IMG/VR virus record: IMGVR_UViG_2684623059_000002 | Length of the DNA stretch: 45,162 nt | DNA from: a virus | Taxonomy: Duplodnaviria; Heunggongvirae; Uroviricota; Caudoviricetes | Strand: one strand, 5' to 3' | Shown here: positions 1 to 45,162 of the stretch, one piece after another | How the letters are laid out: every line of letters begins with the position of its first letter | How positions within the stretch are numbered: the first letter of the stretch is position 1 | Position numbers and translations under genes: made by a program | Notes under the pieces: model-generated | Databases searched by the model: none | What the model was told of the DNA's origin: nothing | The model's input: the letters and a program-made list of their open reading frames with translations, nothing else

Positions 1-58
1 AGCCATATCTCATAACCGCCGCTAACTATATACGGTTAGCGGCAATTAGGGTTGAACA

Positions 59-2530
59 TTAAAAATCAGCCTGACTCGGGATCAGTTTTTGCCAGATAGC
101 TGAAACGTATTTTGCCTGGTAACGAGCGTCATCAAGTGCATTATGGCGCTCACCTTCGAATGGGATAGCAGTTCTGGCATCGAAGTCTATGGCTTTCCCC
201 AGCTCAACGATTGTGCGTATATCGCGATCGTTGTAGTAACGCCACGGGCAGGGGATCCCCTGCCGTTCGTATGAACGGCGCAAAATCGTGTTGTCGAAGT
301 TTGCTCCATTTCCCCAGACCTGAACAAAAAATTCACCGGAGTTTTCGTCGATAAATTCCCGCAATTGTAACAGTGCATCATCTAACGGGATTTCATCGGT
401 CATAATGGCAGATTGCGCTTCGCGTGATTGCTTAAGCCACCATTTAATGGTGTCCCGATCAATGACTCCGCCAGCAGTTTCCAGATCGACAGTCTTACTA
501 AATTCCGGTCCCATATCTCCGGTTTGCGGATCGAAAAATATTGCACCTATTGAGATAATCGGGGCATCAGGATTTTTTCCCATGGTTTCAAGGTCGATCA
601 TCAGATGAATCCCCGCTCTGCTGGTGGATGTGAGATTATGGTGACCGTTCACCTTAATTAAGGGATCTGACGCCTCGCCAGTTTCACTATCGCTGGCATG
701 ATGCTGATTGCCGCCAGAGTTCTCCTTGTGCTGATGCGCAGTGCCTTCCATTTCCTCCGGATCATTTTCCTGAACTTCAGGCTGATTCTCTTCATCGAAT
801 ATTTCCTGGTATGTTGCGTCGCCCATCACCGCACCACAATCAGGGCAGCTACCGCCGCCGGTCTGACCGCAGGCGGTGCAGGCTTTTTCCGGCTCCTGTT
901 GCGCTACTGGTTCAACCTGTTTCGTTTCTGGCTCGTTTTGTTGCGCATTTGGGCTGTTTTGTTCCGTTTTCTGGTCGTTCTGTTCCGATTCTTGCTGGTT
1001 CTGGTTTACAGAGTCGCGGGTTTCAATCCCCTTCACCCATTTCGGATCATTCGGGTCGCTAATCCCTGCAACAAATTCTCCGCGAGAGGCAGCAAGCAAC
1101 TTATCGGCGTCAGGCTGGCTGATATTGGCTGCCTGCATAATTTTGTTTACTTCTTCAGCGGTAACTTTTACCGGCTCTGGTTGTGCGGTCGTGTCAGATG
1201 CACCAGTATTTTGTTGTGAACCTGAGTATGTACCGTTTTTGCGGGCAAAATATTCTTCTTTCGTGATTTCAGTAGCCCCTGCAGTCAGCGCCTTATTCAG
1301 ACCAGAAAGTTTGTTTGCGCGACCATATTTTTCGCCATCCTTGTCGGTGAAGAGGAAGTAGAACGGCCCTTCACGCTCTACAGATGGTTCGACTTCCACT
1401 TTGCATTCGGTTTTTTCGTTGTCCGGAATTGCCGTTTCCACTGCATCAGTTTCTGGTACTGGCGACGAGAGAGTATCAGTTGCGCTCTGATTTGTTCCTT
1501 CATCTTCAAACACGCCCTTTGTAGTCAGGTATTCAGTAATGTATTTGTTCAGTGCCACAGGGGCTTTGTGAATGTCGATCGGACGTTCACGGACAAGGCC
1601 AAAAATAGTCTGGCGGTCGTAGCGAAGGGCATCAGGCTGTTTGCGCATTGATGCCGAGATACGCTTCCAGTCTTCGCGGTCGTTGTCGATAACTTCATTT
1701 TTTGCCCAGCGATGGATGCTGCCGTCAATGTTTCCGGCATCAATGTCACCAGGCCACAGAGCGTAGGCCAGTTCATCATCCAGTGTTTTCCATGTCTGCT
1801 TGTATTCGCGACGAATGGTGGCAGTGGCTGGGGGGGGGTTCGCTACTGAGTTTTCAGTGTTCTGCCGGTTGACTCTGGCGCGGGCAAGATCAACAACAGA
1901 CGTGTATTTCCCGGTTTCTTTGCGTTCGGCTTCGCGACGTTTTTTCCAGGTGCGTAATTCTGTCTGGATCTCAGGCCATTTTGCACCCGGCTTACATTTA
2001 TGTTTAACCCACCCGATGGCGAGCAGCTTAAGCTCTGAATACATGACGTTAACTTCAGGCATTTTCATCAATGCCTCAACGATATGCCCGTCGAATGTTG
2101 CCATGTCCTCCTGCAGTAATTCCTGAGCACTAATCACCATATCAACGGTGATGTTTTCACATGTACCGAACTTAACCAGGACCGCGTTCTGTACTTCAAG
2201 GGACAGCTTGTCAAAATTGACGTTCATCGGATCGGATTCTGGTTCGACCGGAATAAAGGAAGCGGATTCCTCATCCCAGCGGTTTTCCTGCATATATTCG
2301 GTATCCCAGGAGTCGATAGCAGGGCGGGGCATGCCGGGTTTATCCTCGCAGACAAGAAATTTATAAGCGCAGTCCTGAGCAGCCGGATATTGCTCCAGGA
2401 ATTGCCAGGTAAATTTGGCACGGGCGCGGCGTTCGTCACCGGCTTCAATGGCAGTGGCTACAGCAATTGCACCTTCTTCCTTTATTGCCTGTTCGTCCGG
2501 AATGGCGGCGCAAATAAAGACTTTACTCAT
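59..2530 (-). CDS. Prophage exonuclease-family protein (823 aa) with C-terminal DnaQ-like DEDDh 3'-5' exonuclease domain, central Cys cluster and Q/E-rich low-complexity linker
   Basis: C-terminal motifs MIDLETMG ... GNGANFD ... HNALDDARY match the DEDD exonuclease fold; CTACGQTGGGSCPDCG resembles a zinc ribbon; long intact ORF. Confidence 0.8.
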   Translation of the reverse strand: MSKVFICAAIPDEQAIKEEGAIAVATAIEAGDERRARAKFTWQFLEQYPAAQDCAYKFLVCEDKPGMPRPAIDSWDTEYMQENRWDEESASFIPVEPESDPMNVNFDKLSLEVQNAVLVKFGTCENITVDMVISAQELLQEDMATFDGHIVEALMKMPEVNVMYSELKLLAIGWVKHKCKPGAKWPEIQTELRTWKKRREAERKETGKYTSVVDLARARVNRQNTENSVANPPPATATIRREYKQTWKTLDDELAYALWPGDIDAGNIDGSIHRWAKNEVIDNDREDWKRISASMRKQPDALRYDRQTIFGLVRERPIDIHKAPVALNKYITEYLTTKGVFEDEGTNQSATDTLSSPVPETDAVETAIPDNEKTECKVEVEPSVEREGPFYFLFTDKDGEKYGRANKLSGLNKALTAGATEITKEEYFARKNGTYSGSQQNTGASDTTAQPEPVKVTAEEVNKIMQAANISQPDADKLLAASRGEFVAGISDPNDPKWVKGIETRDSVNQNQQESEQNDQKTEQNSPNAQQNEPETKQVEPVAQQEPEKACTACGQTGGGSCPDCGAVMGDATYQEIFDEENQPEVQENDPEEMEGTAHQHKENSGGNQHHASDSETGEASDPLIKVNGHHNLTSTSRAGIHLMIDLETMGKNPDAPIISIGAIFFDPQTGDMGPEFSKTVDLETAGGVIDRDTIKWWLKQSREAQSAIMTDEIPLDDALLQLREFIDENSGEFFVQVWGNGANFDNTILRRSYERQGIPCPWRYYNDRDIRTIVELGKAIDFDARTAIPFEGERHNALDDARYQAKYVSAIWQKLIPSQADF

Positions 2531-2653
2531 TTTGTTTTAACCTCATGACAGATTTAAGGATGAACAAATCCCTGCCATTGCTGGCATATAAGAATCAAAT
2601 CTGATGTATTCATTAAGCTGAATGTCGTATTGTGGCAGTTATTTTATTACTGC

Positions 2654-2875
2654 TCACCATGACTCTGCTTTTACAGGTAAACCATCACGACCAAGGAAGA
2701 CTTTAATCATGGTTTCCTTAATACAGTGTTGTGTGGAAAAATCACGAATATAGAGCCGTTGTTTTTTAATGTTGTTTACCGAAGCAATATATGTTCTTCC
2801 TTTATGAATAACATAATCACCGGGAGTCACGCACTGACGAGGAATTTCATCAGTTCCGAAGTGATGAGCAATCAT
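2654..2875 (-). CDS. Small hypothetical protein immediately downstream of DicF, in the dicB position of the operon; does not match the K-12 DicB sequence as I recall it
   Basis: ORF with GGAG about 6 nt upstream of the second Met (MIAHHF...); synteny with the Qin dicB operon. Confidence 0.5.
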
Positions 2876-3049
2876 AATTATCTCCATTTTTACAAATGAA
2901 CTTTGTTGATGCGGTGCCTGGTGCCTCCAGGTGACGTTAACCAGTTAACAATTAACGCCGGATACAGAGAATCCACCCATAACACTGTTTTTGGTTTTAA
3001 CTGTTCCACGTGCGCTTAGCCGCATTCACCGCATCACAAAATTCACTTT

Positions 3050-3107
3050 AAAAAGGGCGGCAGAGCAGTCACGGAGTAAAACTGATACCGCCAAACGCCA
3101 CCAGAAA
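3050..3107 (-). ncRNA. dicF: DicF small regulatory RNA (ftsZ-targeting sRNA of Qin-like prophages)
   Basis: Minus-strand sequence UUUCUGGUGGCGUUUGGCGGUAUCAGUUUUACUCCGUGACUGCUCUGCCGCCCUUUUU is near-identical to recalled E. coli DicF, including the GC hairpin and U-tract; correct synteny downstream of dicA. Confidence 0.8.
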
Positions 3108-3443
3108 ATTGATAACAGAGGGCGTTGTAGCGGGGTTGTCACTTAAGCGTATGGTCAACCTGACAACCCGGTGTCCTCAACGGGGAAGGAATAACCCCGC
3201 CATACTTACCGCCGCGCCATTTCGCGGAGTGCCACAACCGGAAGCGCACGGTCGAATTAAATTTAACGACACCGTACAGAGAGACCAATTTCGCCGTGTG
3301 CTTTCGCGTTATGCCCTGGCTTTTCAGGGATATATCCTTTCAGTAAACTGTCAGTACCGGATTCTTATCCGTGTCCGGCGCACGACCACACGTGACAGCG
3401 TGTTGGTCTCCATTTTTAACCCAGAACCTCAATGGAGGATAAA

Positions 3444-3653
3444 ATGCCAAACAAAAAAAGAAATCCGCTTATTGAAAAACAGATTGAATGCCTTGTAAAT
3501 CAACTCAGGCAATCAGGGTTATTAAAAACTCATTCAGAGTTGAGGCTCACAGAATCAGCATTCGACGATAAATTAAATAATGTCCTTTATAATGGCATTA
3601 TTGATTTTAATCGTTCTGTTGGTCGCCGCGGCCCTGCTGGTGTTTCCTTATAA
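3444..3653 (+). CDS. Hypothetical 69-aa protein, antisense to the dicB-type operon, AT-rich
   Basis: ORF with strong GGAGG RBS 7 nt upstream of ATG at 3444; stop abuts the convergent 216-aa gene; no family recognised. Confidence 0.4.
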   Translation: MPNKKRNPLIEKQIECLVNQLRQSGLLKTHSELRLTESAFDDKLNNVLYNGIIDFNRSVGRRGPAGVSL

Positions 3654-4304
3654 TTACCAGTCAATCCAGAGCGGACCGTGTTCAGCGTAAATATAACTGT
3701 ACACATCCAGATTATATTTGTGGTCTGTTAAGAACAGGCCGCAAATACATGCCGAAGCTTCCAGGGCAGCGGCTCTGTTACTGAATAACCATGTAGCAAC
3801 ATTCCAGCGTTTTTCTGCATCCCAGTCTTTCTCAAGGCCTGATACCATGAAGAAACCGTTAGTGTTGCCATCAAATAATTCTGTTTCCAGATTTTTAAGC
3901 AATGCCTGATGGACTCTTGCCAGGTATTCCGCCGGAATTTTGCCACGAATTCTGATGAGATTGTCATAAACAAACATGTTCCCCGCATATGGCGATTTTT
4001 CTTTCTTGTTTTTTAAACCAGCATCATGAGCAAACTGATCAATTTCTTCTTCCGTTGGTTTCGTATTGATGTTTTGCGCTGTCGTTTCTGCAATTTTATT
4101 TGCCACACTCTCTGAGTCGTGTTTATTTATAGACGCACAGAAATACAATCCGGTAAACGCATCGCGCACATTACGAGCTATATTATCAGTGTCTTTTTTC
4201 GTTACCGATTCCAATGCAAGTTCGTTCAGACGATGACGAAGTGTATGTGCTGCAATCTCCTGGATTGAAGTAGGTAAATCTTTAAATTCCATCGTCAACC
4301 TCAT
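3654..4304 (-). CDS. Hypothetical 216-aa protein inserted in the repressor-linked operon (moron; function unknown)
   Basis: Intact ORF with start overlapping the upstream gene stop (coupling); AT-rich relative to flanks; no recognisable motifs. Confidence 0.6.
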   Translation of the reverse strand: MRLTMEFKDLPTSIQEIAAHTLRHRLNELALESVTKKDTDNIARNVRDAFTGLYFCASINKHDSESVANKIAETTAQNINTKPTEEEIDQFAHDAGLKNKKEKSPYAGNMFVYDNLIRIRGKIPAEYLARVHQALLKNLETELFDGNTNGFFMVSGLEKDWDAEKRWNVATWLFSNRAAALEASACICGLFLTDHKYNLDVYSYIYAEHGPLWIDW

Positions 4305-4456
4305 CAGTCAGAGTTTCTTGCTAACCAGCGATGCGCGCCAGCTTCGGTTTTAAACGTTTTACTTTTGGTATACGTCATCGCGGTGAACGTGCCGTCCTGG
4401 TTGGGAAACACGTCGTACACCAGAGATTCGTTGTTGCCAAGATCGATAGTATCCAT
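4304..4456 (-). CDS. Small protein (50 aa) downstream of the repressor, YdfA-like position
   Basis: ORF beginning MDTIDLGNNES with GAGG RBS; synteny with Qin ydfA; track ORF 4304..4534 probably over-extended. Confidence 0.45.
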   Translation of the reverse strand: MDTIDLGNNESLVYDVFPNQDGTFTAMTYTKSKTFKTEAGAHRWLARNSD

Positions 4457-4540
4457 GCTGACCTCATTTCCCCTTAACGCCGGGGTAGCGGAACTGTTTG
4501 CTGAGAACACCGTGCGGTGTCTTGATGTAAGCAATATTAG

Positions 4541-4590
4541 CCATGGCTAACAATTTGGTCAAGCATTTTTGTTTGTCATAGCTAACATTC
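4541..4590. promoter_or_regulatory. Repeated operator-like motifs (TGGCTAACAAT / TAGCTAACATT) downstream of the repressor gene
   Basis: ccatggctaacaattt (4541-4556) and tcatagctaacattc (4576-4590) repeat the motif also found in the dicA-dicC intergenic region. Confidence 0.4.
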
Positions 4591-4622
4591 TGGGCGGCCA
4601 AAAAGATAACGCATTGATTGCG

Positions 4623-5030
4623 TTATCTTTTGTTTGTTCGTTGACGGGCTTTTAATAACTCTTCAAAGAGTTTGTTGAAATTTTTTACTCGGGCGCGCAT
4701 CTCGGTGAGCTGAGCATCCTGTTCTGATTCAGGCAATGCATTAAAAAGCTCAAGGAGCTCATGTTCTTTGGGGGATAGAGCAACTGGCTCCTCAATAGGT
4801 GGTGATGGCTGCTTGTCTTCATCGCCAAATAGAATCCATGTTGGCGAGCACTGCAGTACTTTGCTGAGGGCAAAAAGATTCTTTCCTGTAGGTTCGCTAT
4901 CATCCCGTTCCCATTGTGAAACCGATACATGAGAAATTTTCAGGGCTTTAGCAAGAGACCTTTGGGTGTATTTGAGGTTTTTTCGGCGATATCTAATGCG
5001 TTCGCCAATGGTTAGATTTTTTGTATCCAT
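4623..5030 (-). CDS. dicA: DicA-like HTH-XRE prophage repressor (135 aa)
   Basis: Near-identical to recalled E. coli DicA (…GERIRYRRKNLK.TQRSLAKALKISHVSVSQWER…); divergent from the Cro-like gene. Confidence 0.9.
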   Translation of the reverse strand: MDTKNLTIGERIRYRRKNLKYTQRSLAKALKISHVSVSQWERDDSEPTGKNLFALSKVLQCSPTWILFGDEDKQPSPPIEEPVALSPKEHELLELFNALPESEQDAQLTEMRARVKNFNKLFEELLKARQRTNKR

Positions 5031-5101
5031 AGTTAGCTAATGCTAAATCTTATTGACTATGTTTTTGTTAACATCTATTTTGTTAGTTATGGCTAACAAT
5101 T
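5028..5101. promoter_or_regulatory. Immunity-region operator/promoter: sigma70-like promoter for dicC (-35 TTGACT 5052-5057, 17-bp spacer, -10 TATTTT 5075-5080) flanked by TAGCTAA/TGGCTAACAAT operator-like repeats
   Basis: Consensus-like hexamers with 17-bp spacing upstream of dicC; inverted and direct copies of the GCTAAC motif. Confidence 0.5.
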
Positions 5102-5113
5102 AAGGTGCTTTAA

Positions 5114-5344
5114 ATGCTTAAAACTGACGCACTTTTGTATTTCGGTTCAAAAACAAAACTTGCACAAGCTGCTGGTATTCGTTTGGCTTCGCTTTATAGC
5201 TGGAAAGGGGAGCTAGTACCTGAAGGTCGCGCGATGCGCCTGCAAGATGCATCCGGCGGGGAACTTCAGTACGACCCCAAAGTTTATGACGAATATCGTA
5301 AGGCAAAGCGGGCGGGGCGGTTGAACAATGAAAATCACCCCTGA
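5114..5344 (+). CDS. dicC: DicC-like Cro-type repressor (76 aa)
   Basis: Near-identical to recalled DicC (MLKTDALLYFGSKTKLAQAAGIRLASLYSWKG...). Confidence 0.9.
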   Translation: MLKTDALLYFGSKTKLAQAAGIRLASLYSWKGELVPEGRAMRLQDASGGELQYDPKVYDEYRKAKRAGRLNNENHP

Positions 5345-5849
5345 ACAGGTTTGTGAGGCTCTGGATGCCTGGGTATGCCGACCAGGAATGACACAGGAGC
5401 AGGCGACGATATTAATCACGGAAGCATTCTGGGCTCTGAAAGAACGCCCGAACATCGATGTTCAACGCGTCACGTTTAATGATGGCGAGGTTGATCAACG
5501 GGCGTTGGGCGTTAACCGGGTGAAGATATTCGAACGCTGGAAAGCTATCGACACCAGGGATAAGCGGGAAAAATTCACGGCGCTGATTCCGGCAATTATG
5601 GAGGCTATCCGGATCAGCGATTTCAGGTTGTATTGTGAAATTACTGACGGAAAAAGCATTACGTACATGATCGCCGGGTTAAACAAAGAATATGGCGATG
5701 TGGTGGAGTCCGGTCTGCTTTTGGCAGATCCCGCTGTTGTGGAGCGTGAGACTGACGAGCTTATAGAAAAAGCTATTGCTTTCAAGCATGCGTATCGTCA
5801 GCAATATCAACAAAAAGCCGGATGGAATTATGAGTCTTCTTTTTGCTGA
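5328..5849 (+). CDS. Early-region hypothetical protein (173 aa); YdaT-like position, possible regulator
   Basis: ORF translationally coupled to dicC; position equals ydaT/cII slot of Rac/Qin-type prophages; family assignment not verified. Confidence 0.5.
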   Translation: MKITPEQVCEALDAWVCRPGMTQEQATILITEAFWALKERPNIDVQRVTFNDGEVDQRALGVNRVKIFERWKAIDTRDKREKFTALIPAIMEAIRISDFRLYCEITDGKSITYMIAGLNKEYGDVVESGLLLADPAVVERETDELIEKAIAFKHAYRQQYQQKAGWNYESSFC

Positions 5850-6783
5850 ACGCCCACTGGTTATTAACACGCAGCTGGCGATGAAAATTGGCCTGAATGA
5901 AGCCATTGTACTGCAGCAGCTGCATTACTGGTTGAGAGATACTAATTCCGGCATGGAATGTAACGGGGTTCGCTGGATTTATAACACAACAGAACAATGG
6001 CTGGAACAGTTCCCGTTCTGGTCAGAGTCAACGTTAAAACGCGCATTTGCAAGTCTGAAAACGCTGGGGCTTTTGCGTTGCGAAAAGCTCAACAAATCAA
6101 AGCGTGACATGACTAATTTTTACACGATTAATTACGAGAGTGAGCTTTTAGATGGTGGCAAAGTGAGCGAATCCATCAGGTCAAAATGCGCCGCTCCATC
6201 AGGTCAAAATGACACGATGGAAGAGGTCAAAATGGCACGCTCCATTGGTTCAAAACGACCCAATGTCATCGGGTCAAAATGGCCTGATGATCTTACAGAG
6301 AATACAACAGAGAATAAAAACACTTCTCGTCCGGAAGCTTCGCAACCGGACCCGCAGACGGCTGAACAGGATTTTTTAATCCGACACCCTGATGCGGTTG
6401 TGTTCAGTGCGAAAAAACGCCAGTGGGGAAGTCAGGAAGATTTGGCGTGCGCACAGTGGATCTGGGGACGAATCGTGAGTCTTTACGAGCAGGCGGCCAG
6501 CGATGATGGCGAGATCACGAGACCGAAAGAACCCAACTGGACAGCATGGGCCAATGACGTGCGCACAATGCGGATGCTGGATGGCAGAACTCACAGACAA
6601 ATTTGCGAAATGTTTGGGCGGGTACAGCGGGATCCATTCTGGGTAAAAAACATCATGAGTCCGTCAAAGCTCCGCGAAAAATGGGACGAACTGGTCATCC
6701 GCCTGGGGCGTTCATCTGTACAGCGTTGTGTGAATCATATTTCTGAACCGGACACCGAAATTCCGCCGGGGTTCAGGGGGTAA
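5830..6783 (+). CDS. Replication initiation protein (phage O-like / replisome organiser)
   Basis: ORF preceding the DnaC-like loader; N-terminal HTH-like region; start chosen at MSLLFAERP. Confidence 0.65.
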   Translation: MSLLFAERPLVINTQLAMKIGLNEAIVLQQLHYWLRDTNSGMECNGVRWIYNTTEQWLEQFPFWSESTLKRAFASLKTLGLLRCEKLNKSKRDMTNFYTINYESELLDGGKVSESIRSKCAAPSGQNDTMEEVKMARSIGSKRPNVIGSKWPDDLTENTTENKNTSRPEASQPDPQTAEQDFLIRHPDAVVFSAKKRQWGSQEDLACAQWIWGRIVSLYEQAASDDGEITRPKEPNWTAWANDVRTMRMLDGRTHRQICEMFGRVQRDPFWVKNIMSPSKLREKWDELVIRLGRSSVQRCVNHISEPDTEIPPGFRG

Positions 6784-6789
6784 CGAACC

Positions 6790-7536
6790 ATGAAAAATAT
6801 TGCGACAGGCGGCGTTCTGGAACGTATCCGCAGACTGACCCCGCCACATGTAACCGCCCCATTCAGAACGGTAGCGGAGTGGCGCGAGTGGCAACTTGCT
6901 GAAGGCCAGAAGCGTAGCGAGGAGATCAACCGCCTGAATCGCCAGTTGCGGGTGGAAAAAATTCTGAATCGCTCAGGCATCCAGCCGTTGCACCGTAAAT
7001 GCTCGTTTGCGAATTACCATGTACAGAACGACGGCCAGCGATACGCGTTAAGTCAGGCGAAATCCATCGCTGATGAACTGATGGCCGGATGCACAAATTT
7101 CGCGTTCAGCGGAAAACCTGGTACCGGAAAAAACCATCTGGCGGCGGCTATCGGAAATCGCCTGCTGAAAGACGGCCAGACAGTGATAGTGGTTACTGTG
7201 GCTGATGTTATGAGTGCCCTGCACGCCAGCTATGACGACGGGCAGTCAGGCGAAAAATTTTTGCGGGAACTGTGCGAAGTGGATCTGCTGGTTCTTGATG
7301 AAATTGGCATTCAGCGTGAGACGAAAAACGAGCAGGTGGTGCTGCATCAGATTGTTGATCGCCGGACAGCATCGATGCGCAGTATGGGGATGCTGACAAA
7401 CCTGAACTATGAGGCCATGAAAACGTTGCTCGGCGAGAGGATTATGGATCGCATGACCATGAACGGTGGGCGCTGGGTGACTTTTAACTGGGAAAGCTGG
7501 CGCCAGAATGTCGTCCAGCCAGGAATCACGAAGTAA
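6790..7536 (+). CDS. DnaC/IstB-like AAA+ helicase loader (phage P-analogue, YdaV-like)
   Basis: Walker [16 protein letters not shown] and Walker B LLVLDEIG. Confidence 0.9.
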
Positions 7537-7558
7537 TTTTTACCAGGAGAAAAATTTA

Positions 7559-8320
7559 ATGGAGACTGTTTTTGACGCACTGAAAGCAATGGGAAAAGCC
7601 ACATCCATAGAACTTGCGGCGCGACTTGATGTCAGTCGTGAAGAAGTGCTTAACGAACTATGGGAACTGAAAAAGGCTGGCTTTGTTGATAAAAGCGCGT
7701 ACACCTGGCGTGTGGCTGATAACAACGTTCAGCAGGAACAGCCAGCGCAGGCAGAACTGCCGGAAGAAACCACTACAGCAACAGCAGCGAAAATCTCAGA
7801 GTGCGATTTAACCGCGACGATTGAACAACGCGGACCACAAACGGCTGATGAGCTGGCTACGCTGTTCGGTATCACATCACGCAAAGTGGCTTCAACGCTG
7901 GCAATGGCAATCAGCAAAGGTCGCCTGATTCGTGTAAATCAGAACGGTAAATTCCGTTACTGCCTGCCGGGCGATGATTTACCAGCAGAACCGAAAGCCG
8001 CATCGGTAACGGGAAATGGTGGTAAAGCCTTTCCTCAGCCAGCGGGTGTTGCGTTACCAGCGCCGGAAGCTGCAATACAGGAAGAAATTAAAACAGAAAC
8101 TGTGGCGGACATTGTGCAGTCGTTGCCATCGTTCACCAAAACGCGAGCCGATGACCTGACTTTACCATCGCTGCATCTGGCAAACCGCGAACTGCGCCGG
8201 GCAAAAAACCGTGTCCAGAAGTGGGAGCGAGTCTGTGCCGCACTGCGGGAGCTGAATAAACACAGGGATATTGTCCGACAGATTGTCGATTCCTCCAGTC
8301 GCGTTGTGTTGGAAAAGTGA
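7559..8320 (+). CDS. Hypothetical phage protein with N-terminal winged-helix-like region (YdaW-like position)
   Basis: ORF with GGAG RBS before METVFDALK; conserved position after the replication genes. Confidence 0.55.
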
Positions 8321-8327
8321 GGCGTTT

Positions 8328-8744
8328 ATGGGAAACGTTTTTACACCTGAATACAGGAAGCAACTGAAGGCGCGCATTGTGGAGCTGGTACAGCGGGATG
8401 GGCGGAAAACACGTAAGCAACTGGAGGATGAAACCGGAGCAACGAGGCACCTGATAGAAGTTCTGGCGAAAGAGCTGGTAGTTAGTGGCGCAGTATATGG
8501 TTCAGGACATGGAATATTTTCTTCGGAGCAGGCTCGTAAGGACTGGATAAAAGCCTGCAAAAAAATGTCGAGAGCGGCAGTGAAAAAGAAGAGCGACCCT
8601 GACCTGATTTATTCATTGCCAGATGGCGAAATACGTCGTTACAACAGACGACAGAACATAATTTGTCTCGAGTGCCGCCAGAGCGAAGCTATGCAACGGG
8701 TGCTGGCTTTCTGGAAGGGAAGTTTGCAGGAGGTGATACTGTGA
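8328..8744 (+). CDS. Hypothetical phage protein (138 aa), basic, CxxC pair near C-terminus
   Basis: ORF with RBS before MGNVFTPEY; nin-region synteny. Confidence 0.5.
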   Translation: MGNVFTPEYRKQLKARIVELVQRDGRKTRKQLEDETGATRHLIEVLAKELVVSGAVYGSGHGIFSSEQARKDWIKACKKMSRAAVKKKSDPDLIYSLPDGEIRRYNRRQNIICLECRQSEAMQRVLAFWKGSLQEVIL

Positions 8745-8902
8745 GCCAAATTAACAATCAGGACTGCGTGAAGTGAAAGAGAAAACATAATCCAAATCTG
8801 AATAATTAATCTCAGCACTGTAAATAAAATTTAATCCTTAACAGGAGGGATTCCTGCACCCTCAAAACATCAGGAGGCCGCCCGAAAGGGCGGTAATGAA
8901 AA

Positions 8903-17517: not shown

Positions 17518-17951
17518 GCAGAGTCGCCGCGATTATCTCCATTCTGGTTATCTGCATCATCGTCTGCCTTTCATGGGCTGTTAATCATTACCGTGATAAC
17601 GCCATCGCCTACAAAGAGCAGCGCGATAAAGCCACATCCATCATCGCTGATATGCAGAAGCGGCAACGTGATGTAGCAGAACTTGACGCCAGATACACAA
17701 AGGAGCTTGCTGATGCTAATGCGACTATCGAAAGTCTCCGTGCTGATGTTTCTGCTGGGCGTAAGCGCCTGCAAGTCTCCGCCACCTGTGCAAAGTCAAC
17801 GACCGGAGCCAGCAGCATGGGCGATGGAGAAAGCCCAGGACTTACAGCAGATGCTGAACTCAATTATTACCGTCTCCGAGGTGGAATCGACAAGATAACC
17901 GCGCAGGTTAACTACCTGCAGGAATACATCAGGACGCAATGCCTGAATTAA
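17514..17951 (+). CDS. Rz: Rz i-spanin (GTG start overlapping the R stop)
   Basis: [31 protein letters not shown]... near-identical to lambda Rz N-terminus. Confidence 0.9.
17713..17898 (+). CDS. Rz1: Rz1 o-spanin lipoprotein embedded in the +1 frame of Rz
   Basis: [20 protein letters not shown] lipobox followed by proline-rich KSPPPVQ; nested within Rz as in lambda. Confidence 0.8.
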
Positions 17952-17992
17952 TCCCTCTGTATCAAAAACGAACTCAATTTGTTGGATAGTGA

Positions 17993-18304
17993 ATGAAAAT
18001 TTATATTGCCGGGCCAATGACGGGATATGAGAACTTTAATCGTGACGCCTTTAATAAAGAGGCAGATCGTTTGTCACGACATGGTCACTCTGTCTTGAAT
18101 CCAGCCACTTTGCCTAATGGTCTGACACAACGTGAATACATGGATATTTGCTTTGCAATGCTTCGTTGTGCTGATGCTATTTTGATGCTTCCTGGCTGGA
18201 AAGCGTCTGCTGGAGCAACTGCTGAGTATCATTACGCATACAAGATGGAGATGCCGGTATTCACTACTCTGAATTACCCGCCAGCTTGTTCCTCTGCAGT
18301 ATAA
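17993..18304 (+). CDS. DUF4406-like protein (nucleoside 2-deoxyribosyltransferase-like fold), moron after the lysis cassette
   Basis: MKIYIAGPMTGYENFNRDAF...ADAILMLPGWKASAGA pattern matches the DUF4406 signature as recalled. Confidence 0.55.
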   Translation: MKIYIAGPMTGYENFNRDAFNKEADRLSRHGHSVLNPATLPNGLTQREYMDICFAMLRCADAILMLPGWKASAGATAEYHYAYKMEMPVFTTLNYPPACSSAV

Positions 18305-18499
18305 AAAATCTCTTTGTTTCTCGTGTGCGACCGTGGTCGCACGCTAAATTCCGCGCTGCATCGTCGCCGTATTCCCGCATTAACCATGACCGTAGCCCGA
18401 CGGGGAACTCCTCTGCGCTAGTGTGCGGAAATAATCAAAAACGATGCACACCGGGGTTTTACCGCGTTTATGATTCGTGGTTTTGTCCTTCATGCTCGC

Positions 18500-18540
18500 C
18501 AGTCCTGTGCGGGGGTGGAAGAAACAGGACTGTTTGTTCA
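18500..18540 (+). terminator. Hairpin plus T-rich tract (candidate plus-strand terminator)
   Basis: 9-bp inverted repeat CAGTCCTGT/ACAGGACTG with 15-nt loop followed by TTTGTT. Confidence 0.35.
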
Positions 18541-18547
18541 GTTATCG

Positions 18548-18952
18548 CTATATTAATGGCTTGTTGTTCTCAACATCTTCCATGTATAAAAGTGTATCAT
18601 CGACGGAGTAGTAGCGTCGTTTGTTATCGTTGACATCGGTAACCCATCGGAATACGCCTGCATTAGCCAGAGTTGTGGTAAATTCGCGGAATGTAGACTT
18701 TCCTGAATTATGAATTCGGGCAGCTTTTTTTACTTGCTCCGGATTCTTGATTATGCTGACTTTTAATAACTCCCTGTTGCCTCTGATTAATAAAGCTTCA
18801 GCATTTACAGTAATAGCTCTGATGTTATCAGTAGCCAGATAGTAAATATAATAAGCAATATTCTGGCGTTTCAGTCCTGAGTAAAACTGTGAAAAGTTAT
18901 GCTCCTTTCTTACTTGTTCAAACATTTCCCGGAGAACATCAACCTGGTCCAT
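18548..18952 (-). CDS. Hypothetical protein, YbcV/DUF1398-like moron on the opposite strand
   Basis: 134-aa ORF on minus strand between lysis genes and cos, same position and orientation as ybcV in DLP12. Confidence 0.55.
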   Translation of the reverse strand: MDQVDVLREMFEQVRKEHNFSQFYSGLKRQNIAYYIYYLATDNIRAITVNAEALLIRGNRELLKVSIIKNPEQVKKAARIHNSGKSTFREFTTTLANAGVFRWVTDVNDNKRRYYSVDDTLLYMEDVENNKPLI

Positions 18953-19071
18953 CAGCGTTATAACCTCTTGTTTGTTTTTACACGGTTAGTTTGCATGATT
19001 AGTTATATCACATCAATCTGGTCAGAGCACACATGAGCGCCGGGTCCTTTCCGGTGATCCGGTAGTTTACG

Positions 19072-19083
19072 GGGCGGCGACCT
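19072..19083 (+). other. cosN cohesive-end site (lambda-type 12-nt end GGGCGGCGACCT)
   Basis: Exact lambda cohesive end sequence followed by CGCGGGTTTTCGCTATTTATGAAAATTTTCCGG, matching the lambda left end. Confidence 0.9.
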
Positions 19084-19120
19084 CGCGGGTTTTCGCTATT
19101 TATGAAAATTTTCCGGGATC

Positions 19121-19219
19121 CATGTCCGGTTTCTCTGCAAGTTAACTATATGAAAAATATAAAAACAGGCTGTCCGTGAACCGGACATGTGCAAAAAACG
19201 GACATGTAAACCGGACATG
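19121..19219 (+). repeat. cosB-like terminase small-subunit binding repeats (CCGGACATG x3 direct plus one inverted) with AT-rich IHF-like spacer
   Basis: Motif at 19181-19189, 19198-19206, 19211-19219 and inverted at 19121-19129, between cosN and nu1. Confidence 0.7.
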
Positions 19220-19266
19220 ACCGGTTTTGTGCTGATTGTGAGGTAAGAGTTTTTGCGAGGTGAGGA

Positions 19267-19776
19267 GTGGCTACGCAGACTGAAGTTGCCAGGCATTTGA
19301 GTCTGACCGATCGCCAGCTTCGCAGATTGCAGAAATTACCGGGTGCCCCGGTCTCGAATAAGCGAGGGCAACTGGATCTGGATGCCTGGCGCGATTTTTA
19401 CATATCGTATCTGAGGAGAAGTAAAAACGATGTGCCTGATGGCGATAGCGAAGACGACTATGAGGAAAAATTGCTTATTGCCAGATGGGAACTGACAGCA
19501 GAACAGGCTGTTACACAGCAGTTAAAAAATGAGGTGTCAAAAGGAAAACTTATTGACACCGGGTTCTGTATTTTTGCCCTCAGTAAGCTGGCAATGGCGT
19601 TATCCAGTACGCTTGATTCCATCCCTTTATCCATGCAACGACAGTTTCCTGATTTAACACCGCGCCATCTTGACCATCTGAAAACCCTTATTGCGAAGGG
19701 GGCAAATCAGTGTGCGCGGGCGGGGGATAAATTACCGGATTTACTCGATGAATATATCAGAGCAACAACTGAATAA
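19267..19776 (+). CDS. nu1: Terminase small subunit (lambda Nu1 homologue)
   Basis: C-terminal region ...FCIFALSKLAMALSSTLDSIPLSMQRQFPDLTPRHLDHLK... parallels lambda Nu1. Confidence 0.9.
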   Translation: MATQTEVARHLSLTDRQLRRLQKLPGAPVSNKRGQLDLDAWRDFYISYLRRSKNDVPDGDSEDDYEEKLLIARWELTAEQAVTQQLKNEVSKGKLIDTGFCIFALSKLAMALSSTLDSIPLSMQRQFPDLTPRHLDHLKTLIAKGANQCARAGDKLPDLLDEYIRATTE

Positions 19777-21676
19777 TATGATGAGTGCTGTCACAACAGC
19801 ATTACAGCCCCTGATAAGGGCATTGCCGGTGACGCCAGTTGAATGGGCTGATCAAAATTATTATCTGCCGAAAGAATCTTCATATGGTGAGGGAGAATGG
19901 AAAACGCTGCCATTCCAGAGCGCCATTATGAACTGTATGGGTAACGACCAGGTTCGCACGGTTAACCTGATTAAATCTGCCCGTGTTGGCTATACAAAGA
20001 TGTTGCTGGGGGTGGTCGGGTATTTTATTGAGCATAAATCCCGAAACAGTCTGCTTTTTCAGCCCACGGATTCTGCCGCTGAAGATTTTATGAAGTCTCA
20101 CGTGGAGGCGACGATTAGGGACGTGCCATGCCTGAAAGACCTTTCCCCATGGCTGGGTCGTAAACATCGTGATAATACCCTCACGCTGAAACGCTTTTCA
20201 TCGGGTGTGGGCTTCTGGTGCCTGGGCGGCGCTGCCGCCAAAAACTACCGTGAAAAATCCGTGGACGTGGTCTGCTATGACGAGCTTTCCTCGTTCGAAC
20301 CGGATGTTGAAAAAGAGGGCTCGCCAACCCTGCTGGGGGATAAGCGTATTGAGGGCTCTGTATGGCCAAAATCCATTCGCGGCTCGACGCCTAAAATCAA
20401 AGGCACCTGTCAGATCGAAAAAGCGGCTAACGAGTCGGCGCATTTCATGCGTTTTTATGTGCCCTGCCCGCACTGTGGGGAGGCGCAGTATCTGAAATTT
20501 GGCGATGAGTCCACGCCTTTTGGGCTTAAATGGGAGAAGGACAGTCCCGAAAGCGTTTTCTACCTCTGTGAACATCATGGCTGCGTGATCCATCAGTCTG
20601 AACTGGACCAGAGCAACGGGCGGTGGATCTGTGAAAACACGGGCATGTGGACCCGTGACGGTCTGACGTTTTTCAGCGCTGCGGGTAATGAAATTCCGCC
20701 GCCGCGCTCCATCACTTTCCATATCTGGACGGCGTACAGTCCGTTCACCACCTGGGTACAGATTGTCTATGACTGGCTGGATGCACTGAAAGATCCCAAC
20801 GGCCTGAAAACTTTTGTGAACACCACGCTGGGCGAGACCTGGGAAGAGGCCGTGGGCGAAAAACTCGATCACCAGGTTCTGATGGATAAGGTTGTTCATT
20901 ACACGGCGGCGGTGCCTGCCCGGGTGGTTTATCTGACGGCGGGCATTGACTCGCAGCGAAACCGTTTTGAGATGTATGTCTGGGGATGGGCTCCGGGAGA
21001 GGAGGCCTTTCTGGTGGATAAAATTATCATTATGGGGCGTCCCGATGAGGAAGAGACGCTATTACGTGTGGATGCGGCGATCAACAAAAAATACCGCCAT
21101 GCAGACGGAACCGAAATGACCATTTCCCGTGTCTGCTGGGACATCGGGGGGATCGATGGCGAAATCGTTTATCAGAGGTCAAAAAAACACGGTGTTTTCC
21201 GGGTGCTGCCGGTAAAAGGCGCATCTGTCTATGGCAAGCCGGTGATCACCATGCCAAAAAACCGCAATCAGCGGGGCGTGTATCTGTGTGAAGTGGGGAC
21301 GGACACCGCAAAAGAAATTCTCTATGCCCGTATGAAAGCCGATCCCACGCCTGCGGATGAAGCCACGTCGTATGCCATCCGTTTTCCTGATGATCCGGAG
21401 ATTTTTTCGCAGACAGAAGCGCAGCAACTGGTGGCGGAAGAGCTTGTGGAGAAGTGGGAAAAAGGAAAGATGCGTCTGCTGTGGGATAACAAAAAGCGGC
21501 GTAACGAAGCACTGGATTGCCTGGTGTATGCCTACGCGGCATTACGTGTGTCCGTGCAACGCTGGCAGCTTGATCTGGCTGTACTGGCAAAATCCCGGGA
21601 AGAAGAGACGACCCGGCCAACCCTTAAAGAACTGGCAGCGAAGCTGTCCGGAGGAGTGAATGGTTACAGTCGCTGA
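19748..21676 (+). CDS. A: Terminase large subunit (lambda gpA homologue)
   Basis: MNISEQQLNN...VEWADQNYYLPKESSYGEGEWKTLPFQSAIM collinear with lambda A. Confidence 0.95.
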   Translation: MNISEQQLNNMMSAVTTALQPLIRALPVTPVEWADQNYYLPKESSYGEGEWKTLPFQSAIMNCMGNDQVRTVNLIKSARVGYTKMLLGVVGYFIEHKSRNSLLFQPTDSAAEDFMKSHVEATIRDVPCLKDLSPWLGRKHRDNTLTLKRFSSGVGFWCLGGAAAKNYREKSVDVVCYDELSSFEPDVEKEGSPTLLGDKRIEGSVWPKSIRGSTPKIKGTCQIEKAANESAHFMRFYVPCPHCGEAQYLKFGDESTPFGLKWEKDSPESVFYLCEHHGCVIHQSELDQSNGRWICENTGMWTRDGLTFFSAAGNEIPPPRSITFHIWTAYSPFTTWVQIVYDWLDALKDPNGLKTFVNTTLGETWEEAVGEKLDHQVLMDKVVHYTAAVPARVVYLTAGIDSQRNRFEMYVWGWAPGEEAFLVDKIIIMGRPDEEETLLRVDAAINKKYRHADGTEMTISRVCWDIGGIDGEIVYQRSKKHGVFRVLPVKGASVYGKPVITMPKNRNQRGVYLCEVGTDTAKEILYARMKADPTPADEATSYAIRFPDDPEIFSQTEAQQLVAEELVEKWEKGKMRLLWDNKKRRNEALDCLVYAYAALRVSVQRWQLDLAVLAKSREEETTRPTLKELAAKLSGGVNGYSR

Positions 21677-21866
21677 ACTGCAGGCGCTGCGTCAGGCGCG
21701 CCTTGATTTATTAACCGGTAAACGGGTGGTGTCTGTCCAGAAAGACGGTCGCAGAATTGAATATACGGCGGCTTCTCTGGATGAGCTTAACCGGGCGATC
21801 AATGATGCGGAGTCGGTACTGGGGACAACCCGCCGTCGCCGTCGTCCGCTGGGAGTGAGGTTATGA
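21660..21866 (+). CDS. W: Head-tail joining protein W
   Basis: LTGKRVVSVQKDGRRIEYTAASL matches lambda gpW. Confidence 0.9.
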   Translation: MVTVAELQALRQARLDLLTGKRVVSVQKDGRRIEYTAASLDELNRAINDAESVLGTTRRRRRPLGVRL

Positions 21867-23455
21867 AACGAACGCCTGTCCTGATTGATGTGAACGGCGT
21901 TCCGCTTCGGGAGAGCCTCAGCTACAACGGGGGCGGCGCAGGATTTGGCGGGCAAATGGCGGAGTGGTTGCCACCGGCGCAGAGTGCCGATGCAGCTCTG
22001 TTGCCCGCGTTGCGTCTGGGGAATGCCCGTGCAGATGATCTGGTACGCAATAACGGGATAGCGGCCAATGCGGTGGCACTGCATAAGGATCACATTGTCG
22101 GGCATATGTTTCTTATCAGCTACCGTCCGAACTGGCGCTGGCTGGGGATGCGGGAGACCGCGGCAAAAAGTTTTGTCGATGAGGTGGAGGCGGCCTGGTC
22201 GGAATACGCAGAAGGGATGTCTGGCGAGATCGACGTGGAAGGGAAACGCACGTTTACGGAATTTATCCGTGAAGGTGTGGGCGTTCATGCGTTTAACGGC
22301 GAAATCTTTGTGCAGCCGGTCTGGGATGCGGAGACCACGCAGTTATTCCGTACGCGTTTTAAAGCCGTGAGTCCGAAACGGGTGGACACGCCAGGACACG
22401 GTATGGGGAACCGCTTTCTGCGGGCCGGTGTGGAGGTCGATCGATATGGCCGTGCCGTTGCGTACCATATCTGTGAGGATGATTTTCCGTTCTCTGGTAG
22501 TGGACGATGGGAACGGATCCCGCGTGAACTTCCCACCGGGCGTCCGGCCATGCTGCATATTTTCGAGCCGGTGGAGGACGGGCAGACCCGTGGGGCTAAT
22601 CAGTTTTACAGCGTCATGGAGCGGCTGAAGATGCTGGATTCCCTGCAGGCAACACAGCTTCAGTCAGCCATAGTGAAGGCAATGTATGCAGCGACAATTG
22701 AAAGTGAACTTGATACCGAAAAGGCCTTTGAATATATCGCCGGTGCACCGCAGGGGCAGAAGGATAATCCGCTTATTAATATTCTGGAGAAGTTCTCCAG
22801 TTGGTATGACACGAATAACGTGACGCTGGGCGGCGTCAAAATTCCGCACCTTTTCCCCGGGGATGATCTGAAACTGCAGACTGTGCAGGATTCAGACAAT
22901 GGATTTTCGGCACTTGAACAGGCGCTGCTGCGGTATATCGCCGCCGGTCTTGGCGTTTCCTACGAACAGTTGTCCCGTGATTACTCGAAGGTCAGTTATT
23001 CAAGTGCCCGTGCATCCGCCAATGAGTCGTGGCGCTATTTTATGGGGCGGCGAAAATTTATTGCGGCCCGGCTGGCCACGCAGATGTTTTCCTGCTGGCT
23101 GGAAGAGGCTCTTCTTCGGGGGATTATTCGTCCGCCACGGGCGCGTTTTGATTTTTATCAGGCGCGATCAGCCTGGTCACGGGCAGAGTGGATTGGTGCC
23201 GGAAGAATGGCCATTGACGGGCTCAAGGAGGTTCAGGAATCAGTGATGCGCATTGAGGCCGGACTGAGCACGTATGAGAAAGAGCTGGCGTTGATGGGCG
23301 AGGATTATCAGGACATTTTCCGCCAGCAGGTCAGGGAATCTGCAGAGCGGCAAAAAGCCGGACTCTCACGTCCGGTGTGGATAGCGCAGGTGTATCAGCA
23401 GCAGATAGCGGAGAGTCGCAGGCCGGAAGAGGAGACAACACCACGTGAGACGTAA
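21863..23455 (+). CDS. B: Portal protein (lambda gpB homologue)
   Basis: 530-aa ORF in B position with lambda-like sequence. Confidence 0.9.
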   Translation: MKRTPVLIDVNGVPLRESLSYNGGGAGFGGQMAEWLPPAQSADAALLPALRLGNARADDLVRNNGIAANAVALHKDHIVGHMFLISYRPNWRWLGMRETAAKSFVDEVEAAWSEYAEGMSGEIDVEGKRTFTEFIREGVGVHAFNGEIFVQPVWDAETTQLFRTRFKAVSPKRVDTPGHGMGNRFLRAGVEVDRYGRAVAYHICEDDFPFSGSGRWERIPRELPTGRPAMLHIFEPVEDGQTRGANQFYSVMERLKMLDSLQATQLQSAIVKAMYAATIESELDTEKAFEYIAGAPQGQKDNPLINILEKFSSWYDTNNVTLGGVKIPHLFPGDDLKLQTVQDSDNGFSALEQALLRYIAAGLGVSYEQLSRDYSKVSYSSARASANESWRYFMGRRKFIAARLATQMFSCWLEEALLRGIIRPPRARFDFYQARSAWSRAEWIGAGRMAIDGLKEVQESVMRIEAGLSTYEKELALMGEDYQDIFRQQVRESAERQKAGLSRPVWIAQVYQQQIAESRRPEEETTPRET

Positions 23456-24950
23456 TCTTTCACACATTATTGCCGCAGCATTCAATGAACCGCTGCTTCT
23501 GGAGCCCGCCTATGCGCGGGTTTTCTTTTGCGCGCTCGGGCGCGAGATGGGGGCAGCAAGTCTTTCGGTACCACAGCAGCAGGTACAGCTTGATGCTTCC
23601 GGAATGCTGGCTGAAACGGACGAGTACATGGCCGGAGGTAAACGACCGGCCCGTGTTTACAGGGTGGTGAACGGTATTGCTGTACTGCCGGTGACCGGCA
23701 CGCTGGTGCACCGGCTGGGGGGTATGCGGCCATTTTCCGGAATGACAGGCTATGACGGTATTGTCGCCTGTCTTCAGCAGGCAATGGCGGATAGCCAGGT
23801 GCGGGGCGTACTGCTGGACATTGACAGTCCGGGCGGGCAGGCCGCCGGCGCGTTTGACTGCGCTGACATGATTTACCGCCTCCGTCAGCAGAAACCGGTC
23901 TGGGCACTGTGCAATGACACGGCCTGTTCTGCAGCCATGCTGCTGGCGTCGGCCTGCTCCCGACGGCTGGTTACCCAGACATCCCGTATCGGCTCCATTG
24001 GCGTGATGATGAGCCATGTCAGCTATGCCGGTCATCTGGCGCAGGCCGGTGTGGATATCACGCTGATTTACTCAGGGACGCACAAGGTGGATGGCAATCA
24101 GTTTGAAGCGTTGCCGGCAGAGGTTCGCCAGGATATGCAGCAGCGGATTGATGCGGCGCGCCGGATGTTTGCTGAAAAAGTGGCGATGTATACCGGTCTG
24201 TCTGTTGATGCCGTCACGGGAACAGAGGCCGCCGTTTTTGAAGGTCAGTCCGGCATTGAGGCCGGGCTGGCGGATGAATTAGTCAATGCGTCGGATGCCA
24301 TCAGTGTGATGGCCACGGCGCTGAACAGTAATGTCAGAGGAGGCACTATGCCGCAATTAACTGCAACGGAAGCCGCCGCGCAGGAGAACCAGCGAGTGAT
24401 GGGGATCCTGACATGCCAGGAAGCGAAAGGACGTGAACAGCTTGCCACGATGCTGGCAGGACAACAGGGCATGAGCGTTGAACAGGCCCGGGCGATTCTG
24501 GCCGCGGCGGCACCACAGCAGCCGGTGGCATCCGCGCAGAGTGAAGCCGATCGCATTATGGCGTGTGAAGAAGCGAACGGTCGTGAACAACTGGCGGCAA
24601 CGCTGGCGGCGATGCCGGAGATGACGGTGGAAAAAGCCCGCCCGATCCTGGCTGCTTCACCGCAGGCGGATGCCGGACCCTCACTCCGTGATCAGATCAT
24701 GGCACTGGATGAGGCAAAAGGGGCTGAGGCGCAGGCAGAACAGCTGGCTGCCTGCCCGGGAATGACTGTGGAGAGCGCCCGGGCTGTGCTGGCTGCGGGA
24801 TCAGGTAAGGCAGAACCGGTCTCTGCATCCACAACCGCCATGTTTGAACGCATCATGGCGAACCATTCACCGGCAGCGGTACAGGGTGGCGTGCCACAGA
24901 CGTCAGCAGACGGTGATGCGGACGTGAAAATGCTCATGGCCATGCCATGA
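23445..24950 (+). CDS. C: Head maturation protease/scaffold (lambda gpC/Nu3-like, S49/ClpP family) with three tandem ~45-aa C-terminal repeats
   Basis: Position after portal; C-terminal repeated units containing KGREQLA...MTVE.AR.ILAA. Confidence 0.85.
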   Translation: MRRNLSHIIAAAFNEPLLLEPAYARVFFCALGREMGAASLSVPQQQVQLDASGMLAETDEYMAGGKRPARVYRVVNGIAVLPVTGTLVHRLGGMRPFSGMTGYDGIVACLQQAMADSQVRGVLLDIDSPGGQAAGAFDCADMIYRLRQQKPVWALCNDTACSAAMLLASACSRRLVTQTSRIGSIGVMMSHVSYAGHLAQAGVDITLIYSGTHKVDGNQFEALPAEVRQDMQQRIDAARRMFAEKVAMYTGLSVDAVTGTEAAVFEGQSGIEAGLADELVNASDAISVMATALNSNVRGGTMPQLTATEAAAQENQRVMGILTCQEAKGREQLATMLAGQQGMSVEQARAILAAAAPQQPVASAQSEADRIMACEEANGREQLAATLAAMPEMTVEKARPILAASPQADAGPSLRDQIMALDEAKGAEAQAEQLAACPGMTVESARAVLAAGSGKAEPVSASTTAMFERIMANHSPAAVQGGVPQTSADGDADVKMLMAMP

Positions 24951-24986
24951 AGCCAGTGCTGACCATCAACAGGAGGTTTTTACAAT

Positions 24987-25334
24987 ATGGTGACGAAAAC
25001 CATCACTGAACAGCGTGCGGAAGTACGTATTTTTGCCGGTAATGATCCGGCTCATACCGCCACAGGCAGCAGCGGGATTTCCTCGCCAACACCGGCACTG
25101 ACGCCCCTGATGCTGGATGAAGCCACCGGGAAACTGGTGGTCTGGGACGGACAGAAAGCCGGTAGTGCGGTTGGCATACTGGTACTGCCGCTTGAAGGCA
25201 CAGAGACGGCGCTGACGTATTACAAGTCGGGAACCTTTGCGACGGAGGCAATCCACTGGCCTGAAAGTGTGGATGAACACAAAAAGGCCAACGCTTTTGC
25301 CGGCAGTGCCCTGAGTCACGCGGCGCTGCCGTAA
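24987..25334 (+). CDS. D: Head decoration protein D
   Basis: NDPAHTAT...TPLMLD...KLVVWDG...FAG motifs match lambda gpD. Confidence 0.9.
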   Translation: MVTKTITEQRAEVRIFAGNDPAHTATGSSGISSPTPALTPLMLDEATGKLVVWDGQKAGSAVGILVLPLEGTETALTYYKSGTFATEAIHWPESVDEHKKANAFAGSALSHAALP

Positions 25335-25391
25335 CACGTTATCAGGCCACCGCGGTGGCCTGACTGATTTCTGAATGAAAGGAACTGATTT

Positions 25392-26420
25392 ATGGGATTG
25401 TTTACGACCCGCCAGTTACTCGGTTATACCGAACAAAAAGTTAAATTTCGTGCGCTGTTTCTGGAGCTGTTTTTCCGCCGTACAGTGAATTTCCATACCG
25501 AAGAGGTGATGCTGGACAAAATTACCGGAAAAACGCCGGTGGCGGCCTATGTCTCCCCGGTTGTTGAAGGAAAAGTGCTGCGTCATCGTGGTGGTGAAAC
25601 CCGCGTGTTGCGTCCGGGCTACGTCAAGCCGAAACACGAATTTAATTACCAGCAGGCGGTTGAGCGCCTTCCTGGTGAAGATCCATCTCAACTGAATGAT
25701 CCGGCTTACCGCCGTCTGCGTATCATTACCGATAACCTCAAACAGGAAGAGCACGCGATTGTCCAGGTGGAAGAAATGCAGGCGGTAAATGCTGTGTTGT
25801 ATGGCAAATACACTATGGAAGGAGACCAGTTCGAGAAAATTGAGGTCGATTTTGGCAGGTCGACGAAGAATAACATCACTCAGGGTAGTGGTAAGGAGTG
25901 GTCAAAACAGGATCGTGACACGTTCGATCCTACACATGATATTGACCTCTACTGCGACCAGGCCAGCGGTCTTGTGAATATTGCCATTATGGACGGTACC
26001 GTCTGGCGTCTGCTGAATGGCTTTAAATTGTTCCGCGAAAAACTGGATACCCGTCGCGGCTCTAATTCGCAACTCGAAACAGCGGTGAAAGACCTGGGCG
26101 CGGTGGTGTCCTTCAAAGGGTATTACGGCGATCTGGCCATTGTGGTGGCAAAAACGTCTTATGTGGCAGAGGACGGTACCGAAAAACGTTATCTGCCTGA
26201 GGGCTCGCTGGTCCTGGGGAATACGGCAGCAGAGGGCATTCGTTGCTATGGTGCCATTCAGGATGCGCAGGCGTTGTCCGAAGGTGTGGTGGCCTCTTCC
26301 CGTTATCCGAAACACTGGCTGACGGTAGGGGATCCCGCCCGTGAATTTACCATGACGCAGTCCGCGCCGCTGATGGTGTTGCCGGACCCGGATGAGTTTG
26401 TGGTGGTACAGGTGAAATAA
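25392..26420 (+). CDS. E: Major capsid protein E
   Basis: Collinear with lambda gpE (PGYVKPKHE, EEMQAV, KEKLDTRRGSNS, TGDPAREFTM.QSAPLM). Confidence 0.95.
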   Translation: MGLFTTRQLLGYTEQKVKFRALFLELFFRRTVNFHTEEVMLDKITGKTPVAAYVSPVVEGKVLRHRGGETRVLRPGYVKPKHEFNYQQAVERLPGEDPSQLNDPAYRRLRIITDNLKQEEHAIVQVEEMQAVNAVLYGKYTMEGDQFEKIEVDFGRSTKNNITQGSGKEWSKQDRDTFDPTHDIDLYCDQASGLVNIAIMDGTVWRLLNGFKLFREKLDTRRGSNSQLETAVKDLGAVVSFKGYYGDLAIVVAKTSYVAEDGTEKRYLPEGSLVLGNTAAEGIRCYGAIQDAQALSEGVVASSRYPKHWLTVGDPAREFTMTQSAPLMVLPDPDEFVVVQVK

Positions 26421-26471
26421 TCCGTGAGCGGGGGCGGAATGCCCCCGTGTCTTTTTTCACAGGGGGATGAT

Positions 26472-26846
26472 ATGGCAACGAAAGAGCAAAATCTGAAACG
26501 GCTTGATGAACTGGCCCTGATTCTGGGGCGTGAGCCGGATATATCCGGGAGTGCCGCAGAGATAGCGCAGCGGGTGGCAGAATGGGAAGAGGAAATGCAG
26601 TCATCCGGCGATGATGTACAGGTTATGAATATGGATATCCGGGAGAGGGAAACCGCGGCTCATGATGTTCGTGAGGAAACATCCGGCGCGTTAACGCGCA
26701 TCAGAGTTCTGACCTGCCTCCATCTCTGTGGCGTTGATGGTAAAACGGGGGAATCCGTTGAGCTTGCGGATGTTGGTCGGGTGATTCTGATTATGTCCTC
26801 AGATGCAAAAACACACGTTGATGGCGGAATAGCTGTTTATGCGTGA
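26472..26846 (+). CDS. FI: DNA packaging protein FI
   Basis: Position and size; RBS AGGGGGA before MATKEQNLKRL. Confidence 0.75.
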   Translation: MATKEQNLKRLDELALILGREPDISGSAAEIAQRVAEWEEEMQSSGDDVQVMNMDIRERETAAHDVREETSGALTRIRVLTCLHLCGVDGKTGESVELADVGRVILIMSSDAKTHVDGGIAVYA

Positions 26847-27192
26847 TTTTCAGAATGCCTTTGATGCCGCCCTTGCCGGGGTGGACAGTACGATTGTTGA
26901 AGTGATGGGCATCAGTGCGCAGTTCACCTCCGGTGCACAGCGTGGCGGCGAGGTTCATGGCGTTTTTGACGATCCGGAGTCGCTGGGTTTTGCCAGTAGT
27001 GGGATCCGTATTGAAGGAAGCAACCCGTCATTATTTGTGCGGACGGATACGGTTCGTGCCGTGCGGCGTGGTGACACGCTGACCATTAATGGTGAGACGT
27101 TCTGGGTGGATCGTGTTTCTCCGGATGACGGGGGCAGTTGTTATCTCTGGCTGAACCGTGGGCAACCACCCGCAGTTAACCGGCGACGATAA
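26839..27192 (+). CDS. FII: Head-tail connector FII
   Basis: C-terminal ...WVDRVSPDDGGSC.LWL.RG.PPAVNRRR matches lambda FII. Confidence 0.9.
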   Translation: MRDFQNAFDAALAGVDSTIVEVMGISAQFTSGAQRGGEVHGVFDDPESLGFASSGIRIEGSNPSLFVRTDTVRAVRRGDTLTINGETFWVDRVSPDDGGSCYLWLNRGQPPAVNRRR

Positions 27193-27206
27193 ATGCAGGG
27201 TGAATT

Positions 27207-27782
27207 ATGGCGATAAAAGGGCTTGATCAGGCGATTGAAAATCTGAGCCGGGTTCGTAAAAACGCCATTCCGTCGGCTTCAGCAATGGCTATTAACCGCG
27301 TGGCTACAACGGCGATTAATCAGTCTTCATCACAGGTTGCCCGGGAGACCAGGGTGAGCCGGAAACTGGTAAAGGAACGGTCCAGACTGAAACGGGCGAC
27401 GGTCAGAAATCCGAATGCCAAAATTATCGTTAACCGCGGTGATCTCCCTGCTATTAAGCTGGGGATCAGGATGCTTGGTCATCGTCCGAACAGCATACTT
27501 AAAGCCGGTCAGCATCGTTATCAGCGGGCATTCATCCAGCGATTAAATAATGGGCGCTGGCATGTTATGCAACGTTTGCCAGAAGCCCGGTATGCGAAGG
27601 GCAATGACGATAAAGGAAGGAAAAAGCGTAATCGTCTTCCCATTCAGGTGGTTAAAATTCCGATGGCGGCCCCACTGAAGCAGGCTTTTGATGAGAACGT
27701 TAACCGTATCCGGCGAGAACGTCTGCCAAAAGAACTGGGCTATGCGTTGAAACAACAACTAAGGATTGTGATAAAGCGATGA
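27207..27782 (+). CDS. Z: Tail completion protein Z
   Basis: MAIKGLDQA.ENLSR... and C-terminal RRERLPKELGYAL matches lambda gpZ. Confidence 0.9.
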   Translation: MAIKGLDQAIENLSRVRKNAIPSASAMAINRVATTAINQSSSQVARETRVSRKLVKERSRLKRATVRNPNAKIIVNRGDLPAIKLGIRMLGHRPNSILKAGQHRYQRAFIQRLNNGRWHVMQRLPEARYAKGNDDKGRKKRNRLPIQVVKIPMAAPLKQAFDENVNRIRRERLPKELGYALKQQLRIVIKR

Positions 27783-28174
27783 AACATACTGATATCCGTG
27801 CTGCAGTGCTGGATGCACTCGAGCAGCATGAACACGGGGCGACGCTGTTTGATGGTCGCCCCGCTGTTTTTGATGAGGCGGATTTTCCGGCAATTGCTGT
27901 TTATCTCACCGGCGCTGAATACACGGGCGAAGCGCTGGACAGCGATACCTGGCAGGCGGAGCTGCATATTGAAGTTTTCCTGCCTGCTCAGGTGCCGGAT
28001 TCAGAGCTGGATTCGTGGATGGAAAGCCGGATTTATCCGGCGATGAGTGCGATCCCGGCACTGTCAGGCCTGATTACCACGATGGTTACGCAGGGCTATG
28101 AGTATCGTCGTGATGACGATATGGCGTTATGGAGTTCTGCTGATTTGACTTATTCCATTACATACGAGATGTGA
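27779..28174 (+). CDS. U: Tail terminator protein U
   Basis: Size and position; lambda-like sequence. Confidence 0.85.
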
Positions 28175-28181
28175 GGATGAT

Positions 28182-28934
28182 ATGCCAACACCAAATCCTC
28201 TGGCACCGGTAAAAGGTGCCGGTACCACCCTGTGGGTTTATAACGGTCAGGGTGATGCCTATGCAAACCCGTTGTCAGACGATAACTGGCAGCGACTGGC
28301 ACATGTAAAGGATCTGACGCCGGGCGAGATGACGGCAGAACCCTACGATGATAACTACCTGGATGATGAAGACGCGGACTGGACTGCGACCGGGCAGGGG
28401 CAGAAGTCTGCAGGAGATACCAGTTTTACGCTGGCCTGGAAACCGGGAGAAGAAGGTCAGAAAGGGCTTATAGGCTGGTTTGAAAGCGGGGATGTGCGGG
28501 CCTATAAAATCCGTTTCCCGAACGGCACGGTGGATGTGTTCCGTGGCTGGGTCAGCAGTATCGGTAAGGCCGTAACGGCGAAGGAAGTGATCACCCGTAC
28601 GGTGAAAGTGACCAACGTGGGTAAACCTTCTGTGGCGGAAGAACGCAGCGAAATTACGCCGGTCACTGCGATTAAGGTGACGCCGACATCCGGTACGGTG
28701 GCAAAAGGGAAAACAACAACCCTGACGGTTTCTTTTGAGCCGGAAAGTGCAACCGACAAAACGTTCAGAGCGGTTTCCGCCGATCCGTCAACGGGAACCA
28801 TTGCTGTGAAAGATATGGCGATCACTGTGACGGGGGTTAAGGCTGGAAAAGTGAGTATCCCCGTGATTTCCGGTAATGGTCAGTTTGCCACGGTAGCTGA
28901 AGTCACCGTTACTGAAGCGGGCGCTGCAGGGTAA
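28182..28934 (+). CDS. V: Major tail protein V with C-terminal Ig-like (Big_2) domain
   Basis: Lambda V-like N-terminal domain and C-terminal Ig-like segment. Confidence 0.9.
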
Positions 28935-28947
28935 ACGGAGGTAATAC

Positions 28948-29379
28948 ATGTTTCTGAAAACCGAACAATTTGAATATAACGGTGTGTCCGTCACGCTTTC
29001 CGAGCTGTCTGCGCTGCAGCGTATCGAGCATCTTGCCCTGCTGAAACGACGGGCAGAACAGGCTGAAGCCAGCGGTAACCTGCAGGTGAGCGTGGAAGAC
29101 CTTGTCAGAACCGGCGCGTTTCTGGTGGCGATGTCCCTGTGGCATAACCATCCACAGAAAACGGAGTCACCATCAATGAATGAGGCTGTGATGCAGATCG
29201 AACAGGAGGTGCTCACCACCTGGCCTGCTGATGCCATTGCCCGGGCGGAAGACGTGGTGTTGCGTCTGTCCGGGATGAGCGGGGCTGTTCATGTGGATAC
29301 GGATATCACCGAAGTGGCGAAAAATAACGCGCTTACTGATGATGATTTTTCTGCGGGAAAGTCTTCGACGGCGAGCTGA
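28948..29379 (+). CDS. G: Tail assembly chaperone G
   Basis: Position; ends just after the GGGAAAG slippery heptamer. Confidence 0.9.
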   Translation: MFLKTEQFEYNGVSVTLSELSALQRIEHLALLKRRAEQAEASGNLQVSVEDLVRTGAFLVAMSLWHNHPQKTESPSMNEAVMQIEQEVLTTWPADAIARAEDVVLRLSGMSGAVHVDTDITEVAKNNALTDDDFSAGKSSTAS

Positions 29380-29819
29380 ATTTTGCCCTCAGACTGGCGC
29401 GAGAGATGGGGCGACCCGACTGGCGCGCCATGCTTGCCGGGATGACATCCACCGAATATGCCGACTGGCGACATTTTTACCGCACGCATTATTTTCAGGA
29501 TACCCAACTGGATATGCATTTTTCCGGGCTGATGTACGCTGTACTCAGCCTGTTTTTTTGCGATCCGGATATGCATCCCTCTGATTTCAGTCTGCTTGTC
29601 CCCCGGCATGAGGAAGAGCAGGTGGAGAGGCTGGATGAGGACAAAATGCTGATGCAGAAAGCGGCAGGACTTGCCGGAGGCGTCCGGTTCGGTGGGGACG
29701 GAGGGGGCGATATTTTATCGTCTGCGGATGTGGCGGATGTCATGGTGGATGATGCTGCATTAATGATGGCTTCAGCGGGGATTCCAGGAGGTGTGAGATA
29801 TGTCCCAGCCGATTGGTGA
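28948..29819 (+). CDS. T: Tail assembly protein G-T produced by programmed -1 ribosomal frameshift at G GGA AAG (29355-29361)
   Basis: Slippery heptamer identical to lambda; downstream ORF (29406..29819) lies in the -1 frame relative to G. Confidence 0.8.
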
Positions 29820-32373
29820 TCTTATTATTGACCTGAGTCTGGATGCGGTCCGTTTCGATGAGCAGATGAGCCGGGTAAGGCGTCATTTTTCAGGACTGGA
29901 TACTGACGCCAGAAAAACCGCCACTGCTGTTGAACAGGGGCTGAGCCGTCAGGCGCTGGCTGCGCAAAAAGCCGGGATTTCCGTCGGACAGTATAAAGCG
30001 GCCATGCGCACCCTGCCCGCACAGTTTACGGATATCGCCACGCAGCTTGCCGGTGGTCAGAATCCCTGGCTGATCCTGCTGCAACAGGGCGGTCAGGTGA
30101 AGGACTCCTTCGGCGGGATGATCCCCATGCTCAGGGGGCTTGCCGGTGCGATCACCCTGCCGATGGTCGGGGTCACCTCGCTGGCGGTGGCGACAGGTGC
30201 GCTGGCGTACGCCTGGTACCAGGGGGATTCCACGCTTTCAGCGTTTAATAAAACCCTGGTTCTTTCCGGTAATCAGTCCGGACTGACTGCCGATCGCATG
30301 TTGACGCTCTCCAGAGTCGGACAGGCCGCAGGGCTGACGTTTAACCAGGCGAGTGAGTCACTGGCAGCCCTGGTGAATGCCGGTGTGCGTGGTGGTGAAC
30401 AGTTTGATGCGATCAACCAGAGTGTTGCGCGTTTTGCGTCTGCATCCGGTGTGGAGGTGGATAAAGTCGCTGAAGCCTTCGGGAAGCTGACCACTGATCC
30501 GACGTCGGGACTGATGGCGATGGCGCGCCAGTTCCGTAACGTGACGGCAGAGCAGATTGCGTATGTTGCACAGCTGCAGCGTTCCGGTGATGAGGCCGGA
30601 GCCTTACAGGCGGCGAACGATATCGCCACGAAAGGCTTTGATGAGCAGACCCGCCGTCTGAAAGAAAACATGGGGACGCTGGAGACCTGGGCGGATAAAA
30701 CAGGGAAGGCGTTCAAATCGATGTGGGATGCCATTCTGGATATCGGTCGTCCGGAATCCTCAGCGGATATGCTCGCCAGTGCGCAGAAGGCATTCGATGA
30801 GGCGGATAAAAAATGGCAGTGGTACCAGAGCCGGAGCCAGCGTCGGGGAAAGACCGCCTCTTTCCGTGCCAACCTTCAGGGCGCATGGGATGACCGTGAA
30901 AATGCCCGTCTGGGGCTGGCGGCGGCAACACTGCAGTCGGATATGGAAAAAGCCGGTGAACTGGCGGCAAGGGATAAGGCTGAGCGTGACGCGTCACAGC
31001 TGAAATATACCGAAGAGGCACAGAAGGCGTATGAACGGATGCTGTCGCCGCTGGAGAAATATACCGCCCGTCAGGAAGAACTGAATAAGGCCCTGAAAGA
31101 CGGAAAAATCCTGCAGGCGGATTACAACACGCTGATGGCGTCGGCAAAAAAGGATTATGAGTCGACGCTGAAAAAGCCGTCCGGTGTGAAGGTTTCAGTC
31201 GGTGAGCGCCAGGAAGACCGGGCACATGCAGCTATGCTGGCGCTTGAAACCGAGCTCAGGACGCTGGAAAAACACAGCGGTGTGAATGAGAAAATCAGCC
31301 AGCAGCGCCGGGATTTATGGAAAGCGGAAAATCAGTATGCGGTCCTTAAAGAGGCTGCCACGAAACGGCAGTTATCTGAGCAGGAAAAATCCCTGCTGGC
31401 CCATGAGAAAGAGACGCTGGAGTACAAACGCCAGCTGGCTGAGCTGGGCGACAAGGTGGAACACCAGAAACGGCTGAATGAGCTGGCGCAGCAGGCGGCG
31501 CGGTTTGAACAGCAGCAAAGCGCGAAGCAGGCGGCAATCAGCGCAAAAGCCCGCAGTCTCACCGACCGTCAGGCGCAGCGCGAGTCGGAAGAGCAGCGGC
31601 TTCGTGACGTGTACGGTGATAATCCGGCTGTGCTGGCGAAGGCCACATCTGCACTGAAGAACACCTGGTCTGCGGAGGAGCAGCTTCGTGGAAGCTGGAT
31701 GGCTGGCCTGAAGTCCGGCTGGAGCGAGTGGAAAGAGAGTGCCACGGACAGTATGTCGCAGGTTAAAAGTGTTGCCACGCAGACCTTTGATGGTATTGCG
31801 CAGAATATGGCGGCGATGCTGACCGGCAGTGAGCAGAACTGGCGCAGCTTCACCCGTTCCGTGCTGTCCATGCTGACAGAAATTCTGCTTAAGCAGGCAA
31901 TGGTGGGGATTGTCGGGAGTATCGGCAGCGCCATTGGCGGAGCTGTTGGTGGCGGTGCATCAGCGTCAGGCGGTACAGCCATTCAGGCTGCTGCGGCGAA
32001 ATTCCATTTTGCGACCGGAGGTTTTACGGGGACCGGCGGCAAATATGAGCCAGCGGGGATTGTTCACCGTGGTGAATTTGTCTTCACGAAGGAGGCAACC
32101 AGCCGGATTGGCGTGGGAAATCTCTACCGGCTGATGCGCGGCTATGCCACCGGTGGTTATGTCGGTACACCGGGCAGTCTGGCGGACAGCCGGTCGCAGG
32201 CGTCCGGGAAGTTTGAGCAGAATAACCATGTGGTGATTAACAACGACGGCACGAACGGGCAGATAGGTCCGGCTGCTCTGAAGGCGGTGTATGACATGGC
32301 CCGCAAGGGTGCCCGTGATGAAATTCAGACACAGATGCGTGATGGTGGCCTGTTCTCCGGAGGTGGACGATGA
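29800..32373 (+). CDS. H: Tail tape measure protein H
   Basis: 857-aa coiled-coil-rich ORF in H position. Confidence 0.9.
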   Translation: MSQPIGDLIIDLSLDAVRFDEQMSRVRRHFSGLDTDARKTATAVEQGLSRQALAAQKAGISVGQYKAAMRTLPAQFTDIATQLAGGQNPWLILLQQGGQVKDSFGGMIPMLRGLAGAITLPMVGVTSLAVATGALAYAWYQGDSTLSAFNKTLVLSGNQSGLTADRMLTLSRVGQAAGLTFNQASESLAALVNAGVRGGEQFDAINQSVARFASASGVEVDKVAEAFGKLTTDPTSGLMAMARQFRNVTAEQIAYVAQLQRSGDEAGALQAANDIATKGFDEQTRRLKENMGTLETWADKTGKAFKSMWDAILDIGRPESSADMLASAQKAFDEADKKWQWYQSRSQRRGKTASFRANLQGAWDDRENARLGLAAATLQSDMEKAGELAARDKAERDASQLKYTEEAQKAYERMLSPLEKYTARQEELNKALKDGKILQADYNTLMASAKKDYESTLKKPSGVKVSVGERQEDRAHAAMLALETELRTLEKHSGVNEKISQQRRDLWKAENQYAVLKEAATKRQLSEQEKSLLAHEKETLEYKRQLAELGDKVEHQKRLNELAQQAARFEQQQSAKQAAISAKARSLTDRQAQRESEEQRLRDVYGDNPAVLAKATSALKNTWSAEEQLRGSWMAGLKSGWSEWKESATDSMSQVKSVATQTFDGIAQNMAAMLTGSEQNWRSFTRSVLSMLTEILLKQAMVGIVGSIGSAIGGAVGGGASASGGTAIQAAAAKFHFATGGFTGTGGKYEPAGIVHRGEFVFTKEATSRIGVGNLYRLMRGYATGGYVGTPGSLADSRSQASGKFEQNNHVVINNDGTNGQIGPAALKAVYDMARKGARDEIQTQMRDGGLFSGGGR

Positions 32374-32699
32374 AAACCTTCCGCTGGAAAGTGAAACCCG
32401 GTATGGATGTGGCTTCGGCCCCTTCCGTAAGAAAGGTGCGCTTTGGTGATGGCTATTCCCAGCGAGCGCCTGCCGGGCTGAATTCCAACCTGAAAACGTA
32501 CAGCGTGACGTTTTCTGTTCCCCGTTGGGAGGCCACGGCGCTGGAGTCGTTTCTGGCTGAGCATGGGGGCTGGAAAGCCTTTCTGTGGACGCCGCCTTAT
32601 GAGTGGCGGCAGATAAAGGTGACCTGCGCAAAATGGTCGTCGCGGGTCAGTATGCTGCGTGTTGAGTTCAGCGCAGAGTTTGAACAGGTGGTGAACTGA
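32370..32699 (+). CDS. M: Minor tail protein M
   Basis: 109-aa ORF with lambda gpM-like sequence. Confidence 0.9.
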   Translation: MKTFRWKVKPGMDVASAPSVRKVRFGDGYSQRAPAGLNSNLKTYSVTFSVPRWEATALESFLAEHGGWKAFLWTPPYEWRQIKVTCAKWSSRVSMLRVEFSAEFEQVVN

Positions 32700-33397
32700 T
32701 GCAGGATATCCGGCAGGAAACACTGAATGAATGCACCCGTGCGGAGCAGTCGGCCAGCGTGGTGCTCTGGGAAATCGACCTGACAGAGGTCGGTGGAGAA
32801 CGTTATTTTTTCTGCAATGAGCAGAACGAAAAAGGTGAGCCGGTCACCTGGCAGGGGCGACAGTATCAGCCGTATCCCATTCAGGGGAGTGGTTTTGAAC
32901 TGAATGGCAAAGGCACCAGTACGCGCCCCACGCTGACGGTTTCTAACCTGTACGGTATGGTCACCGGCATGGTGGAAGATATGCAGAGTCTGGTCGGCGG
33001 AACGGTGGTTCGGCGTAAGGTTTACGCCCGTTTTCTGGATGCGGTGAACTTCGTCAACGGAAACATCGAGGCAGACCCGGAGCAGGAGGTGATCAGCCGC
33101 TGGCGCATCGAGCAGTGCAGCGAACTGAGCGCGGTGAGTGCCTCCTTTGTACTGTCCACGCCGACAGAAACGGATGGCGCTGTTTTTCCGGGGCGTATCA
33201 TGCTGGCCAACACCTGCACCTGGACCTATCGCGGTGATGAGTGCGGTTATCACGGTCCGGCGGTCGCGGATGAATATGACCAGCCGACGTCCGATATCAC
33301 GAAGGATAAATGCAGCAAATGCCTGAGTGGCTGTAAGTTTCGCAATAACGTCGGCAACTTTGGCGGCTTCCTTTCCATTAACAAACTTTCGCAGTAA
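32699..33397 (+). CDS. L: Minor tail protein L
   Basis: 232-aa ORF with conserved Cys cluster near C-terminus as in lambda gpL. Confidence 0.9.
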   Translation: MQDIRQETLNECTRAEQSASVVLWEIDLTEVGGERYFFCNEQNEKGEPVTWQGRQYQPYPIQGSGFELNGKGTSTRPTLTVSNLYGMVTGMVEDMQSLVGGTVVRRKVYARFLDAVNFVNGNIEADPEQEVISRWRIEQCSELSAVSASFVLSTPTETDGAVFPGRIMLANTCTWTYRGDECGYHGPAVADEYDQPTSDITKDKCSKCLSGCKFRNNVGNFGGFLSINKLSQ

Positions 33398-33402
33398 ATC
33401 CC

Positions 33403-34146
33403 ATGACAGAGACAGAATCAGCGATTCTGGCGCACGCCCGGCGATGTGCGCCAGCGGAGTCGTGTGGCTTCGTGGTAAGCACGCCGGAGGGGGAAAGATA
33501 TTTCCCCTGCGTGAATATCTCCGGTGAGCCGGAGGCGTATTTCCGTATGTCGCCGGAAGACTGGCTGCAGGCAGAGATGCAGGGTGAGATTGTGGCGCTG
33601 GTCCACAGCCACCCCGGTGGTCTGCCCTGGCTGAGTGAGGCCGACCGGCGGCTGCAGGTGCAGAGTGATTTGCCGTGGTGGCTGGTCTGCCGGGGTGAGA
33701 TTCATAAATTCCGCTGTGTGCCGCATCTCACCGGGCGGCGCTTTGAGCACGGGGTGACGGACTGTTACACGCTGTTCCGGGATGCTTATCATCTGGCGGG
33801 GATTGAGATGCCGAATTTTCATCGCGGGGATGACTGGTGGCGTCACGGTCAGAATCTCTATCTGGATAATCTGGAGGCCACAGGGCTGTATCAGGTGCCG
33901 TTGTCATCAGCACAACCGGGCGATGTGCTGCTGTGCTGTTTTGGTTCATCGGTGCCGAATCATGCCGCCATTTACTGTGGTGACGGCGAGCTGCTGCACC
34001 ATATTCCTGAACAACTGAGCAAACGAGAGAGGTATACCGAAAAATGGCAGCGACGCACACACTCCCTCTGGCGTCACCGGGCATGGCGCGCATCTGCCTT
34101 TACGGGGATTTACAACGATTTGGCCGCCGCATCGACCTTCGTGTGA
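33403..34146 (+). CDS. K: Tail assembly protein K (MPN/JAB plus NlpC/P60 domains)
   Basis: HSHP JAB-like motif and NlpC/P60-like C-terminal half. Confidence 0.9.
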   Translation: MTETESAILAHARRCAPAESCGFVVSTPEGERYFPCVNISGEPEAYFRMSPEDWLQAEMQGEIVALVHSHPGGLPWLSEADRRLQVQSDLPWWLVCRGEIHKFRCVPHLTGRRFEHGVTDCYTLFRDAYHLAGIEMPNFHRGDDWWRHGQNLYLDNLEATGLYQVPLSSAQPGDVLLCCFGSSVPNHAAIYCGDGELLHHIPEQLSKRERYTEKWQRRTHSLWRHRAWRASAFTGIYNDLAAASTFV

Positions 34147-34685
34147 AAACGGGGGCTGAAGCCATCCGGGCGCTGGCCACACAGCTCCCGGCGTTTCGTC
34201 AGAAACTGAGCGACGGCTGGTATCAGGTACGCATTGCCGGGCGTGATACAGGTGAAACTGAATTATCAGCCCGTCTTAATGAACCGCTGGCAAATGGTGC
34301 CGTGATCCATATTGTGCCGCGCCTGGCGGGAGCCAAAAGTGGCGGCGTGTTTCAGGCCGTGCTGGGCGCAGCTGTTATGGCGGTTGCTATATGGATGCCT
34401 GGGGTGGGAATTATGACAAGTAATCTGCTGTTTTCTCTCGGTGCCAGTATGACGCTTGGCGGTGTGGCCCAGATGCTGGCACCCAGACCCAAAACTCCCC
34501 GAACACAGACAACGAATAACGGTAAGCAGAACACGTATTTCTCCTCTCTGGATAACCTGGTTGCCCAGGGCAATGTTCTGCCCGTTCTGTACGGTGAACT
34601 GCGAGTGGGGTCACGTGTTGTCTCTCAGGAGATCAGCACGGCAGATGAAGGGGATGGTGGTCAGGTTGTGGTTATTGGTCGCTGA
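34044..34685 (+). CDS. I: Tail assembly protein I
   Basis: Overlaps K 3' end as in lambda; hydrophobic central segment. Confidence 0.85.
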   Translation: MAATHTLPLASPGMARICLYGDLQRFGRRIDLRVKTGAEAIRALATQLPAFRQKLSDGWYQVRIAGRDTGETELSARLNEPLANGAVIHIVPRLAGAKSGGVFQAVLGAAVMAVAIWMPGVGIMTSNLLFSLGASMTLGGVAQMLAPRPKTPRTQTTNNGKQNTYFSSLDNLVAQGNVLPVLYGELRVGSRVVSQEISTADEGDGGQVVVIGR

Positions 34686-34727
34686 TAATCACCGCCAGCT
34701 ATGACGGTGATTGCTTTAGGCTGTTTG

Positions 34728-35249
34728 TTATTTAATTATTCCGCATGCCAGTCTTGCGCCTCCCCCCCCCAGAGGAGCAGGTGAATCGGAATGATTATCC
34801 CCTCCGGCATGAATCATGATCGCCCGTTCTTTTATCTGGCTTATTTTTTTTATTTTTGGACTCAGAACCGGGTTTTCTGCATTTCCTTCTGAGTTGACAT
34901 AGAGTGCTGGTAGATCACCCAGATGGCCCTCCGGATTGTACGGCCCAAGATGTTTATTTGTTTGTTCAGGATCATAATGCCCACCGGCAGCAAGAGCTGG
35001 CACTTTTTTTCCATTAATCAGACCGGGATCACAACTGGCATTTTCATGGATATGAAAGCCATGTAACCCTGGTGGCAGTTCTTTCAGATGAGGAGTGAAC
35101 AGCAATCCGTAGCTGGTTTCTGAAATAGTTATTTCCCCTATATTTTTCCCTACTCCTTCTGAGGAAACGAGATTTACAGGGATCGTCATTGTATCAGCCA
35201 TTACGGCTCCACTAAGTAGCGCAGTTACAGCAAGTATTTTTTTTATCAT
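34728..35249 (-). CDS. sodC: Periplasmic Cu,Zn superoxide dismutase (SodC) moron
   Basis: Signal peptide plus Cu/Zn-SOD motifs (GFHIHE..., GGGGARLACGII); located between I and J on the opposite strand. Confidence 0.9.
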   Translation of the reverse strand: MIKKILAVTALLSGAVMADTMTIPVNLVSSEGVGKNIGEITISETSYGLLFTPHLKELPPGLHGFHIHENASCDPGLINGKKVPALAAGGHYDPEQTNKHLGPYNPEGHLGDLPALYVNSEGNAENPVLSPKIKKISQIKERAIMIHAGGDNHSDSPAPLGGGGARLACGIIK

Positions 35250-35382
35250 AAATACCCCGTCATTTCGTGTTGTTAATCAAGGTGATTTAAGTTTTAACAA
35301 ATGAAATACAACAGATGCATTTTTGTTGCAAGCGGTCGTTATATGGTTCGCATAAAATTGATTACTGTTTCGGGAATTATCT

Positions 35383-38300
35383 ATGGGTAAAGGTGGCAGT
35401 AAGGGGCATACCCCGCGCGAAGTGAAGGACAACCTGAAATCATCCCAGCTGCTGAGCGTGATAGACGCCATCAGTGAAGGACCGATTGAAGGTCCGGTGG
35501 ATGGATTAAAAAGTGTGCTGCTGAACAGTACGCCAGTGCTGGACAGTGAGGGGAATACCAATATCTCCGGTGTCACGGTGGTGTTCCGGGCAGGTGAGCA
35601 GGAGCAGACACCGCCGGAGGGATTTGAATCCTCCGGCTCCGAGACGGTGCTGGGTACGGAGGTGAAGTACGACACGCCGATTACCCGGACCATCACATCG
35701 GCAAACATCGACCGTCTGCGCTTTACCTTCGGTGTGCAGGCACTGGTGGAAACCACTTCAAAGGGGGACCGGAATCCGTCGGAAGTTCGCCTGCTGGTTC
35801 AGATACAACGTAATGGTGGCTGGGTGACGGAAAAAGACATCACCATTAAGGGCAAAACCACCTCGCAGTATCTGGCCTCGGTGGTGGTGGGTAACCTGCC
35901 GCCGCGCCCGTTTAATATCCGGATGCGCAGGATGACGCCGGACAGCACCACAGACCAGCTGCAGAACAAAACGCTCTGGTCGTCATACACCGAAATCATC
36001 GATGTGCAACAGTGCTACCCGAACACGGCACTGGTCGGCGTGCAGGTGGACTCGGAACAGTTCGGCAGTCAGCAGGTGAGCCGTAATTATCATCTTCGCG
36101 GGCGCATTCTGCAGGTGCCGTCGAACTATAACCCGCAGACGCGGCAATACAGCGGTATCTGGGACGGAACGTTTAAGCCAGCATACAGCAACAATATGGC
36201 CTGGTGTCTGTGGGATATGCTGACCCATCCGCGCTACGGCATGGGGAAGCGTCTCGGTGCGGCGGATGTGGACAAATGGGCGCTGTATGTCATCGGCCAG
36301 AATTGCGACCAGTCGGTGCCGGACGGCTTTGGCGGCACGGAGCCGCGCATCACCTGTAACGCTTACCTGACCACACAGCGCAAGGCGTGGGATGTGCTCA
36401 GTGATTTCTGCTCGGCGATGCGCTGTATGCCGGTATGGAACGGGCAGACGCTGACGTTCGTGCAGGACCGACAGTCGGATAAGGTGTGGACCTATAACCG
36501 CAGTAATGTGGTGATGCCGGATGATGGCGCGCCGTTCCGCTACAGCTTCAGCGCCCTGAAGGACCGCCATAACGCCGTTGAGGTGAACTGGATTGACCCG
36601 GACAACGGCTGGGAGACGGCGACAGAGCTGGTTGAAGACACGCAGGCCATTGCCCGTTACGGTCGTAACGTCACGAAGATGGATGCCTTTGGCTGTACCA
36701 GCCGGGGGCAGGCGCACCGCGCCGGGCTGTGGCTGATTAAAACGGAACTGCTGGAAACGCAGACCGTGGACTTCAGCGTGGGTGCAGAAGGGCTTCGCCA
36801 TGTGCCGGGAGACGTCATTGAAATCTGCGATGATGACTATGCGGGTATCAGCATCGGTGGTCGCGTGCTGGCGGTGAACAGCCAGACCCGGACGCTGACG
36901 CTCGACCGTGAAATCACGCTGCCAGCCTCCGGCACCACACTGATAAGCCTGGTCGACGGGACGGGGAGTCCGGTCAGCGTGGAGGTCCAGTCCGTCACCG
37001 ACGGCGTGCAGGTGAAAGTGAACCGTATCCCTGACGGCGTTGCCGGATACAGCGTGTGGGGGCTGAAGCTGCCGACGCTGCGCCAGCGCCTGTTCCGCTG
37101 TGTGAGTATCCGTGAGAACGATGACGGCACGTATGCCATCACTGCCGTGCAGCATGTACCGGAAAAAGAAGCCATCGTGGATAACGGGGCGCACTTTGAC
37201 GGCGACCAGAGCGGCACGGTGAACGGTGTCACGCCGCCAGCGGTGCAGCACCTGACCGCCGAAGTTTCGGCAGACAGCGGGGAATATCAGGTACTGGCGC
37301 GCTGGGACACGCCGAAGGTGGTGAAGGGGGTGAGCTTTATGCTTCGCCTGACTGTGGCAGCAGACGACGGCAGTGAGCGGCTGGTCAGCACGGCCAGGAC
37401 GACGGAAACCACATACCGCTTCACGCAACTGGCGCCAGGGAACTACAGGCTGACAGTCCGGGCGGTAAATGCGTGGGGACAGCAGGGCGACCCGGCGTCG
37501 GTATCGTTCAGGATTGCCGCACCGGCAGCGCCGTCACAGATTGAGCTGACGCCGGGCTATTTTCAGATAACCGCCACGCCGCATCTTGCGGTTTATGACC
37601 CGACGGTACAGTTTGAGTTCTGGTTTTCGGAAAAGCGGATTACCGATATCAGGCAGGTTGAAACCACAGCCCGCTATCTTGGCACGGGGATGTACTGGAT
37701 AGCCGCCAGTATCAATATCAAACCGGGCCATGATTATTACTTTTATATCCGCAGCGTGAACACCGTTGGTAAATCGGCATTCGTGGAGGCTGTCGGTCAG
37801 GCGAGCGATGATGCGGAAGGTTACCTGGATTTTTTCAAAGGCAAGATAACCGAATCTCATCTCGGCAAGGAGCTGCTGGAAAAAGTCGAGCTGACGGAGG
37901 ATAACGCCAGCAAACTGGAGGAGTTTTCGAAAGAGTGGAAGGATGTCAACGATAAATGGAATGCCATGTGGGCTGTCAAAATTGAGCAGACCAAAGACGG
38001 CAAACATTATGTCGCGGGTATTGGCCTCAGTATGGAGGACACGCCGGAAGGCAAGCTGAGCCAGTTTCTGGTTGCCGCTAACCGTATTGCGTTTATTGAT
38101 CCGTCTAATGGCAACACACGACCAATGTTTGTTGGTCAGGGCGATCAGATATTCATGAACGACGTGTTCCTGAAGCGCCTGACGGCCCCGACCATCACCA
38201 GCGGCGGCAATCCACCGGCATTTTCCCTGACACCGGACGGGCGGCTGACGGCGAAAAATGCTGATATCAGCGGTAACGTGAATGCGAACTCCGGGACGCT

Positions 38301-38796
38301 CAACAATGTCACGATTAACCAGAACTGTACGATTAAGGGCATGCTGGAGGCGACCCAGGTCAGAGGGGATTTCGTTAAAGCTGTATCAAAAGCCTTCCCG
38401 AAAAAAGTCGGTACGTGGGGTAACACGGAAACACCAGACGGTACGGTTACAGTCACCATCAGCGATGATCATAACTTTGACCGTCAAATCATTATTCCGC
38501 CCATTATTTTTAACGGTATAGCGTATACCGATCCGGGGAGCGGAAATAACCCCGGAGGCACGCGATACACGGGTTATGGTTTTGAAGTTCGCAAAAACGG
38601 CGTATTAATCGCATCCAGAGAAACTAAAGGGGCCATTCCCGGTAGTTACAGTGCGGTTATTGATATGCCGGGTGGCAGGGGAAGCGTCACTCTGGAGTTT
38701 AAGATTTTCCAGAAAGGGAATCAGGGGGCAGGCAATATCACCGACTGTACGGTGATTGTGACCAAAAAAGCGGCTTCCGGCATCAGTATCCGTTGA
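35383..38796 (+). CDS. J: Tail tip / host specificity protein J
   Basis: 1137-aa ORF collinear with lambda gpJ. Confidence 0.95.
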
Positions 38797-38849
38797 AATA
38801 TTTATAACCCGTAACGGGCGCCAGAAATGGCGCCTTTTTTATTTGTGGA

Positions 38850-45162: not shown

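Follow-up and report, generated by a model that had tools for sequence, protein, structure and literature searches.

The DNA analysed here is a stretch of 45,162 nucleotides from a phage of the Caudoviricetes (the window), and its first 5 kb form the early-left arm of a lambdoid prophage, encoded on the minus strand. The gene of interest, kil, lies within this arm between the small RNA DicF and a large exonuclease gene (Table 1). Its reading frame opens with an ATG at 2875 and closes with a TGA stop codon at 2654–2656, which places the 73-residue product exactly where the original prediction had it. The ATG at 2887, an alternative start in the same frame, abuts the GGAG of the Shine-Dalgarno sequence on its 5′ side. 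As this is too near for that GGAG to be used, we rejected the longer product and take the 73-residue reading as correct; the same start has been chosen for kilR of Escherichia coli K-12 and by RefSeq. The ribosome-binding-site segment of kil is identical to the sequence upstream of kilR in the Rac prophage, and is unlike the sequence upstream of dicB in the Qin prophage (columns 290–335 of a three-way alignment).

Table 1. Features of the window, in order of position; position 1 is the first nucleotide of the window
Feature	Position	Strand	Basis or remark
Exonuclease gene, 823 aa	59..2530	minus	Intact counterpart of the Qin pseudogene ydfE
G9 homopolymer	1830..1838		Within the exonuclease gene; C run on the coding strand
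Spacer between kil and exonuclease gene	2531..2653	minus	blastn; 3′ swap junction in the interval from 2639 (Rac homology ends) to 2615 (Qin resumes)
kil (Rac-type Kil/KilR) CDS	2654..2875	minus	ORF listing; 73 aa plus stop codon
Structured DicF-kil leader	2876..3054	minus	Common to Qin (dicF-dicB) and Rac (kilS-kilR); three-way alignment, blastn
kil Shine-Dalgarno GGAG	2882..2885	minus	Read from the sequence, 6 nt 5′ of the ATG at 2875
RefSeq "cell division inhibition protein DicB, incomplete"	2902..2985	minus	Pseudogene annotation just upstream of kil
DicF sRNA (antisense regulator of ftsZ mRNA) with terminator hairpin	3055..3106	minus	Rfam RF00039
69-aa gene	3444..3653	plus	PHROG 4274
36-aa ORF, MSFIMALLILIVLLVAAALLVFPYNYQ...	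3580..3690	plus	Very hydrophobic; overlaps the 3′ end of the 69-aa gene in another frame
ydfA-like gene, first of the leftward operon	4304..4456	minus	Pfam DUF1391; 92% identical to K-12 YdfA
Sigma-70-like site, TTGACC-17-TAATAT	4562..4534	minus	Consensus match only
DicA-type repressor, presumed repressor of the dicF-kil operon	4623..5030	minus	93% identical to K-12 DicA over 135 aa; HTH_3
Four tRNA genes	13305..13614	plus	Met-CAT, Lys-TTT, Thr-TGT, Gly-TCC
638-aa protein gene	13938..15854	plus	DUF1737, sialate O-acetylesterase SASA, DUF6645
C9 homopolymer	34762..34770
NleG gene	40650..41240	plus	Type III secretion effector
Pentapeptide-repeat SopA-like HECT-type ligase gene	41290..43662	plus	Type III secretion effector
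NleC-type Peptidase_M85 gene	43916..44908	plus	Type III secretion effector

The arrangement around kil is that of the Qin dicB operon, with which it shares the DicA/DicC immunity genes, ydfA, DicF, a leader of about 175 nt, a small division inhibitor and a ydfE-type exonuclease. The immunity region is of the Qin type, unlike that of Rac. A divergent 76-residue protein is 96% identical to Qin DicC. The sigma-70-like site lies between the DicA-type gene and the ydfA-like gene. The scan for promoters and terminators gave no excess over chance (5 promoter-type sites found in the region against 5.7 expected). The exonuclease carries a Pfam Rv2179c-like 3′–5′ exoribonuclease domain (E 7.6e-67) and matches the exonuclease family PHROG 2082 over its full length, and the start region of its gene is 93% identical to the start of Qin ydfE by blastn. 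The protein is composite, with a centre resembling RecE/exonuclease VIII (NF007259, a partial match far below the cut-off) and the Rv2179c-like domain at its C-terminus. In Rac, by contrast, kilR is followed by the overlapping ydaE and then by racC and recE.

The rest of the window is also lambdoid, with O/P-like replication genes, Q, terminase and tail fibre genes. The 69-aa gene sits on the opposite strand within the leftward operon, where Rac and lambda have sieB. The tRNA genes lie 3′ of the Q antiterminator gene and are followed by the gene for the 638-aa protein. Type III secretion effector cargo occupies the right end of the prophage (40650..44908, plus strand). The two nine-base homopolymers are possible sites of slippage or sequencing error.

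The Kil protein and its probable target

The kil product aligns without gaps with KilR of the K-12 Rac prophage (b1352), which has the same length, with 59 of 73 residues identical (81%) and 67 positive (E 2e-47). It matches the NCBIfam model NF008465, "FtsZ inhibitor protein", at 140 bits (cut-off 92), with residues 1–73 lying on profile positions 1–73 of 73, and PHROG 294, "Kil protein for bacterial septation inhibition", at E 7.9e-33. An identical sequence is deposited as RefSeq WP_000560212.1 (gene "kil") and as the "Kil protein" of Escherichia phage Evi. The homologues in precomputed annotations form 52 protein clusters, all at least 64% identical and all carrying Pfam PF27398. The family is narrow, since every cluster comes from the Enterobacteriaceae (Escherichia, Salmonella, Raoultella). 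PF27398 is newer than our local copy of Pfam-A, in which the reading frame found no match. K-12 KilR shares the NF008465, PHROG 294 and PF27398 assignments. The gene belongs to the Rac-type Kil family, and its sequence and genomic setting show each of the defining features that they can reveal. The RefSeq product name of WP_000560212.1 is "cell division protein FtsZ", a misnomer, as the protein inhibits FtsZ, and one that has spread to many database entries; the name should be Kil/KilR (FtsZ inhibitor).

The family shows no variation at its N- and C-termini, and the window Kil has all of the family-invariant residues. The 14 differences from K-12 KilR are concentrated in residues 23–56. Comparison of kil with K-12 kilR gives a dN/dS of 0.17 (dS 0.66, dN 0.11), and the gene is therefore under purifying selection and not a relic. 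Together, the curated family match, the dN/dS and the 52 homologous clusters argue that the reading frame is more than a chance one. Sub-threshold Rfam matches inside the coding sequence (CRISPR-DR41, snoU49) were dismissed as chance. A profile search of solved structures returned noise alone (E ≥ 0.4) and no relative. The predicted fold, a generic SH3-like barrel, gives no specific indication of function.

In K-12, interference of KilR with FtsZ function arrests growth and division (PMC10798246). Overexpressed K-12 KilR is known to prevent division, an effect that surplus FtsZ lifts (PMC10798246; Conter et al. 1996 as cited in PMC3105296). The antibiotics nalidixic acid and azlocillin induce both KilR and DicB, two prophage division inhibitors that help cells to survive (PMC3105296). 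From homology and this literature, we consider it very probable that the window kil encodes a Kil/KilR protein of the Rac type that blocks host division via FtsZ, and that it replaces dicB-ydfD in a Qin-type early-left operon. It is unlikely that the window allele has acquired another target or role, for example by acting on another envelope or division protein or by serving mainly in phage exclusion, which has been reported for DicB. Such a change would be consistent with substitutions that cluster in one segment between two family-invariant termini, and with the different operon context, in which kil lacks the ydaE that overlaps kilR in Rac. However, strong purifying selection at this level of identity to KilR usually means that function is conserved, and Rac-type alleles also differ from one another in the variable segment.

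Two other prophage proteins are comparable in effect. The Kil of phage lambda (NP_040619.1, 47 aa) resembles the window Kil in its name, its early-left location in the PL operon, its reported inhibition of the FtsZ ring and its PHROG description. It differs in length and has no detectable similarity, with no blastp match to the product at E ≤ 100 and no tblastn match in the window at E ≤ 10. Conter et al. are said to have found in 1996 that Rac Kil acts independently of MinC. DicB acts through MinC (PMC11879457). DicB and Kil are alike in being small products of prophages and in halting division through FtsZ (PMC3105296), but share no sequence similarity by BLASTP or NCBIfam. The window Kil is analogous in function to both DicB and lambda Kil but homologous to neither.

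DicF, the leader and expression of kil

DicF is complete in the window. It scores 76.4 bits against its covariance model (gathering threshold 48), covers model positions 1–52 of 52 and is nearly identical to K-12 dicF in the three-way alignment. From the 3′ end of the small RNA to the start codon there are 179 nt in the window, 174 nt between dicF and dicB in Qin and 175 nt between kilS and kilR in Rac. Because a full-length DicF lies upstream at a spacing like those of Qin and Rac, kil occupies the position of DicB, as had been claimed from the sequence at the outset. Rac differs in its upstream small RNA, KilS, which has another 5′ seed region (PMC8175672), whereas the window has a canonical DicF. 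KilS (K-12 Rac, L004 6406..6503, minus strand) takes the place of DicF and differs from it in the 5′ part, although its terminator hairpin is still of the DicF type; against the DicF model it reaches 39 bits, below threshold. Its 5′ part holds a 16-nt stretch, AUUGCUGUGUGUAGUC, that is identical to the RprA consensus.

The leader that follows is predicted to fold far better than shuffled controls (z-score −4.45), and its 2868..3053 portion forms a conserved, strongly structured element. In the predicted structure, a long-range stem joins two distant segments, one directly 3′ of the DicF terminator and the other ending where the Qin-type DNA gives way to Rac-type DNA. The leader resembles the Rfam family STnc100 below threshold (36.4 bits against a gathering threshold of 47, E 4e-6), and the Rac leader does likewise. 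A stretch of about 120 nt of the leader is also present in the P1-like phages P7 and D6.

By analogy with the Qin dicB operon, kil would be co-transcribed with DicF under the control of the DicA homologue. Upon loss of the DicA-type repressor, leftward transcription would pass through the ydfA-like gene and a 216-aa gene into dicF. Termination and processing would release DicF, which would repress ftsZ translation by base pairing. Read-through past the DicF hairpin would yield transcripts with the structured leader and kil, and the Kil protein would inhibit the function of the FtsZ ring at the protein level. The operon would then hit FtsZ twice, as DicF and DicB do in Qin, with a different protein. 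It is quite improbable that kil is instead a silent passenger, intact but unexpressed owing to the DicF terminator or to Rho-dependent termination. The 3′ end of DicF does carry a strong hairpin and a U-tract, which form an intrinsic terminator, and kilR in Rac is normally silenced by NusG/Rho-dependent termination, being expressed via read-through when this termination is weakened (PMC10798246). Yet the reading frame, the Shine-Dalgarno sequence and the leader are all conserved, selection has acted on the codons (dN/dS as above), and the same leader in Qin passes transcription on to dicB. Silence in the lysogen is moreover compatible with expression after induction.

Replacement of dicB-ydfD by kil

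The boundaries of kil were mapped by blastn and by a three-way DNA alignment of the window, Qin dicF-dicB-ydfD and Rac kilS-kilR. Segment 3384..2895 of the window, which begins 5′ of dicF and stops 16 nt short of the dicB ATG, is 92% identical to Qin. The match to Rac, at 83% identity, runs from 3060 to 2639, beginning at the terminator of the small RNA and taking in kilR. From 2615 downward the window is again 93% identical to Qin, over the spacer that follows ydfD and the first part of ydfE. Halfway along the leader, the window follows Qin and not Rac. About 20 nt 5′ of the kil start codon the sequence switches to the Rac type (TGTAAAAATGGAGATAATTATG), which puts the 5′ junction at about 2895–2899, and it returns to the Qin type some 20–40 nt past the kil stop codon. 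The Qin-Rac-Qin pattern means that kil alone has taken the place of the dicB-ydfD cassette; ydaE, which overlaps kilR in Rac, is absent. The locus is an example of phage mosaicism in which the junction upstream of kil can be placed to within about 5 nt and the downstream one to within about 25 nt.

That kil is a diverged variant of DicB or YdfD has next to no likelihood: its position downstream of DicF and the "DicB, incomplete" pseudogene just upstream would speak for it, but the product gives no BLASTP alignment to K-12 DicB or K-12 YdfD at E ≤ 100, the NCBIfam DicB model NF049927 does not match the reading frame at E ≤ 0.1 yet scores K-12 DicB at 132.8 bits, and the RefSeq fragment is shared leader sequence that is in frame with dicB in Qin. 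PHROG 1251 (DicB) likewise passes over the kil reading frame and gives 134.1 bits for K-12 DicB. When the whole 45-kb window was searched by tblastn, DicB returned noise alone (E ≥ 4.5), as did YdfD. We rejected the RefSeq fragment as a DicB remnant, as it is the leader region. In phrog_24763, an N-extended DicB model, positions 1–29 match the leader ORF of the window and positions 36–72 match true DicB. By these comparisons, no real DicB coding sequence is left in the window, and the RefSeq neighbour of kil is an artefact of the shared leader. The lysis gene ydfD lies beside dicB in Qin; by BLASTP and tblastn, none accompanies the window kil.

The original prediction held that the product does not resemble DicB, which the alignments and the family model bear out, and named a comparison with DicB and YdfD as the check; in its sequence part, this finds kil to be a variant of neither. 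It further suggested that the gene could be an alternative small effector delivered by the same operon. This is right in so far as kil is an alternative small effector of the leftward operon in the DicB slot, marked by DicF (RF00039) and the spacing. The novelty that it implied does not stand, since the product is a known Kil/KilR, close to K-12 KilR and identical to an annotated "kil".

In lambdoid prophages, the FtsZ inhibitors DicB-YdfD and Kil are interchangeable occupants of the slot 3′ of DicF. The pairing of DicF with Kil is a routine product of lambdoid mosaicism. The 3′ arm of the predicted leader stem ends exactly at the swap junction. A tentative and rather doubtful reading is that the leader after DicF or KilS serves as a portable adaptor for expression and processing, behind which division-inhibitor cassettes (dicB-ydfD, kil, kil-ydaE) are swapped by recombination. 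Were it so, DicF with Kil would be a selected two-level block of FtsZ distinct from that by DicF with DicB, and might differ from it, for example, in independence from MinC or in the spectrum of phages excluded. No paper on the DicF-Kil combination was found in the literature searched.

Among 5,426 complete E. coli genomes, 116 cover at least 80% of the stretch from DicF through the leader and kil to the exonuclease gene (window 2500–3200), the best matches being 99.4% identical. The exact protein and the exact arrangement are thus already known, being annotated in public genomes and in one phage record. The shorter segment 2760–3110 is covered to at least 80% in 1,841 genomes, most of which have the Rac-type kilS-kilR. 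DicF by itself occurs in about 4,600 genomes, mostly with something else after it. Studies of DicF in pathogenic E. coli should allow for the fact that not every DicF copy is expressed with the same protein. Of the sequenced phages, Evi carries DicF and Kil in the identical arrangement, 12 are of the Rac type, and about 21 have DicF and the leader followed by another gene such as dicB.

Follow-up and report, generated by a model that had tools for sequence, protein, structure and literature searches.

We consider it very likely that the window, the whole 45,162-nt stretch of DNA analysed here, carries a functional-looking allele of the small RNA DicF that lies in an early-left dicB-type operon of a lambdoid prophage with T3SS effector genes and that acts as its counterpart does in the Qin prophage of Escherichia coli K-12. 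DicF is a textbook prophage sRNA, and as such this copy mainly confirms what is known. The locus also offers a clean natural case of module exchange at fixed junctions, in which DicF is paired with KilR rather than with DicB.

DicF and its terminator

A cmscan search of the 45-kb window against Rfam returned a single DicF (RF00039), at 3106..3055 on the minus strand, with a score of 76.4 bits against a gathering threshold of 48 (E = 3e-15). The match covers model positions 1-52 of 52 with no non-canonical hairpin pairs, and K-12 dicF scores 76.7 bits on the same model. In a direct comparison with the annotated 53-nt K-12 dicF (NC_000913 1649382-1649434), the window sequence at 3107..3055 (minus strand) is identical at 52 of 53 nucleotides. 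The sole mismatch, A10G, changes GTGACG to GTGGCG at window position 3098, within the 5′ seed; nucleotides 11-53, including the ftsZ-pairing 3′ part and the terminator, are the same as in K-12, and identity extends beyond DicF for 20 nt upstream and, downstream, through TTTTT and about 40 nt more. The RNA comprises a 5′ single-stranded seed (nt 1-15, with A10G) and a hairpin (nt 16-52) that includes the ftsZ-complementary loop and the 3′ arm. The TTTTT that follows at 3054..3050 (minus strand), the U-tract of a Rho-independent terminator and presumed Hfq-binding 3′ tail, equals that of K-12; the interval 3050-3107 is therefore exactly DicF plus its U-tail, as delimited in the preliminary description. 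That description had reported a near-exact minus-strand match including the terminator, which the model score, the K-12 alignment and the identical U-tail all bear out, and it had named divergence in the ftsZ-pairing 3′ region as the finding that would speak against it; that region is 100% identical to K-12. Judged from sequence, the match is far beyond chance, and all the sequence-level criteria tested place the element in the DicF family.

The terminator has the form of a hairpin, GGCGGUAUCAG...CUGCUCUGCCGCC, with UUUUU after it at 3054..3050, all as in K-12, and termination is predicted from this sequence. The hairpin is missing from our terminator scan because the scanner accepts only loops of 3-8 nt, so its omission is not evidence against a terminator; the assignment follows from the structure of the Rfam model and from the identical K-12 sequence.

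A mis-assigned match would most plausibly involve either a Rac-type KilS or the coding sequence of a 38-aa ORF (3026..3142) that overlaps the DicF site. KilS (b4833), a 98-nt sRNA derived from the kilR 5′ UTR of the K-12 Rac prophage, does lie ahead of kilR at the corresponding place in Rac, and its 3′ half (6411-6466 of Rac locus L003, minus strand) matches the DicF model weakly, at 39.1 bits (GA 48, E 1.5e-5). The window element, by contrast, scores at the K-12 level and differs from K-12 dicF at one nucleotide in 53, and the ORF, which starts with GTG, is backed by no family match and is left unannotated in every related record. Both identities were rejected; the possibility is effectively refuted and its remaining probability negligible.

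The known biology of DicF provides the basis for a mechanism. In K-12, the 53-nt DicF arises by Rho-independent termination and 5′ processing by RNase E, and a 72-nt form by RNase III (PMC9438474). Its 3′ region pairs with the ftsZ ribosome-binding site and its 5′ region with xylR and pykA (PMC5069750); the RNA depends on Hfq, and its activity in trans is experimentally established in K-12 (PMC5069750, PMC9438474). DicF copies of the same architecture in K-12 and EHEC are expressed and active (PMC5069750, PMC9438474 and reviews). The sequence determinants for termination, processing and ftsZ pairing are all identical to K-12 in the window. By analogy with Qin, termination at the hairpin and U-tract and an RNase E cut at AUCAAU|UUUCUGG would yield a 53-nt, Hfq-dependent sRNA. 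Its 3′ portion (about nt 24-53) would cover the ftsZ ribosome-binding site, blocking FtsZ synthesis and causing filamentation, and its 5′ seed would pair with metabolic targets such as xylR and pykA, A10G converting an A-U pair to G.U. From the same analogy we infer transcription, processing, Hfq dependence and target repression at the window locus.

The operon upstream of DicF

DicF lies on the minus strand, as does the rest of the operon, and holds a dicB-type position, with DicA, DicC, a PdicB-like promoter and ydfA all upstream. The immunity region contains a dicC-type Cro-like regulator of 76 aa (5114..5344, plus strand; NCBIfam NF007282, 157.6 bits against a cutoff of 130) and a dicA-type repressor of 135 aa (4623..5030, minus strand; NF007257, 235.7 bits against a cutoff of 101). 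A promoter scan placed a PdicB-like sigma-70 promoter, TTGACC-17 nt-TAATAT, at 4534..4562 on the minus strand by consensus match only. This site is overlapped by an operator-like repeat, TGTTAGCCATGGCTAAT (TGTTAGC..GCTAA), and the same promoter and repeats are kept in K-12 between dicA and ydfA. The first gene of the operon is a ydfA-like DUF1391 gene (4304..4459, minus strand; Pfam PF07151, 95 bits) that aligns with K-12 ydfA, and the stretch from dicC through dicA and the promoter to ydfA shows 93% DNA identity to K-12 Qin. As in Qin, the DicA-type repressor would keep the promoter (4562..4534) off, and the operon is expected to be tightly DicA-repressed in the lysogen. Derepression would then give rise to a leftward transcript running through ydfA, the 216-aa ORF and a leader of 280 nt.

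Between ydfA and the leader, the locus departs from Qin: in place of K-12 ydfB-ydfC it has a 216-aa ORF (3654..4304, minus strand; phrog_2151, 480.9 bits) and a reverse 69-aa ORF (3444..3653, plus strand; phrog_4274, 173.7 bits), both without known function and neither with a Pfam or NCBIfam match. The 69-aa ORF has a strong Shine-Dalgarno sequence, GGAGGA, at 3434-3439, and it is annotated as the hypothetical protein WP_001133037.1 in E. coli 377323_2f and O157:H7. An unknown moron had been proposed upstream of DicF, and this opposite-strand ORF is indeed an unknown gene in that place. Its status as a moron is plausible but unproven, since our scans gave it neither a convincing promoter nor a terminator of its own: the sole promoter-like site at the ORF (3416-3445) would start transcription after the ATG, and a scan for terminators with loops of 3-8 nt found no such site 3′ of it. 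The 69-aa and 216-aa ORFs converge with their stop codons directly abutting, and the same pair precedes DicF in O157:H7.

The conserved non-coding leader of about 280 nt (3108..3384, minus strand) corresponds in the Qin alignment to the K-12 ydfC-dicF intergenic region. It holds the AU-rich 5′ processing context ...UUAUCAAU|UUUCUGG, in which the 20 nt 5′ of DicF equal those of K-12, and a 523-nt region here folds with z = -3.4.

The upstream arrangement bears on whether DicF is made at all. The locus might be a silent relic, in which a DicF homologue is never produced in meaningful amounts and its conservation reflects recent horizontal spread only. Two routes would lead there: permanent DicA repression, or a block to transcription from the convergent 69-aa gene combined with the lack of a dedicated promoter. 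DicA is intact, and the operator-like repeats overlap the only promoter-like site; the promoter scan found no promoter-like site on the minus strand between 3440 and 3107; and a PdicB transcript must cross the convergent ORF at 3444-3653 antisense to reach DicF, so that read-through could suffer. Yet the boundaries of the DicF cassette are sharp and conserved in 126 loci among the matches listed while the flanks have been exchanged, the variants seen (A39G and A10G) all keep the canonical hairpin, and published work reports K-12 and EHEC copies built in the same way to be expressed and active. The prophage also looks complete, with O/P, Q, terminase, head and tail genes. We therefore regard a silent locus as unlikely and favour a DicF that is produced on derepression, as in Qin.

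KilR, the spacer and module exchange

The small gene downstream of DicF had been described as something other than dicB, and this proved correct: it is a full-length kilR, encoding a 73-aa Rac-type Kil, an FtsZ inhibitor (2654..2875, minus strand; NCBIfam NF008465, 140 bits against a cutoff of 92, positions 1-73 of 73). Further support comes from phrog_294 (113 bits) and from identity to K-12 Rac KilR at 59 of 73 residues (81%); PGAP calls the gene kil in strain 377323_2f, and PF27398 is listed for an identical gene. No DicB homologue was found downstream of DicF, and homology to Qin stops about 20 nt before the kilR ATG. In an E. coli genome that is 99.4% identical, PGAP annotates an incomplete DicB at the equivalent of window 2985..2902 (minus strand). 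We rejected this candidate: the stretch contains only dicF-dicB spacer, and its 28-aa translation has no NCBIfam match. Long-form DicB models spill onto the spacer because the K-12 spacer is in frame with the dicB ATG; on this sequence evidence, the annotation at 2902-2985 does not mark a remnant of dicB but is an artefact. After kilR, the leftward operon continues with a gene for an 823-aa exonuclease (59..2530, minus strand; Pfam PF16473, 224.9 bits) with a YdfE/RecE-like N-terminal part, an Rv2179c-like 3′-5′ exonuclease domain and a partial match to the NCBIfam exodeoxyribonuclease VIII. Compared with Qin, the window thus has kilR and the exonuclease in place of dicB-ydfD. Because KilR is a full-length FtsZ inhibitor, the RNA-plus-protein logic directed against FtsZ appears to be kept and only the protein partner swapped. 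Read-through of the DicF terminator would, by analogy, lead to kilR expression and to inhibition of FtsZ at the protein level. With the RNA and KilR both directed at FtsZ, the locus would therefore constitute a dicF-dicB-like module with a Rac-type protein partner.

DicF and kilR are separated by a conserved spacer of about 180 nt (2876..3049, minus strand), the 5′ UTR of the division-inhibitor gene, which a three-way alignment finds in common between Qin dicF-dicB, Rac kilS-kilR and the window. Rfam STnc100 (RF02076) matches 3053..2868 (minus strand) over its full length with 36.4 bits, below its GA of 47, and the corresponding stretches in Qin, Rac, O157:H7 and phage Evi have similar scores, also below threshold. 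An STnc100/PasD reading was dropped on account of these scores and of the placement of PasD near Q and lpxR rather than at this locus; a 2026 preprint on Pas sRNAs locates PasD near Q and lpxR and makes no mention of DicF, kilR or dicB. The spacer may instead be a conserved structured 5′ UTR.

This spacer raises a further possibility, that the DicF hairpin acts mainly in cis as an attenuator gating the toxic kilR and the exonuclease downstream, with regulation in trans secondary. DicF stands directly upstream of kilR, separated by the conserved structured spacer; slot and spacer are the same ahead of dicB as ahead of kilR; and in Rac the slot holds KilS, which derives from the kilR 5′ UTR and whose loop is without the ftsZ-complementary CUCCG. 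However, every nucleotide of the ftsZ-complementary loop of DicF is conserved, more than termination alone would call for, and the trans activity of DicF is experimentally established in K-12 (PMC5069750). A cis effect would also be compatible with a role in trans. That attenuation is the main function accordingly seems quite improbable, more so than a silent locus, and a DicF that acts in trans on ftsZ remains the preferred reading.

Comparison of the three systems locates the junction. The window resembles K-12 Qin (ydfABC-dicF-dicB-ydfD) in its DicA/DicC immunity region, PdicB promoter and ydfA, and in the terminator, U-tail, processing context, leader and most of the downstream spacer; near-identity to Qin runs from ~3384 to ~2897, and the flanks on both sides are unrelated to it. 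Rac KilS-kilR resembles the window in having an sRNA with a GGCGG...CCGCC terminator at an equal distance upstream of kilR. Here homology starts at the terminator 3′ arm and runs through the spacer into kilR: the two sequences are identical over about 60 nt past the terminator and again over the last ~25 nt and the ribosome-binding site ahead of the kilR ATG. Rac differs in the loop and 5′ part of KilS, which lack the CUCCG anti-SD motif by which DicF pairs with ftsZ, and in carrying ydaE-racC-recE after kilR, where the window has the exonuclease directly. Within the window spacer, the middle is Qin-like and the last ~25 nt with the ribosome-binding site are Rac-like. This three-way pattern therefore points to a Qin/Rac crossover within the common stretch TAATTGTTAACTGG...CCTGGAGGCACCAG, inside the spacer, and by these alignments the DicF-kilR locus arose by recombination inside the conserved spacer. 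Given the shared slot, the shared spacer and the 39.1-bit match of KilS to the DicF model, KilS and DicF look like diverged occupants of one slot, KilS being to all appearance a diverged relative of DicF; the KilS paper leaves DicF unmentioned.

Modular shuffling around a conserved sRNA had been suggested for this locus, and a wider sample of DicF loci supports it. The sample, which is not a census, comprises at least 120 viral contigs from IMG/VR that match DicF exactly; neighbouring genes were classed by tblastn. The ~480-bp DicF cassette (~3384..2897) has sharp breakpoints in common with 126 other DicF loci among the matches listed, the DicF homology block ending near window position 3380 in 83 of these 126 and near 2900 in 111. 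DicB-YdfD follows in 101 of the 112 loci with at least 700 nt downstream (matches listed plus references) and KilR in 10, a number that includes the window and the reference loci. Upstream, the listed loci have either YdfA-B-C or YdfA-orf216-orf69rev, and each of these modules is found with both of the downstream ones, DicB-YdfD and KilR, the latter with YdaE or without it. The genes flanking the cassette thus vary combinatorially while its breakpoints stay fixed, as expected for shuffled modules.

Among inducible or sequenced phages and prophages, the order DicF then kil recurs in phage Evi (LR597642.1), E. coli O157:H7 and strain 377323_2f, as well as in the 10 of 112 classified loci (matches listed). 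Phage Evi shares leader-DicF-spacer-kil with the window at 96.0% over 731 nt, has G10 and carries an exonuclease after kil; its upstream genes, which include a ydfC-like gene, and its immunity region differ. No other record in the phage collection has this cassette. EHEC O157:H7 likewise bears DicF on lambdoid prophages of an attaching-effacing pathogen, and at least one of its copies has DUF1391, a 212-aa ORF, the reverse 69-aa ORF, DicF and kil in the same order; that region is 92.4% identical, with a different immunity region and with ydaE-racC-recE downstream.

In complete E. coli genomes DicF is common (3954 of 5426, with up to 7 copies each), and prophage-borne, multi-copy DicF is well documented (PMC9438474). 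DicF followed by dicB, at a coverage of at least 80% of the query, occurs in 3838 E. coli genomes and the Rac-type KilS-kilR in about 1840. The leader-DicF-spacer-kilR cassette occurs in at most 134 of the 5426 (2.5%), including O157:H7 and O145, as counted with a query of 731 nt extending over the DicF-specific leader; a 454-nt query was rejected for this count, as Rac KilS-kilR covers 90% of it. Among phage records, the DicF block is present in 59 and DicF followed by kil in 1, phage Evi. DicF-kilR is a minority arrangement that is already in public genomes. When one genome per species was scanned for the exact pattern, DicF turned up in just two E. coli records; limited to exact matches and to single genomes, such a scan says little about the range of DicF. 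In the literature searched, we found no description of the DicF-KilR pairing, of a relationship between DicF and KilS or of the G10 allele.

The G10 allele and the prophage that carries it

The single difference from K-12 DicF is predicted to spare ftsZ pairing. The duplex of window DicF nt 24-53 with the K-12 ftsZ leader (-29 to +1 from the start codon) has a predicted energy of -27.9 kcal/mol with G10 as with A10, a value computed for the E. coli K-12 leader. For the 13-bp xylR duplex, conversion of the A-U pair to a G.U wobble shifts the predicted energy from -20.3 (A10) to -19.7 kcal/mol (G10). A larger effect is predicted on the fold of the mature RNA. In equilibrium folding with G10, nt 6-12 (GGUGGCG) pair with nt 46-52 of the terminator 3′ arm (P ~0.98), and this alternative fold, at -18.5 compared with -15.9 kcal/mol, displaces the canonical stem. 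Averaged over nt 4-14, the predicted probability of being unpaired is 0.91 with A10 but 0.37 with G10; the seed of the K-12 allele stays unpaired. In either predicted fold the last element before the U-tract is still a hairpin. If it forms, the G10 refold could mask the 5′ seed or change processing, and a G10 allele biased towards ftsZ is a testable idea at the level of prediction.

G10 is rare. Of 3963 E. coli records, only 30 have the exact 76-nt sequence with G10 as their best match; strain 377323_2f and phage Evi share this allele, as do a few contigs from IMG/VR. The O157:H7 copy of DicF that precedes kil has A10 together with G39. The variants seen all keep the canonical hairpin, A39G by forming a U.G wobble and A10G by lying outside it. 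As a natural single-nucleotide allele of the seed, A10G could help to separate ftsZ-directed from metabolic roles of DicF.

A broader reading of the locus is possible, though we hold it to be doubtful: the ~480-bp cassette would be a portable sRNA slot with its leader, put by lambdoid phages before whatever FtsZ-inhibitor gene they have, DicF and KilS would be diverged alleles of its occupant, and the G10 form would have a masked seed and be focused on ftsZ. Were this true, DicF and KilS would share the terminator base and the spacer and differ in their seeds, and G10, by masking the metabolic seed, would pair an ftsZ-focused DicF with KilR.

The first 8472 nt of the window are 100% identical to AP014857.1, which is listed in a paper as Escherichia albertii EC06-170, and the identity probably extends over the whole window. 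The exact 823-aa exonuclease protein was found by look-up in AP014857.1 and 8 other contigs, and six E. albertii-type contigs carry the identical DicF allele and layout. In a whole-window search, no complete E. coli genome or phage covered more than 72% of the first 25 kb. The window encodes lambdoid prophage functions, namely O- and DnaC-like (O/P) replication proteins, Q, terminase, a major head protein and tail proteins including J, and from this gene content it looks like a complete prophage of E. albertii with effectors, unlike Qin, which is a cryptic remnant. At its right end lie, all on the plus strand, genes for the T3SS effector NleG (40650-41240), a pentapeptide-repeat SopA/NleL-like HECT ligase (41290-43662) and NleC (Peptidase_M85; 43916-44908). 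DicF therefore rides on an effector-carrying prophage of an attaching-effacing pathogen, and the window documents it on such a complete-looking prophage in E. albertii. In EHEC O157:H7, according to reviews, four prophage copies of DicF activate pchA/LEE and repress stx2A, and DicF is reported to feed into T3SS control.

The prophage has further features of note. A sok antitoxin RNA at 9744-9917 (plus strand; RF01794, 99.9 bits) indicates a hok/sok-type toxin-antitoxin locus inside it. Just after the Q antiterminator gene (12399-13094) stand four tRNA genes (13305-13614, plus strand), for Met(cat), Lys(ttt), Thr(tgt) and Gly(tcc), of which tRNA-Lys(ttt) scores just 38.9 bits in Rfam. These are followed at 13938-15854 (plus strand) by a gene for a 638-aa protein with DUF1737, SASA (sialate O-acetylesterase, NanS-p-like) and DUF6645 domains, which, in coming after Q and the tRNAs, sits where Stx phages carry their toxin genes.

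Follow-up and report, generated by a model that had tools for sequence, protein, structure and literature searches.

The window analysed here, the whole 45,162-nucleotide stretch of IMG/VR virus record IMGVR_UViG_2684623059_000002 (Caudoviricetes), carries near its left end a convergent pair of genes, neither of whose products has a characterised relative. Comparison of homologous loci indicates that the co-inherited unit consists of the C-terminal α/β domain of the larger, 212-aa protein together with the smaller, 69-aa protein. The pair heads the operon for the toxic division inhibitors DicF and DicB/Kil and lies beside the lysis–lysogeny switch. We tentatively favour a reading in which the two are dedicated partner proteins whose synthesis falls in opposite phases of the life cycle of the prophage, a possibility that we rate as substantial but short of probable.

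The immunity and early-left region of a Qin/dicF-type lambdoid prophage occupies the left end of the window. The minus strand carries, from right to left, a DicA-like HTH repressor of 135 aa (4623–5030), ydfA (DUF1391; 4304–4459), which is the first operon gene, the large gene of the pair, the DicF sRNA (3055–3106; Rfam score 76.4 bits against a gathering score of 48), a Kil-type FtsZ inhibitor (2654–2887; NF008465 with an E value of 2e-41, PHROG 294) and an 823-aa exonuclease (59–2530). The plus strand carries the small gene and, beyond the repressor, a P22-Cro/DicC-like gene (5114–5344), after which the replication genes follow. A DicA-like repressor, a DUF1391 ydfA and DicF are thus ordered on one strand with a repressor-flanked promoter, as in the Qin-type dicBF operon. 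The dicB-type operon proposed in the initial annotation stands for the repressor, ydfA and DicF; it does not stand for the division inhibitor, as the reading frame downstream of dicF (2654–2887) is not dicB but Kil, matched by NF008465 as 'FtsZ inhibitor protein'. Relatives of this locus (L001, L007–L010 and prophage Sp11 of O157:H7 Sakai) have dicB where the window has Kil, and the division-inhibitor slot is therefore also mosaic. Elsewhere in the window, a full-length match to the Rfam sok antitoxin RNA (RF01794, 99.9 bits; 9744–9917, plus) indicates a putative hok/sok-type type I toxin–antitoxin locus in the early-right region, and four tRNA genes are clustered within about 300 bp (13305–13611, plus).

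The dicBF operon of K-12 Qin shares with the window its repressor type, promoter region, ydfA, long untranslated region and DicF, and differs in having ydfB–ydfC where the window has the gene pair and dicB where the window has Kil. In the alignment with K-12 Qin the window is nearly identical through ydfA, and homology returns at about 3385 and extends leftwards past the long untranslated region and DicF. A cassette of about 920 bp (about 3385–4305) therefore stands in for ydfB–ydfC, as had been proposed from the gene order. The large protein was considered as a possible relative of YdfC, and the candidate was dropped as no similarity exists between YdfC and the 212-aa protein. The GC content of the cassette is 0.38–0.44, compared with 0.50–0.53 in the left flank; the segment is thus AT-rich as initially described, though only moderately so, and the repressor region is just as rich in AT. 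The left boundary of the cassette, at about 3371–3385, falls inside the leader of the small gene (3366–3443).

The large open reading frame encodes 216 aa when read from its upstream ATG (3654–4304, minus), which overlaps the stop codon of ydfA by 1 nt. The initial annotation had taken this full frame as the gene. The frame holds, but the start most likely lies at 4292, 11 nt after the ydfA stop, because all homologues and the RefSeq annotations begin there (MEFKDLP..., with a GAGG ribosome-binding site); the large gene, the second of the early-left operon, would then encode 212 aa (3654–4292, minus). Its product matches PHROG 2151 from end to end (E value of 9.3e-145, profile positions 1–212 of 212). 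The small gene (3444–3653, plus) encodes 69 aa, or 73 aa from an alternative start at 3432 (3432–3653, plus), and matches PHROG 4274 over its full length (E value of 1.4e-51, positions 1–69 of 69). Both PHROGs are phage protein families without an assigned function. The Shine–Dalgarno sequence GGAGGA is followed by the four bases TAAA and then by the ATG at 3444, and the stop codons of the two genes stand back to back (TAA/TTA, 3651–3656), so that the convergent plus-strand gene with a strong ribosome-binding site and an abutting stop is confirmed as first described.

Homologues of the large protein comprise 147 cluster representatives (E value of at most 0.001). Identity ranges from 64% to 99% among the matches listed (120 of the 147); these are mostly from E. 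coli, with E. albertii, E. marmotae and Salmonella also represented, and an identical 212-aa sequence is on record from E. albertii. For the small protein, 36 homologues passed the E-value threshold. Compared with homologues in three other loci, the large gene gives dN/dS ratios of 0.23–0.53 and the small frame gives 0.14–0.26 with an excess of third-position changes, and the small frame is under purifying selection. With the PHROG matches, the numbers of homologues and the low dN/dS of the small frame, both genes are real and not chance open reading frames. The plus-strand frame, which the initial annotation had allowed might prove unconserved in related prophages, is conserved. In eight IMG/VR loci (L014, L019, L021, L027, L045, L057, L063 and L068) the A7 run at 3451–3457 (codons 3–5 of the small gene) is an A6 run, which causes a frameshift just past the start. 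The A6 allele could stem from sequencing errors in older assemblies or from real on/off variation by slip-strand changes, and it may also account for the 66-aa 'partial' proteins in the cluster tables.

The large protein consists of two parts: an N-terminal helical domain with a linker (residues 1–97; 4002–4292, minus) and a C-terminal α/β domain (residues 98–212; 3657–4001, minus) with the order β-β-α-β-β-α-β. In the predicted model of the C-terminal domain pLDDT is mostly 80–90 (residues 100–200), with one block at 61 and the last 12 or so residues below 50. The helical 'MEFKDLP' module, which spans residues 1 to about 55–97, occurs elsewhere alone or on other C-termini in Stx2a and other lambdoid phages (PHROGs 1363, 9419, 6937 and 33007), and recombines independently of the remainder of the large gene. 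An exhaustive HMMER search returned only 34 representatives, among which the modular structure is visible and no annotated relative is found; a C-terminal-domain profile found no additional relatives in a further word-indexed homologue search. A Prp-type cysteine protease was considered for this domain and rejected, as the E. coli domains and the remote one described below share no conserved Cys or His. The small protein is modelled with low confidence (pLDDT 61) as two helices (residues 8–24 and 37–58) and a disordered tail. The predicted helices are amphipathic, and the C-terminal tail RRG(x)PAG..L is invariant.

Searches of Pfam, NCBIfam and PADLOC gave nothing significant for the two proteins, for all 35 alignment members or for the remote pair. 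PADLOC-DB v2.0.0 contained no family at an E value of at most 1 for either window protein, and none at 0.01 or below for the remote pair or the neighbouring antisense genes. Sequence profiles of the PDB gave no match to either family even at an E value of 10, and fold searches returned no homologue, the matches being generic α/β sandwiches. The profile and structure searches suggested at the outset have therefore yielded no characterised homologue. No mention of Ybl81, the WP accessions or ECs2211/ECs2212 was found in a literature search, and ECs2211/ECs2212 are absent from the supplements of one O157 prophage-induction RNA-seq paper. The defence function first proposed for the pair gains no positive evidence from the PADLOC and homology searches or from the literature.

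The pair is widespread. A 375-bp probe containing the small gene and the junction was matched over at least 80% of its length in 597 of 5426 complete E. coli genomes (about 11%). Carriers include O157:H7, O145, O111 and O103 STEC, as well as E. albertii and Salmonella; in prophage Sp11 of O157:H7 Sakai the large and small genes are ECs_2211 and ECs_2212, respectively, which makes the pair experimentally tractable. It is found in lambdoid prophages with at least four different repressors and also in a Salmonella element of non-lambdoid type, whose genes include a Mu-type HTH regulator and members of the Ash family; the stop-to-stop geometry does not differ between the two settings. Every locus examined has the two genes converging from opposite strands. 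The C-terminal-domain coding sequence adjoins the small gene in all 75 IMG/VR loci retrieved by the small protein, and the small gene is present in 74 of the 80 loci retrieved by the C-terminal domain. The coding ends are parted by just the two adjacent stop codons in 70 of these 74 loci; the other four (L074, L075, L089 and L096) have 6–16 extra bases or an overlap. Among the six C-terminal-domain loci that lack the small gene, two end at a contig edge, one is cut by an insertion and three share an internal deletion.

Several relatives carry other genes in or near the same variable slot. L081 has a 211-aa protein with Cys-rich motifs (4514–5149, minus) and L007–L010 a DUF1883 protein (5376–5639, minus), both lying against the early-left operon; in L096 a 155-aa protein with hydrophobic stretches (1877–2344, minus) lies immediately upstream of the small gene. 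Apart from DUF1883, these antisense genes have no Pfam or PADLOC match. In L008 a PaaA2–ParE toxin–antitoxin pair (2956–3437) is situated between the repressor and ydfA, and the same locus also has the cassette; independent accessory modules therefore stack here.

The unit of inheritance can be delimited more closely from the diverged E. coli loci. The identity of the N-terminal domain varies from 45 to 82%, whereas the C-terminal domain (74–83%) and the small protein (83–86%) vary in step, which places recombination inside the large gene and not between the C-terminal domain and the small gene. The decisive example is the remote locus L096, which, like its relative L097, came from a scan of viral contigs; genome and metagenome scans for remote relatives gave nothing useful. 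The L096 large protein (203 aa) has an unrelated N-terminal module (MFNVKRNG...) and a C-terminal domain that is 40% identical to that of the window (E value of 3e-14). It is met by a convergent small frame of 64 aa, 46% identical to the small protein of the window (E value of 3e-13), and the 3' ends of the two genes overlap by 11 nt. The small proteins of L096 and the window have in common SGLLKT and the C-terminal RRG-PAGV-L. L097 has the same N-terminal module as L096 and lacks both the C-terminal domain and the small gene. The initial suggestion of an unrecognised two-gene accessory module is thus upheld: the pair moves together through different prophage backgrounds and is convergent even at 40–46% identity.

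These data bear on the simplest alternative, that the two genes are functionally unrelated neighbours which hitch-hike because no intergenic DNA is available for recombination. The spacing between the stops is zero, junctions in lambdoid mosaics usually lie between genes, and such tight linkage could on its own account for part of the co-inheritance. Recombination nevertheless takes place within the large gene, at the boundary of its N- and C-terminal domains some 350 bp from the stops; the C-terminal domain and the small gene stay together down to 40–46% identity across unrelated N-terminal domains and flanks; and L097 is without both at once. We therefore regard mere hitch-hiking as distinctly unlikely; if it were correct, the genes would be an ordinary pair of phage ORFans.

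The timing of expression may be judged from the operon. The predicted early-left promoter (dicBp-like, TTGACC-17-TAATAT; 4562–4534, minus) lies between the repressor gene and ydfA and has on its flanks TTAGC...GCTAA palindromes of a kind that recurs between the repressor and cro-like genes. Its K-12 counterpart, dicBp, is repressed by DicA and relieved by an antirepressor; in a subpopulation of cells it is also active spontaneously, with toxic products (bioRxiv 10.1101/2023.04.14.536235). In K-12, DicF is processed out of a polycistronic RNA (PMC5069750). The large gene lies inside the early operon in other contexts too, and a consensus scan detected no promoter of its own. Situated behind a promoter that is DicA-repressed in K-12, it should be off in lysogens and on early after derepression, and would accordingly be an early-lytic gene, unlike rexAB. 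The reasoning by analogy with rexAB in the initial annotation, by which the large gene was a repressor-linked lysogen gene, is not borne out. A cooperative anti-phage defence in which both proteins act in the lysogen, as those of rexAB do, would suit the variable accessory slot beside the immunity region, the AT-rich mobile cassette and the co-inheritance of the two genes. However, the genes lie on opposite strands and the large one belongs to a DicA-repressed operon, so that co-expression in lysogens is unlikely; as PADLOC also gave no match, we consider such a defence very unlikely.

The early transcript has to pass through the small gene in the antisense direction before it reaches DicF. 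A scan found no terminator-like site between or just beyond the two stops; the first such site on the plus strand is a two-way hairpin at the end of the repressor gene (4601–4631). With its 13-bp stem, this hairpin extends into the 3' end of the repressor gene; T-rich tracts lie to either side of it, and it could terminate both minus-strand repressor transcripts and plus-strand antisense transcripts. Such a layout raises the alternative that the small gene acts mainly in cis, its convergent transcription damping a leaky and toxic dicF/kil operon while its protein is secondary. The convergent arrangement, the lack of a terminator as far as the hairpin and the spontaneous activity of the toxic dicB operon in K-12 would all fit. 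Purifying selection on the small protein and the motifs that it shares unchanged with the 46%-identical remote homologue point instead to the protein, as a promoter alone needs no conserved reading frame, and we hold a primarily cis-acting role to be highly improbable.

No convincing σ70 promoter was found for the small gene in a consensus scan, which is the weakest point of the partner reading set out below; the sole match, TTAACC-18-TAAAAT (3416–3445), overlaps the start codon. Two candidates picked by eye (GTGACA-17-TTTAAC and TTTTCA-17-TAAACT) were rejected because they are not conserved across contexts. The leader of the small gene (3366–3443, plus) is conserved and contains two hairpins, and about 75 bp upstream of the gene is conserved in the Salmonella element and hence belongs to the mobile unit. 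An invariant CTCCAT (3408–3413) can pair with ATGGAG (3432–3437) in the Shine–Dalgarno region, the leader RNA folds better than shuffled sequence (z = -2.06), and pairing in the middle hairpin is kept in L096 although the arms differ. Conservation of a structured leader that would sequester the Shine–Dalgarno sequence suggests that translation of the small gene is regulated. The leader hairpin ACACG-TGACAG-CGTGT (3388–3403) is present in other loci, including the equivalents in L005, L007 and L074, as its exact reverse complement (ACACG-CTGTCA-CGTGT), which looks like a small inversion of the loop; at the same place L096 has a different hairpin, CCCAAC-N7-GTTGGG.

Our preferred reading of the pair as dedicated partners rests on the conservation of both genes, the co-inheritance of the C-terminal domain with the small gene, the retained layout, the L096/L097 comparison, the operon context, a geometry like that of λ N/sieB and the structured leader. 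According to this reading, the 212-aa protein would be an early-lytic accessory protein made from the DicA-repressed early-left promoter just after ydfA, and would combine a shufflable N-terminal helical module with a portable C-terminal α/β 'receiver' domain. The 69-aa two-helix protein would be the specific binding partner of the C-terminal domain, most likely an inhibitor or regulator that restrains the large protein while the early operon is off or leaky. As the adjoining stops leave no room for a terminator, derepression of the early-left operon would send strong transcription across the small gene on the opposite strand. Polymerase collision and antisense RNA should then silence the small gene, and the large protein would thereby be freed. 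The physical interaction, the sign of the regulation, the expression of the small gene in lysogens and a cellular target of the large protein are inferences.

The same reading has a more speculative extension, which we think rather unlikely but worth stating. The 'receiver' domain would be portable and fusable to unrelated early-lytic effector modules (MEFKDLP and MFNVKRNG), and would be controlled by the convergent small protein on the lysogenic strand. It would form a protein-level safety catch that couples effector activity to the lysis–lysogeny state, reinforced by convergent-transcription silencing. If true, phages would have a further, new class of regulatory or addiction-like module, separate from the operonic toxin–antitoxin systems.

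Variants in which one of the genes has decayed limit what either could be. The small gene is deleted in L081, L087 and L091 and frameshifted in L004; the N-terminus of the large gene is broken in L063, L068 and L075, and the small gene is intact in L075. The lysogen can thus do without either gene, and a classical addiction module is not what the pair represents. An asymmetry in lost partners was considered as a pointer to a 'toxin' and discarded, since decay variants of both genes occur at similar low frequency.

A close rival of the effector/inhibitor version of the partner reading is an exclusion factor with a self-antidote, following SieB/Esc logic. Here the small protein would be expressed in the lysogen and block superinfecting phages, and the early-expressed C-terminal domain would neutralise it and so allow the resident phage, once induced, to grow. 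The small gene is antisense-embedded and stop-to-stop, as λ sieB is relative to N, other antisense genes occupy the same slot in relatives (the DUF1883, 211-aa and 155-aa proteins described above), and the pairing of a lytic-strand gene with a lysogenic-strand gene also fits. Against this, neither a transmembrane segment nor an effector domain can be recognised in the small protein, which matches nothing in PADLOC or Pfam and does not match SieB, and the scan found no promoter for its gene. The broken large gene beside an intact small gene in L075 would also be predicted to cripple the phage, though such prophages may already be defective. We judge this version to be unlikely, although not negligible. 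Should the pair prove to be of either the effector/inhibitor or the exclusion/antidote kind, it would be a new module type among the prophage accessory genes by which induction, superinfection and prophage–prophage competition are shaped in Shiga-toxigenic E. coli.

The two proteins and the linkage of the domain to the small gene are undescribed; accessory pairs of prophages in which one partner is embedded in antisense are not without precedent. The nearest precedent is in λ, where sieB (34482–35036, plus) and N (35037–35438, minus) are convergent and abut in the PL operon. There, too, a gene on the opposite strand of a repressor-controlled early-left operon converges on an early gene near the promoter, and the coding regions end on adjacent bases (35036/35037 in λ, 3653/3654 in the window). 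The 184-aa SieB (RefSeq) is an exclusion protein, compared with 69 aa and two predicted helices for the small protein. The window pair has no sequence or fold similarity to N or SieB. λ N and SieB are not known to be a co-evolving protein pair. The small gene thus has the antisense position of a SieB-type exclusion gene, convergent on an early gene in the early-left operon, and its product shows no homology to SieB in Pfam or PHROG; the likeness to sieB drawn in the initial annotation holds for the position of this antisense gene and not for the large gene.

Type II toxin–antitoxin pairs near prophage repressors, such as paaR2–paaA2–parE2 of O157:H7, likewise combine a small helical protein with an α/β domain of about 115 residues. 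Those pairs form one operon, whereas the window pair is convergent; the latter has no recognisable toxin or antitoxin domain in Pfam, NCBIfam or the PDB, and, unlike such systems, its natural variants without the small gene or with a broken large gene persist. In pore-forming colicins, an inducible gene in a repressed operon is followed just downstream, on the other strand, by a small convergent immunity gene. The likeness to the window pair would lie in this convergent small partner; the differences are the absence of homology, the membrane location of the immunity proteins and the setting, which is a plasmid bacteriocin and not a prophage early operon. If the two window proteins are indeed partners, their logic would be nearer to that of pore-forming colicin/immunity pairs or of λ N/sieB than to that of operonic toxin–antitoxin systems.

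What the first reader, a model, noticed from the sequence alone, without database searches (positions are those of the whole stretch)
4541..5101. Operator-like GCTAAC repeats flank the DicA-like repressor gene on both sides
Copies of TGGCTAACAAT/TAGCTAACATT occur in the dicA-dicC intergenic region (5028-5101) and again downstream of dicA (4541-4590). This suggests repressor binding at both ends of dicA, possibly looping or control of the downstream operon.
Basis: seen in the sequence. Interest (0 to 1): 0.4.

Follow-up and report, generated by a model that had tools for sequence, protein, structure and literature searches.

The report
Prophage repressor operators flanking dicA
The repeated GCTAAC motifs are the left and right operators of a Qin/P22-type prophage immunity switch, where the DicA repressor (and DicC/Cro) shut off the two early promoters pointing away from dicA; this arrangement is real but already described for E. 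coli K-12 and phage P22.

Summary
Each "TGGCTAACAAT"-type repeat is one half of a 20-bp pseudo-palindrome, TTGTTAGyyATrrCTAACAA. Strong copies lie at 4534-4553 and 4569-4588, downstream of dicA, and at 5080-5099 in the dicA-dicC spacer. A weak copy lies at 5030-5049.

With the experimentally validated K-12 operator Oc as an independent probe, these three sites rank 1-3 in the 45-kb window. No simulated sequence reached their scores.

The downstream pair brackets and overlaps a leftward sigma-70 promoter (TTGACC-17-TAATAT). This is the dicBp/PL equivalent, driving ydfA, DicF and the exonuclease gene. The upstream strong site overlaps the -10/+1 of the dicC promoter (PR equivalent).

In 13 heteroimmune DicA-family loci the palindrome sequence changes with the repressor's helix-turn-helix. 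It is still shared between both flanks, at the same positions. The layout matches the annotated OL/OR of phage P22 in detail.

The K-12 literature already describes these operators: Béjar 1988, as cited in the 2023 paper (not read here); Yun 2012; Ragunathan 2023; and a 2024 DicC ChIP-seq preprint reporting binding "on either side of dicA".

Control of the downstream operon is therefore supported. OL-OR looping remains untested, and operator distances show no conserved helical phase.

Verdict: ordinary, already known.

The parts
4534..4553 (.). Promoter-proximal left operator (OL1-like): ATATTAGCCA|TGGCTAACAA, with a perfect 14-bp core TTAGCCATGGCTAA. It overlaps the spacer and -10 of the leftward promoter.
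   Evidence: 18/20 to consensus; 15/20 to K-12 Oc, rank 3 in window. Conserved in K-12 Qin. Same position as P22 OL1.
4569..4588 (.). Promoter-distal left operator (OL2-like): TTGTTTGTCA|TAGCTAACAT. It lies 6 bp upstream of the -35 and 35 bp centre-to-centre from the proximal site. One half is degenerate (GTTTG instead of GTTAG).
   Evidence: 16/20; 17/20, rank 2. The 35-36 bp spacing is conserved across immunity groups and equals P22 OL1-OL2 (my count).
4534..4562 (-). Leftward early promoter, the equivalent of K-12 dicBp and of lambda/P22 PL: -35 TTGACC (4562-4557), 17-bp spacer, -10 TAATAT (4539-4534). The inferred transcription start is near 4527.
   Evidence: Consensus scan. The -35 is identical and the -10 is TAATCT in K-12. 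P22 PL is TTGACC-17-TAAATT in the same register. The transcription start is an inference, not mapped.
4601..4631 (.). 13-bp perfect hairpin that overlaps the dicA stop codon and is followed by T-runs on both strands. It is probably the dicA terminator and separates dicA from the leftward promoter.
   Evidence: (I4). Retained with substitutions in K-12.
4623..5030 (-). dicA repressor gene (135 aa): an N-terminal HTH_3 domain plus a short conserved C-terminal region. It has no S24 peptidase domain.
   Evidence: 93% identity to K-12 DicA; Pfam; P22 C2 N-terminal domain, E = 4e-20.
5030..5049 (.). Weak operator (K-12 Oa / P22 OR3 position): TAGTTAGCTA|ATGCTAAATC. It abuts the dicA start codon and sits 3 bp upstream of the dicC -35.
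   Evidence: 13/20, which is chance level on score alone. Identical in K-12. Positional and sequence match to P22 OR3. In K-12, DicA did not bind Oa alone in vivo (PMC3441716).
5056..5075 (.). Position of the middle operator (K-12 Om / P22 OR2). Only a TGTTAACA remnant is present, so this is not a recognisable full site.
   Evidence: Read from the sequence and placed by analogy with P22 OR2. K-12 Om was not bound by DicA.
5053..5081 (+). Rightward early promoter dicCp (PR equivalent): -35 TTGACT, 17-bp spacer, -10 TATTTT.
   Evidence: The orthologous K-12 promoter was mapped by 5'RACE (PMC3441716).
5080..5099 (.). Main right operator (K-12 Oc / P22 OR1 position): TTGTTAGTTA|TGGCTAACAA. It overlaps the end of the -10 and the +1 of dicCp.
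   Evidence: 18/20; 19/20 to validated K-12 Oc, rank 1. K-12 Oc binds DicA in vivo, and a single A-to-C change in CTAAC abolishes binding.
5114..5344 (+). dicC, the Cro-like second repressor (76 aa).
   Evidence: Pfam P22_Cro; 96% identity to K-12 DicC.
4304..4456 (-). ydfA (DUF1391), the first gene of the leftward operon controlled by the left operators.
   Evidence: 92% identity to K-12 YdfA.
3055..3106 (-). DicF small RNA gene, further down the same leftward operon.
   Evidence: Rfam RF00039, 76.4 bits against a gathering score of 48.
10377..10637 (+). Homologue of Rem, the antirepressor that relieves DicA repression of dicBp in K-12. It is the likely route of induction, because DicA has no RecA-cleavage module.
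   Evidence: 71% identity over 83 aa. Function taken from PMC10448788.

Best explanation
The repeats are the left (OL) and right (OR) operators of a Qin/P22-type lambdoid immunity region. A DicA dimer recognises a 20-bp pseudo-palindrome TTGTTAGyyATrrCTAACAA through its P22-C2-like helix-turn-helix. On the right, the strong site at 5080-5099 covers the -10/+1 of the dicC promoter, so it blocks the early-right operon (dicC, ydaT, replication genes). In K-12 this site also stimulates dicA's own transcription. On the left, just past the dicA terminator, the site at 4534-4553 lies in the spacer and -10 of a leftward promoter, and a second site at 4569-4588 sits just upstream of its -35. Occupancy there blocks the early-left operon (ydfA, a 216-aa ORF, DicF RNA, exonuclease). 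DicC (Cro) uses the same sites in the opposite state of the switch. Because DicA lacks a self-cleavage domain, release is expected through the Rem-like antirepressor encoded at 10377-10637. Shown here: the sites, their uniqueness in the window, their overlap with promoter-like hexamers, their co-variation with repressor type, and their correspondence to P22 OL/OR. Taken from K-12 experiments on the 93%-identical orthologue: binding and repression. Inferred: the transcription start, occupancy of the distal left site, and the role of Rem in this prophage.
For: The sites are unique in 45 kb, both by a consensus scan and by an independent probe with the validated K-12 Oc. A leftward promoter TTGACC-17-TAATAT overlaps the proximal left site, and dicCp overlaps the right site. 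A terminator hairpin lies between dicA and the left promoter. The sites and promoter hexamers are conserved in K-12 Qin, while the surrounding non-coding bases differ. Among four DicA-type alleles, Oc varies only at central positions 8, 12 and 13; the outer TTGTTAG/CTAACAA is invariant. Heteroimmune loci carry different palindromes (for example TTGAGTTTTCTCAA, CTTAGnnnnnnCTAAG), again on both flanks and in the same register to the -35. In 13 non-redundant loci, own-upstream versus own-downstream similarity is 14.0 of 16, against 12.2 cross-locus; 0 of 20,000 permutations reached this. The DicA N-terminal domain is homologous to P22 C2 (E = 4e-20), and DicC matches Pfam P22_Cro. The P22 record annotates OL1-3 directly downstream and OR1-3 directly upstream of c2, with the same -35, the same operator-in-spacer arrangement and the same 35-bp OL1-OL2 spacing. 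Literature: Oc binds DicA in vivo (PMC3441716). dicBp is called similar to lambda PL and is derepressed 22-fold by deleting dicA, and operators on both sides of dicA were noted from sequence (PMC10448788). DicC ChIP-seq infers sites on either side of dicA, with motif TT(A/C/T)G...C(G/A/T)AA (PMC11430063).
Against: There are no binding data for this allele. In K-12 only Oc has been shown to bind DicA; Om and Oa did not bind on their own. The Reg-Seq authors list the DicA site at dicB as low-evidence, with "binding location unknown" (PMC7567609). The distal left site has a degenerate half at the position symmetrical to the A whose mutation kills Oc, so it may be weak. Only two sites are recognisable on the left, and one strong plus one weak on the right, not three per side as in P22. 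The promoter and terminator calls are consensus matches only; the scan found 3 promoter-like sites against 1.6 expected.
Confidence: 0.9

Rival explanations
1. The two operator clusters also act together. DicA bound at the left and right operators interacts through its conserved C-terminal region, looping out the roughly 0.55-kb segment that carries dicA. As in lambda OL-OR looping, this would tighten repression and tune dicA autoregulation.
For: Operator clusters lie on both sides of dicA, 546 bp apart centre to centre. That is 52.0 turns at 10.5 bp per turn, and the same distance recurs in four different immunity groups. The C-terminal half of DicA is far better conserved than the HTH across heteroimmune alleles, which fits a shared protein-protein function.
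Against: Other relatives have distances of 537, 553, 572 and 585-587 bp, so helical phase is not conserved. The recurring 546 bp may simply reflect the shared 408-bp gene and common ancestry. DicA lacks the lambda-CI-type C-terminal domain (Pfam finds HTH families only). No paper read here reports looping or higher-order DicA oligomers. Having OL and OR on both flanks is fully explained by two promoters needing repression.
Confidence: 0.15
2. The left-hand repeats are bound only by DicC (Cro) and not by DicA, so DicA control of the leftward operon is indirect.
For: Direct in vivo occupancy on either side of dicA has been reported for DicC by ChIP-seq. DicA binding has been demonstrated only for Oc. 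Reg-Seq lists the DicA site at dicB as unknown.
Against: [quoted passage not shown] The left sites match the DicA-validated Oc at 15-17 of 20 positions, including an intact CTAAC half. In lambdoid switches the repressor and Cro share operators (established knowledge of lambda and P22).
Confidence: 0.05
3. The similarity between the two flanks is incidental: AT-rich promoter DNA, or scars of recombination at immunity-module boundaries, with no protein-binding role.
For: Both regions are AT-rich promoter regions. A mosaic boundary lies just beyond the proximal left site. The weak site at 5030-5049 scores at chance level.
Against: The three strong sites exceed every simulated sequence. They are palindromic. 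The flank-to-flank similarity changes in step with the repressor HTH in heteroimmune loci, which scars or base composition would not produce. The outer half-site bases are invariant while the central bases vary.
Confidence: 0.02

Closest known systems
E. coli K-12 Qin cryptic prophage dicA-dicC-dicBp locus (Béjar et al. 1986 and 1988; Yun et al. 2012; Ragunathan et al. 2023)
   Same: The genes are orthologous: DicA 93%, DicC 96% and YdfA 92% identity, plus a DicF RNA. The operator positions are the same. Oc is identical at 19 of 20 bases. The left promoter has the same TTGACC -35 and the same two flanking palindromes. There is the same terminator hairpin after dicA, and a Rem homologue is present.
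   Different: This copy sits in what looks like a near-complete prophage, with replication, lysis, head and tail-sized ORFs and four tRNAs. It has no DicB homologue. It carries a 216-aa ORF where K-12 has ydfB/ydfC. The central operator bases and the -10 differ slightly (TAATAT versus TAATCT). The best E. coli match over the immunity region is 97.4%.
Salmonella phage P22 immC region (c2 repressor, cro, OL1-3/PL, OR1-3/PR/PRM)
   Same: The repressor HTH domain is homologous (E = 4e-20) and DicC belongs to the P22_Cro family. Operators lie directly downstream and upstream of the repressor gene. PL is TTGACC-17-TAAnnT with the first left operator in the spacer/-10 and the second 35 bp away, upstream of the -35. 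OR3 abuts the repressor start codon. PR has a TTGACT -35.
   Different: The half-site differs: TTAGY here against TTAAG in P22. Only two left sites and effectively one or two right sites are recognisable here, against three per side in P22. DicA is 135 aa with no RecA-sensitive S24 domain, while C2 is 216 aa. A terminator replaces the OL3 position. No N/gp24 antiterminator gene follows the left promoter.
Phage lambda cI / OL-OR switch with long-range looping
   Same: A repressor gene is bracketed by operator clusters that control divergent early promoters, and a bistable switch with Cro is present (for the analogy drawn in the literature).
   Different: The operator sequence is unrelated and the separation is smaller (0.55 kb against about 2.4 kb, the latter from my own knowledge). 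There is no CI-type oligomerisation domain and no evidence of looping.
Gifsy-type prophage repressors controlled by antirepressors
   Same: A short repressor without an autocleavage site, inactivated by a small antirepressor (Rem in Qin). Ragunathan et al. make this comparison.
   Different: Homology to the Gifsy repressors was not tested here. This is a functional analogy only.

Membership tests
Lambdoid (P22-type) immunity region with OL and OR | Divergently transcribed repressor and cro-like genes separated by a short operator/promoter spacer | tested here: met
   dicA is at 4623-5030 (-) and dicC at 5114-5344 (+), with an 83-bp spacer. Pfam gives HTH_3/Phage_CI_repr for DicA and P22_Cro for DicC.
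Lambdoid (P22-type) immunity region with OL and OR | Repressor DNA-binding domain homologous to a characterised lambdoid repressor | tested here: met
   P22 C2 N-terminal domain structures 1adr, 2r1j and 3jxb match at E = 4e-20 to 9e-20 over residues 7-71.
Lambdoid (P22-type) immunity region with OL and OR | The same palindromic operator occurs on both flanks of the repressor gene and overlaps outward-facing sigma-70 promoters | tested here: met
   Sites at 4534-4553, 4569-4588 and 5080-5099 are unique in the window. They overlap TTGACC-17-TAATAT (-) and TTGACT-17-TATTTT (+).
Lambdoid (P22-type) immunity region with OL and OR | Operator sequence co-varies with repressor specificity in heteroimmune relatives | tested here: met
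   Thirteen non-redundant loci give own-flank similarity of 14.0 against 12.2 cross-locus, with 0 of 20,000 permutations reaching this. The sequences are shown.
Lambdoid (P22-type) immunity region with OL and OR | Three operators in each cluster | tested here: not met
   There are two recognisable sites on the left. On the right there is one strong site, one weak site (13/20) and only a remnant at the middle position. K-12 Om and Oa were not bound by DicA alone.
Lambdoid (P22-type) immunity region with OL and OR | RecA-stimulated autocleavage module (S24 peptidase domain, Ala-Gly site) in the repressor | tested here: not met
   No Peptidase_S24 hit; only HTH families were found. The literature states the same for K-12 DicA. 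The switch therefore works like lambda/P22 at the DNA level but is induced differently, by an antirepressor.
Lambdoid (P22-type) immunity region with OL and OR | Physical binding of the repressor to the operators | not testable with these tools
   Known only for the K-12 orthologue: DicA at Oc in vivo, and DicC ChIP-seq on either side of dicA.
Qin dicA-dicC-dicB(F) locus | Orthologous DicA, DicC and YdfA, and the Oc operator | tested here: met
   93%, 96% and 92% identity respectively; Oc matches at 19 of 20 bases.
Qin dicA-dicC-dicB(F) locus | Leftward operon carries dicF and dicB | tested here: inconclusive
   DicF RNA is present at 3055-3106. There is no tblastn match to K-12 DicB, YdfB, YdfC or YdfD.
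Lambda-type OL-OR looping | Cooperative long-range interaction of repressor oligomers bound at OL and OR | not testable with these tools
   The only proxy available is that operator distances in relatives (537-587 bp) are not kept in helical phase. That neither proves nor excludes looping at this distance.

The most novel reading that the evidence does not exclude
DicA, despite lacking a lambda-CI-type C-terminal domain, uses its highly conserved C-terminal helical region to bridge the left and right operators. This would form a compact loop of about 546 bp that encloses its own gene. Repression of both early promoters and dicA autoregulation would then be coupled, giving a minimal version of the lambda OL-OR loop.
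Probability: 0.12. Interest if true: 0.4.

Novelty: already known. Interest (0 to 1): 0.1.

Why it matters
It matters little as a discovery. It confirms that this prophage carries an intact DicA/DicC immunity switch with both operator clusters, the same specificity as Qin (identical recognition helix) and a Rem-type antirepressor. The prophage should therefore be homoimmune with Qin-type elements. Its early-left operon, including the DicF cell-division and virulence-modulating sRNA, should be silent until DicA is displaced. Two additions may be useful. The comparative data give sequence-level support for the exact DicA/DicC site positions at dicBp, which one paper (Reg-Seq, PMC7567609) lists as "binding location unknown". 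They also show that the P22-like OL1-OL2 geometry (35-36 bp) is conserved across many immunity specificities.

Tried and rejected
1. The bare hexamer GCTAAC as the unit. It is not enriched window-wide; the real unit is a 20-bp palindrome.
2. The other GCTAAC copies.
   - Those at 21-26 and 35-40 form an everted hairpin CCGCTAAC-N-GTTAGCGG next to the exonuclease gene end, not an operator.
   - Those at 4320, 20426 and 38077 have no palindromic partner.
3. A third left operator. None scores 13/20 or better between 4460 and 4620.
4. Helical-phase conservation as a test for looping. Distances are 546 bp in several groups but 537, 553, 572 and 585-587 bp in others, so the test is inconclusive. The automatic site picker in that call mis-assigned sites in L002, L013, L017/L019, L021 and L022; I ignored those rows.
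5. The conserved leader of the leftward transcript as a known RNA element. I found:
   - no Rfam match, even at E = 10;
   - no similarity to the HK022 put regions and no second copy in the window;
   - an unremarkable folding energy (z = -0.27);
   - only one 4-bp hairpin supported in a 7-sequence alignment.
6. Reading Béjar et al. 1986 (PMC311701) for the original operator assignments. The paper is not held. Béjar 1988 was likewise not read; it is cited only through PMC10448788.
7. My first Python scan timed out and was rerun in vectorised form.

Full report
**Setting**

The window carries a lambdoid prophage whose early region is the Qin/DicA type.
- dicA (135 aa) lies at 4623-5030 on the minus strand.
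- dicC (76 aa) is divergent, at 5114-5344.
- To the right of dicC come a YdaT-family gene, a replication-initiator-sized ORF and a DnaC/IstB-like loader.
- On the other side of dicA, on the minus strand, lie ydfA (4304-4456), a 216-aa ORF, the DicF small RNA (3055-3106) and an 823-aa exonuclease.

DicA is 93% identical to K-12 DicA, with an identical helix 2-helix 3 segment. DicC is 96% and YdfA 92% identical to their K-12 counterparts. The best E. coli match over 4300-5350 is 97.4%.

**Checking the observation**

Each repeat is half of a 20-bp pseudo-palindrome:

| Coordinates | Sequence | Consensus scan | K-12 Oc probe |
|---|---|---|---|
| 4534-4553 | ATATTAGCCA\|TGGCTAACAA | 18/20 | 15/20 |
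| 4569-4588 | TTGTTTGTCA\|TAGCTAACAT | 16/20 | 17/20 |
| 5080-5099 | TTGTTAGTTA\|TGGCTAACAA | 18/20 | 19/20 |
| 5030-5049 | TAGTTAGCTA\|ATGCTAAATC | 13/20 | not in top 12 |

In the consensus scan the next best site in 45 kb scores 14, and 100 first-order Markov simulations never exceeded 15. That consensus came from the sites themselves. I therefore repeated the scan with TTGTTAGTCATAACTAACAA, the K-12 operator Oc shown to bind DicA in vivo (PMC3441716). The same three sites rank first, second and third of about 45,000 positions, and the next best scores 14.

**Anatomy**

Reading along the minus strand from the end of dicA, the elements are:
- A perfect 13-bp hairpin (4601-4631) overlaps the dicA stop codon and is followed by T-runs. 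It is the likely dicA terminator.
- The distal palindrome follows (4588-4569).
- Six bases later comes a -35 TTGACC (4562-4557), then a 17-bp spacer and a -10 TAATAT (4539-4534).
- The proximal palindrome (4553-4534) fills the spacer and the -10.
- ydfA starts about 70 nt downstream.

On the other flank, the dicC promoter is TTGACT (5053-5058), 17 bp, TATTTT (5076-5081). The strong palindrome at 5080-5099 covers the end of the -10 and the start site. The weak palindrome at 5030-5049 abuts the dicA ATG, 3 bp upstream of the dicC -35. Both outward-facing early promoters therefore have a palindrome at the -10 and another just upstream of the -35.

**Comparative evidence**

The K-12 Qin alignment keeps all four sites, both -35 hexamers and the hairpin, while the non-coding bases around them diverge. 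Among four DicA-type alleles, Oc changes only at central positions 8, 12 and 13. The outer TTGTTAG/CTAACAA is invariant. This is what is expected for contacted versus non-contacted operator bases.

More telling are prophages that share the flanking ydfA and ydaT sequences but carry a different repressor/cro pair. One allele has TTGAGTTTTCTCAA-type palindromes. Another has CTTAG-N6-CTAAG-type palindromes. In each case these occur on both flanks of the repressor gene, in the same register to the TTGACC -35.

A genome-collection scan added 20 loci from Citrobacter, Escherichia albertii, E. ruysiae, E. whittamii, Symbiopectobacterium, Rahnella, Buttiauxella and others. For 13 non-redundant loci I compared the 85 bp upstream of each repressor with the 132 bp downstream.
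- Within a locus, the best shared 16-mer averages 14.0 matches; across loci it averages 12.2.
- The own-locus comparison is the best or tied-best of its row in 11 of 13 loci.
- None of 20,000 permutations reached the observed sum.
- The high off-diagonal values are between related specificities.

The flank-to-flank repeat therefore tracks the repressor's DNA-binding specificity. That is the signature of operators, not of composition or recombination scars. The spacing of the two left sites is 35-36 bp in essentially all groups where they could be assigned.

**Comparison with known systems**

The DicA N-terminal domain matches the solved P22 C2 repressor DNA-binding domain at E = 4e-20, and DicC belongs to Pfam P22_Cro. 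The P22 GenBank record annotates OL1-OL3 directly downstream of c2 and OR1-OR3 directly upstream. Reading those sequences shows the correspondence:
- P22 PL is TTGACC, 17 bp, TAAATT, with OL1 (TTAAG-N4-CTTAA core) in the spacer/-10.
- OL2 lies 35 bp away, upstream of the -35.
- OR3 abuts the c2 ATG.
- PR has a TTGACT -35, and OR1 lies at the -10/+1.

The window matches point for point, with TTAGY-N4-RCTAA in place of TTAAG-N4-CTTAA. So 5080-5099 corresponds to OR1 (K-12 Oc), 5030-5049 to OR3 (Oa), 4534-4553 to OL1 and 4569-4588 to OL2. The OR2 (Om) position keeps only a TGTTAACA remnant. The OL3 position is occupied by the terminator.

**What the literature already says about K-12**
- Ragunathan et al. 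[quoted passage not shown] They call dicBp similar to PL and report that deleting dicA derepresses a dicBp-lacZ fusion 22-fold. [quoted passage not shown] They credit the operator assignment to Béjar et al. 1988 (PMC10448788).
- Yun et al. 2012 showed in vivo that DicA binds Oc, that a single A-to-C change in CTAAC abolishes binding, and that Om and Oa alone are not bound.
- A 2024 preprint reports DicC ChIP-seq with its strongest signal at this locus. [quoted passage not shown]
- The Reg-Seq paper lists the DicA site at dicB as low-evidence with unknown location (PMC7567609). So direct DicA footprinting on the left side appears to be lacking.

**Mechanism**

The best-supported reading is the classical one, at a confidence of about 0.9. 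DicA dimers occupy the right operator to shut dicCp (and, per K-12, to activate dicA). They occupy the left operator(s) to shut the dicBp-like promoter. DicC uses the same sites when the switch flips.

DicA has no S24 autocleavage domain. A Rem homologue (71% identity) lies at 10377-10637. Induction is therefore expected by antirepression rather than by RecA-mediated cleavage.

The sequence features, their uniqueness, their co-variation and the P22 correspondence are shown here. Binding and repression are taken from experiments on the orthologue. The start site, the contribution of the distal left site (one half is degenerate) and the role of Rem in this prophage are inferences.

**The looping idea**

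The centre-to-centre distance from the proximal left site to the strong right site is 546 bp, or 52.0 turns at 10.5 bp per turn. This value recurs in four immunity groups. Other groups have 537, 553, 572 and 585-587 bp, so phase is not conserved, and the recurring value may simply reflect a shared 408-bp gene. The C-terminal half of DicA is much better conserved than its HTH, which would suit a protein-protein interface, but nothing more can be said from sequence. Looping is neither supported nor excluded. I give it about 0.12-0.15.

**Verdict**

This is, however, the textbook OL/OR arrangement of a lambdoid immunity region. It has been described for the orthologous K-12 locus since 1988 and is annotated in P22. 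Novelty: already known. Interest: low.

Noticed in passing
window 4457-4527 (-): The roughly 70-nt leader between the leftward promoter and ydfA is conserved even where the immunity module is swapped. It contains CATCAAG, a hairpin ACACCG-CA-CGGTGT, an invariant GTTC(C/T)G, and a second hairpin CCCC-GGCGTTAA-GGGG just before the ribosome-binding site. In distant relatives the second hairpin becomes GCCG-GAAAGA-CGGC, a boxB-like purine loop. There is no Rfam match, no similarity to HK022 put and no second copy in the window. Only the second hairpin has some compensatory support (2 of 4 pairs). Its function is unknown.
   Followed up: partly
window about 4527-4533 (left) and about 5330 (right); loci L002-L004: The immunity module (left operators, dicA, right operators, dicC) is exchanged as a cassette. 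Similarity to heteroimmune E. coli prophages stops immediately after the proximal left operator/-10 and resumes at the start of the ydaT-like gene.
   Followed up: partly
window 10377-10637 (+): Homologue (71% identity) of Rem, the Qin antirepressor of DicA.
   Followed up: no
window 2530-3654 (-): The DicF RNA gene is present (3055-3106), but there is no DicB, YdfB, YdfC or YdfD homologue. Instead there are a 216-aa ORF (3654-4304) and a 77-aa ORF (2654-2887), neither with a Pfam match.
   Followed up: partly
window 59-2530 (-): An 823-aa protein whose C-terminal 170 residues match the Rv2179c-like 3'-5' exoribonuclease domain (E = 7.6e-67). The long, acidic, Q/E-rich N-terminal part has no family match. 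The equivalent gene in E. coli GE3 is annotated 'exonuclease'.
   Followed up: no
window 19-42: A hairpin CCGCTAAC-TATATAC-GGTTAGCGG just beyond the exonuclease gene end accounts for two of the nine GCTAAC hexamers. The halves are in everted order, so it is not operator-like. It is possibly a terminator.
   Followed up: partly
window 9744-9917 (+) and 13305-13614 (+): A hok/sok-type antitoxin RNA (Rfam sok, 99.9 bits) and a cluster of four tRNA genes (Met-CAT, Lys-TTT, Thr-TGT, Gly-TCC).
   Followed up: no
loci L006, L015, L016: Contigs assigned to MAGs of Collinsella, a Bacillota bacterium and Veillonella parvula carry DicA-type loci that are 57-94% identical to the query, with enterobacterial-type ydfA leaders. 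This most likely reflects binning contamination by Enterobacteriaceae prophage DNA.
   Followed up: no
loci L002, L008, L014, L021 (upstream of the repressor start codon): In several heteroimmune alleles the operator that abuts the repressor ATG reads ATTAAGATATCTAAAT. From memory, this is almost the P22 operator consensus, although their other operators are of a different type.
   Followed up: no

Follow-up and report, generated by a model that had tools for sequence, protein, structure and literature searches.

A DUF4406 gene behind the lysis genes of a lambdoid prophage and its predicted role as a nucleotide N-glycosidase

The lambdoid prophage analysed here (a stretch of 45,162 nucleotides, referred to below as the window) carries a small gene of the DUF4406 family directly behind its lysis genes. 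We put the probability at about 0.5 that the encoded protein is a (d)NMP N-glycosidase of the DNPH1/Rcl, MilB or DmtZ type, which edits the nucleotide pool and is expressed from the late operon. DUF4406 is an already catalogued and very common family in temperate phages, with 10,851 cluster representatives at E ≤ 1e-3 (clusters at 50% identity). At the level of gene content there is no novelty: the protein is unremarkable within a known superfamily, and only the location of its gene after the lysis genes is unusual. The preliminary description of this DNA had called the function of such proteins in prophages uncharacterised, and the literature agrees with it; DUF4406 receives passing mentions, and we found no functional or experimental study of the family.

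Gene, family and distribution

The DUF4406 gene of the prophage is real and intact. An ATG-started ORF of 103 codons occupies exactly 17993-18304 on the plus strand in the program-made ORF list. In comparisons with homologues of about 80% identity, pN is 0.08-0.09 per site and pS is 0.7-0.85 per site (figures that leave out the mis-registered L003 comparison); with pN so far below pS, the ORF is not a chance one but is under purifying selection. The translated protein matches the Pfam profile PF14359 (DUF4406) with an E-value of 3.7e-34, scoring 117.4 bits where the cut-off is 22. The match is full-length and far over threshold, residues 1-90 covering profile positions 1-90 of 91, and it places the protein with N15 gp57, WP_001555423.1 and WP_000708309.1. 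PHROG 355, 'nucleoside 2-deoxyribosyltransferase', is matched with an E-value of 2.8e-45. Together with the predicted fold discussed below, these matches confirm the earlier assignment of a DUF4406-like gene related to nucleoside deoxyribosyltransferases (NDTs). The same description had also named Nuc_deoxyrib_tr (PF05014), but this profile stays below threshold (20.7 bits against a cut-off of 28.8, E 4.7e-4), as does DUF1937. No NCBIfam model matched the protein, and no defence family of PADLOC-DB did so at E ≤ 1, in a library made up of defence genes, with anti-defence genes outside its content. A sequence search of the PDB with the 103-amino acid protein gave no match, MilB included, and the family profile found marginal NDT matches only (E 0.3-0.7). 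GenBank names DUF4406-only proteins 'nucleoside 2-deoxyribosyltransferase', 'deoxycytidylate deaminase' or 'MazG-like pyrophosphatase'. Neither a signal peptide nor a lipobox was seen in the sequence; the product is cytoplasmic and Rossmann-like, and not a lipoprotein.

The close DUF4406 clade is present in 38 of 5426 complete E. coli genomes, and the 37 annotated E. coli copies have 95-99% DNA identity to the gene here. A sister clade occurs in 1332 of the same 5426 genomes (about 25%, O157:H7 included), where its place is among the early replication genes. It is in this early operon, between DUF977 and DUF4752, that most DUF4406 genes of E. coli are found, with a protein identity of about 60-65%. 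An early-region copy was looked for in the window and not found; the possibility that the gene behind Rz is a second copy was rejected, since the window has just one.

Location, transcription and origin of the cassette

The gene follows the lysis cassette, in which lysozyme R (16984-17517, by Pfam) precedes the i-spanin gene Rz (17499..17951, plus strand; Pfam Phage_lysis, E 1.2e-34), with the o-spanin gene Rz1 embedded in the latter (17683-17898, plus strand; Pfam Rz1, E 4.2e-20). The Rz stop codon and the DUF4406 ATG are separated by 41 nt (17952..17992, plus strand), and the gene had thus been placed correctly as sitting right after Rz/Rz1. On its 3' side come a GC-rich hairpin, GTGCGACCGTGGTCGCAC (18325..18342, plus strand), a conserved element of 178 bp (18353..18530, minus strand) and a DUF1398 gene of the ybcV/ydfO type (18548..18952, minus strand; Pfam, E 5e-40). 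An exact lambda-type cosN, GGGCGGCGACCT (19072..19083, plus strand, by sequence match), starts about 770 nt past the DUF4406 gene and is followed by Nu1 and terminase A; it puts the DUF4406 gene at the far right end of the virion chromosome. An Rfam search of 17900-19400 returned nothing but a spurious sub-threshold snoRNA match.

Most likely, the DUF4406 gene is transcribed with the late lysis operon and not as a moron expressed in the lysogen. It is co-directional with the late lysis genes, and a simple consensus scan detected neither a terminator between Rz and the DUF4406 gene nor a sigma-70-like promoter on the plus strand from 16900 to its ATG. With no promoter or terminator in the 41-nt spacer, the gene is probably read on the late (pR'/Q-dependent) lysis transcript (Q gene at 12405-13094), and it is from this arrangement that we infer co-transcription and its timing. 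The scan for promoters is crude, being a search by consensus, and the gene may be expressed in the prophage.

The same position had been described as a slot for Bor-type morons, a label that is partly supported. The region from Rz to cos holds bor in lambda and borD-ybcV in DLP12, and here the DUF4406 gene shares it with the adjacent ybcV-type DUF1398 gene as second occupant. Bor, however, is a lipoprotein whose gene lies on the opposite strand and has a promoter of its own, whereas the DUF4406 gene runs in late-operon direction, has no detected promoter and encodes a cytoplasmic protein. Its moron-like traits are only the low GC (0.442, with GC3 at 0.375, against about 0.51 in R/Rz) and a presence/absence polymorphism; the DUF1398 gene is more moron-like, owing to its low GC of 0.39 and its opposite orientation. 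We consider it improbable that the DUF4406 gene is a lysogen-expressed moron that helps the host by superinfection exclusion, by nucleotide-depleting abortive infection (compare the NDT-like retron effector) or as a Bor-like fitness factor. Besides slot and base composition, such a role would agree with the patchy presence in E. coli genomes and phage records and with the stable hairpin after the stop codon. Yet this hairpin has no U-tract, the gene follows Rz closely and in late-operon orientation with no promoter-like site upstream, the protein lacks export signals and a PADLOC match, and the sister clade is embedded in the early replication operon by 4-nt gene overlaps, which point to expression in the lytic cycle.

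On sequence comparison, the DUF4406 gene appears to have been imported, hairpin included, as a cassette from N15-like phage-plasmids, in which it corresponds to N15 gp57. Over 17900..18530 (plus strand) the window is about 98% identical to these elements, and the flanks diverge beyond (blastn against pEC21Z151-46K). The shared segment takes in the final ~50 nt of Rz and the DUF4406 gene, followed by the hairpin and by the 178-bp element, the cassette's homology arm on the right-hand side. N15-like plasmid annotation includes a protelomerase, and phage N15 has had an annotated DUF4406 copy since its first annotation. N15 and the N15-like phage-plasmids have the gene in the same post-spanin location and with the same trailing hairpin; the cassette here differs in lying in a chromosomal-type lambdoid prophage, without gp56 and the C5 methyltransferase gp58. 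The hairpin combines a 9-bp stem with flanking bases and a tetraloop in a stable fold. Its 18-nt sequence occurs once in the window, whereas each genome of the N15-like phages has one to four copies, located at cassette borders; in N15 (L018) the match at 7562-7579 coincides with a stem_loop annotated as a putative terminator at 7561-7585. The 178-bp element is found near cos in many lambdoid phages; 124 phage records matched it, 2 of which carry most of the queried stretch, DUF4406 gene included. The element in the window is degenerate, a 1-nt deletion having left a 37-amino acid remnant of a 58-amino acid minus-strand ORF. An ORF on the opposite strand across the element (18286-18633, plus strand) was rejected as a gene in favour of this degenerate small ORF, whose annotated counterparts are 58 amino acids long.

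Fold and predicted active site

The AF2 model of the protein (pLDDT 94.4) adopts the N-deoxyribosyltransferase fold, a flavodoxin-like alpha/beta arrangement of the NDT type, in line with the small Rossmann-like protein recognised beforehand. The top Foldseek matches are NDTs, PA1492/DUF1937 (1t1j), MilB-CMP and DNPH1/Rcl with bound nucleotides; PA1492 comes from structural genomics and has no known function, so that its match is uninformative in this respect. The ordered fold stops at a strand formed by residues 89-91 and continues into a low-confidence tail, and the matched NDTs are 137-159 residues long. With about 90 core residues, DUF4406 is a reduced branch of the N-(deoxy)ribosyltransferase superfamily, and the gene at 17993..18304 encodes a minimal enzyme of this kind.

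Residue conservation was assessed in 139 family representatives clustered at 50% identity. Ser72 and Gly74 are present in all 139 and Glu78 in 138, while Tyr4 is found in 115 and replaced by Phe in a further 18. Glu78 begins the helix that follows strand 3, and its partner Tyr4 is on strand 1. The alignment with DNPH1 pairs Tyr4 with Tyr24, Gly7 with Gly27, Met9-Thr10-Gly11 with Ile29-Arg30-Gly31, Ser72 with Ser98, Gly74 with Gly100 and Glu78 with Glu104. In the crystal of human DNPH1 with dUMP, the NH groups of Ile29, Arg30, Gly31 and Gly100 and the hydroxyl of Ser98 hold the 5'-phosphate, and Glu104 and Tyr24 form the nucleophile pair (PMC10483697). By this correspondence, Tyr4, Gly7 and Ser72-x-Gly74-x3-Glu78 would represent the catalytic and 5'-phosphate motif of DNPH1, and a 5'-phosphate site, spaced as in DNPH1, is predicted to be made up of the Met9-Thr10-Gly11 backbone, Ser72 and Gly74.

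DNPH1/Rcl, a 2'-deoxynucleoside 5'-phosphate N-hydrolase (4p5e, 4fyk, 8qhr), has the same fold as DUF4406, and both carry Tyr...Gly-x-[I/M]-x-Gly and Ser-x-Gly-x3-Glu with identical spacing. Their sequence identity is about 19%, and DUF4406 is about 40 residues shorter. It lacks the C-terminal segment that in DNPH1 provides Ser128'/Met130' across the dimer and so completes the active site of the neighbouring subunit; its substrate binding may therefore differ. The general acid of DNPH1, Asp80, which lies on the helix preceding strand 3, is aligned to Cys53, a position that is Cys in 88 and Asp in 21 representatives; Asp51, two residues before, is present in 64 of the 139.

A profile alignment places Glu78 on the GTAFE glutamate of the Leishmania NDT 6qai. 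In the NDT of L. leichmannii, Glu78 is aligned to Glu98 and Ser72 to Asp92, six residues ahead of the catalytic Glu. The 5'-OH is bound by Asp or Asn in NDTs, and hydrolases have small uncharged residues at this place (PMC12884076); the argument from the change of Asp92 to Ser draws on this statement in the DmtZ paper. The residue mapping to DNPH1 and NDTs is based on the fold match together with the identical motif spacing: hhalign with the deep 139-sequence alignment gave full-length alignments to DNPH1/NDT that are insignificant alone (E 0.03-0.05), and a shallow family alignment, set against DNPH1 or NDT sequences one at a time, yielded only fragments. Phosphodeoxyribosyltransferases have reportedly been obtained by design (Kaminski and Labesse, 2013). 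The preliminary description had suggested that such proteins could modify nucleotides or nucleosides; the sequence points to a 5'-phosphate nucleotide N-glycosidase and not to deoxyribosyl transfer.

Proposed role and competing explanations

For the glycosidase that we favour, we infer substrate class and chemistry from this motif. Glu78, placed by Tyr4, would attack C1' of the sugar; the base would depart, with Asp51 or the residue at position 53 as candidate general acid, and a covalent (deoxy)ribosyl-5-phosphate-enzyme intermediate would form. The 5'-phosphate would be held by the hydroxyl of Ser72 and by backbone NH groups at Met9-Thr10-Gly11 and Gly74, and water would finally free (deoxy)ribose 5-phosphate from the enzyme. 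Upstream, NTP pyrophosphatases would convert dNTP to dNMP, after which the glycosidase would irreversibly clear one kind of (d)NMP, perhaps non-canonical or modified, at the time of phage DNA replication or methylation.

Fusions and known enzymes provide the context for this scheme. Gp170 of mycobacteriophage Baka joins DUF4406 to a DR2231-type MazG NTP pyrophosphohydrolase, and two BFVD structural matches that are longer than the query (A0A6J5LQ71 and A0A6J5S4N9) bear the name 'dATP/dGTP diphosphohydrolase N-terminal domain-containing protein'; from names and lengths only, we read them as fusions. PF18909 is carried by one neighbouring gene in the neighbour survey described below. A Pfam scan of 45 long close homologues found no NTP pyrophosphatase fusion among them; their partners are HTH, DUF551 and a ClpX zinc finger, once each. 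Small phage enzymes of the same superfamily are known from PurZ0 phages (Gordonia phage Ghobes, Arthrobacter phage Wayne), where DmtZ releases adenine from dAMP; DmtZ is a dAMP hydrolase/transferase, fused or adjacent to a Dut-like enzyme that hydrolyses dATP/dGTP (PMC12884076). The coupling to an NTP diphosphatase resembles that of DUF4406 in Baka gp170. In contrast with DUF4406, DmtZ belongs to a separate family of about 145 amino acids with no Pfam model, and it serves the synthesis of Z-base DNA, of which there is no sign in the window; the probable Ghobes DmtZ is a weak structural match (BFVD rank 49, E 6e-4). MilB/BcmB (4jem, 4ohr, 4jen), of about 155 amino acids, are CMP (hydroxymethyl-CMP) N-glycosidases that are ribonucleotide-specific and act in antibiotic biosynthesis. 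A location in the late operon is odd for a nucleotide-pool enzyme and counts against the glycosidase model.

Most GenBank and PHROG labels would make the protein a genuine nucleoside 2'-deoxyribosyltransferase, swapping bases in a salvage role or so as to skew the pool of deoxynucleosides, which we regard as rather unlikely. The protein has the fold, an N-terminal strand motif (YxAGP) and the nucleophilic Glu in common with NDTs (PF05014; L. leichmannii 1f8x, T. brucei 2a0k), which rank among its top structural matches; PHROG 355 and the weak PF05014 match lean the same way, and a phage NDT preferring dA, reported in dZ phages (bioRxiv 10.1101/2025.10.22.683976), is a precedent. The PF05014 score is below its cut-off, however, the position of the 5'-OH-binding Asp92 is an invariant Ser, as in dNMP hydrolases, and the C-terminal third of NDTs, by which one subunit completes the base-acceptor site of its neighbour, is missing from a fold that ends at about residue 91; moreover, the fusion partners are NTP pyrophosphatases, the products of which are nucleotides, not nucleosides. 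There is a small chance that the protein is instead a counter-defence enzyme or sponge, which cleaves the N-glycosidic bond of an immune-signal or toxic defence nucleotide or sequesters it; gcADPR-type, cyclic or base-modified nucleotides and chain terminators are examples of such targets. DUF4406 genes are extremely widespread in temperate phages and are in every case small accessory genes of variable regions, a gene for the Thoeris inhibitor Tad3 lies within two genes at one surveyed locus, and the NDT-like effector of retron Ec86 exemplifies the use of a related fold in phage-host conflict (PMC11482910). Direct support for the defence or counter-defence role raised in the preliminary description was not obtained: PADLOC gave no match (in its library of defence, not anti-defence, genes), no experimental report was found in the literature, most neighbouring genes serve replication or encode methylases and are not known anti-defence genes, and TIR/SLOG matches are weaker than those to NDT, MilB and DNPH1.

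Gene neighbourhoods raise a further alternative, a helper of phage DNA methyltransferases that clears SAH, or 5-methyl-dCMP and N6-methyl-dAMP from degraded DNA, as a nucleosidase or nucleotidase; this is highly improbable in our judgement. The neighbour survey covered 150 proteins within ±2 genes of 38 DUF4406 loci and found replication, DNA-metabolism and DNA-methylase genes, with DNA methylase domains as the commonest family (raw counts: 4 proteins of the 150 with N6_N4_Mtase and 1 with C5 DNA_methylase). In N15, gene 57 (DUF4406) runs 20 nt into gene 58, the C5 cytosine methyltransferase, and in the Pseudomonas phage LESphi3 a DNA methyltransferase gene overlaps the start of the DUF4406 gene; a methylase is likewise encoded in the same late region of N15-like plasmids and of a chromosomal locus (L002). 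Most loci, the window included, nevertheless lack an adjacent methylase, the survey of 38 loci found no obligate partner gene, and accessory genes gather in the same regions anyway. Known SAH nucleosidases have a fold that differs from that of DUF4406.

On a broader and doubtful reading, DUF4406 would be a very large unrecognised class of phage nucleotide N-glycosidases with a role in conflict, and its move into the late operon a second use. Nucleotides that are modified or made by defence, such as an immune signal, a chain terminator or deaminated or methylated dNMPs, would then be destroyed, and phage replication would be neither poisoned nor betrayed; the rare late-operon move beside methyltransferases, as in N15-like phage-plasmids, would protect newly methylated progeny DNA. 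Substrate identity would decide between such counter-defence and a housekeeping-type editing of the pool. The favoured glycosidase model offers a concrete biochemical hypothesis for an abundant domain of uncharacterised function. If it is true, many database labels of DUF4406 proteins would be corrected, and DUF4406 would be a widespread node in phage nucleotide-pool control, beside DmtZ, Dut, MazG and dCMP deaminases.

Family assignment and fold

The gene at 17993-18304 on the plus strand is an ATG-initiated ORF of 103 aa, exactly where the preliminary description had placed a DUF4406-like gene, and its product is almost certainly an enzyme of the DUF4406/nucleoside 2'-deoxyribosyltransferase (NDT) superfamily. 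Pfam DUF4406 (PF14359) is matched end to end and far above the cut-off (E 3.7e-34; 117 bits against 22), and PHROG 355, 'nucleoside 2-deoxyribosyltransferase', is matched at E 2.8e-45. Pfam Nuc_deoxyrib_tr scores 20.7 bits, below its cut-off of 28.8, DUF1937 is likewise sub-threshold, and an NCBIfam search returned no model. The family comprises 10,851 clusters at E<=1e-3. Relative to homologues of ~80% identity, the gene shows 0.08-0.09 non-synonymous and 0.7-0.85 synonymous changes per site and, by this sequence comparison, is under strong purifying selection.

Structure prediction, like the HMM search a check that had been proposed at the outset, supports the assignment. The AF2 model (pLDDT 94.4, pTM 0.87) has a four-strand, four-helix flavodoxin-like core that ends at ~residue 91, and a Foldseek search of the PDB matched NDTs (2a0k, 6evs), PA1492/DUF1937 (1t1j), MilB with CMP, and the 2'-deoxynucleoside 5'-phosphate N-hydrolase DNPH1/Rcl with nucleotide ligands, each with a probability of 1.00. 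Across 139 DUF4406 representatives clustered at 50% identity, Phe20, Ser72 and Gly74 are invariant (139/139 each), Glu78 and Pro37 occur in 138, Tyr49 in 137 and Gly7 in 135; Tyr4 is found in 115, with Phe in another 18. The GenBank names of several DUF4406 proteins look wrong (comparison loci L016 2492-2821, L007 3492-4028 and L017 2492-2824): Arthrobacter phage Shambre1 gp62 and Pseudomonas phage LESphi3 P31_11 are named 'deoxycytidylate deaminase' and mycobacteriophage Porky gp110 'MazG-like pyrophosphatase', each with DUF4406 as its sole Pfam domain.

The Rz-cos interval and its probable exchange with N15-like phage-plasmids

The window is a lambdoid prophage in which antiterminator Q (12405-13094) is directly followed on its 3' side by a four-tRNA array with anticodons CAT, TTT, TGT and TCC (13305-13614, plus strand), a NanS-p-type sialate O-acetylesterase gene with DUF1737, SASA and DUF6645 domains (13938-15854, plus strand), holin, DUF1327, lysozyme R (16984-17517), Rz (17499-17951) with embedded Rz1 (17683-17898), cos, terminase, and head and tail genes. 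The succession of tRNA array and esterase gene is arranged as in Stx-type phages. R, Rz and Rz1 are Pfam-confirmed, positions 19072-19083 are an exact copy of lambda cosN, and Nu1 and terminase A come next. The Rz-cos interval holds two genes only, the DUF4406 gene, whose ATG lies 41 nt from the Rz stop and thus directly after Rz/Rz1 as claimed, and on the minus strand a ybcV/ydfO-type DUF1398 gene (18548-18952; Pfam; GC 0.39). For the latter, the PHROG 413 label 'head protein' looks doubtful given the slot.

Elsewhere, a gene at 4623-5030 on the minus strand is presumably repressor-like, and an 823-aa early-left protein with a C-terminal Rv2179c-like 3'-5' exoribonuclease domain (59-2530, minus strand) occupies the usual position of RecE/Exo-type recombination nucleases. 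SodC (34728-35249, minus strand), a Cu/Zn superoxide dismutase and classic virulence moron, is encoded on the opposite strand amid the tail genes. The right end carries, on the plus strand, genes for an NleL/EspX-like type III effector, a pentapeptide-repeat/SopA-like HECT-type E3 ligase (41290-43662), and for an NleC-type Peptidase_M85 effector, an NF-kB p65-degrading zinc protease (43916-44908); these effectors point to an attaching-effacing E. coli, or a relative of one, as the probable host.

A close form of the DUF4406 gene (at least 95% DNA identity) is rare: of 5426 complete E. coli genomes, 38 carry it, and 16 of its 41 places are on 'plasmids', mostly of ~46 kb. One of these, pEC21Z151-46K, encodes a protelomerase, the replication protein CyRepA1 and SopAB beside lambda-like structural genes and is therefore an N15-like phage-plasmid; here, too, the DUF4406 gene lies directly 3' of a spanin gene. 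In phage N15 the spanin gene 55 is followed by gene 56 (67 aa), the DUF4406 gene 57, gene 58, gp59 and cos, an arrangement shared by Enterobacter homologues of 80% identity. In blastn and alignment, homology between the window and the plasmid begins ~50 nt 5' of the Rz stop, runs at ~98% across the DUF4406 gene, an 18-nt hairpin and a 178-bp element, and ends there. GC content of the gene is 0.442 and GC3 0.375, against ~0.51 for R and Rz. From these comparisons we conclude that the DUF4406 gene probably reached the lambdoid prophage as a cassette out of an N15-like lineage, the likely route of entry being recombination within the last part of Rz and within the conserved element near cos.

The hairpin, GTGCGACCGTGGTCGCAC, lies directly behind the DUF4406 gene (18325-18342), where it is a single copy in the window and folds stably without a U-tract. 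N15-like genomes of E. coli and Enterobacter phage-plasmids carry one to four copies, which point either way and lie between genes where cassettes meet (10332, 14711, 17751 and 17971 in the N15-like locus L001; 7562-7579 in the N15 locus L018), and the N15 copy coincides with an annotated putative terminator. Candidate roles are terminator, RNA stabiliser or recombination site. The query hit 124 lambdoid phage records, many of which match the 178-bp element near cos (18353-18530, minus strand), and further copies lie at L001 17780-17954 and 19562-19739, at 8141-8317 of a chromosomal locus (L002) and at 1966-2142 of comparison locus L224. Intact elements hold a 58-aa minus-strand ORF (MRDKPANHKRGKNPVCIVFDY...), which a 1-nt deletion shortens to 37 aa in the window copy beside DUF4406. 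In the N15-like plasmid two copies form direct repeats around a two-gene insert, a layout that would fit an element serving as a recombination arm when cassettes are exchanged.

Moron or late lytic gene

The preliminary description placed the gene in a classic moron slot, that of the lambda lipoprotein gene bor. Its reading as a moron, an independently transcribed unit, holds only in part. The slot itself, the atypical composition and the patchy presence all favour it. However, the gene is co-directional with the lysis genes and follows them after a short gap, a consensus scan from Rz to the gene detected no promoter-like or terminator-like site, the trailing hairpin has no U-tract, and the product has neither signal peptide nor lipobox, all of which speaks against a Bor-like unit expressed in lysogens. 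A sister clade (~60-65% protein identity), common among complete E. coli genomes (1332 of 5426), also argues against such a unit, since it resides in the early-right operon directly behind the replication genes, typically as DUF977-DUF4406-DUF4752 with overlaps of 4 nt (L012-L014, 3609-4569). DUF977, which usually precedes early-region DUF4406 genes, belongs to PHROG 142, 'Ren-like exclusion protein'. The window has a DUF977 homologue (8328-8744) without an adjoining DUF4406 and a single DUF4406 gene overall; in the N15-like plasmid, DUF977 and DUF4752 are adjacent, no DUF4406 is annotated between them, and DUF4406 sits after the spanins. It looks as though each phage has one copy, at one of these sites or the other, and as though both sites are read during lytic growth; for the present gene we infer late co-transcription with the lysis genes. 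The suggested role in defence finds no support, a defence-system profile search with the protein giving no match.

Predicted substrate and partners

Human DNPH1 and L. leichmannii NDT sequences, exact against the PDB over the crystallised regions, were used for comparison. In the alignments, Ser72 corresponds to DNPH1 Ser98 and NDT Asp92, Gly74 to Gly100 and Gly94, and Glu78 to Glu104 and Glu98, the motif [S/D]-x-G-x3-E having identical spacing in all three proteins; Tyr4, Gly7 and Met9-Thr10-Gly11 align with DNPH1 Tyr24, Gly27 and Ile29-Arg30-Gly31, with no NDT entry. These alignments are statistically weak (E 0.03-0.05) and consistent with the fold match. In the DNPH1:dUMP crystal, the 5'-phosphate is bound by the NH groups of Ile29, Arg30, Gly31 and Gly100 and by the Ser98 hydroxyl, and the nucleophile Glu104 lies under C1', hydrogen-bonded to Tyr24 (PMC10483697). 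The 5'-OH-binding position is Asp/Asn in NDTs and a small uncharged residue in hydrolases (PMC12884076); the invariance of Ser72 where NDTs have Asp/Asn therefore argues for a 5'-phosphorylated substrate.

By alignment, then, the protein resembles DNPH1-type hydrolases in its phosphate site and its nucleophile, and it differs from a canonical NDT in its Pfam score, in the residue at Asp92 and in lacking the C-terminal segment that, in both DNPH1 and NDTs, completes the neighbouring active site. Asp51 and position 53 are candidates for the general acid: the DNPH1 residue, Asp80, is matched by Cys53, and Asp51 shows only moderate conservation in DUF4406. Overall, the family and slot of the preliminary description stand, and nucleotide N-glycosidase activity is likelier than deoxyribosyl transfer: we put the probability that the protein is a (d)NMP N-glycosidase at about 0.5, and it would act via a covalent Glu78 intermediate.

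Fused and neighbouring genes lend independent support to this reading and offer a possible source of substrate. Mycobacteriophage Baka gp170 (241 aa) joins DUF4406 to a DR2231-type MazG NTP pyrophosphohydrolase (Pfam PRA-PH at threshold; PDB 2yeu/5i0m, E 2e-6; PHROG 12019 and 671). Two structural relatives in BFVD, A0A6J5LQ71 and A0A6J5S4N9 (32-33% identity), are longer than the query; both bear the name 'dATP/dGTP diphosphohydrolase N-terminal domain-containing protein', and on names and lengths alone they are read as fusions. Partners of this kind convert (d)NTP to (d)NMP, which would be the predicted substrate. The arrangement mirrors DmtZ-DutZ of Z-genome phages, in which DmtZ, an NDT-superfamily enzyme of a different family from DUF4406, hydrolyses the dAMP made by a dATP/dGTP diphosphatase that is either fused to it or encoded beside it (PMC12884076); the window shows no sign of Z-DNA genes.

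A survey of two genes on each side of DUF4406 in IMG/VR loci (38 clusters, 150 proteins) revealed no obligate partner. DNA methylases were the top class with five matches (four N6_N4_Mtase, one C5 DNA_methylase), followed by DnaB helicases (three); SSB, replication protein O, RdgC, dCMP deaminase and PF18909 (dATP/dGTP diphosphohydrolase) were among those seen once, and a gene for the type I Thoeris inhibitor Tad3 lay within two genes of one locus. The start of N15 gene 58, a C5 cytosine methyltransferase, overlaps gene 57 by 20 nt (L018 6234-7542), and the LESphi3 DUF4406 gene begins within a DNA methyltransferase gene (L007 2500-3495 and 3492-4028); these overlaps may reflect a functional link to DNA methylation.

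As first described, the function is uncharacterised, a literature search having found no paper reporting one for DUF4406. Because RefSeq already lists the protein as 'DUF4406 domain-containing protein', the gene is one more uncharacterised member of the family and not a new kind of system, for which the reading proposed here supplies a specific, testable prediction.

Follow-up and report, generated by a model that had tools for sequence, protein, structure and literature searches.

A probable lambda-type packaging site with a distinct cosB and small-terminase DNA-binding domain in a lambdoid prophage

Introduction

Does a site that looks like lambda cos also carry lambda packaging specificity? 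The question is raised by a locus in a stretch of 45,162 nucleotides (IMG/VR record IMGVR_UViG_2684623059_000002; here called the window), which is a lambdoid prophage in prophage gene order. A preliminary description of this DNA had reported a lambda-identical cos site, with one inverted and three direct copies of a 9-mer, upstream of a nu1-type gene. In the open-access literature searched, three lambda-like packaging specificities have been documented, those of lambda, 21, and N15; few systems have been studied, and more diversity is expected (PMC4669245). Here, we describe an element that is very probably the site (cos) at which packaging of a lambda-like prophage begins and its DNA is cut, with a cutting half that is lambda's and a terminase-docking half that is different.

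Results

The cutting half of the site is that of lambda

The prophage carries a lysozyme gene, Rz, a DUF4406 gene, and a leftward DUF1398 gene upstream of cos. Its early region resembles that of EHEC "PPompW" prophages, its head and tail genes share about 91% identity with those of phage 21, and type III effector genes follow the tail fiber gene.

Similarity to lambda begins at position 19041, 1 bp left of cosQ, both in a BLAST search against phage genomes and in an alignment to lambda, and extends on the + strand to about 19116, with 96% identity over 19041-19116; the lambda reference was a lambda-derived record that annotates the 12-mer as the cos site. The BLAST matches to lambda and its relatives are confined to this stretch. 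Lambda bp 1-45 (counted from the first cohesive-end base; 19072-19116) are identical in the window, and from bp 46 the two sequences are unrelated. Alignment to lambda cos, which the preliminary description had proposed as a check, therefore bears out its "lambda-identical" flank for cosQ, cosN, and I2 and not for cosB, where the sequence is non-lambda from bp 46.

The cosQ heptamer GGGTCCT (19042-19048, + strand) begins, as it does in lambda, 30 nt ahead of the position of the top-strand nick; cosQ is the packaging termination signal, and its position and role are taken from previous work (PMC4669245). The extent first given for the site, 19060-19260, is essentially right, except that cosQ lies 12 to 18 bp left of its start. 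The 22-bp nicking site cosN (19067-19088, + strand), which would be cleaved by terminase, is identical to lambda in the alignment. It contains the predicted 12-nt 5' cohesive end GGGCGGCGACCT (19072-19083, + strand), which is present as first described, in a single copy in the window. With the top strand predicted to be nicked between 19071 and 19072, the virion left end would lie at 19072 and the right end at 19071. Three substitutions relative to lambda lie between cosQ and cosN, at -10, -9, and -6 (19062, 19063, and 19066). The I2 spacer, including its A4T4 tract, occupies 19089-19120 (+ strand; approximately lambda bp 18-49) and is lambda-identical up to bp 45 (19116). In lambda, I2 is essential and bp 30-35 are critical (PMC4856287); the tract TATTTATGAAAATTTT of I2 is kept in relatives. 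Among distinct 272-bp cos segments of E. coli-type loci, 40 of 41 carry GGGTCCT and one carries GGGTTCT. GGGTCC is present in 203/203 of the loci retained for their MATQ-type small terminase (see below), a count to be read with the fact that retention itself required GGGTCC upstream.

The cosB repeats have an 11-bp unit and the layout of lambda cosB

Exact copies of the 9-mer CCGGACATG are found at 19181-19189 (+ strand), 19211-19219 (+ strand), and 19121-19129 (- strand), and nowhere else in the window. Two direct copies and the inverted copy of the preliminary description are accordingly exact; the third direct copy that it had counted is ACGGACATG (19198-19206), which matches CCGGACATG at 8 of 9 positions. 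All four exact copies of the 8-mer CGGACATG in the window fall between 19121 and 19219. The true repeat unit is an 11-mer, CATGTCCGGTT (reverse complement, AACCGGACATG), with exact copies of CATGTCCGGTT at 19121-19131 (+ strand), 19179-19189 (- strand), and 19209-19219 (- strand) and one-mismatch copies at 19196-19206 (- strand) and 19216-19226 (+ strand). Every match to CATGTCCGGTT with zero or one mismatch in the 45 kb falls within the 106 bp from 19121 to 19226. This clustering is far beyond chance: a given 8-mer would occur four or more times in 100 bp with a Bonferroni-corrected probability of about 7e-9, and a comparable 8-mer cluster appeared in 0/200 shuffled sequences. As claimed, the repeats (19121-19226) lie upstream of a nu1-type gene (19267-19776).

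We compared the positions of these copies with those of the lambda elements and of the phage 21 sites as annotated in M81255. The R3-equivalent, a candidate small-terminase site, is the CATGTCCGGTT copy at 19121-19131 (+ strand), which occupies cos bp 50-60 (bp 53-64 in both lambda and phage 21). The R2-equivalent, a second candidate site, is the AACCGGACATG copy at 19179-19189 (- strand); it lies at cos bp 108-118 (bp 109-120 in lambda and 108-119 in phage 21) and is inverted relative to R3. Between them is an I1-equivalent, the candidate IHF site TTTCATATAGTTA (19143-19155, - strand), at cos bp 72-84 (bp 74-86 in lambda and phage 21). It agrees with WATCAANNNNTTR at 11 of 13 positions, as many as lambda's proven I1 matches of the IHF consensus. 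Such 11/13 matches are common in the window, at about 8 per kb, so this match alone is not distinctive, and the I1 assignment rests on its position and on relatives, three of which (L098, L100, and L102) have a perfect IHF consensus there.

Rightward of R2 are a degenerate extra copy, AAACGGACATG (19196-19206, - strand; 10/11 positions, cos bp 125-135), and an R1-like composite, AACCGGACATGACCGGTT (19209-19226, cos bp 138-155), in which the exact - strand copy at 19209-19219 (cos bp 138-148) overlaps the one-mismatch + strand copy CATGACCGGTT at 19216-19226. The latter, at cos bp 145-155, would correspond to R1 (+ strand; bp 154-165 in lambda and 153-164 in phage 21). The small-terminase gene starts at bp 196 (bp 190 in lambda and 189 in phage 21). 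R3, I1, and R2 thus sit no more than about 3 bp from their positions in lambda and phage 21, and the R1-like + strand copy lies about 9 bp closer to cosN. The tripartite layout of cosB is present, with R3 and an oppositely oriented R2 around I1, plus R1, to which the extra - strand copies are added. R3 is 3 bp closer to cosN in the window than in lambda; altered R3-cosN spacing is harmful in lambda itself (PMC4856287). An imperfect inverted element, CTGTCCGTG (19170-19178), was considered as a fifth site and rejected, as it drifts freely among relatives.

R3 and R2 are conserved among relatives at fixed spacing

Close relatives were drawn from 77 IMG/VR loci with a 99%-identical small terminase, which yielded 23 distinct cos sequences (bp 1-200). 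A scan of one genome per species gave 12 loci, and a first scan of IMG/VR gave 80 loci with a near-identical small terminase; wider diversity came from contigs encoding homologs and from IMG/VR scans seeded with divergent homologs. R3 is invariant in the 23 lineage variants. R2 is exact in 20 of them and carries single substitutions in 3, and 18 keep the R1 composite, 13 of them exactly and 5 with a change confined to the first AA. The middle copy at 19196-19206 retains its CGG core in only 2/23, with CAG, TAG, TGG, and similar triplets in the others, and it is absent from other genera; in one variant (L097/L203), precisely the 30 bp that separate R2 from the third copy have been lost. The middle copy is probably not under selection. 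Because it is the least conserved copy among the lineage variants, the third direct repeat of the preliminary description is thus the copy least likely to be functional.

The cross-genus set comprised Klebsiella, other E. coli, Salmonella, Citrobacter, and Enterobacter loci whose small terminases are 60 to 80% identical to that of the window, plus more distant MATQ-type loci. The cosQ-to-R3 distance is 82 to 84 bp in all enterobacterial relatives (five genera). Nearly all of those that have R2 show an R3-to-R2 spacing of 56 bp (the exceptions are one of 57 bp and one in which the first matching copy is at 86 bp), and this spacing is fixed although the intervening sequence has diverged. Many relatives carry only R3, I1, and R2, and R1 is not found in every genus, so R1 is optional.

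The small terminase combines a Nu1-like C terminus with a divergent DNA-binding domain

The first gene to the right of the repeats encodes a small terminase, TerS (19267-19776, + strand; 169 amino acids, GTG start), with an N-terminal MATQ-type winged helix-turn-helix and a Nu1-like C-terminal part. It is followed by the gene for a gpA-type large terminase, TerL (19748-21676, + strand; 642 amino acids; Pfam GpA_ATPase at 3.5e-56 and GpA_nuclease at 9.2e-71), which shares its first 29 nt with the end of the TerS gene, as it does in relatives. By homology, the C-terminal part of TerS is the Nu1-like assembly and TerL-binding region. Pfam Phage_Nu1 (PF07471) matches residues 49-150 only (1e-18), and BLASTP finds 46% identity to lambda Nu1 over residues 73-164 only.

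The N-terminal ~55 residues, which begin MATQTEVARHLSLTDRQLRRLQKLPGAP, contain the recognition helix DRQLRRLQ (residues 15-22). The profile phrog_57, which includes lambda Nu1, 21 gp1, N15 gp1, and Gifsy-1 TerS, matches TerS end to end and matches the first 56 residues alone at 1.9e-10. In hhalign, TerS aligns with lambda-type TerS over residues 5-167 with probability 99.9, and, across the helix-turn-helix, residue i of the TerS is paired with lambda residue i+1. Residues 1-56 were modeled with AlphaFold (pLDDT 86), which places helices at 4-10, 15-22, and 38-55. The folds that best match this model are MerR-like winged helices, with TM-scores of 0.67 to 0.76 and with Foldseek E-values that are not significant, as expected for a domain of 56 residues; they include the lambda Nu1 DNA-binding domain (1J9I, 0.67), RppC (6HLK, 0.76), and the RppC-TerS complex (6HN7). 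A sequence search of TerS against the PDB returned only noise. Judged by profiles and the predicted model, the N-terminal domain is a divergent homolog of the Nu1 DNA-binding domain, related to it at the profile and fold level only; a domain foreign or unrelated to Nu1 is ruled out by the PHROG and hhalign matches. A fold search with the full-length TerS model was dominated by long helices, and a model of the N-terminal part only was needed.

The box sequence covaries with the TerS recognition helix

We compared recognition helices and R3 boxes across 26 distinct helix/R3 pairs. Where residue 20 is Arg, the base directly 5' of TCCGG is G (5/5 pairs), including at the distant locus L122, whose TerS is about 38% identical to that of the window; where residue 20 is anything other than Arg, this base is T (21/21 pairs). 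The association is complete, with mutual information equal to the full entropy of the base. Fisher's exact test gives a nominal P value of 1.5e-5 (1/C(26,5) for a 5/0/0/21 table; uncorrected for phylogeny), which should be read against about 2 to 3 independent evolutionary events, about two of them within this family, rather than 26. At the level of whole motifs, helices reading ...RQLRRLQK pair with boxes of the form (C/G)ATGTCCGGTT, and helices with D or N at residue 20 pair with CA(T/C)TTCCGGTT. In the box of the window, replacement of this G by T would give CATTTCCGGTT.

The same pairing recurs in the classical phages. In hhalign, R20 of the window lies opposite N21 of lambda and R21 of phage 21, and bp 56 of R3 is T in lambda and G in 21. 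Feiss and colleagues identified R3 bp 56 as a specificity determinant by genetics (PMC4669245). These observations suggest a recognition rule by which Arg at residue 20 (lambda 21) may specify G, and Asn or Asp may specify T, 5' of TCC. R16 is invariant and R19 nearly invariant in the helix, and the TCCGG core is invariant in the boxes; a match of R16 and R19 to the invariant TCCGGTT half would fit the orientation reported for the Nu1 helix on R3 (PMC9026076).

The segment is best read as a lambda-type cos, with two reservations about the present copy

The preliminary description had called the region a packaging origin with cosB repeats upstream of the small terminase gene, and four lines of evidence uphold this reading. 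First, lambda's cosQ, cosN, and I2 are present at the correct spacing. Second, genes for a Nu1-family TerS and a gpA-type TerL follow these elements directly, as judged by lambda alignment and Pfam. Third, the positions of the repeats nearly coincide with those of R3, I1, and R2 in lambda and 21. Fourth, among relatives, the sequence of the repeats changes with the recognition helix of TerS at a fixed spacing. Together, these features make it highly likely that the segment 19042-19226 is a complete lambda-type cohesive-end site in the order cosQ-cosN-I2-cosB, at which cleavage and binding by TerS and IHF would take place. The best-supported reading is a working type of lambda-like cos, of which the present copy is presumably active.

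Activity is less certain for this copy than for its class, because position -6 is T and a palindrome is missing. G occupies -6 in 40 of the 41 distinct cos segments of E. coli-type loci. The missing element is an AT-rich palindrome left of cosQ in most relatives, which has been replaced here by the upstream region of the DUF1398 gene, and similarity to relatives stops 1 bp left of cosQ at the edge of this replacement. The exact junction was found in no complete E. coli RefSeq genome, and many EHEC-type lambdoid prophages are defective. The site could on these grounds be a cos of the right type that survives as an inactive relic in a defective prophage and never defines real virion ends. We consider this unlikely: cosN, cosQ, I2, R3, R2, and R1 are all intact; the ORFs for TerS, TerL, W, the portal, the protease, the capsid, and the tail are full length; position -6 lies outside the 22-bp cosN; and nothing left of cosQ is known to be needed in lambda. 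Also in favor of activity of this class of cos, we count phages PhiR12_1 to PhiR12_5, with deposited hosts E. coli K-12 or C, in which TerS is 98.8% identical and R3, R2, and R1 are shared; their deposited records do not begin at cos. Pseudomonas phage LPPA33, which has a full-length homolog from nt 165, was considered as a source of defined ends and set aside; the ends of its record look like assembly artifacts, and its cos is internal.

The specificity of the site could still be that of lambda or phage 21, through recognition by lambda Nu1 or 21 gp1. The cosQ, cosN, and I2 are lambda's, and the R box shares C-x-T-x-TCC-G with lambda CGTTTCCG and CATGTC with the phage 21 box, CATGTCGG; moreover, N15 terminase packages lambda DNA despite a divergent recognition system, so cross-recognition is possible (PMC4669245). 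The DNA-reading components argue strongly the other way. The site has no copy of lambda CGTTTCCKTTCT or 21 CATGTCGGnCCT, nor any lambda-type box CGTTTCC(G/T)TTCT, and similarity to lambda ends at bp 45. The DNA-binding domain of TerS has no BLAST-level similarity to Nu1, and its residues at the two known specificity positions are R19 and K23; the aligned residues are Q20 and E24 in lambda and E20 and S24 in phage 21. The difference between lambda and 21 is smaller than this, yet these two phages discriminate more than 1,000-fold (PMC4669245). Lambda or 21 specificity is, on balance, highly improbable. The names of some homologs ("prophage Qin Nu1-like") suggested a K-12 DLP12/Qin type, which we rejected, as nohD, nohA, and their cos sites are lambda-type.

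It is scarcely credible that the CATGTCCGGTT repeats are instead bound by a different protein, for example one that regulates transcription of the late or head operon, or that they act as a terminator or hairpin: two weak terminator-like hairpins do overlap the repeats, but such matches are within the shuffled-sequence background, one hairpin uses a nonconserved CTGTCCG stretch, a search for a promoter-like site in cosB found none, and the repeats lie where lambda and 21 have R3 and R2 and covary specifically with the TerS helix across genera.

Discussion

A probable lambda-type cos with its own docking module

The architecture of this site and its likely mechanism appear to be those of lambda; the differences are confined to the recognition sequence and to its reading domain. 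The repeats of the putative cosB differ in sequence from those of lambda, as does the small-terminase DNA-binding domain matched to them, and this cosB is unlike the cosB of lambda, 21, N15, or Gifsy-1. Because neither this cosB nor the DNA-binding domain of TerS is lambda's, the label "lambda cos" should not be taken to imply lambda packaging specificity; the site is lambda-identical only in the half that TerL would read.

With lambda, the window shares an identical 12-nt cohesive end, 22-bp cosN, cosQ, and I2, the order of R3, I1, and R2 with coordinates within 3 bp, and an adjoining Nu1-family TerS (C-terminal part 46% identical) and gpA-type TerL. It differs in its R box (CATGTCCGGTT versus CGTTTCCKTTCT), in three substitutions between cosQ and cosN, in extra - strand copies between R2 and R1, and in a TerS DNA-binding domain related only at the profile and fold level. 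Phage 21, the second lambda-like specificity to be documented, likewise has a tripartite cosB, with one substitution each in cosQ and cosN relative to the window; it also shares the CATGTC half of the R box, including the G equivalent to bp 56, and Arg at the homologous helix position. The 21 box CATGTCGGnCCT, however, has another 3' half, and the DNA-binding domain of 21 gp1 is lambda-like (MKVNKKRLAEIF...), whereas that of the window is MATQ-type. In the megablast search that included the TerS and TerL genes, the top matches listed contained none between these genes and phage 21 DNA; the head and tail match lies downstream.

N15/Monarch and Gifsy-1 have the lambda-like 12-nt end, cosQ, and I2, with TerS proteins in phrog_57, and share the theme of a conserved TerL-read half joined to a divergent module of cosB and TerS DNA-binding domain. 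N15 differs in having a simple cosB with a single critical R3 and in its sequence and helix, and Gifsy-1 differs in its boxes, AGATCC(G/T)TTC, and at three positions of the cohesive end; neither the N15 nor the Gifsy-1 boxes resemble CATGTCCGGTT. The EcCICFT073 islands with Rpp are comparable in combining lambda-like cosQ and cosN with a non-lambda cosB and a winged-helix recognition protein of Nu1 fold. These islands lack terminase genes and redirect the TerS of a helper phage through Rpp. The cos of the window, unlike theirs, fronts its own TerS and TerL genes and a full head and tail operon and is therefore not of the island type.

A proposed mechanism and a recognition rule

By analogy with lambda, we propose that TerL would recognize the lambda-identical cosN, I2, and cosQ, while IHF would bend I1 so that R3 and R2 face each other. 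R3 and R2 could then be bound by a dimer of TerS N-terminal winged-helix domains, with an accessory role for R1, and TerL would thereby be positioned on cosN. Binding of the boxes by this domain has strong indirect support in the covariation of helix and box and in the homology and fold of the domain. Because cosQ, cosN, and I2 are essentially lambda's, we infer that TerL makes staggered nicks, which would leave the 12-nt 5' overhang GGGCGGCGACCT starting at 19072. Packaging would then run rightwards into the head genes and end at the next cosQ and cosN. Specificity would be set by the TerS recognition helix DRQLRRLQ, in which R16 and R19 may read the TCCGG core and the Arg at residue 20 may read the G just 5' of it.

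The recognition rule, which pairs residue 20 with the base 5' of TCCGG, is testable, and together with the conserved 56-bp R3-R2 spacing it bears on how a TerS dimer docks on IHF-bent DNA. Whether the CATGTCCGGTT box and the MATQ-type domain constitute a further lambda-like specificity under this one-residue/one-base rule, one that does not cross-react with lambda, 21, or N15, is in our judgment evenly poised. Literature searches for the motif (CATGTCCGG or CCGGACATG) returned only papers on p53 response elements. In the open-access literature on cosB, cosQ, and O157, which was the scope of the search, we found no description of this box or TerS type. The module of cosB and TerS would leave accepted views of cos function as they are and widen them to take in a common but unstudied variant.

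For the prophage, the site would fix the start and end of the virion chromosome that carries its effector genes, and would determine which small terminase must recognize it. The module is present in 1155/5426 complete E. coli genomes (~21%), with a median of 2 copies and a maximum of 4 in a genome, and genomes that have it often carry its 2 to 4 copies on prophages bearing effector genes. If the proposed specificity is correct, the terminase of one prophage could package a coresident one, even if that prophage is defective, and such cross-packaging would provide a concrete route by which virulence cargo moves between strains. In E. coli genomes, the module is annotated simply as "terminase small subunit."

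Extent and natural variation of the cos region

Genes for small terminases (TerS) with the MATQ-type N-terminal winged helix-turn-helix are also found in Azospirillum, Rhodospirillaceae, gammaproteobacterial metagenome-assembled genomes, and environmental viral contigs (TerS loci L010, L014-L017, L121-L132, and L239-L247). Upstream of TerS, these loci carry the cosQ-like motif GGGTCCT, an AT-rich tract, and TTCCG(G/C)TTCCG boxes arranged in tandem; they have neither an IHF site nor an inverted R2. A simpler form of the lambda-type cos layout therefore reaches far beyond the enterobacteria.

Position 19041, 1 bp to the left of cosQ, is where the sequence starts to resemble lambda and all of the relatives. 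A leftward DUF1398 gene with its upstream DNA (18548-19041) extends directly to cosQ. This natural recombination junction at 19041 delimits the conserved cos on its left side and occurs in none of the complete E. coli genomes in RefSeq. Rz and the DUF1398 gene are separated by an inserted DUF4406 gene, which encodes a nucleoside 2-deoxyribosyltransferase-like protein (17993-18304) and lies in the moron-rich region upstream of cos.

Two of the recovered TerS loci, L097:1440 and L203:540, represent the same IMG/VR contig region and provide a natural variant of cosB in which 30 bp separating R2 from the third repeat copy have been lost. The variant retains R3, I1, and one minus-strand box fused to the R1 composite, and the loss looks like the product of recombination between the direct repeats. 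On the minus strand, a 66-amino-acid open reading frame (ORF; 19096-19296) spans cosB. Its counterpart in the deposited phage PhiR12_1 is annotated as a hypothetical protein; this ORF, which covers the cos site, has probably been miscalled as a gene.

Other features of the prophage

Besides the cosB repeats, the only 8-mer cluster in the window lies at 6179-6281, where the ORF for an O-like replication initiator (5776-6783) holds five spaced copies of GGTCAAAATG, one of which reads GGTTCAAAACG. These copies are probably the iterons of the replication origin.

Just 3′ of the Q antiterminator gene (12399-13094) is a tandem array of four tRNA genes (Met-CAT, Lys-TTT, Thr-TGT, and Gly-TCC; 13305-13614). 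Between these and the lysis genes lies the gene for a 638-amino-acid protein (13938-15854) whose domains are DUF1737, SASA (sialate O-acetylesterase), and DUF6645; in EHEC prophages, this is where the NanS-p esterases are encoded.

Type III effector cargo (40650-44908) is placed after the tail fiber gene and comprises NleG (40650-41240), a SopA-like E3 ligase that contains pentapeptide repeats (41290-43662), and an NleC-like protease of the Peptidase_M85 family (43916-44908). Because of this cargo, the host is probably an attaching and effacing E. coli or a relative.

Follow-up and report, generated by a model that had tools for sequence, protein, structure and literature searches.

Homopolymer length variation in a prophage-borne sodC gene inserted between tail genes I and J

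Prophage sodC genes and repeat-length alleles described so far

In Salmonella and in Escherichia coli O157, sodC genes on prophages are well known as fitness and virulence cargo. The window analysed here, a stretch of viral DNA of 45,162 nucleotides, carries such a gene between the tail genes I and J, on the strand opposite to them. The closest described arrangements are those of sodCIII (STM0924) in the Salmonella phage Fels-1 and of the sodC gene of the Stx2a-converting phage Stx2_EH1846, which are inserted at the same junction on the opposite strand of lambdoid phages or prophages and encode proteins of 173-176 aa. In these genes the Gly4 motif is written GGG GGC GGT GGT or GGC GGT GGT GGT, whereas the window reads G9-A-GG. 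Gifsy-2 sodCI, a Salmonella virulence determinant, is likewise carried by a prophage inside the block of tail genes and on the strand opposite to them, and its product aligns with the window protein in the segments that hold the conserved His, Asp, Arg and Cys residues. Unlike the window gene, however, it lies between a lom homologue/M and L, and its Gly codons are mixed. At the protein level, the nearest phage copies were those of Fels-1 (65% identity), Gifsy-2 (62%) and the Stx2a phages (57%). In contrast to the window protein, the signal peptide of the Stx2a-phage protein contains a Cys.

In O157:H7, sodC-F1 and sodC-F2 encode lambdoid-prophage periplasmic SODs that are redundant with each other and with the chromosomal sodC (D'Orazio et al. 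2008, PMC2569942). The prophage SodC enzymes are differently regulated and more stable, and a lipid-modification signal was reported for O157 SodC-F (PMC2569942). The setting is similar in that attaching/effacing Escherichia are concerned in both cases, and several E. albertii genomes likewise carry two sodC copies. However, sodC-F1 and sodC-F2 belong to another allele family, and no tract polymorphism was reported for them in PMC2569942.

A precedent for repeat-length alleles is gonococcal pgtA, which occurs as alleles with a pure, length-changing poly-G run and as constitutively expressed alleles that lack the run or have it interrupted (Banerjee et al. 2002, PMC2193922). Experiments have demonstrated phase variation for pgtA, whereas for the window sodC switching is a possibility raised by sequence comparison. 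The host species of pgtA is also rich in repeat-based switches, while the gene described here encodes a periplasmic enzyme carried as cargo by an Escherichia prophage. Our literature search found nothing linking sodC to E. albertii prophages, homopolymers or repeat-mediated or phase variation, and the tract polymorphism itself appears to be undescribed. A sodC moron is a known kind of cargo and homopolymer slippage is a textbook mechanism. The allele series is thus a new instance of known things rather than a new kind of system.

The sodC moron and its prophage

The minus-strand ORF 34728..35249 of the window is an intact reading frame for a Cu,Zn superoxide dismutase of 173 aa. The protein matched Pfam Sod_Cu (PF00080) with an E value of 1.6e-32 and 113.2 bits against a cutoff of 28.9, and the match spanned positions 3-133 of the 133 in the profile. 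The nearest solved structures were those of Salmonella SodCI (1EQW and 6D52), which aligned over residues 19-172 with E values around 1e-67. The alignment showed matches in the HGFH-H, SC, AGGH, KH, GHLGD, MIH and GGGGAR-ACG segments. We take the roles of the metal-ligand His and Asp residues, the active-site Arg and the disulfide Cys pair to be those established for the Cu,Zn-SOD family. The last codons, from Ala165 to Lys173 and the stop (34728..34758, minus strand), include Arg166 and Cys169 and align to 'GGGGARFACGVI' of SodCI. At the other end, the putative signal-peptide coding part (35196..35249, minus strand), read by eye as MIKKILAVTALLSGAVMA followed by D, has an n-h-c layout that looks like a Sec signal and is without a lipobox Cys. 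The solved SodCI chains start aligning at query residue 19-20. The window SodC would be exported via this signal peptide and would remove periplasmic superoxide in the manner of SodCI, SodCIII and O157 SodC-F.

The left border of the moron is the tail assembly gene I (34044..34685, plus strand; Pfam Lambda_tail_I, E 1.3e-24), and the right border is the tip attachment/host specificity gene J (35383..38796, plus strand), which is full-length and contains six gpJ-specific Pfam domains. The preliminary description of this DNA had placed a sodC moron between I and J on the opposite strand, and this was borne out; the layout is the same as for Fels-1 sodCIII and the Stx2a-phage sodC. I and J are adjacent in lambda, and the 3' end of I was matched without sodC in the related phages cdtI, mEp332 and phi458 and in 922 E. 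coli genomes. The GC content over sodC and its upstream spacer was 0.36-0.47, compared with 0.55-0.65 in the flanks. The gene therefore combines two marks of a moron, namely insertion between phage-conserved neighbours and a deviating base composition. In related loci, gene I has been called at 180, 190, 191, 200, 210, 213 and 223 aa. The middle of the gene differs greatly from haplotype to haplotype and contains indels, while the last ~90 nt are conserved.

Both ends of the moron were examined for signals of transcription. The AT-rich spacer of 133 bp between the divergent starts of sodC and J (35250..35382, GC ~0.36) is presumed to be the sodC promoter region; the assignment is presumptive because a sigma-70 consensus scan upstream of sodC gave no match. 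Between the convergent stops of I and sodC, RNA folding predicted a hairpin with an 11-bp stem (34687..34712; -15.9 kcal/mol, z -3.6), and none of 200 shuffles folded equally well. No U-run follows this hairpin on the sodC strand, so it is regarded as a putative terminator. The intact sodC would be an independently transcribed moron cargo at the junction of I and J in an effector-carrying lambdoid prophage.

Further along the window, the tail fibre gene (38850-40169) contains a collagen triple-helix repeat block between phage_tail_N and Phage_fiber_C domains. Type III effector cargo occupies positions 40650-44908 downstream of the tail fibre and consists of NleG (40650..41240, with a T8 run at 40993-41000), a SopA/NleL-like pentapeptide-repeat E3 ligase (41290..43662) and the Peptidase_M85 protein NleC (43916..44908). 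The presence of these three effectors implied an effector-carrying lambdoid prophage of attaching/effacing Escherichia, and the host is most likely E. albertii.

The exact window protein (P0121) was encoded by 324 contigs in a large protein collection, named E. albertii or Escherichia, and the next protein cluster had only 73% identity. Altogether, about 370 contigs in this collection encode an intact protein. At the megablast level, the window sodC was absent from 5,426 complete E. coli genomes and 50,697 phage records, in which the locus matched only through the last 87 nt of gene I. These collections were thus useless for comparing the tract. A pattern scan gave no match in one-genome-per-species contigs, two in metagenomes and six in IMG/VR. 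The SNP haplotype of the window was identical to those of CP099877.1 (L025) and CP099898.1 (L032). Two E. albertii genomes, CP117556.1 (L016 and L058) and CP030781.2 (L061 and L068), each carry two sodC copies in different prophages, and in CP117556.1 one copy has an A7 run (off) while the other is intact. In a few loci, namely L026 (CP117580.1, 1592152-1595673), L041 and L047, the same sodC allele was found without I and J. The L026 copy adjoins a Phage_fiber_C fragment and chromosomal MagC/DUF2138 genes, and it appears to have been retained in a degraded prophage remnant.

Length alleles at the two ends of sodC

The preliminary description had reported a 9-nt C/G homopolymer encoding the GGGG motif, and the sequence confirmed it. 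A C9 run occupies exactly 34762-34770 on the plus strand, which is G9 on the coding strand of sodC. The coding sense over the run is CTG GGG GGG GGA GGC, corresponding to Leu160 and Gly161-164. The run thus comprises the last base of the Leu codon, two complete Gly codons and two bases of the third; it is followed by A at 34761 and then GG. Together these bases form a 12-nt slippage site (34759..34770, minus strand) covering the end of Leu160 and the Gly4 motif, which was polymorphic among the loci compared.

Long homopolymers are concentrated in this gene. Three of the five runs of at least 8 nt in the window lie inside the 522-nt sodC, which makes up 1.2% of its length. These are G9, an A8 run at codons 2-4 (35237-35244) and a mid-gene A8 run (34844-34851). 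For G/C runs of at least 9 nt, two were found in the window against 0.375 expected from 200 first-order Markov simulations. The other G/C 9-mer is located at 1830-1838 in the ORF 59..2530 (minus strand), where it reads C9 on the coding strand and specifies N-PPP-A around residue 231. The 823-aa product of this ORF carries an Rv2179c-like 3'-5' exonuclease domain at its C-terminus and would be truncated to 326 or 251 aa by a one-base change in the run. In sodC, 16 of the 22 glycines (73%) are encoded by GGA or GGG, compared with 34 of 105 (32%) in J. With such foreign, GGR-rich Gly codons, the conserved Gly4 motif is spelled almost wholly in G. By comparison, the sodC genes of Fels-1, Gifsy-2 and the Stx2a phages use mixed GGT/GGC codons in this motif and have no run of 7 nt or more. 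The sodC homopolymers thus seem to have arisen as a side effect of foreign codon usage.

We typed the Gly4 site in 82 sodC copies, for which loci were picked via protein variants and run lengths were read from assemblies; because the sampling was driven by protein variant, the frequencies that follow are rough. Pure G runs were present in 29 copies (G11 in 15, G12 in two, G13 in ten, and G14 and G15 in one each). Only 3 of these 29 copies were in frame. The other 53 copies had interrupted alleles: G6-T-G5 in 36, G5-T-G5 in one, G6-T-GG-T-GG in 11, G9-A-GG in four including the window, and G8-A-GG in one. Two of these 53, G8AGG (L073) and G5TG5 (L074), were slipped forms. The broken J of L074 was caused by a 10-bp deletion. 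The five loci on the window haplotype comprised four with G9AGG unchanged and L073 with G8AGG. A comparison of tract length among isolates had been proposed in the preliminary description, with an invariant tract as the outcome that would speak against slippage; the tract was found to vary.

The protein collection gave a consistent picture. Length variants in the 90%-identity cluster were predicted to be products of pure G11, G13 and G14 runs, and the fetched DNA agreed. An exact-sequence lookup of predicted slippage products detected those of G8AGG, G5TG5, G10, G11, G14 and G15 in the collection, while products of G10AGG, G7TG5, G16 and an in-frame G9 were absent from it. G10 is thus known as a product on record, and G11 to G15 were read in typed DNA. 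G13 was seen in 12 contigs of different assemblies, and one G13 contig was identical in 13 sequencing runs. For G11, there were three independent draft assemblies, all with the same flanks, and another 17 contigs. Of about 470 contigs, some 33 had a frameshift at the G site and a further few per cent had A7, figures that are rough owing to sampling and gene-calling biases.

The length changes occurred on otherwise identical backgrounds. Pure runs from G11 to G15 had the same SNP haplotype across ~1 kb. The three G11 loci were mutually identical, as were the five G13/A8 loci, over 3.5 kb, and the two groups differed from each other by 2 substitutions in 3.5 kb. Between L006 (G13) and L037 (G15), there were 0 substitutions in 3,474 bp. 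Within each of the near-clonal G11 and G13 groups, which had 0 SNPs, the run length was fixed. The slippage-prone nature of the tract, as claimed in the preliminary description, was thus supported by the spread from G11 to G15 on this ~1-kb haplotype and by the G8-A-GG copy on the window haplotype. Pure runs were also present on at least three other sodC haplotypes (L028, L034/35, L076 and L077).

The interruptions correspond to two SNP columns, 34764 (T/G) and 34761 (A/G). The pure-run haplotype differed from the common G6TG5 haplotype (L024, L027, L030 and L031) only by T to G at 34764, and the window haplotype has G at 34764 and A at 34761. The pure run is thus one base from G6TG5, and the two bases of the window place G12 as the mutational intermediate. 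The window G9AGG is most simply explained as a re-interrupted derivative of G12, a direction of change that we infer from these two columns. A pure G12, one synonymous change from both G6-T-G5 and G9-A-GG, would slip by slipped-strand changes to give G10 to G15.

Changes of one or two bases in the G run replaced the last 8-9 residues, ARLACGIIK, by AQDWHAE or RKTGMRNN, and such frameshift products were observed as P0125, P0126, P0001 and P0137-P0139. Arg166 and Cys169, which align with the active-site Arg and a disulfide Cys of SodCI, are both lost by the frameshift. Since a catalytic-site and a disulfide residue are dropped, the enzyme activity would be lost, judging from the conserved residues and family knowledge. 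Several frameshifted or N-truncated copies of 154-171 aa (P0122, P0125-P0129 and P0137-P0140) have been entered in public records as normal SodC or SodC2 proteins.

The A8 run at codons 2-4 (ATG ATA AAA AAA ATA; 35237..35244, minus strand) is a second slippage site. It had escaped the preliminary description and varied at least as often as the G run. A7 was present in 14 of the 82 typed copies and gave the product MIKKYLL-stop. It was found on at least six backgrounds, namely G11, G13, G15, G9AGG (L014, on the window haplotype), G6TG5 (several haplotypes) and G6TGGTGG. We considered rescue of the A7 alleles by an alternative start and rejected it. No in-frame ATG, GTG or TTG occurs upstream of Met17, where only ATA and ATT are available, so A7 could yield only a product without a signal peptide. 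Recurrent change from A8 to A7 would remove the start of the signal peptide. We also rejected a frameshift in the A run as the explanation for every 157-aa SodC entry, as many keep A8 and the gene caller chose Met17.

For the mid-gene A8 run (34844..34851, minus strand; codons for KIKKIS), no variant was found, and the exact-sequence lookup detected neither A7 nor A9 products in the protein collection. The invariance of this A8 and of an A7 run was dropped as evidence, and the negative product lookups for the mid-gene A8 remain. The invariance is uninformative because the loci were fetched through proteins reading across those runs.

In the window copy, both variable runs are in the ON configuration, and the G run is partly stabilised and slips rarely.

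Hot spot, switch or artefact

We consider it fairly probable, at roughly 0.6, that the window carries an intact moron with two slippage hot spots that recurrently and heritably inactivate an accessory gene. Both runs would be mutational hot spots that repeatedly inactivate a gene which is accessory and often duplicated. A hot spot fits the data better than a tuned switch because lengths are fixed within the near-clonal groups, because most lengths are out of frame, as a neutral random walk would give, and because interrupted, stable alleles make up most copies. It is further favoured by the several genomes that carry two copies in different prophages, since selection on each copy would be relaxed.

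A different reading is that the G run, and perhaps the A run, is kept by selection as a reversible high-frequency switch of SOD, which would make sodC a phase-variable contingency locus. The uninterrupted run would be the switching form and the interrupted run a locked-ON form, by analogy with the poly-G and no-poly-G alleles of the one gene pgtA (PMC2193922). The G12-type alleles might then represent a genuine repeat-based phase-variable gene, with G9-A-GG-like alleles as locked-ON derivatives, and the A8 run perhaps tunes expression through DNA or transcriptional slippage. Features of a phase-variable gene were indeed found: G9 and A8 lie within the ORF, their frameshift products were both predicted and observed, and isolates that match elsewhere in the locus differ in run length. 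A single haplotype showed five to six lengths, among them G15, at which the frame is restored. The gene also uses rare GGG codons at positions where they are avoided in other sodC genes, and two independent switch-like runs are placed one at each end of the gene. However, the uniform length of the three G11 and five G13 loci, together with the G13 contig found in 13 runs, points against very high switching rates. The low in-frame share of the pure-run copies is as expected without selection for function, and interrupted runs are present not only in most typed copies but also in the bulk of the ~370 intact-protein contigs. SodC is not a surface antigen, and Escherichia has mismatch repair and few repeat-based switches. 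Selection for switching is therefore doubtful, and so is the division into switching and locked-ON alleles. The potential on/off switch raised in the preliminary description found little support: near-clonal groups were fixed in length, about two thirds of the pure-run lineages were out of frame, most copies have interrupted, stable tracts, and the run of the window copy itself is interrupted and in frame.

The preliminary description had also suggested a sequencing-error hotspot. In its strongest form, this would mean that the tract is constant, as G12 or in the interrupted forms, and that the other lengths are homopolymer miscalls. Long G runs are hard for all sequencing platforms. The G14 record (L036, RN587/1) is an old draft, presumably sequenced by 454, and several G11 records in complete genomes (L034/35 and L076) resemble the loss of T from G6TG5; these complete genomes with G11 on G6TG5-type haplotypes may be long-read based. 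Errors may thus explain a few records from 454 or long-read assemblies, but not the whole pattern. G11, G13 and A7 recur in independent short-read assemblies, as in the G13 and G11 contigs described above; short reads readily tell A7 from A8, and that difference was seen on many backgrounds. No further 1-nt indels were present within 3.5 kb in the suspect complete-genome loci. The suspicion that the CP04xxxx E. albertii genomes are riddled with homopolymer indels, which would discredit their G11 and G5TG5 calls, was likewise unsupported, with the tract as the sole 1-nt indel over that distance. A pure sequencing artefact is therefore unlikely, although some run-length calls may be assembly errors and individual records, such as RN587/1, may be wrong.

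That the window G9 is an inert by-product of a GGR-rich Gly4 motif, stable in its interrupted form and of no biological consequence, agrees with the unchanged G9AGG in four of the five loci on its haplotype, the absence of G10AGG products from the collection and the GGR-rich codons throughout sodC, but is very unlikely given G8AGG (L073) and A7 (L014) on that same haplotype and the clear instability of the neighbouring G12 state, one substitution away.

The variation at both runs bears on how this gene is counted and named. In the allele family of E. albertii and atypical EPEC, about one in ten copies in public assemblies is apparently knocked out at either homopolymer. In annotation, disrupted copies are labelled as SodC or SodC2 of 157, 170 or 171 aa rather than as frameshifted genes. 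Virulence-gene typing that scores presence or absence will overcount functional sodC. The stability of the Gly4 site hinges on a single synonymous base, and in an enteric bacterium proficient in mismatch repair the locus offers a natural test case for the stabilisation of repeats by synonymous interruptions. If switching proved to be reversible and frequent, the gene would be a phage-borne contingency locus for Escherichia, which is rare in Enterobacteriaceae.
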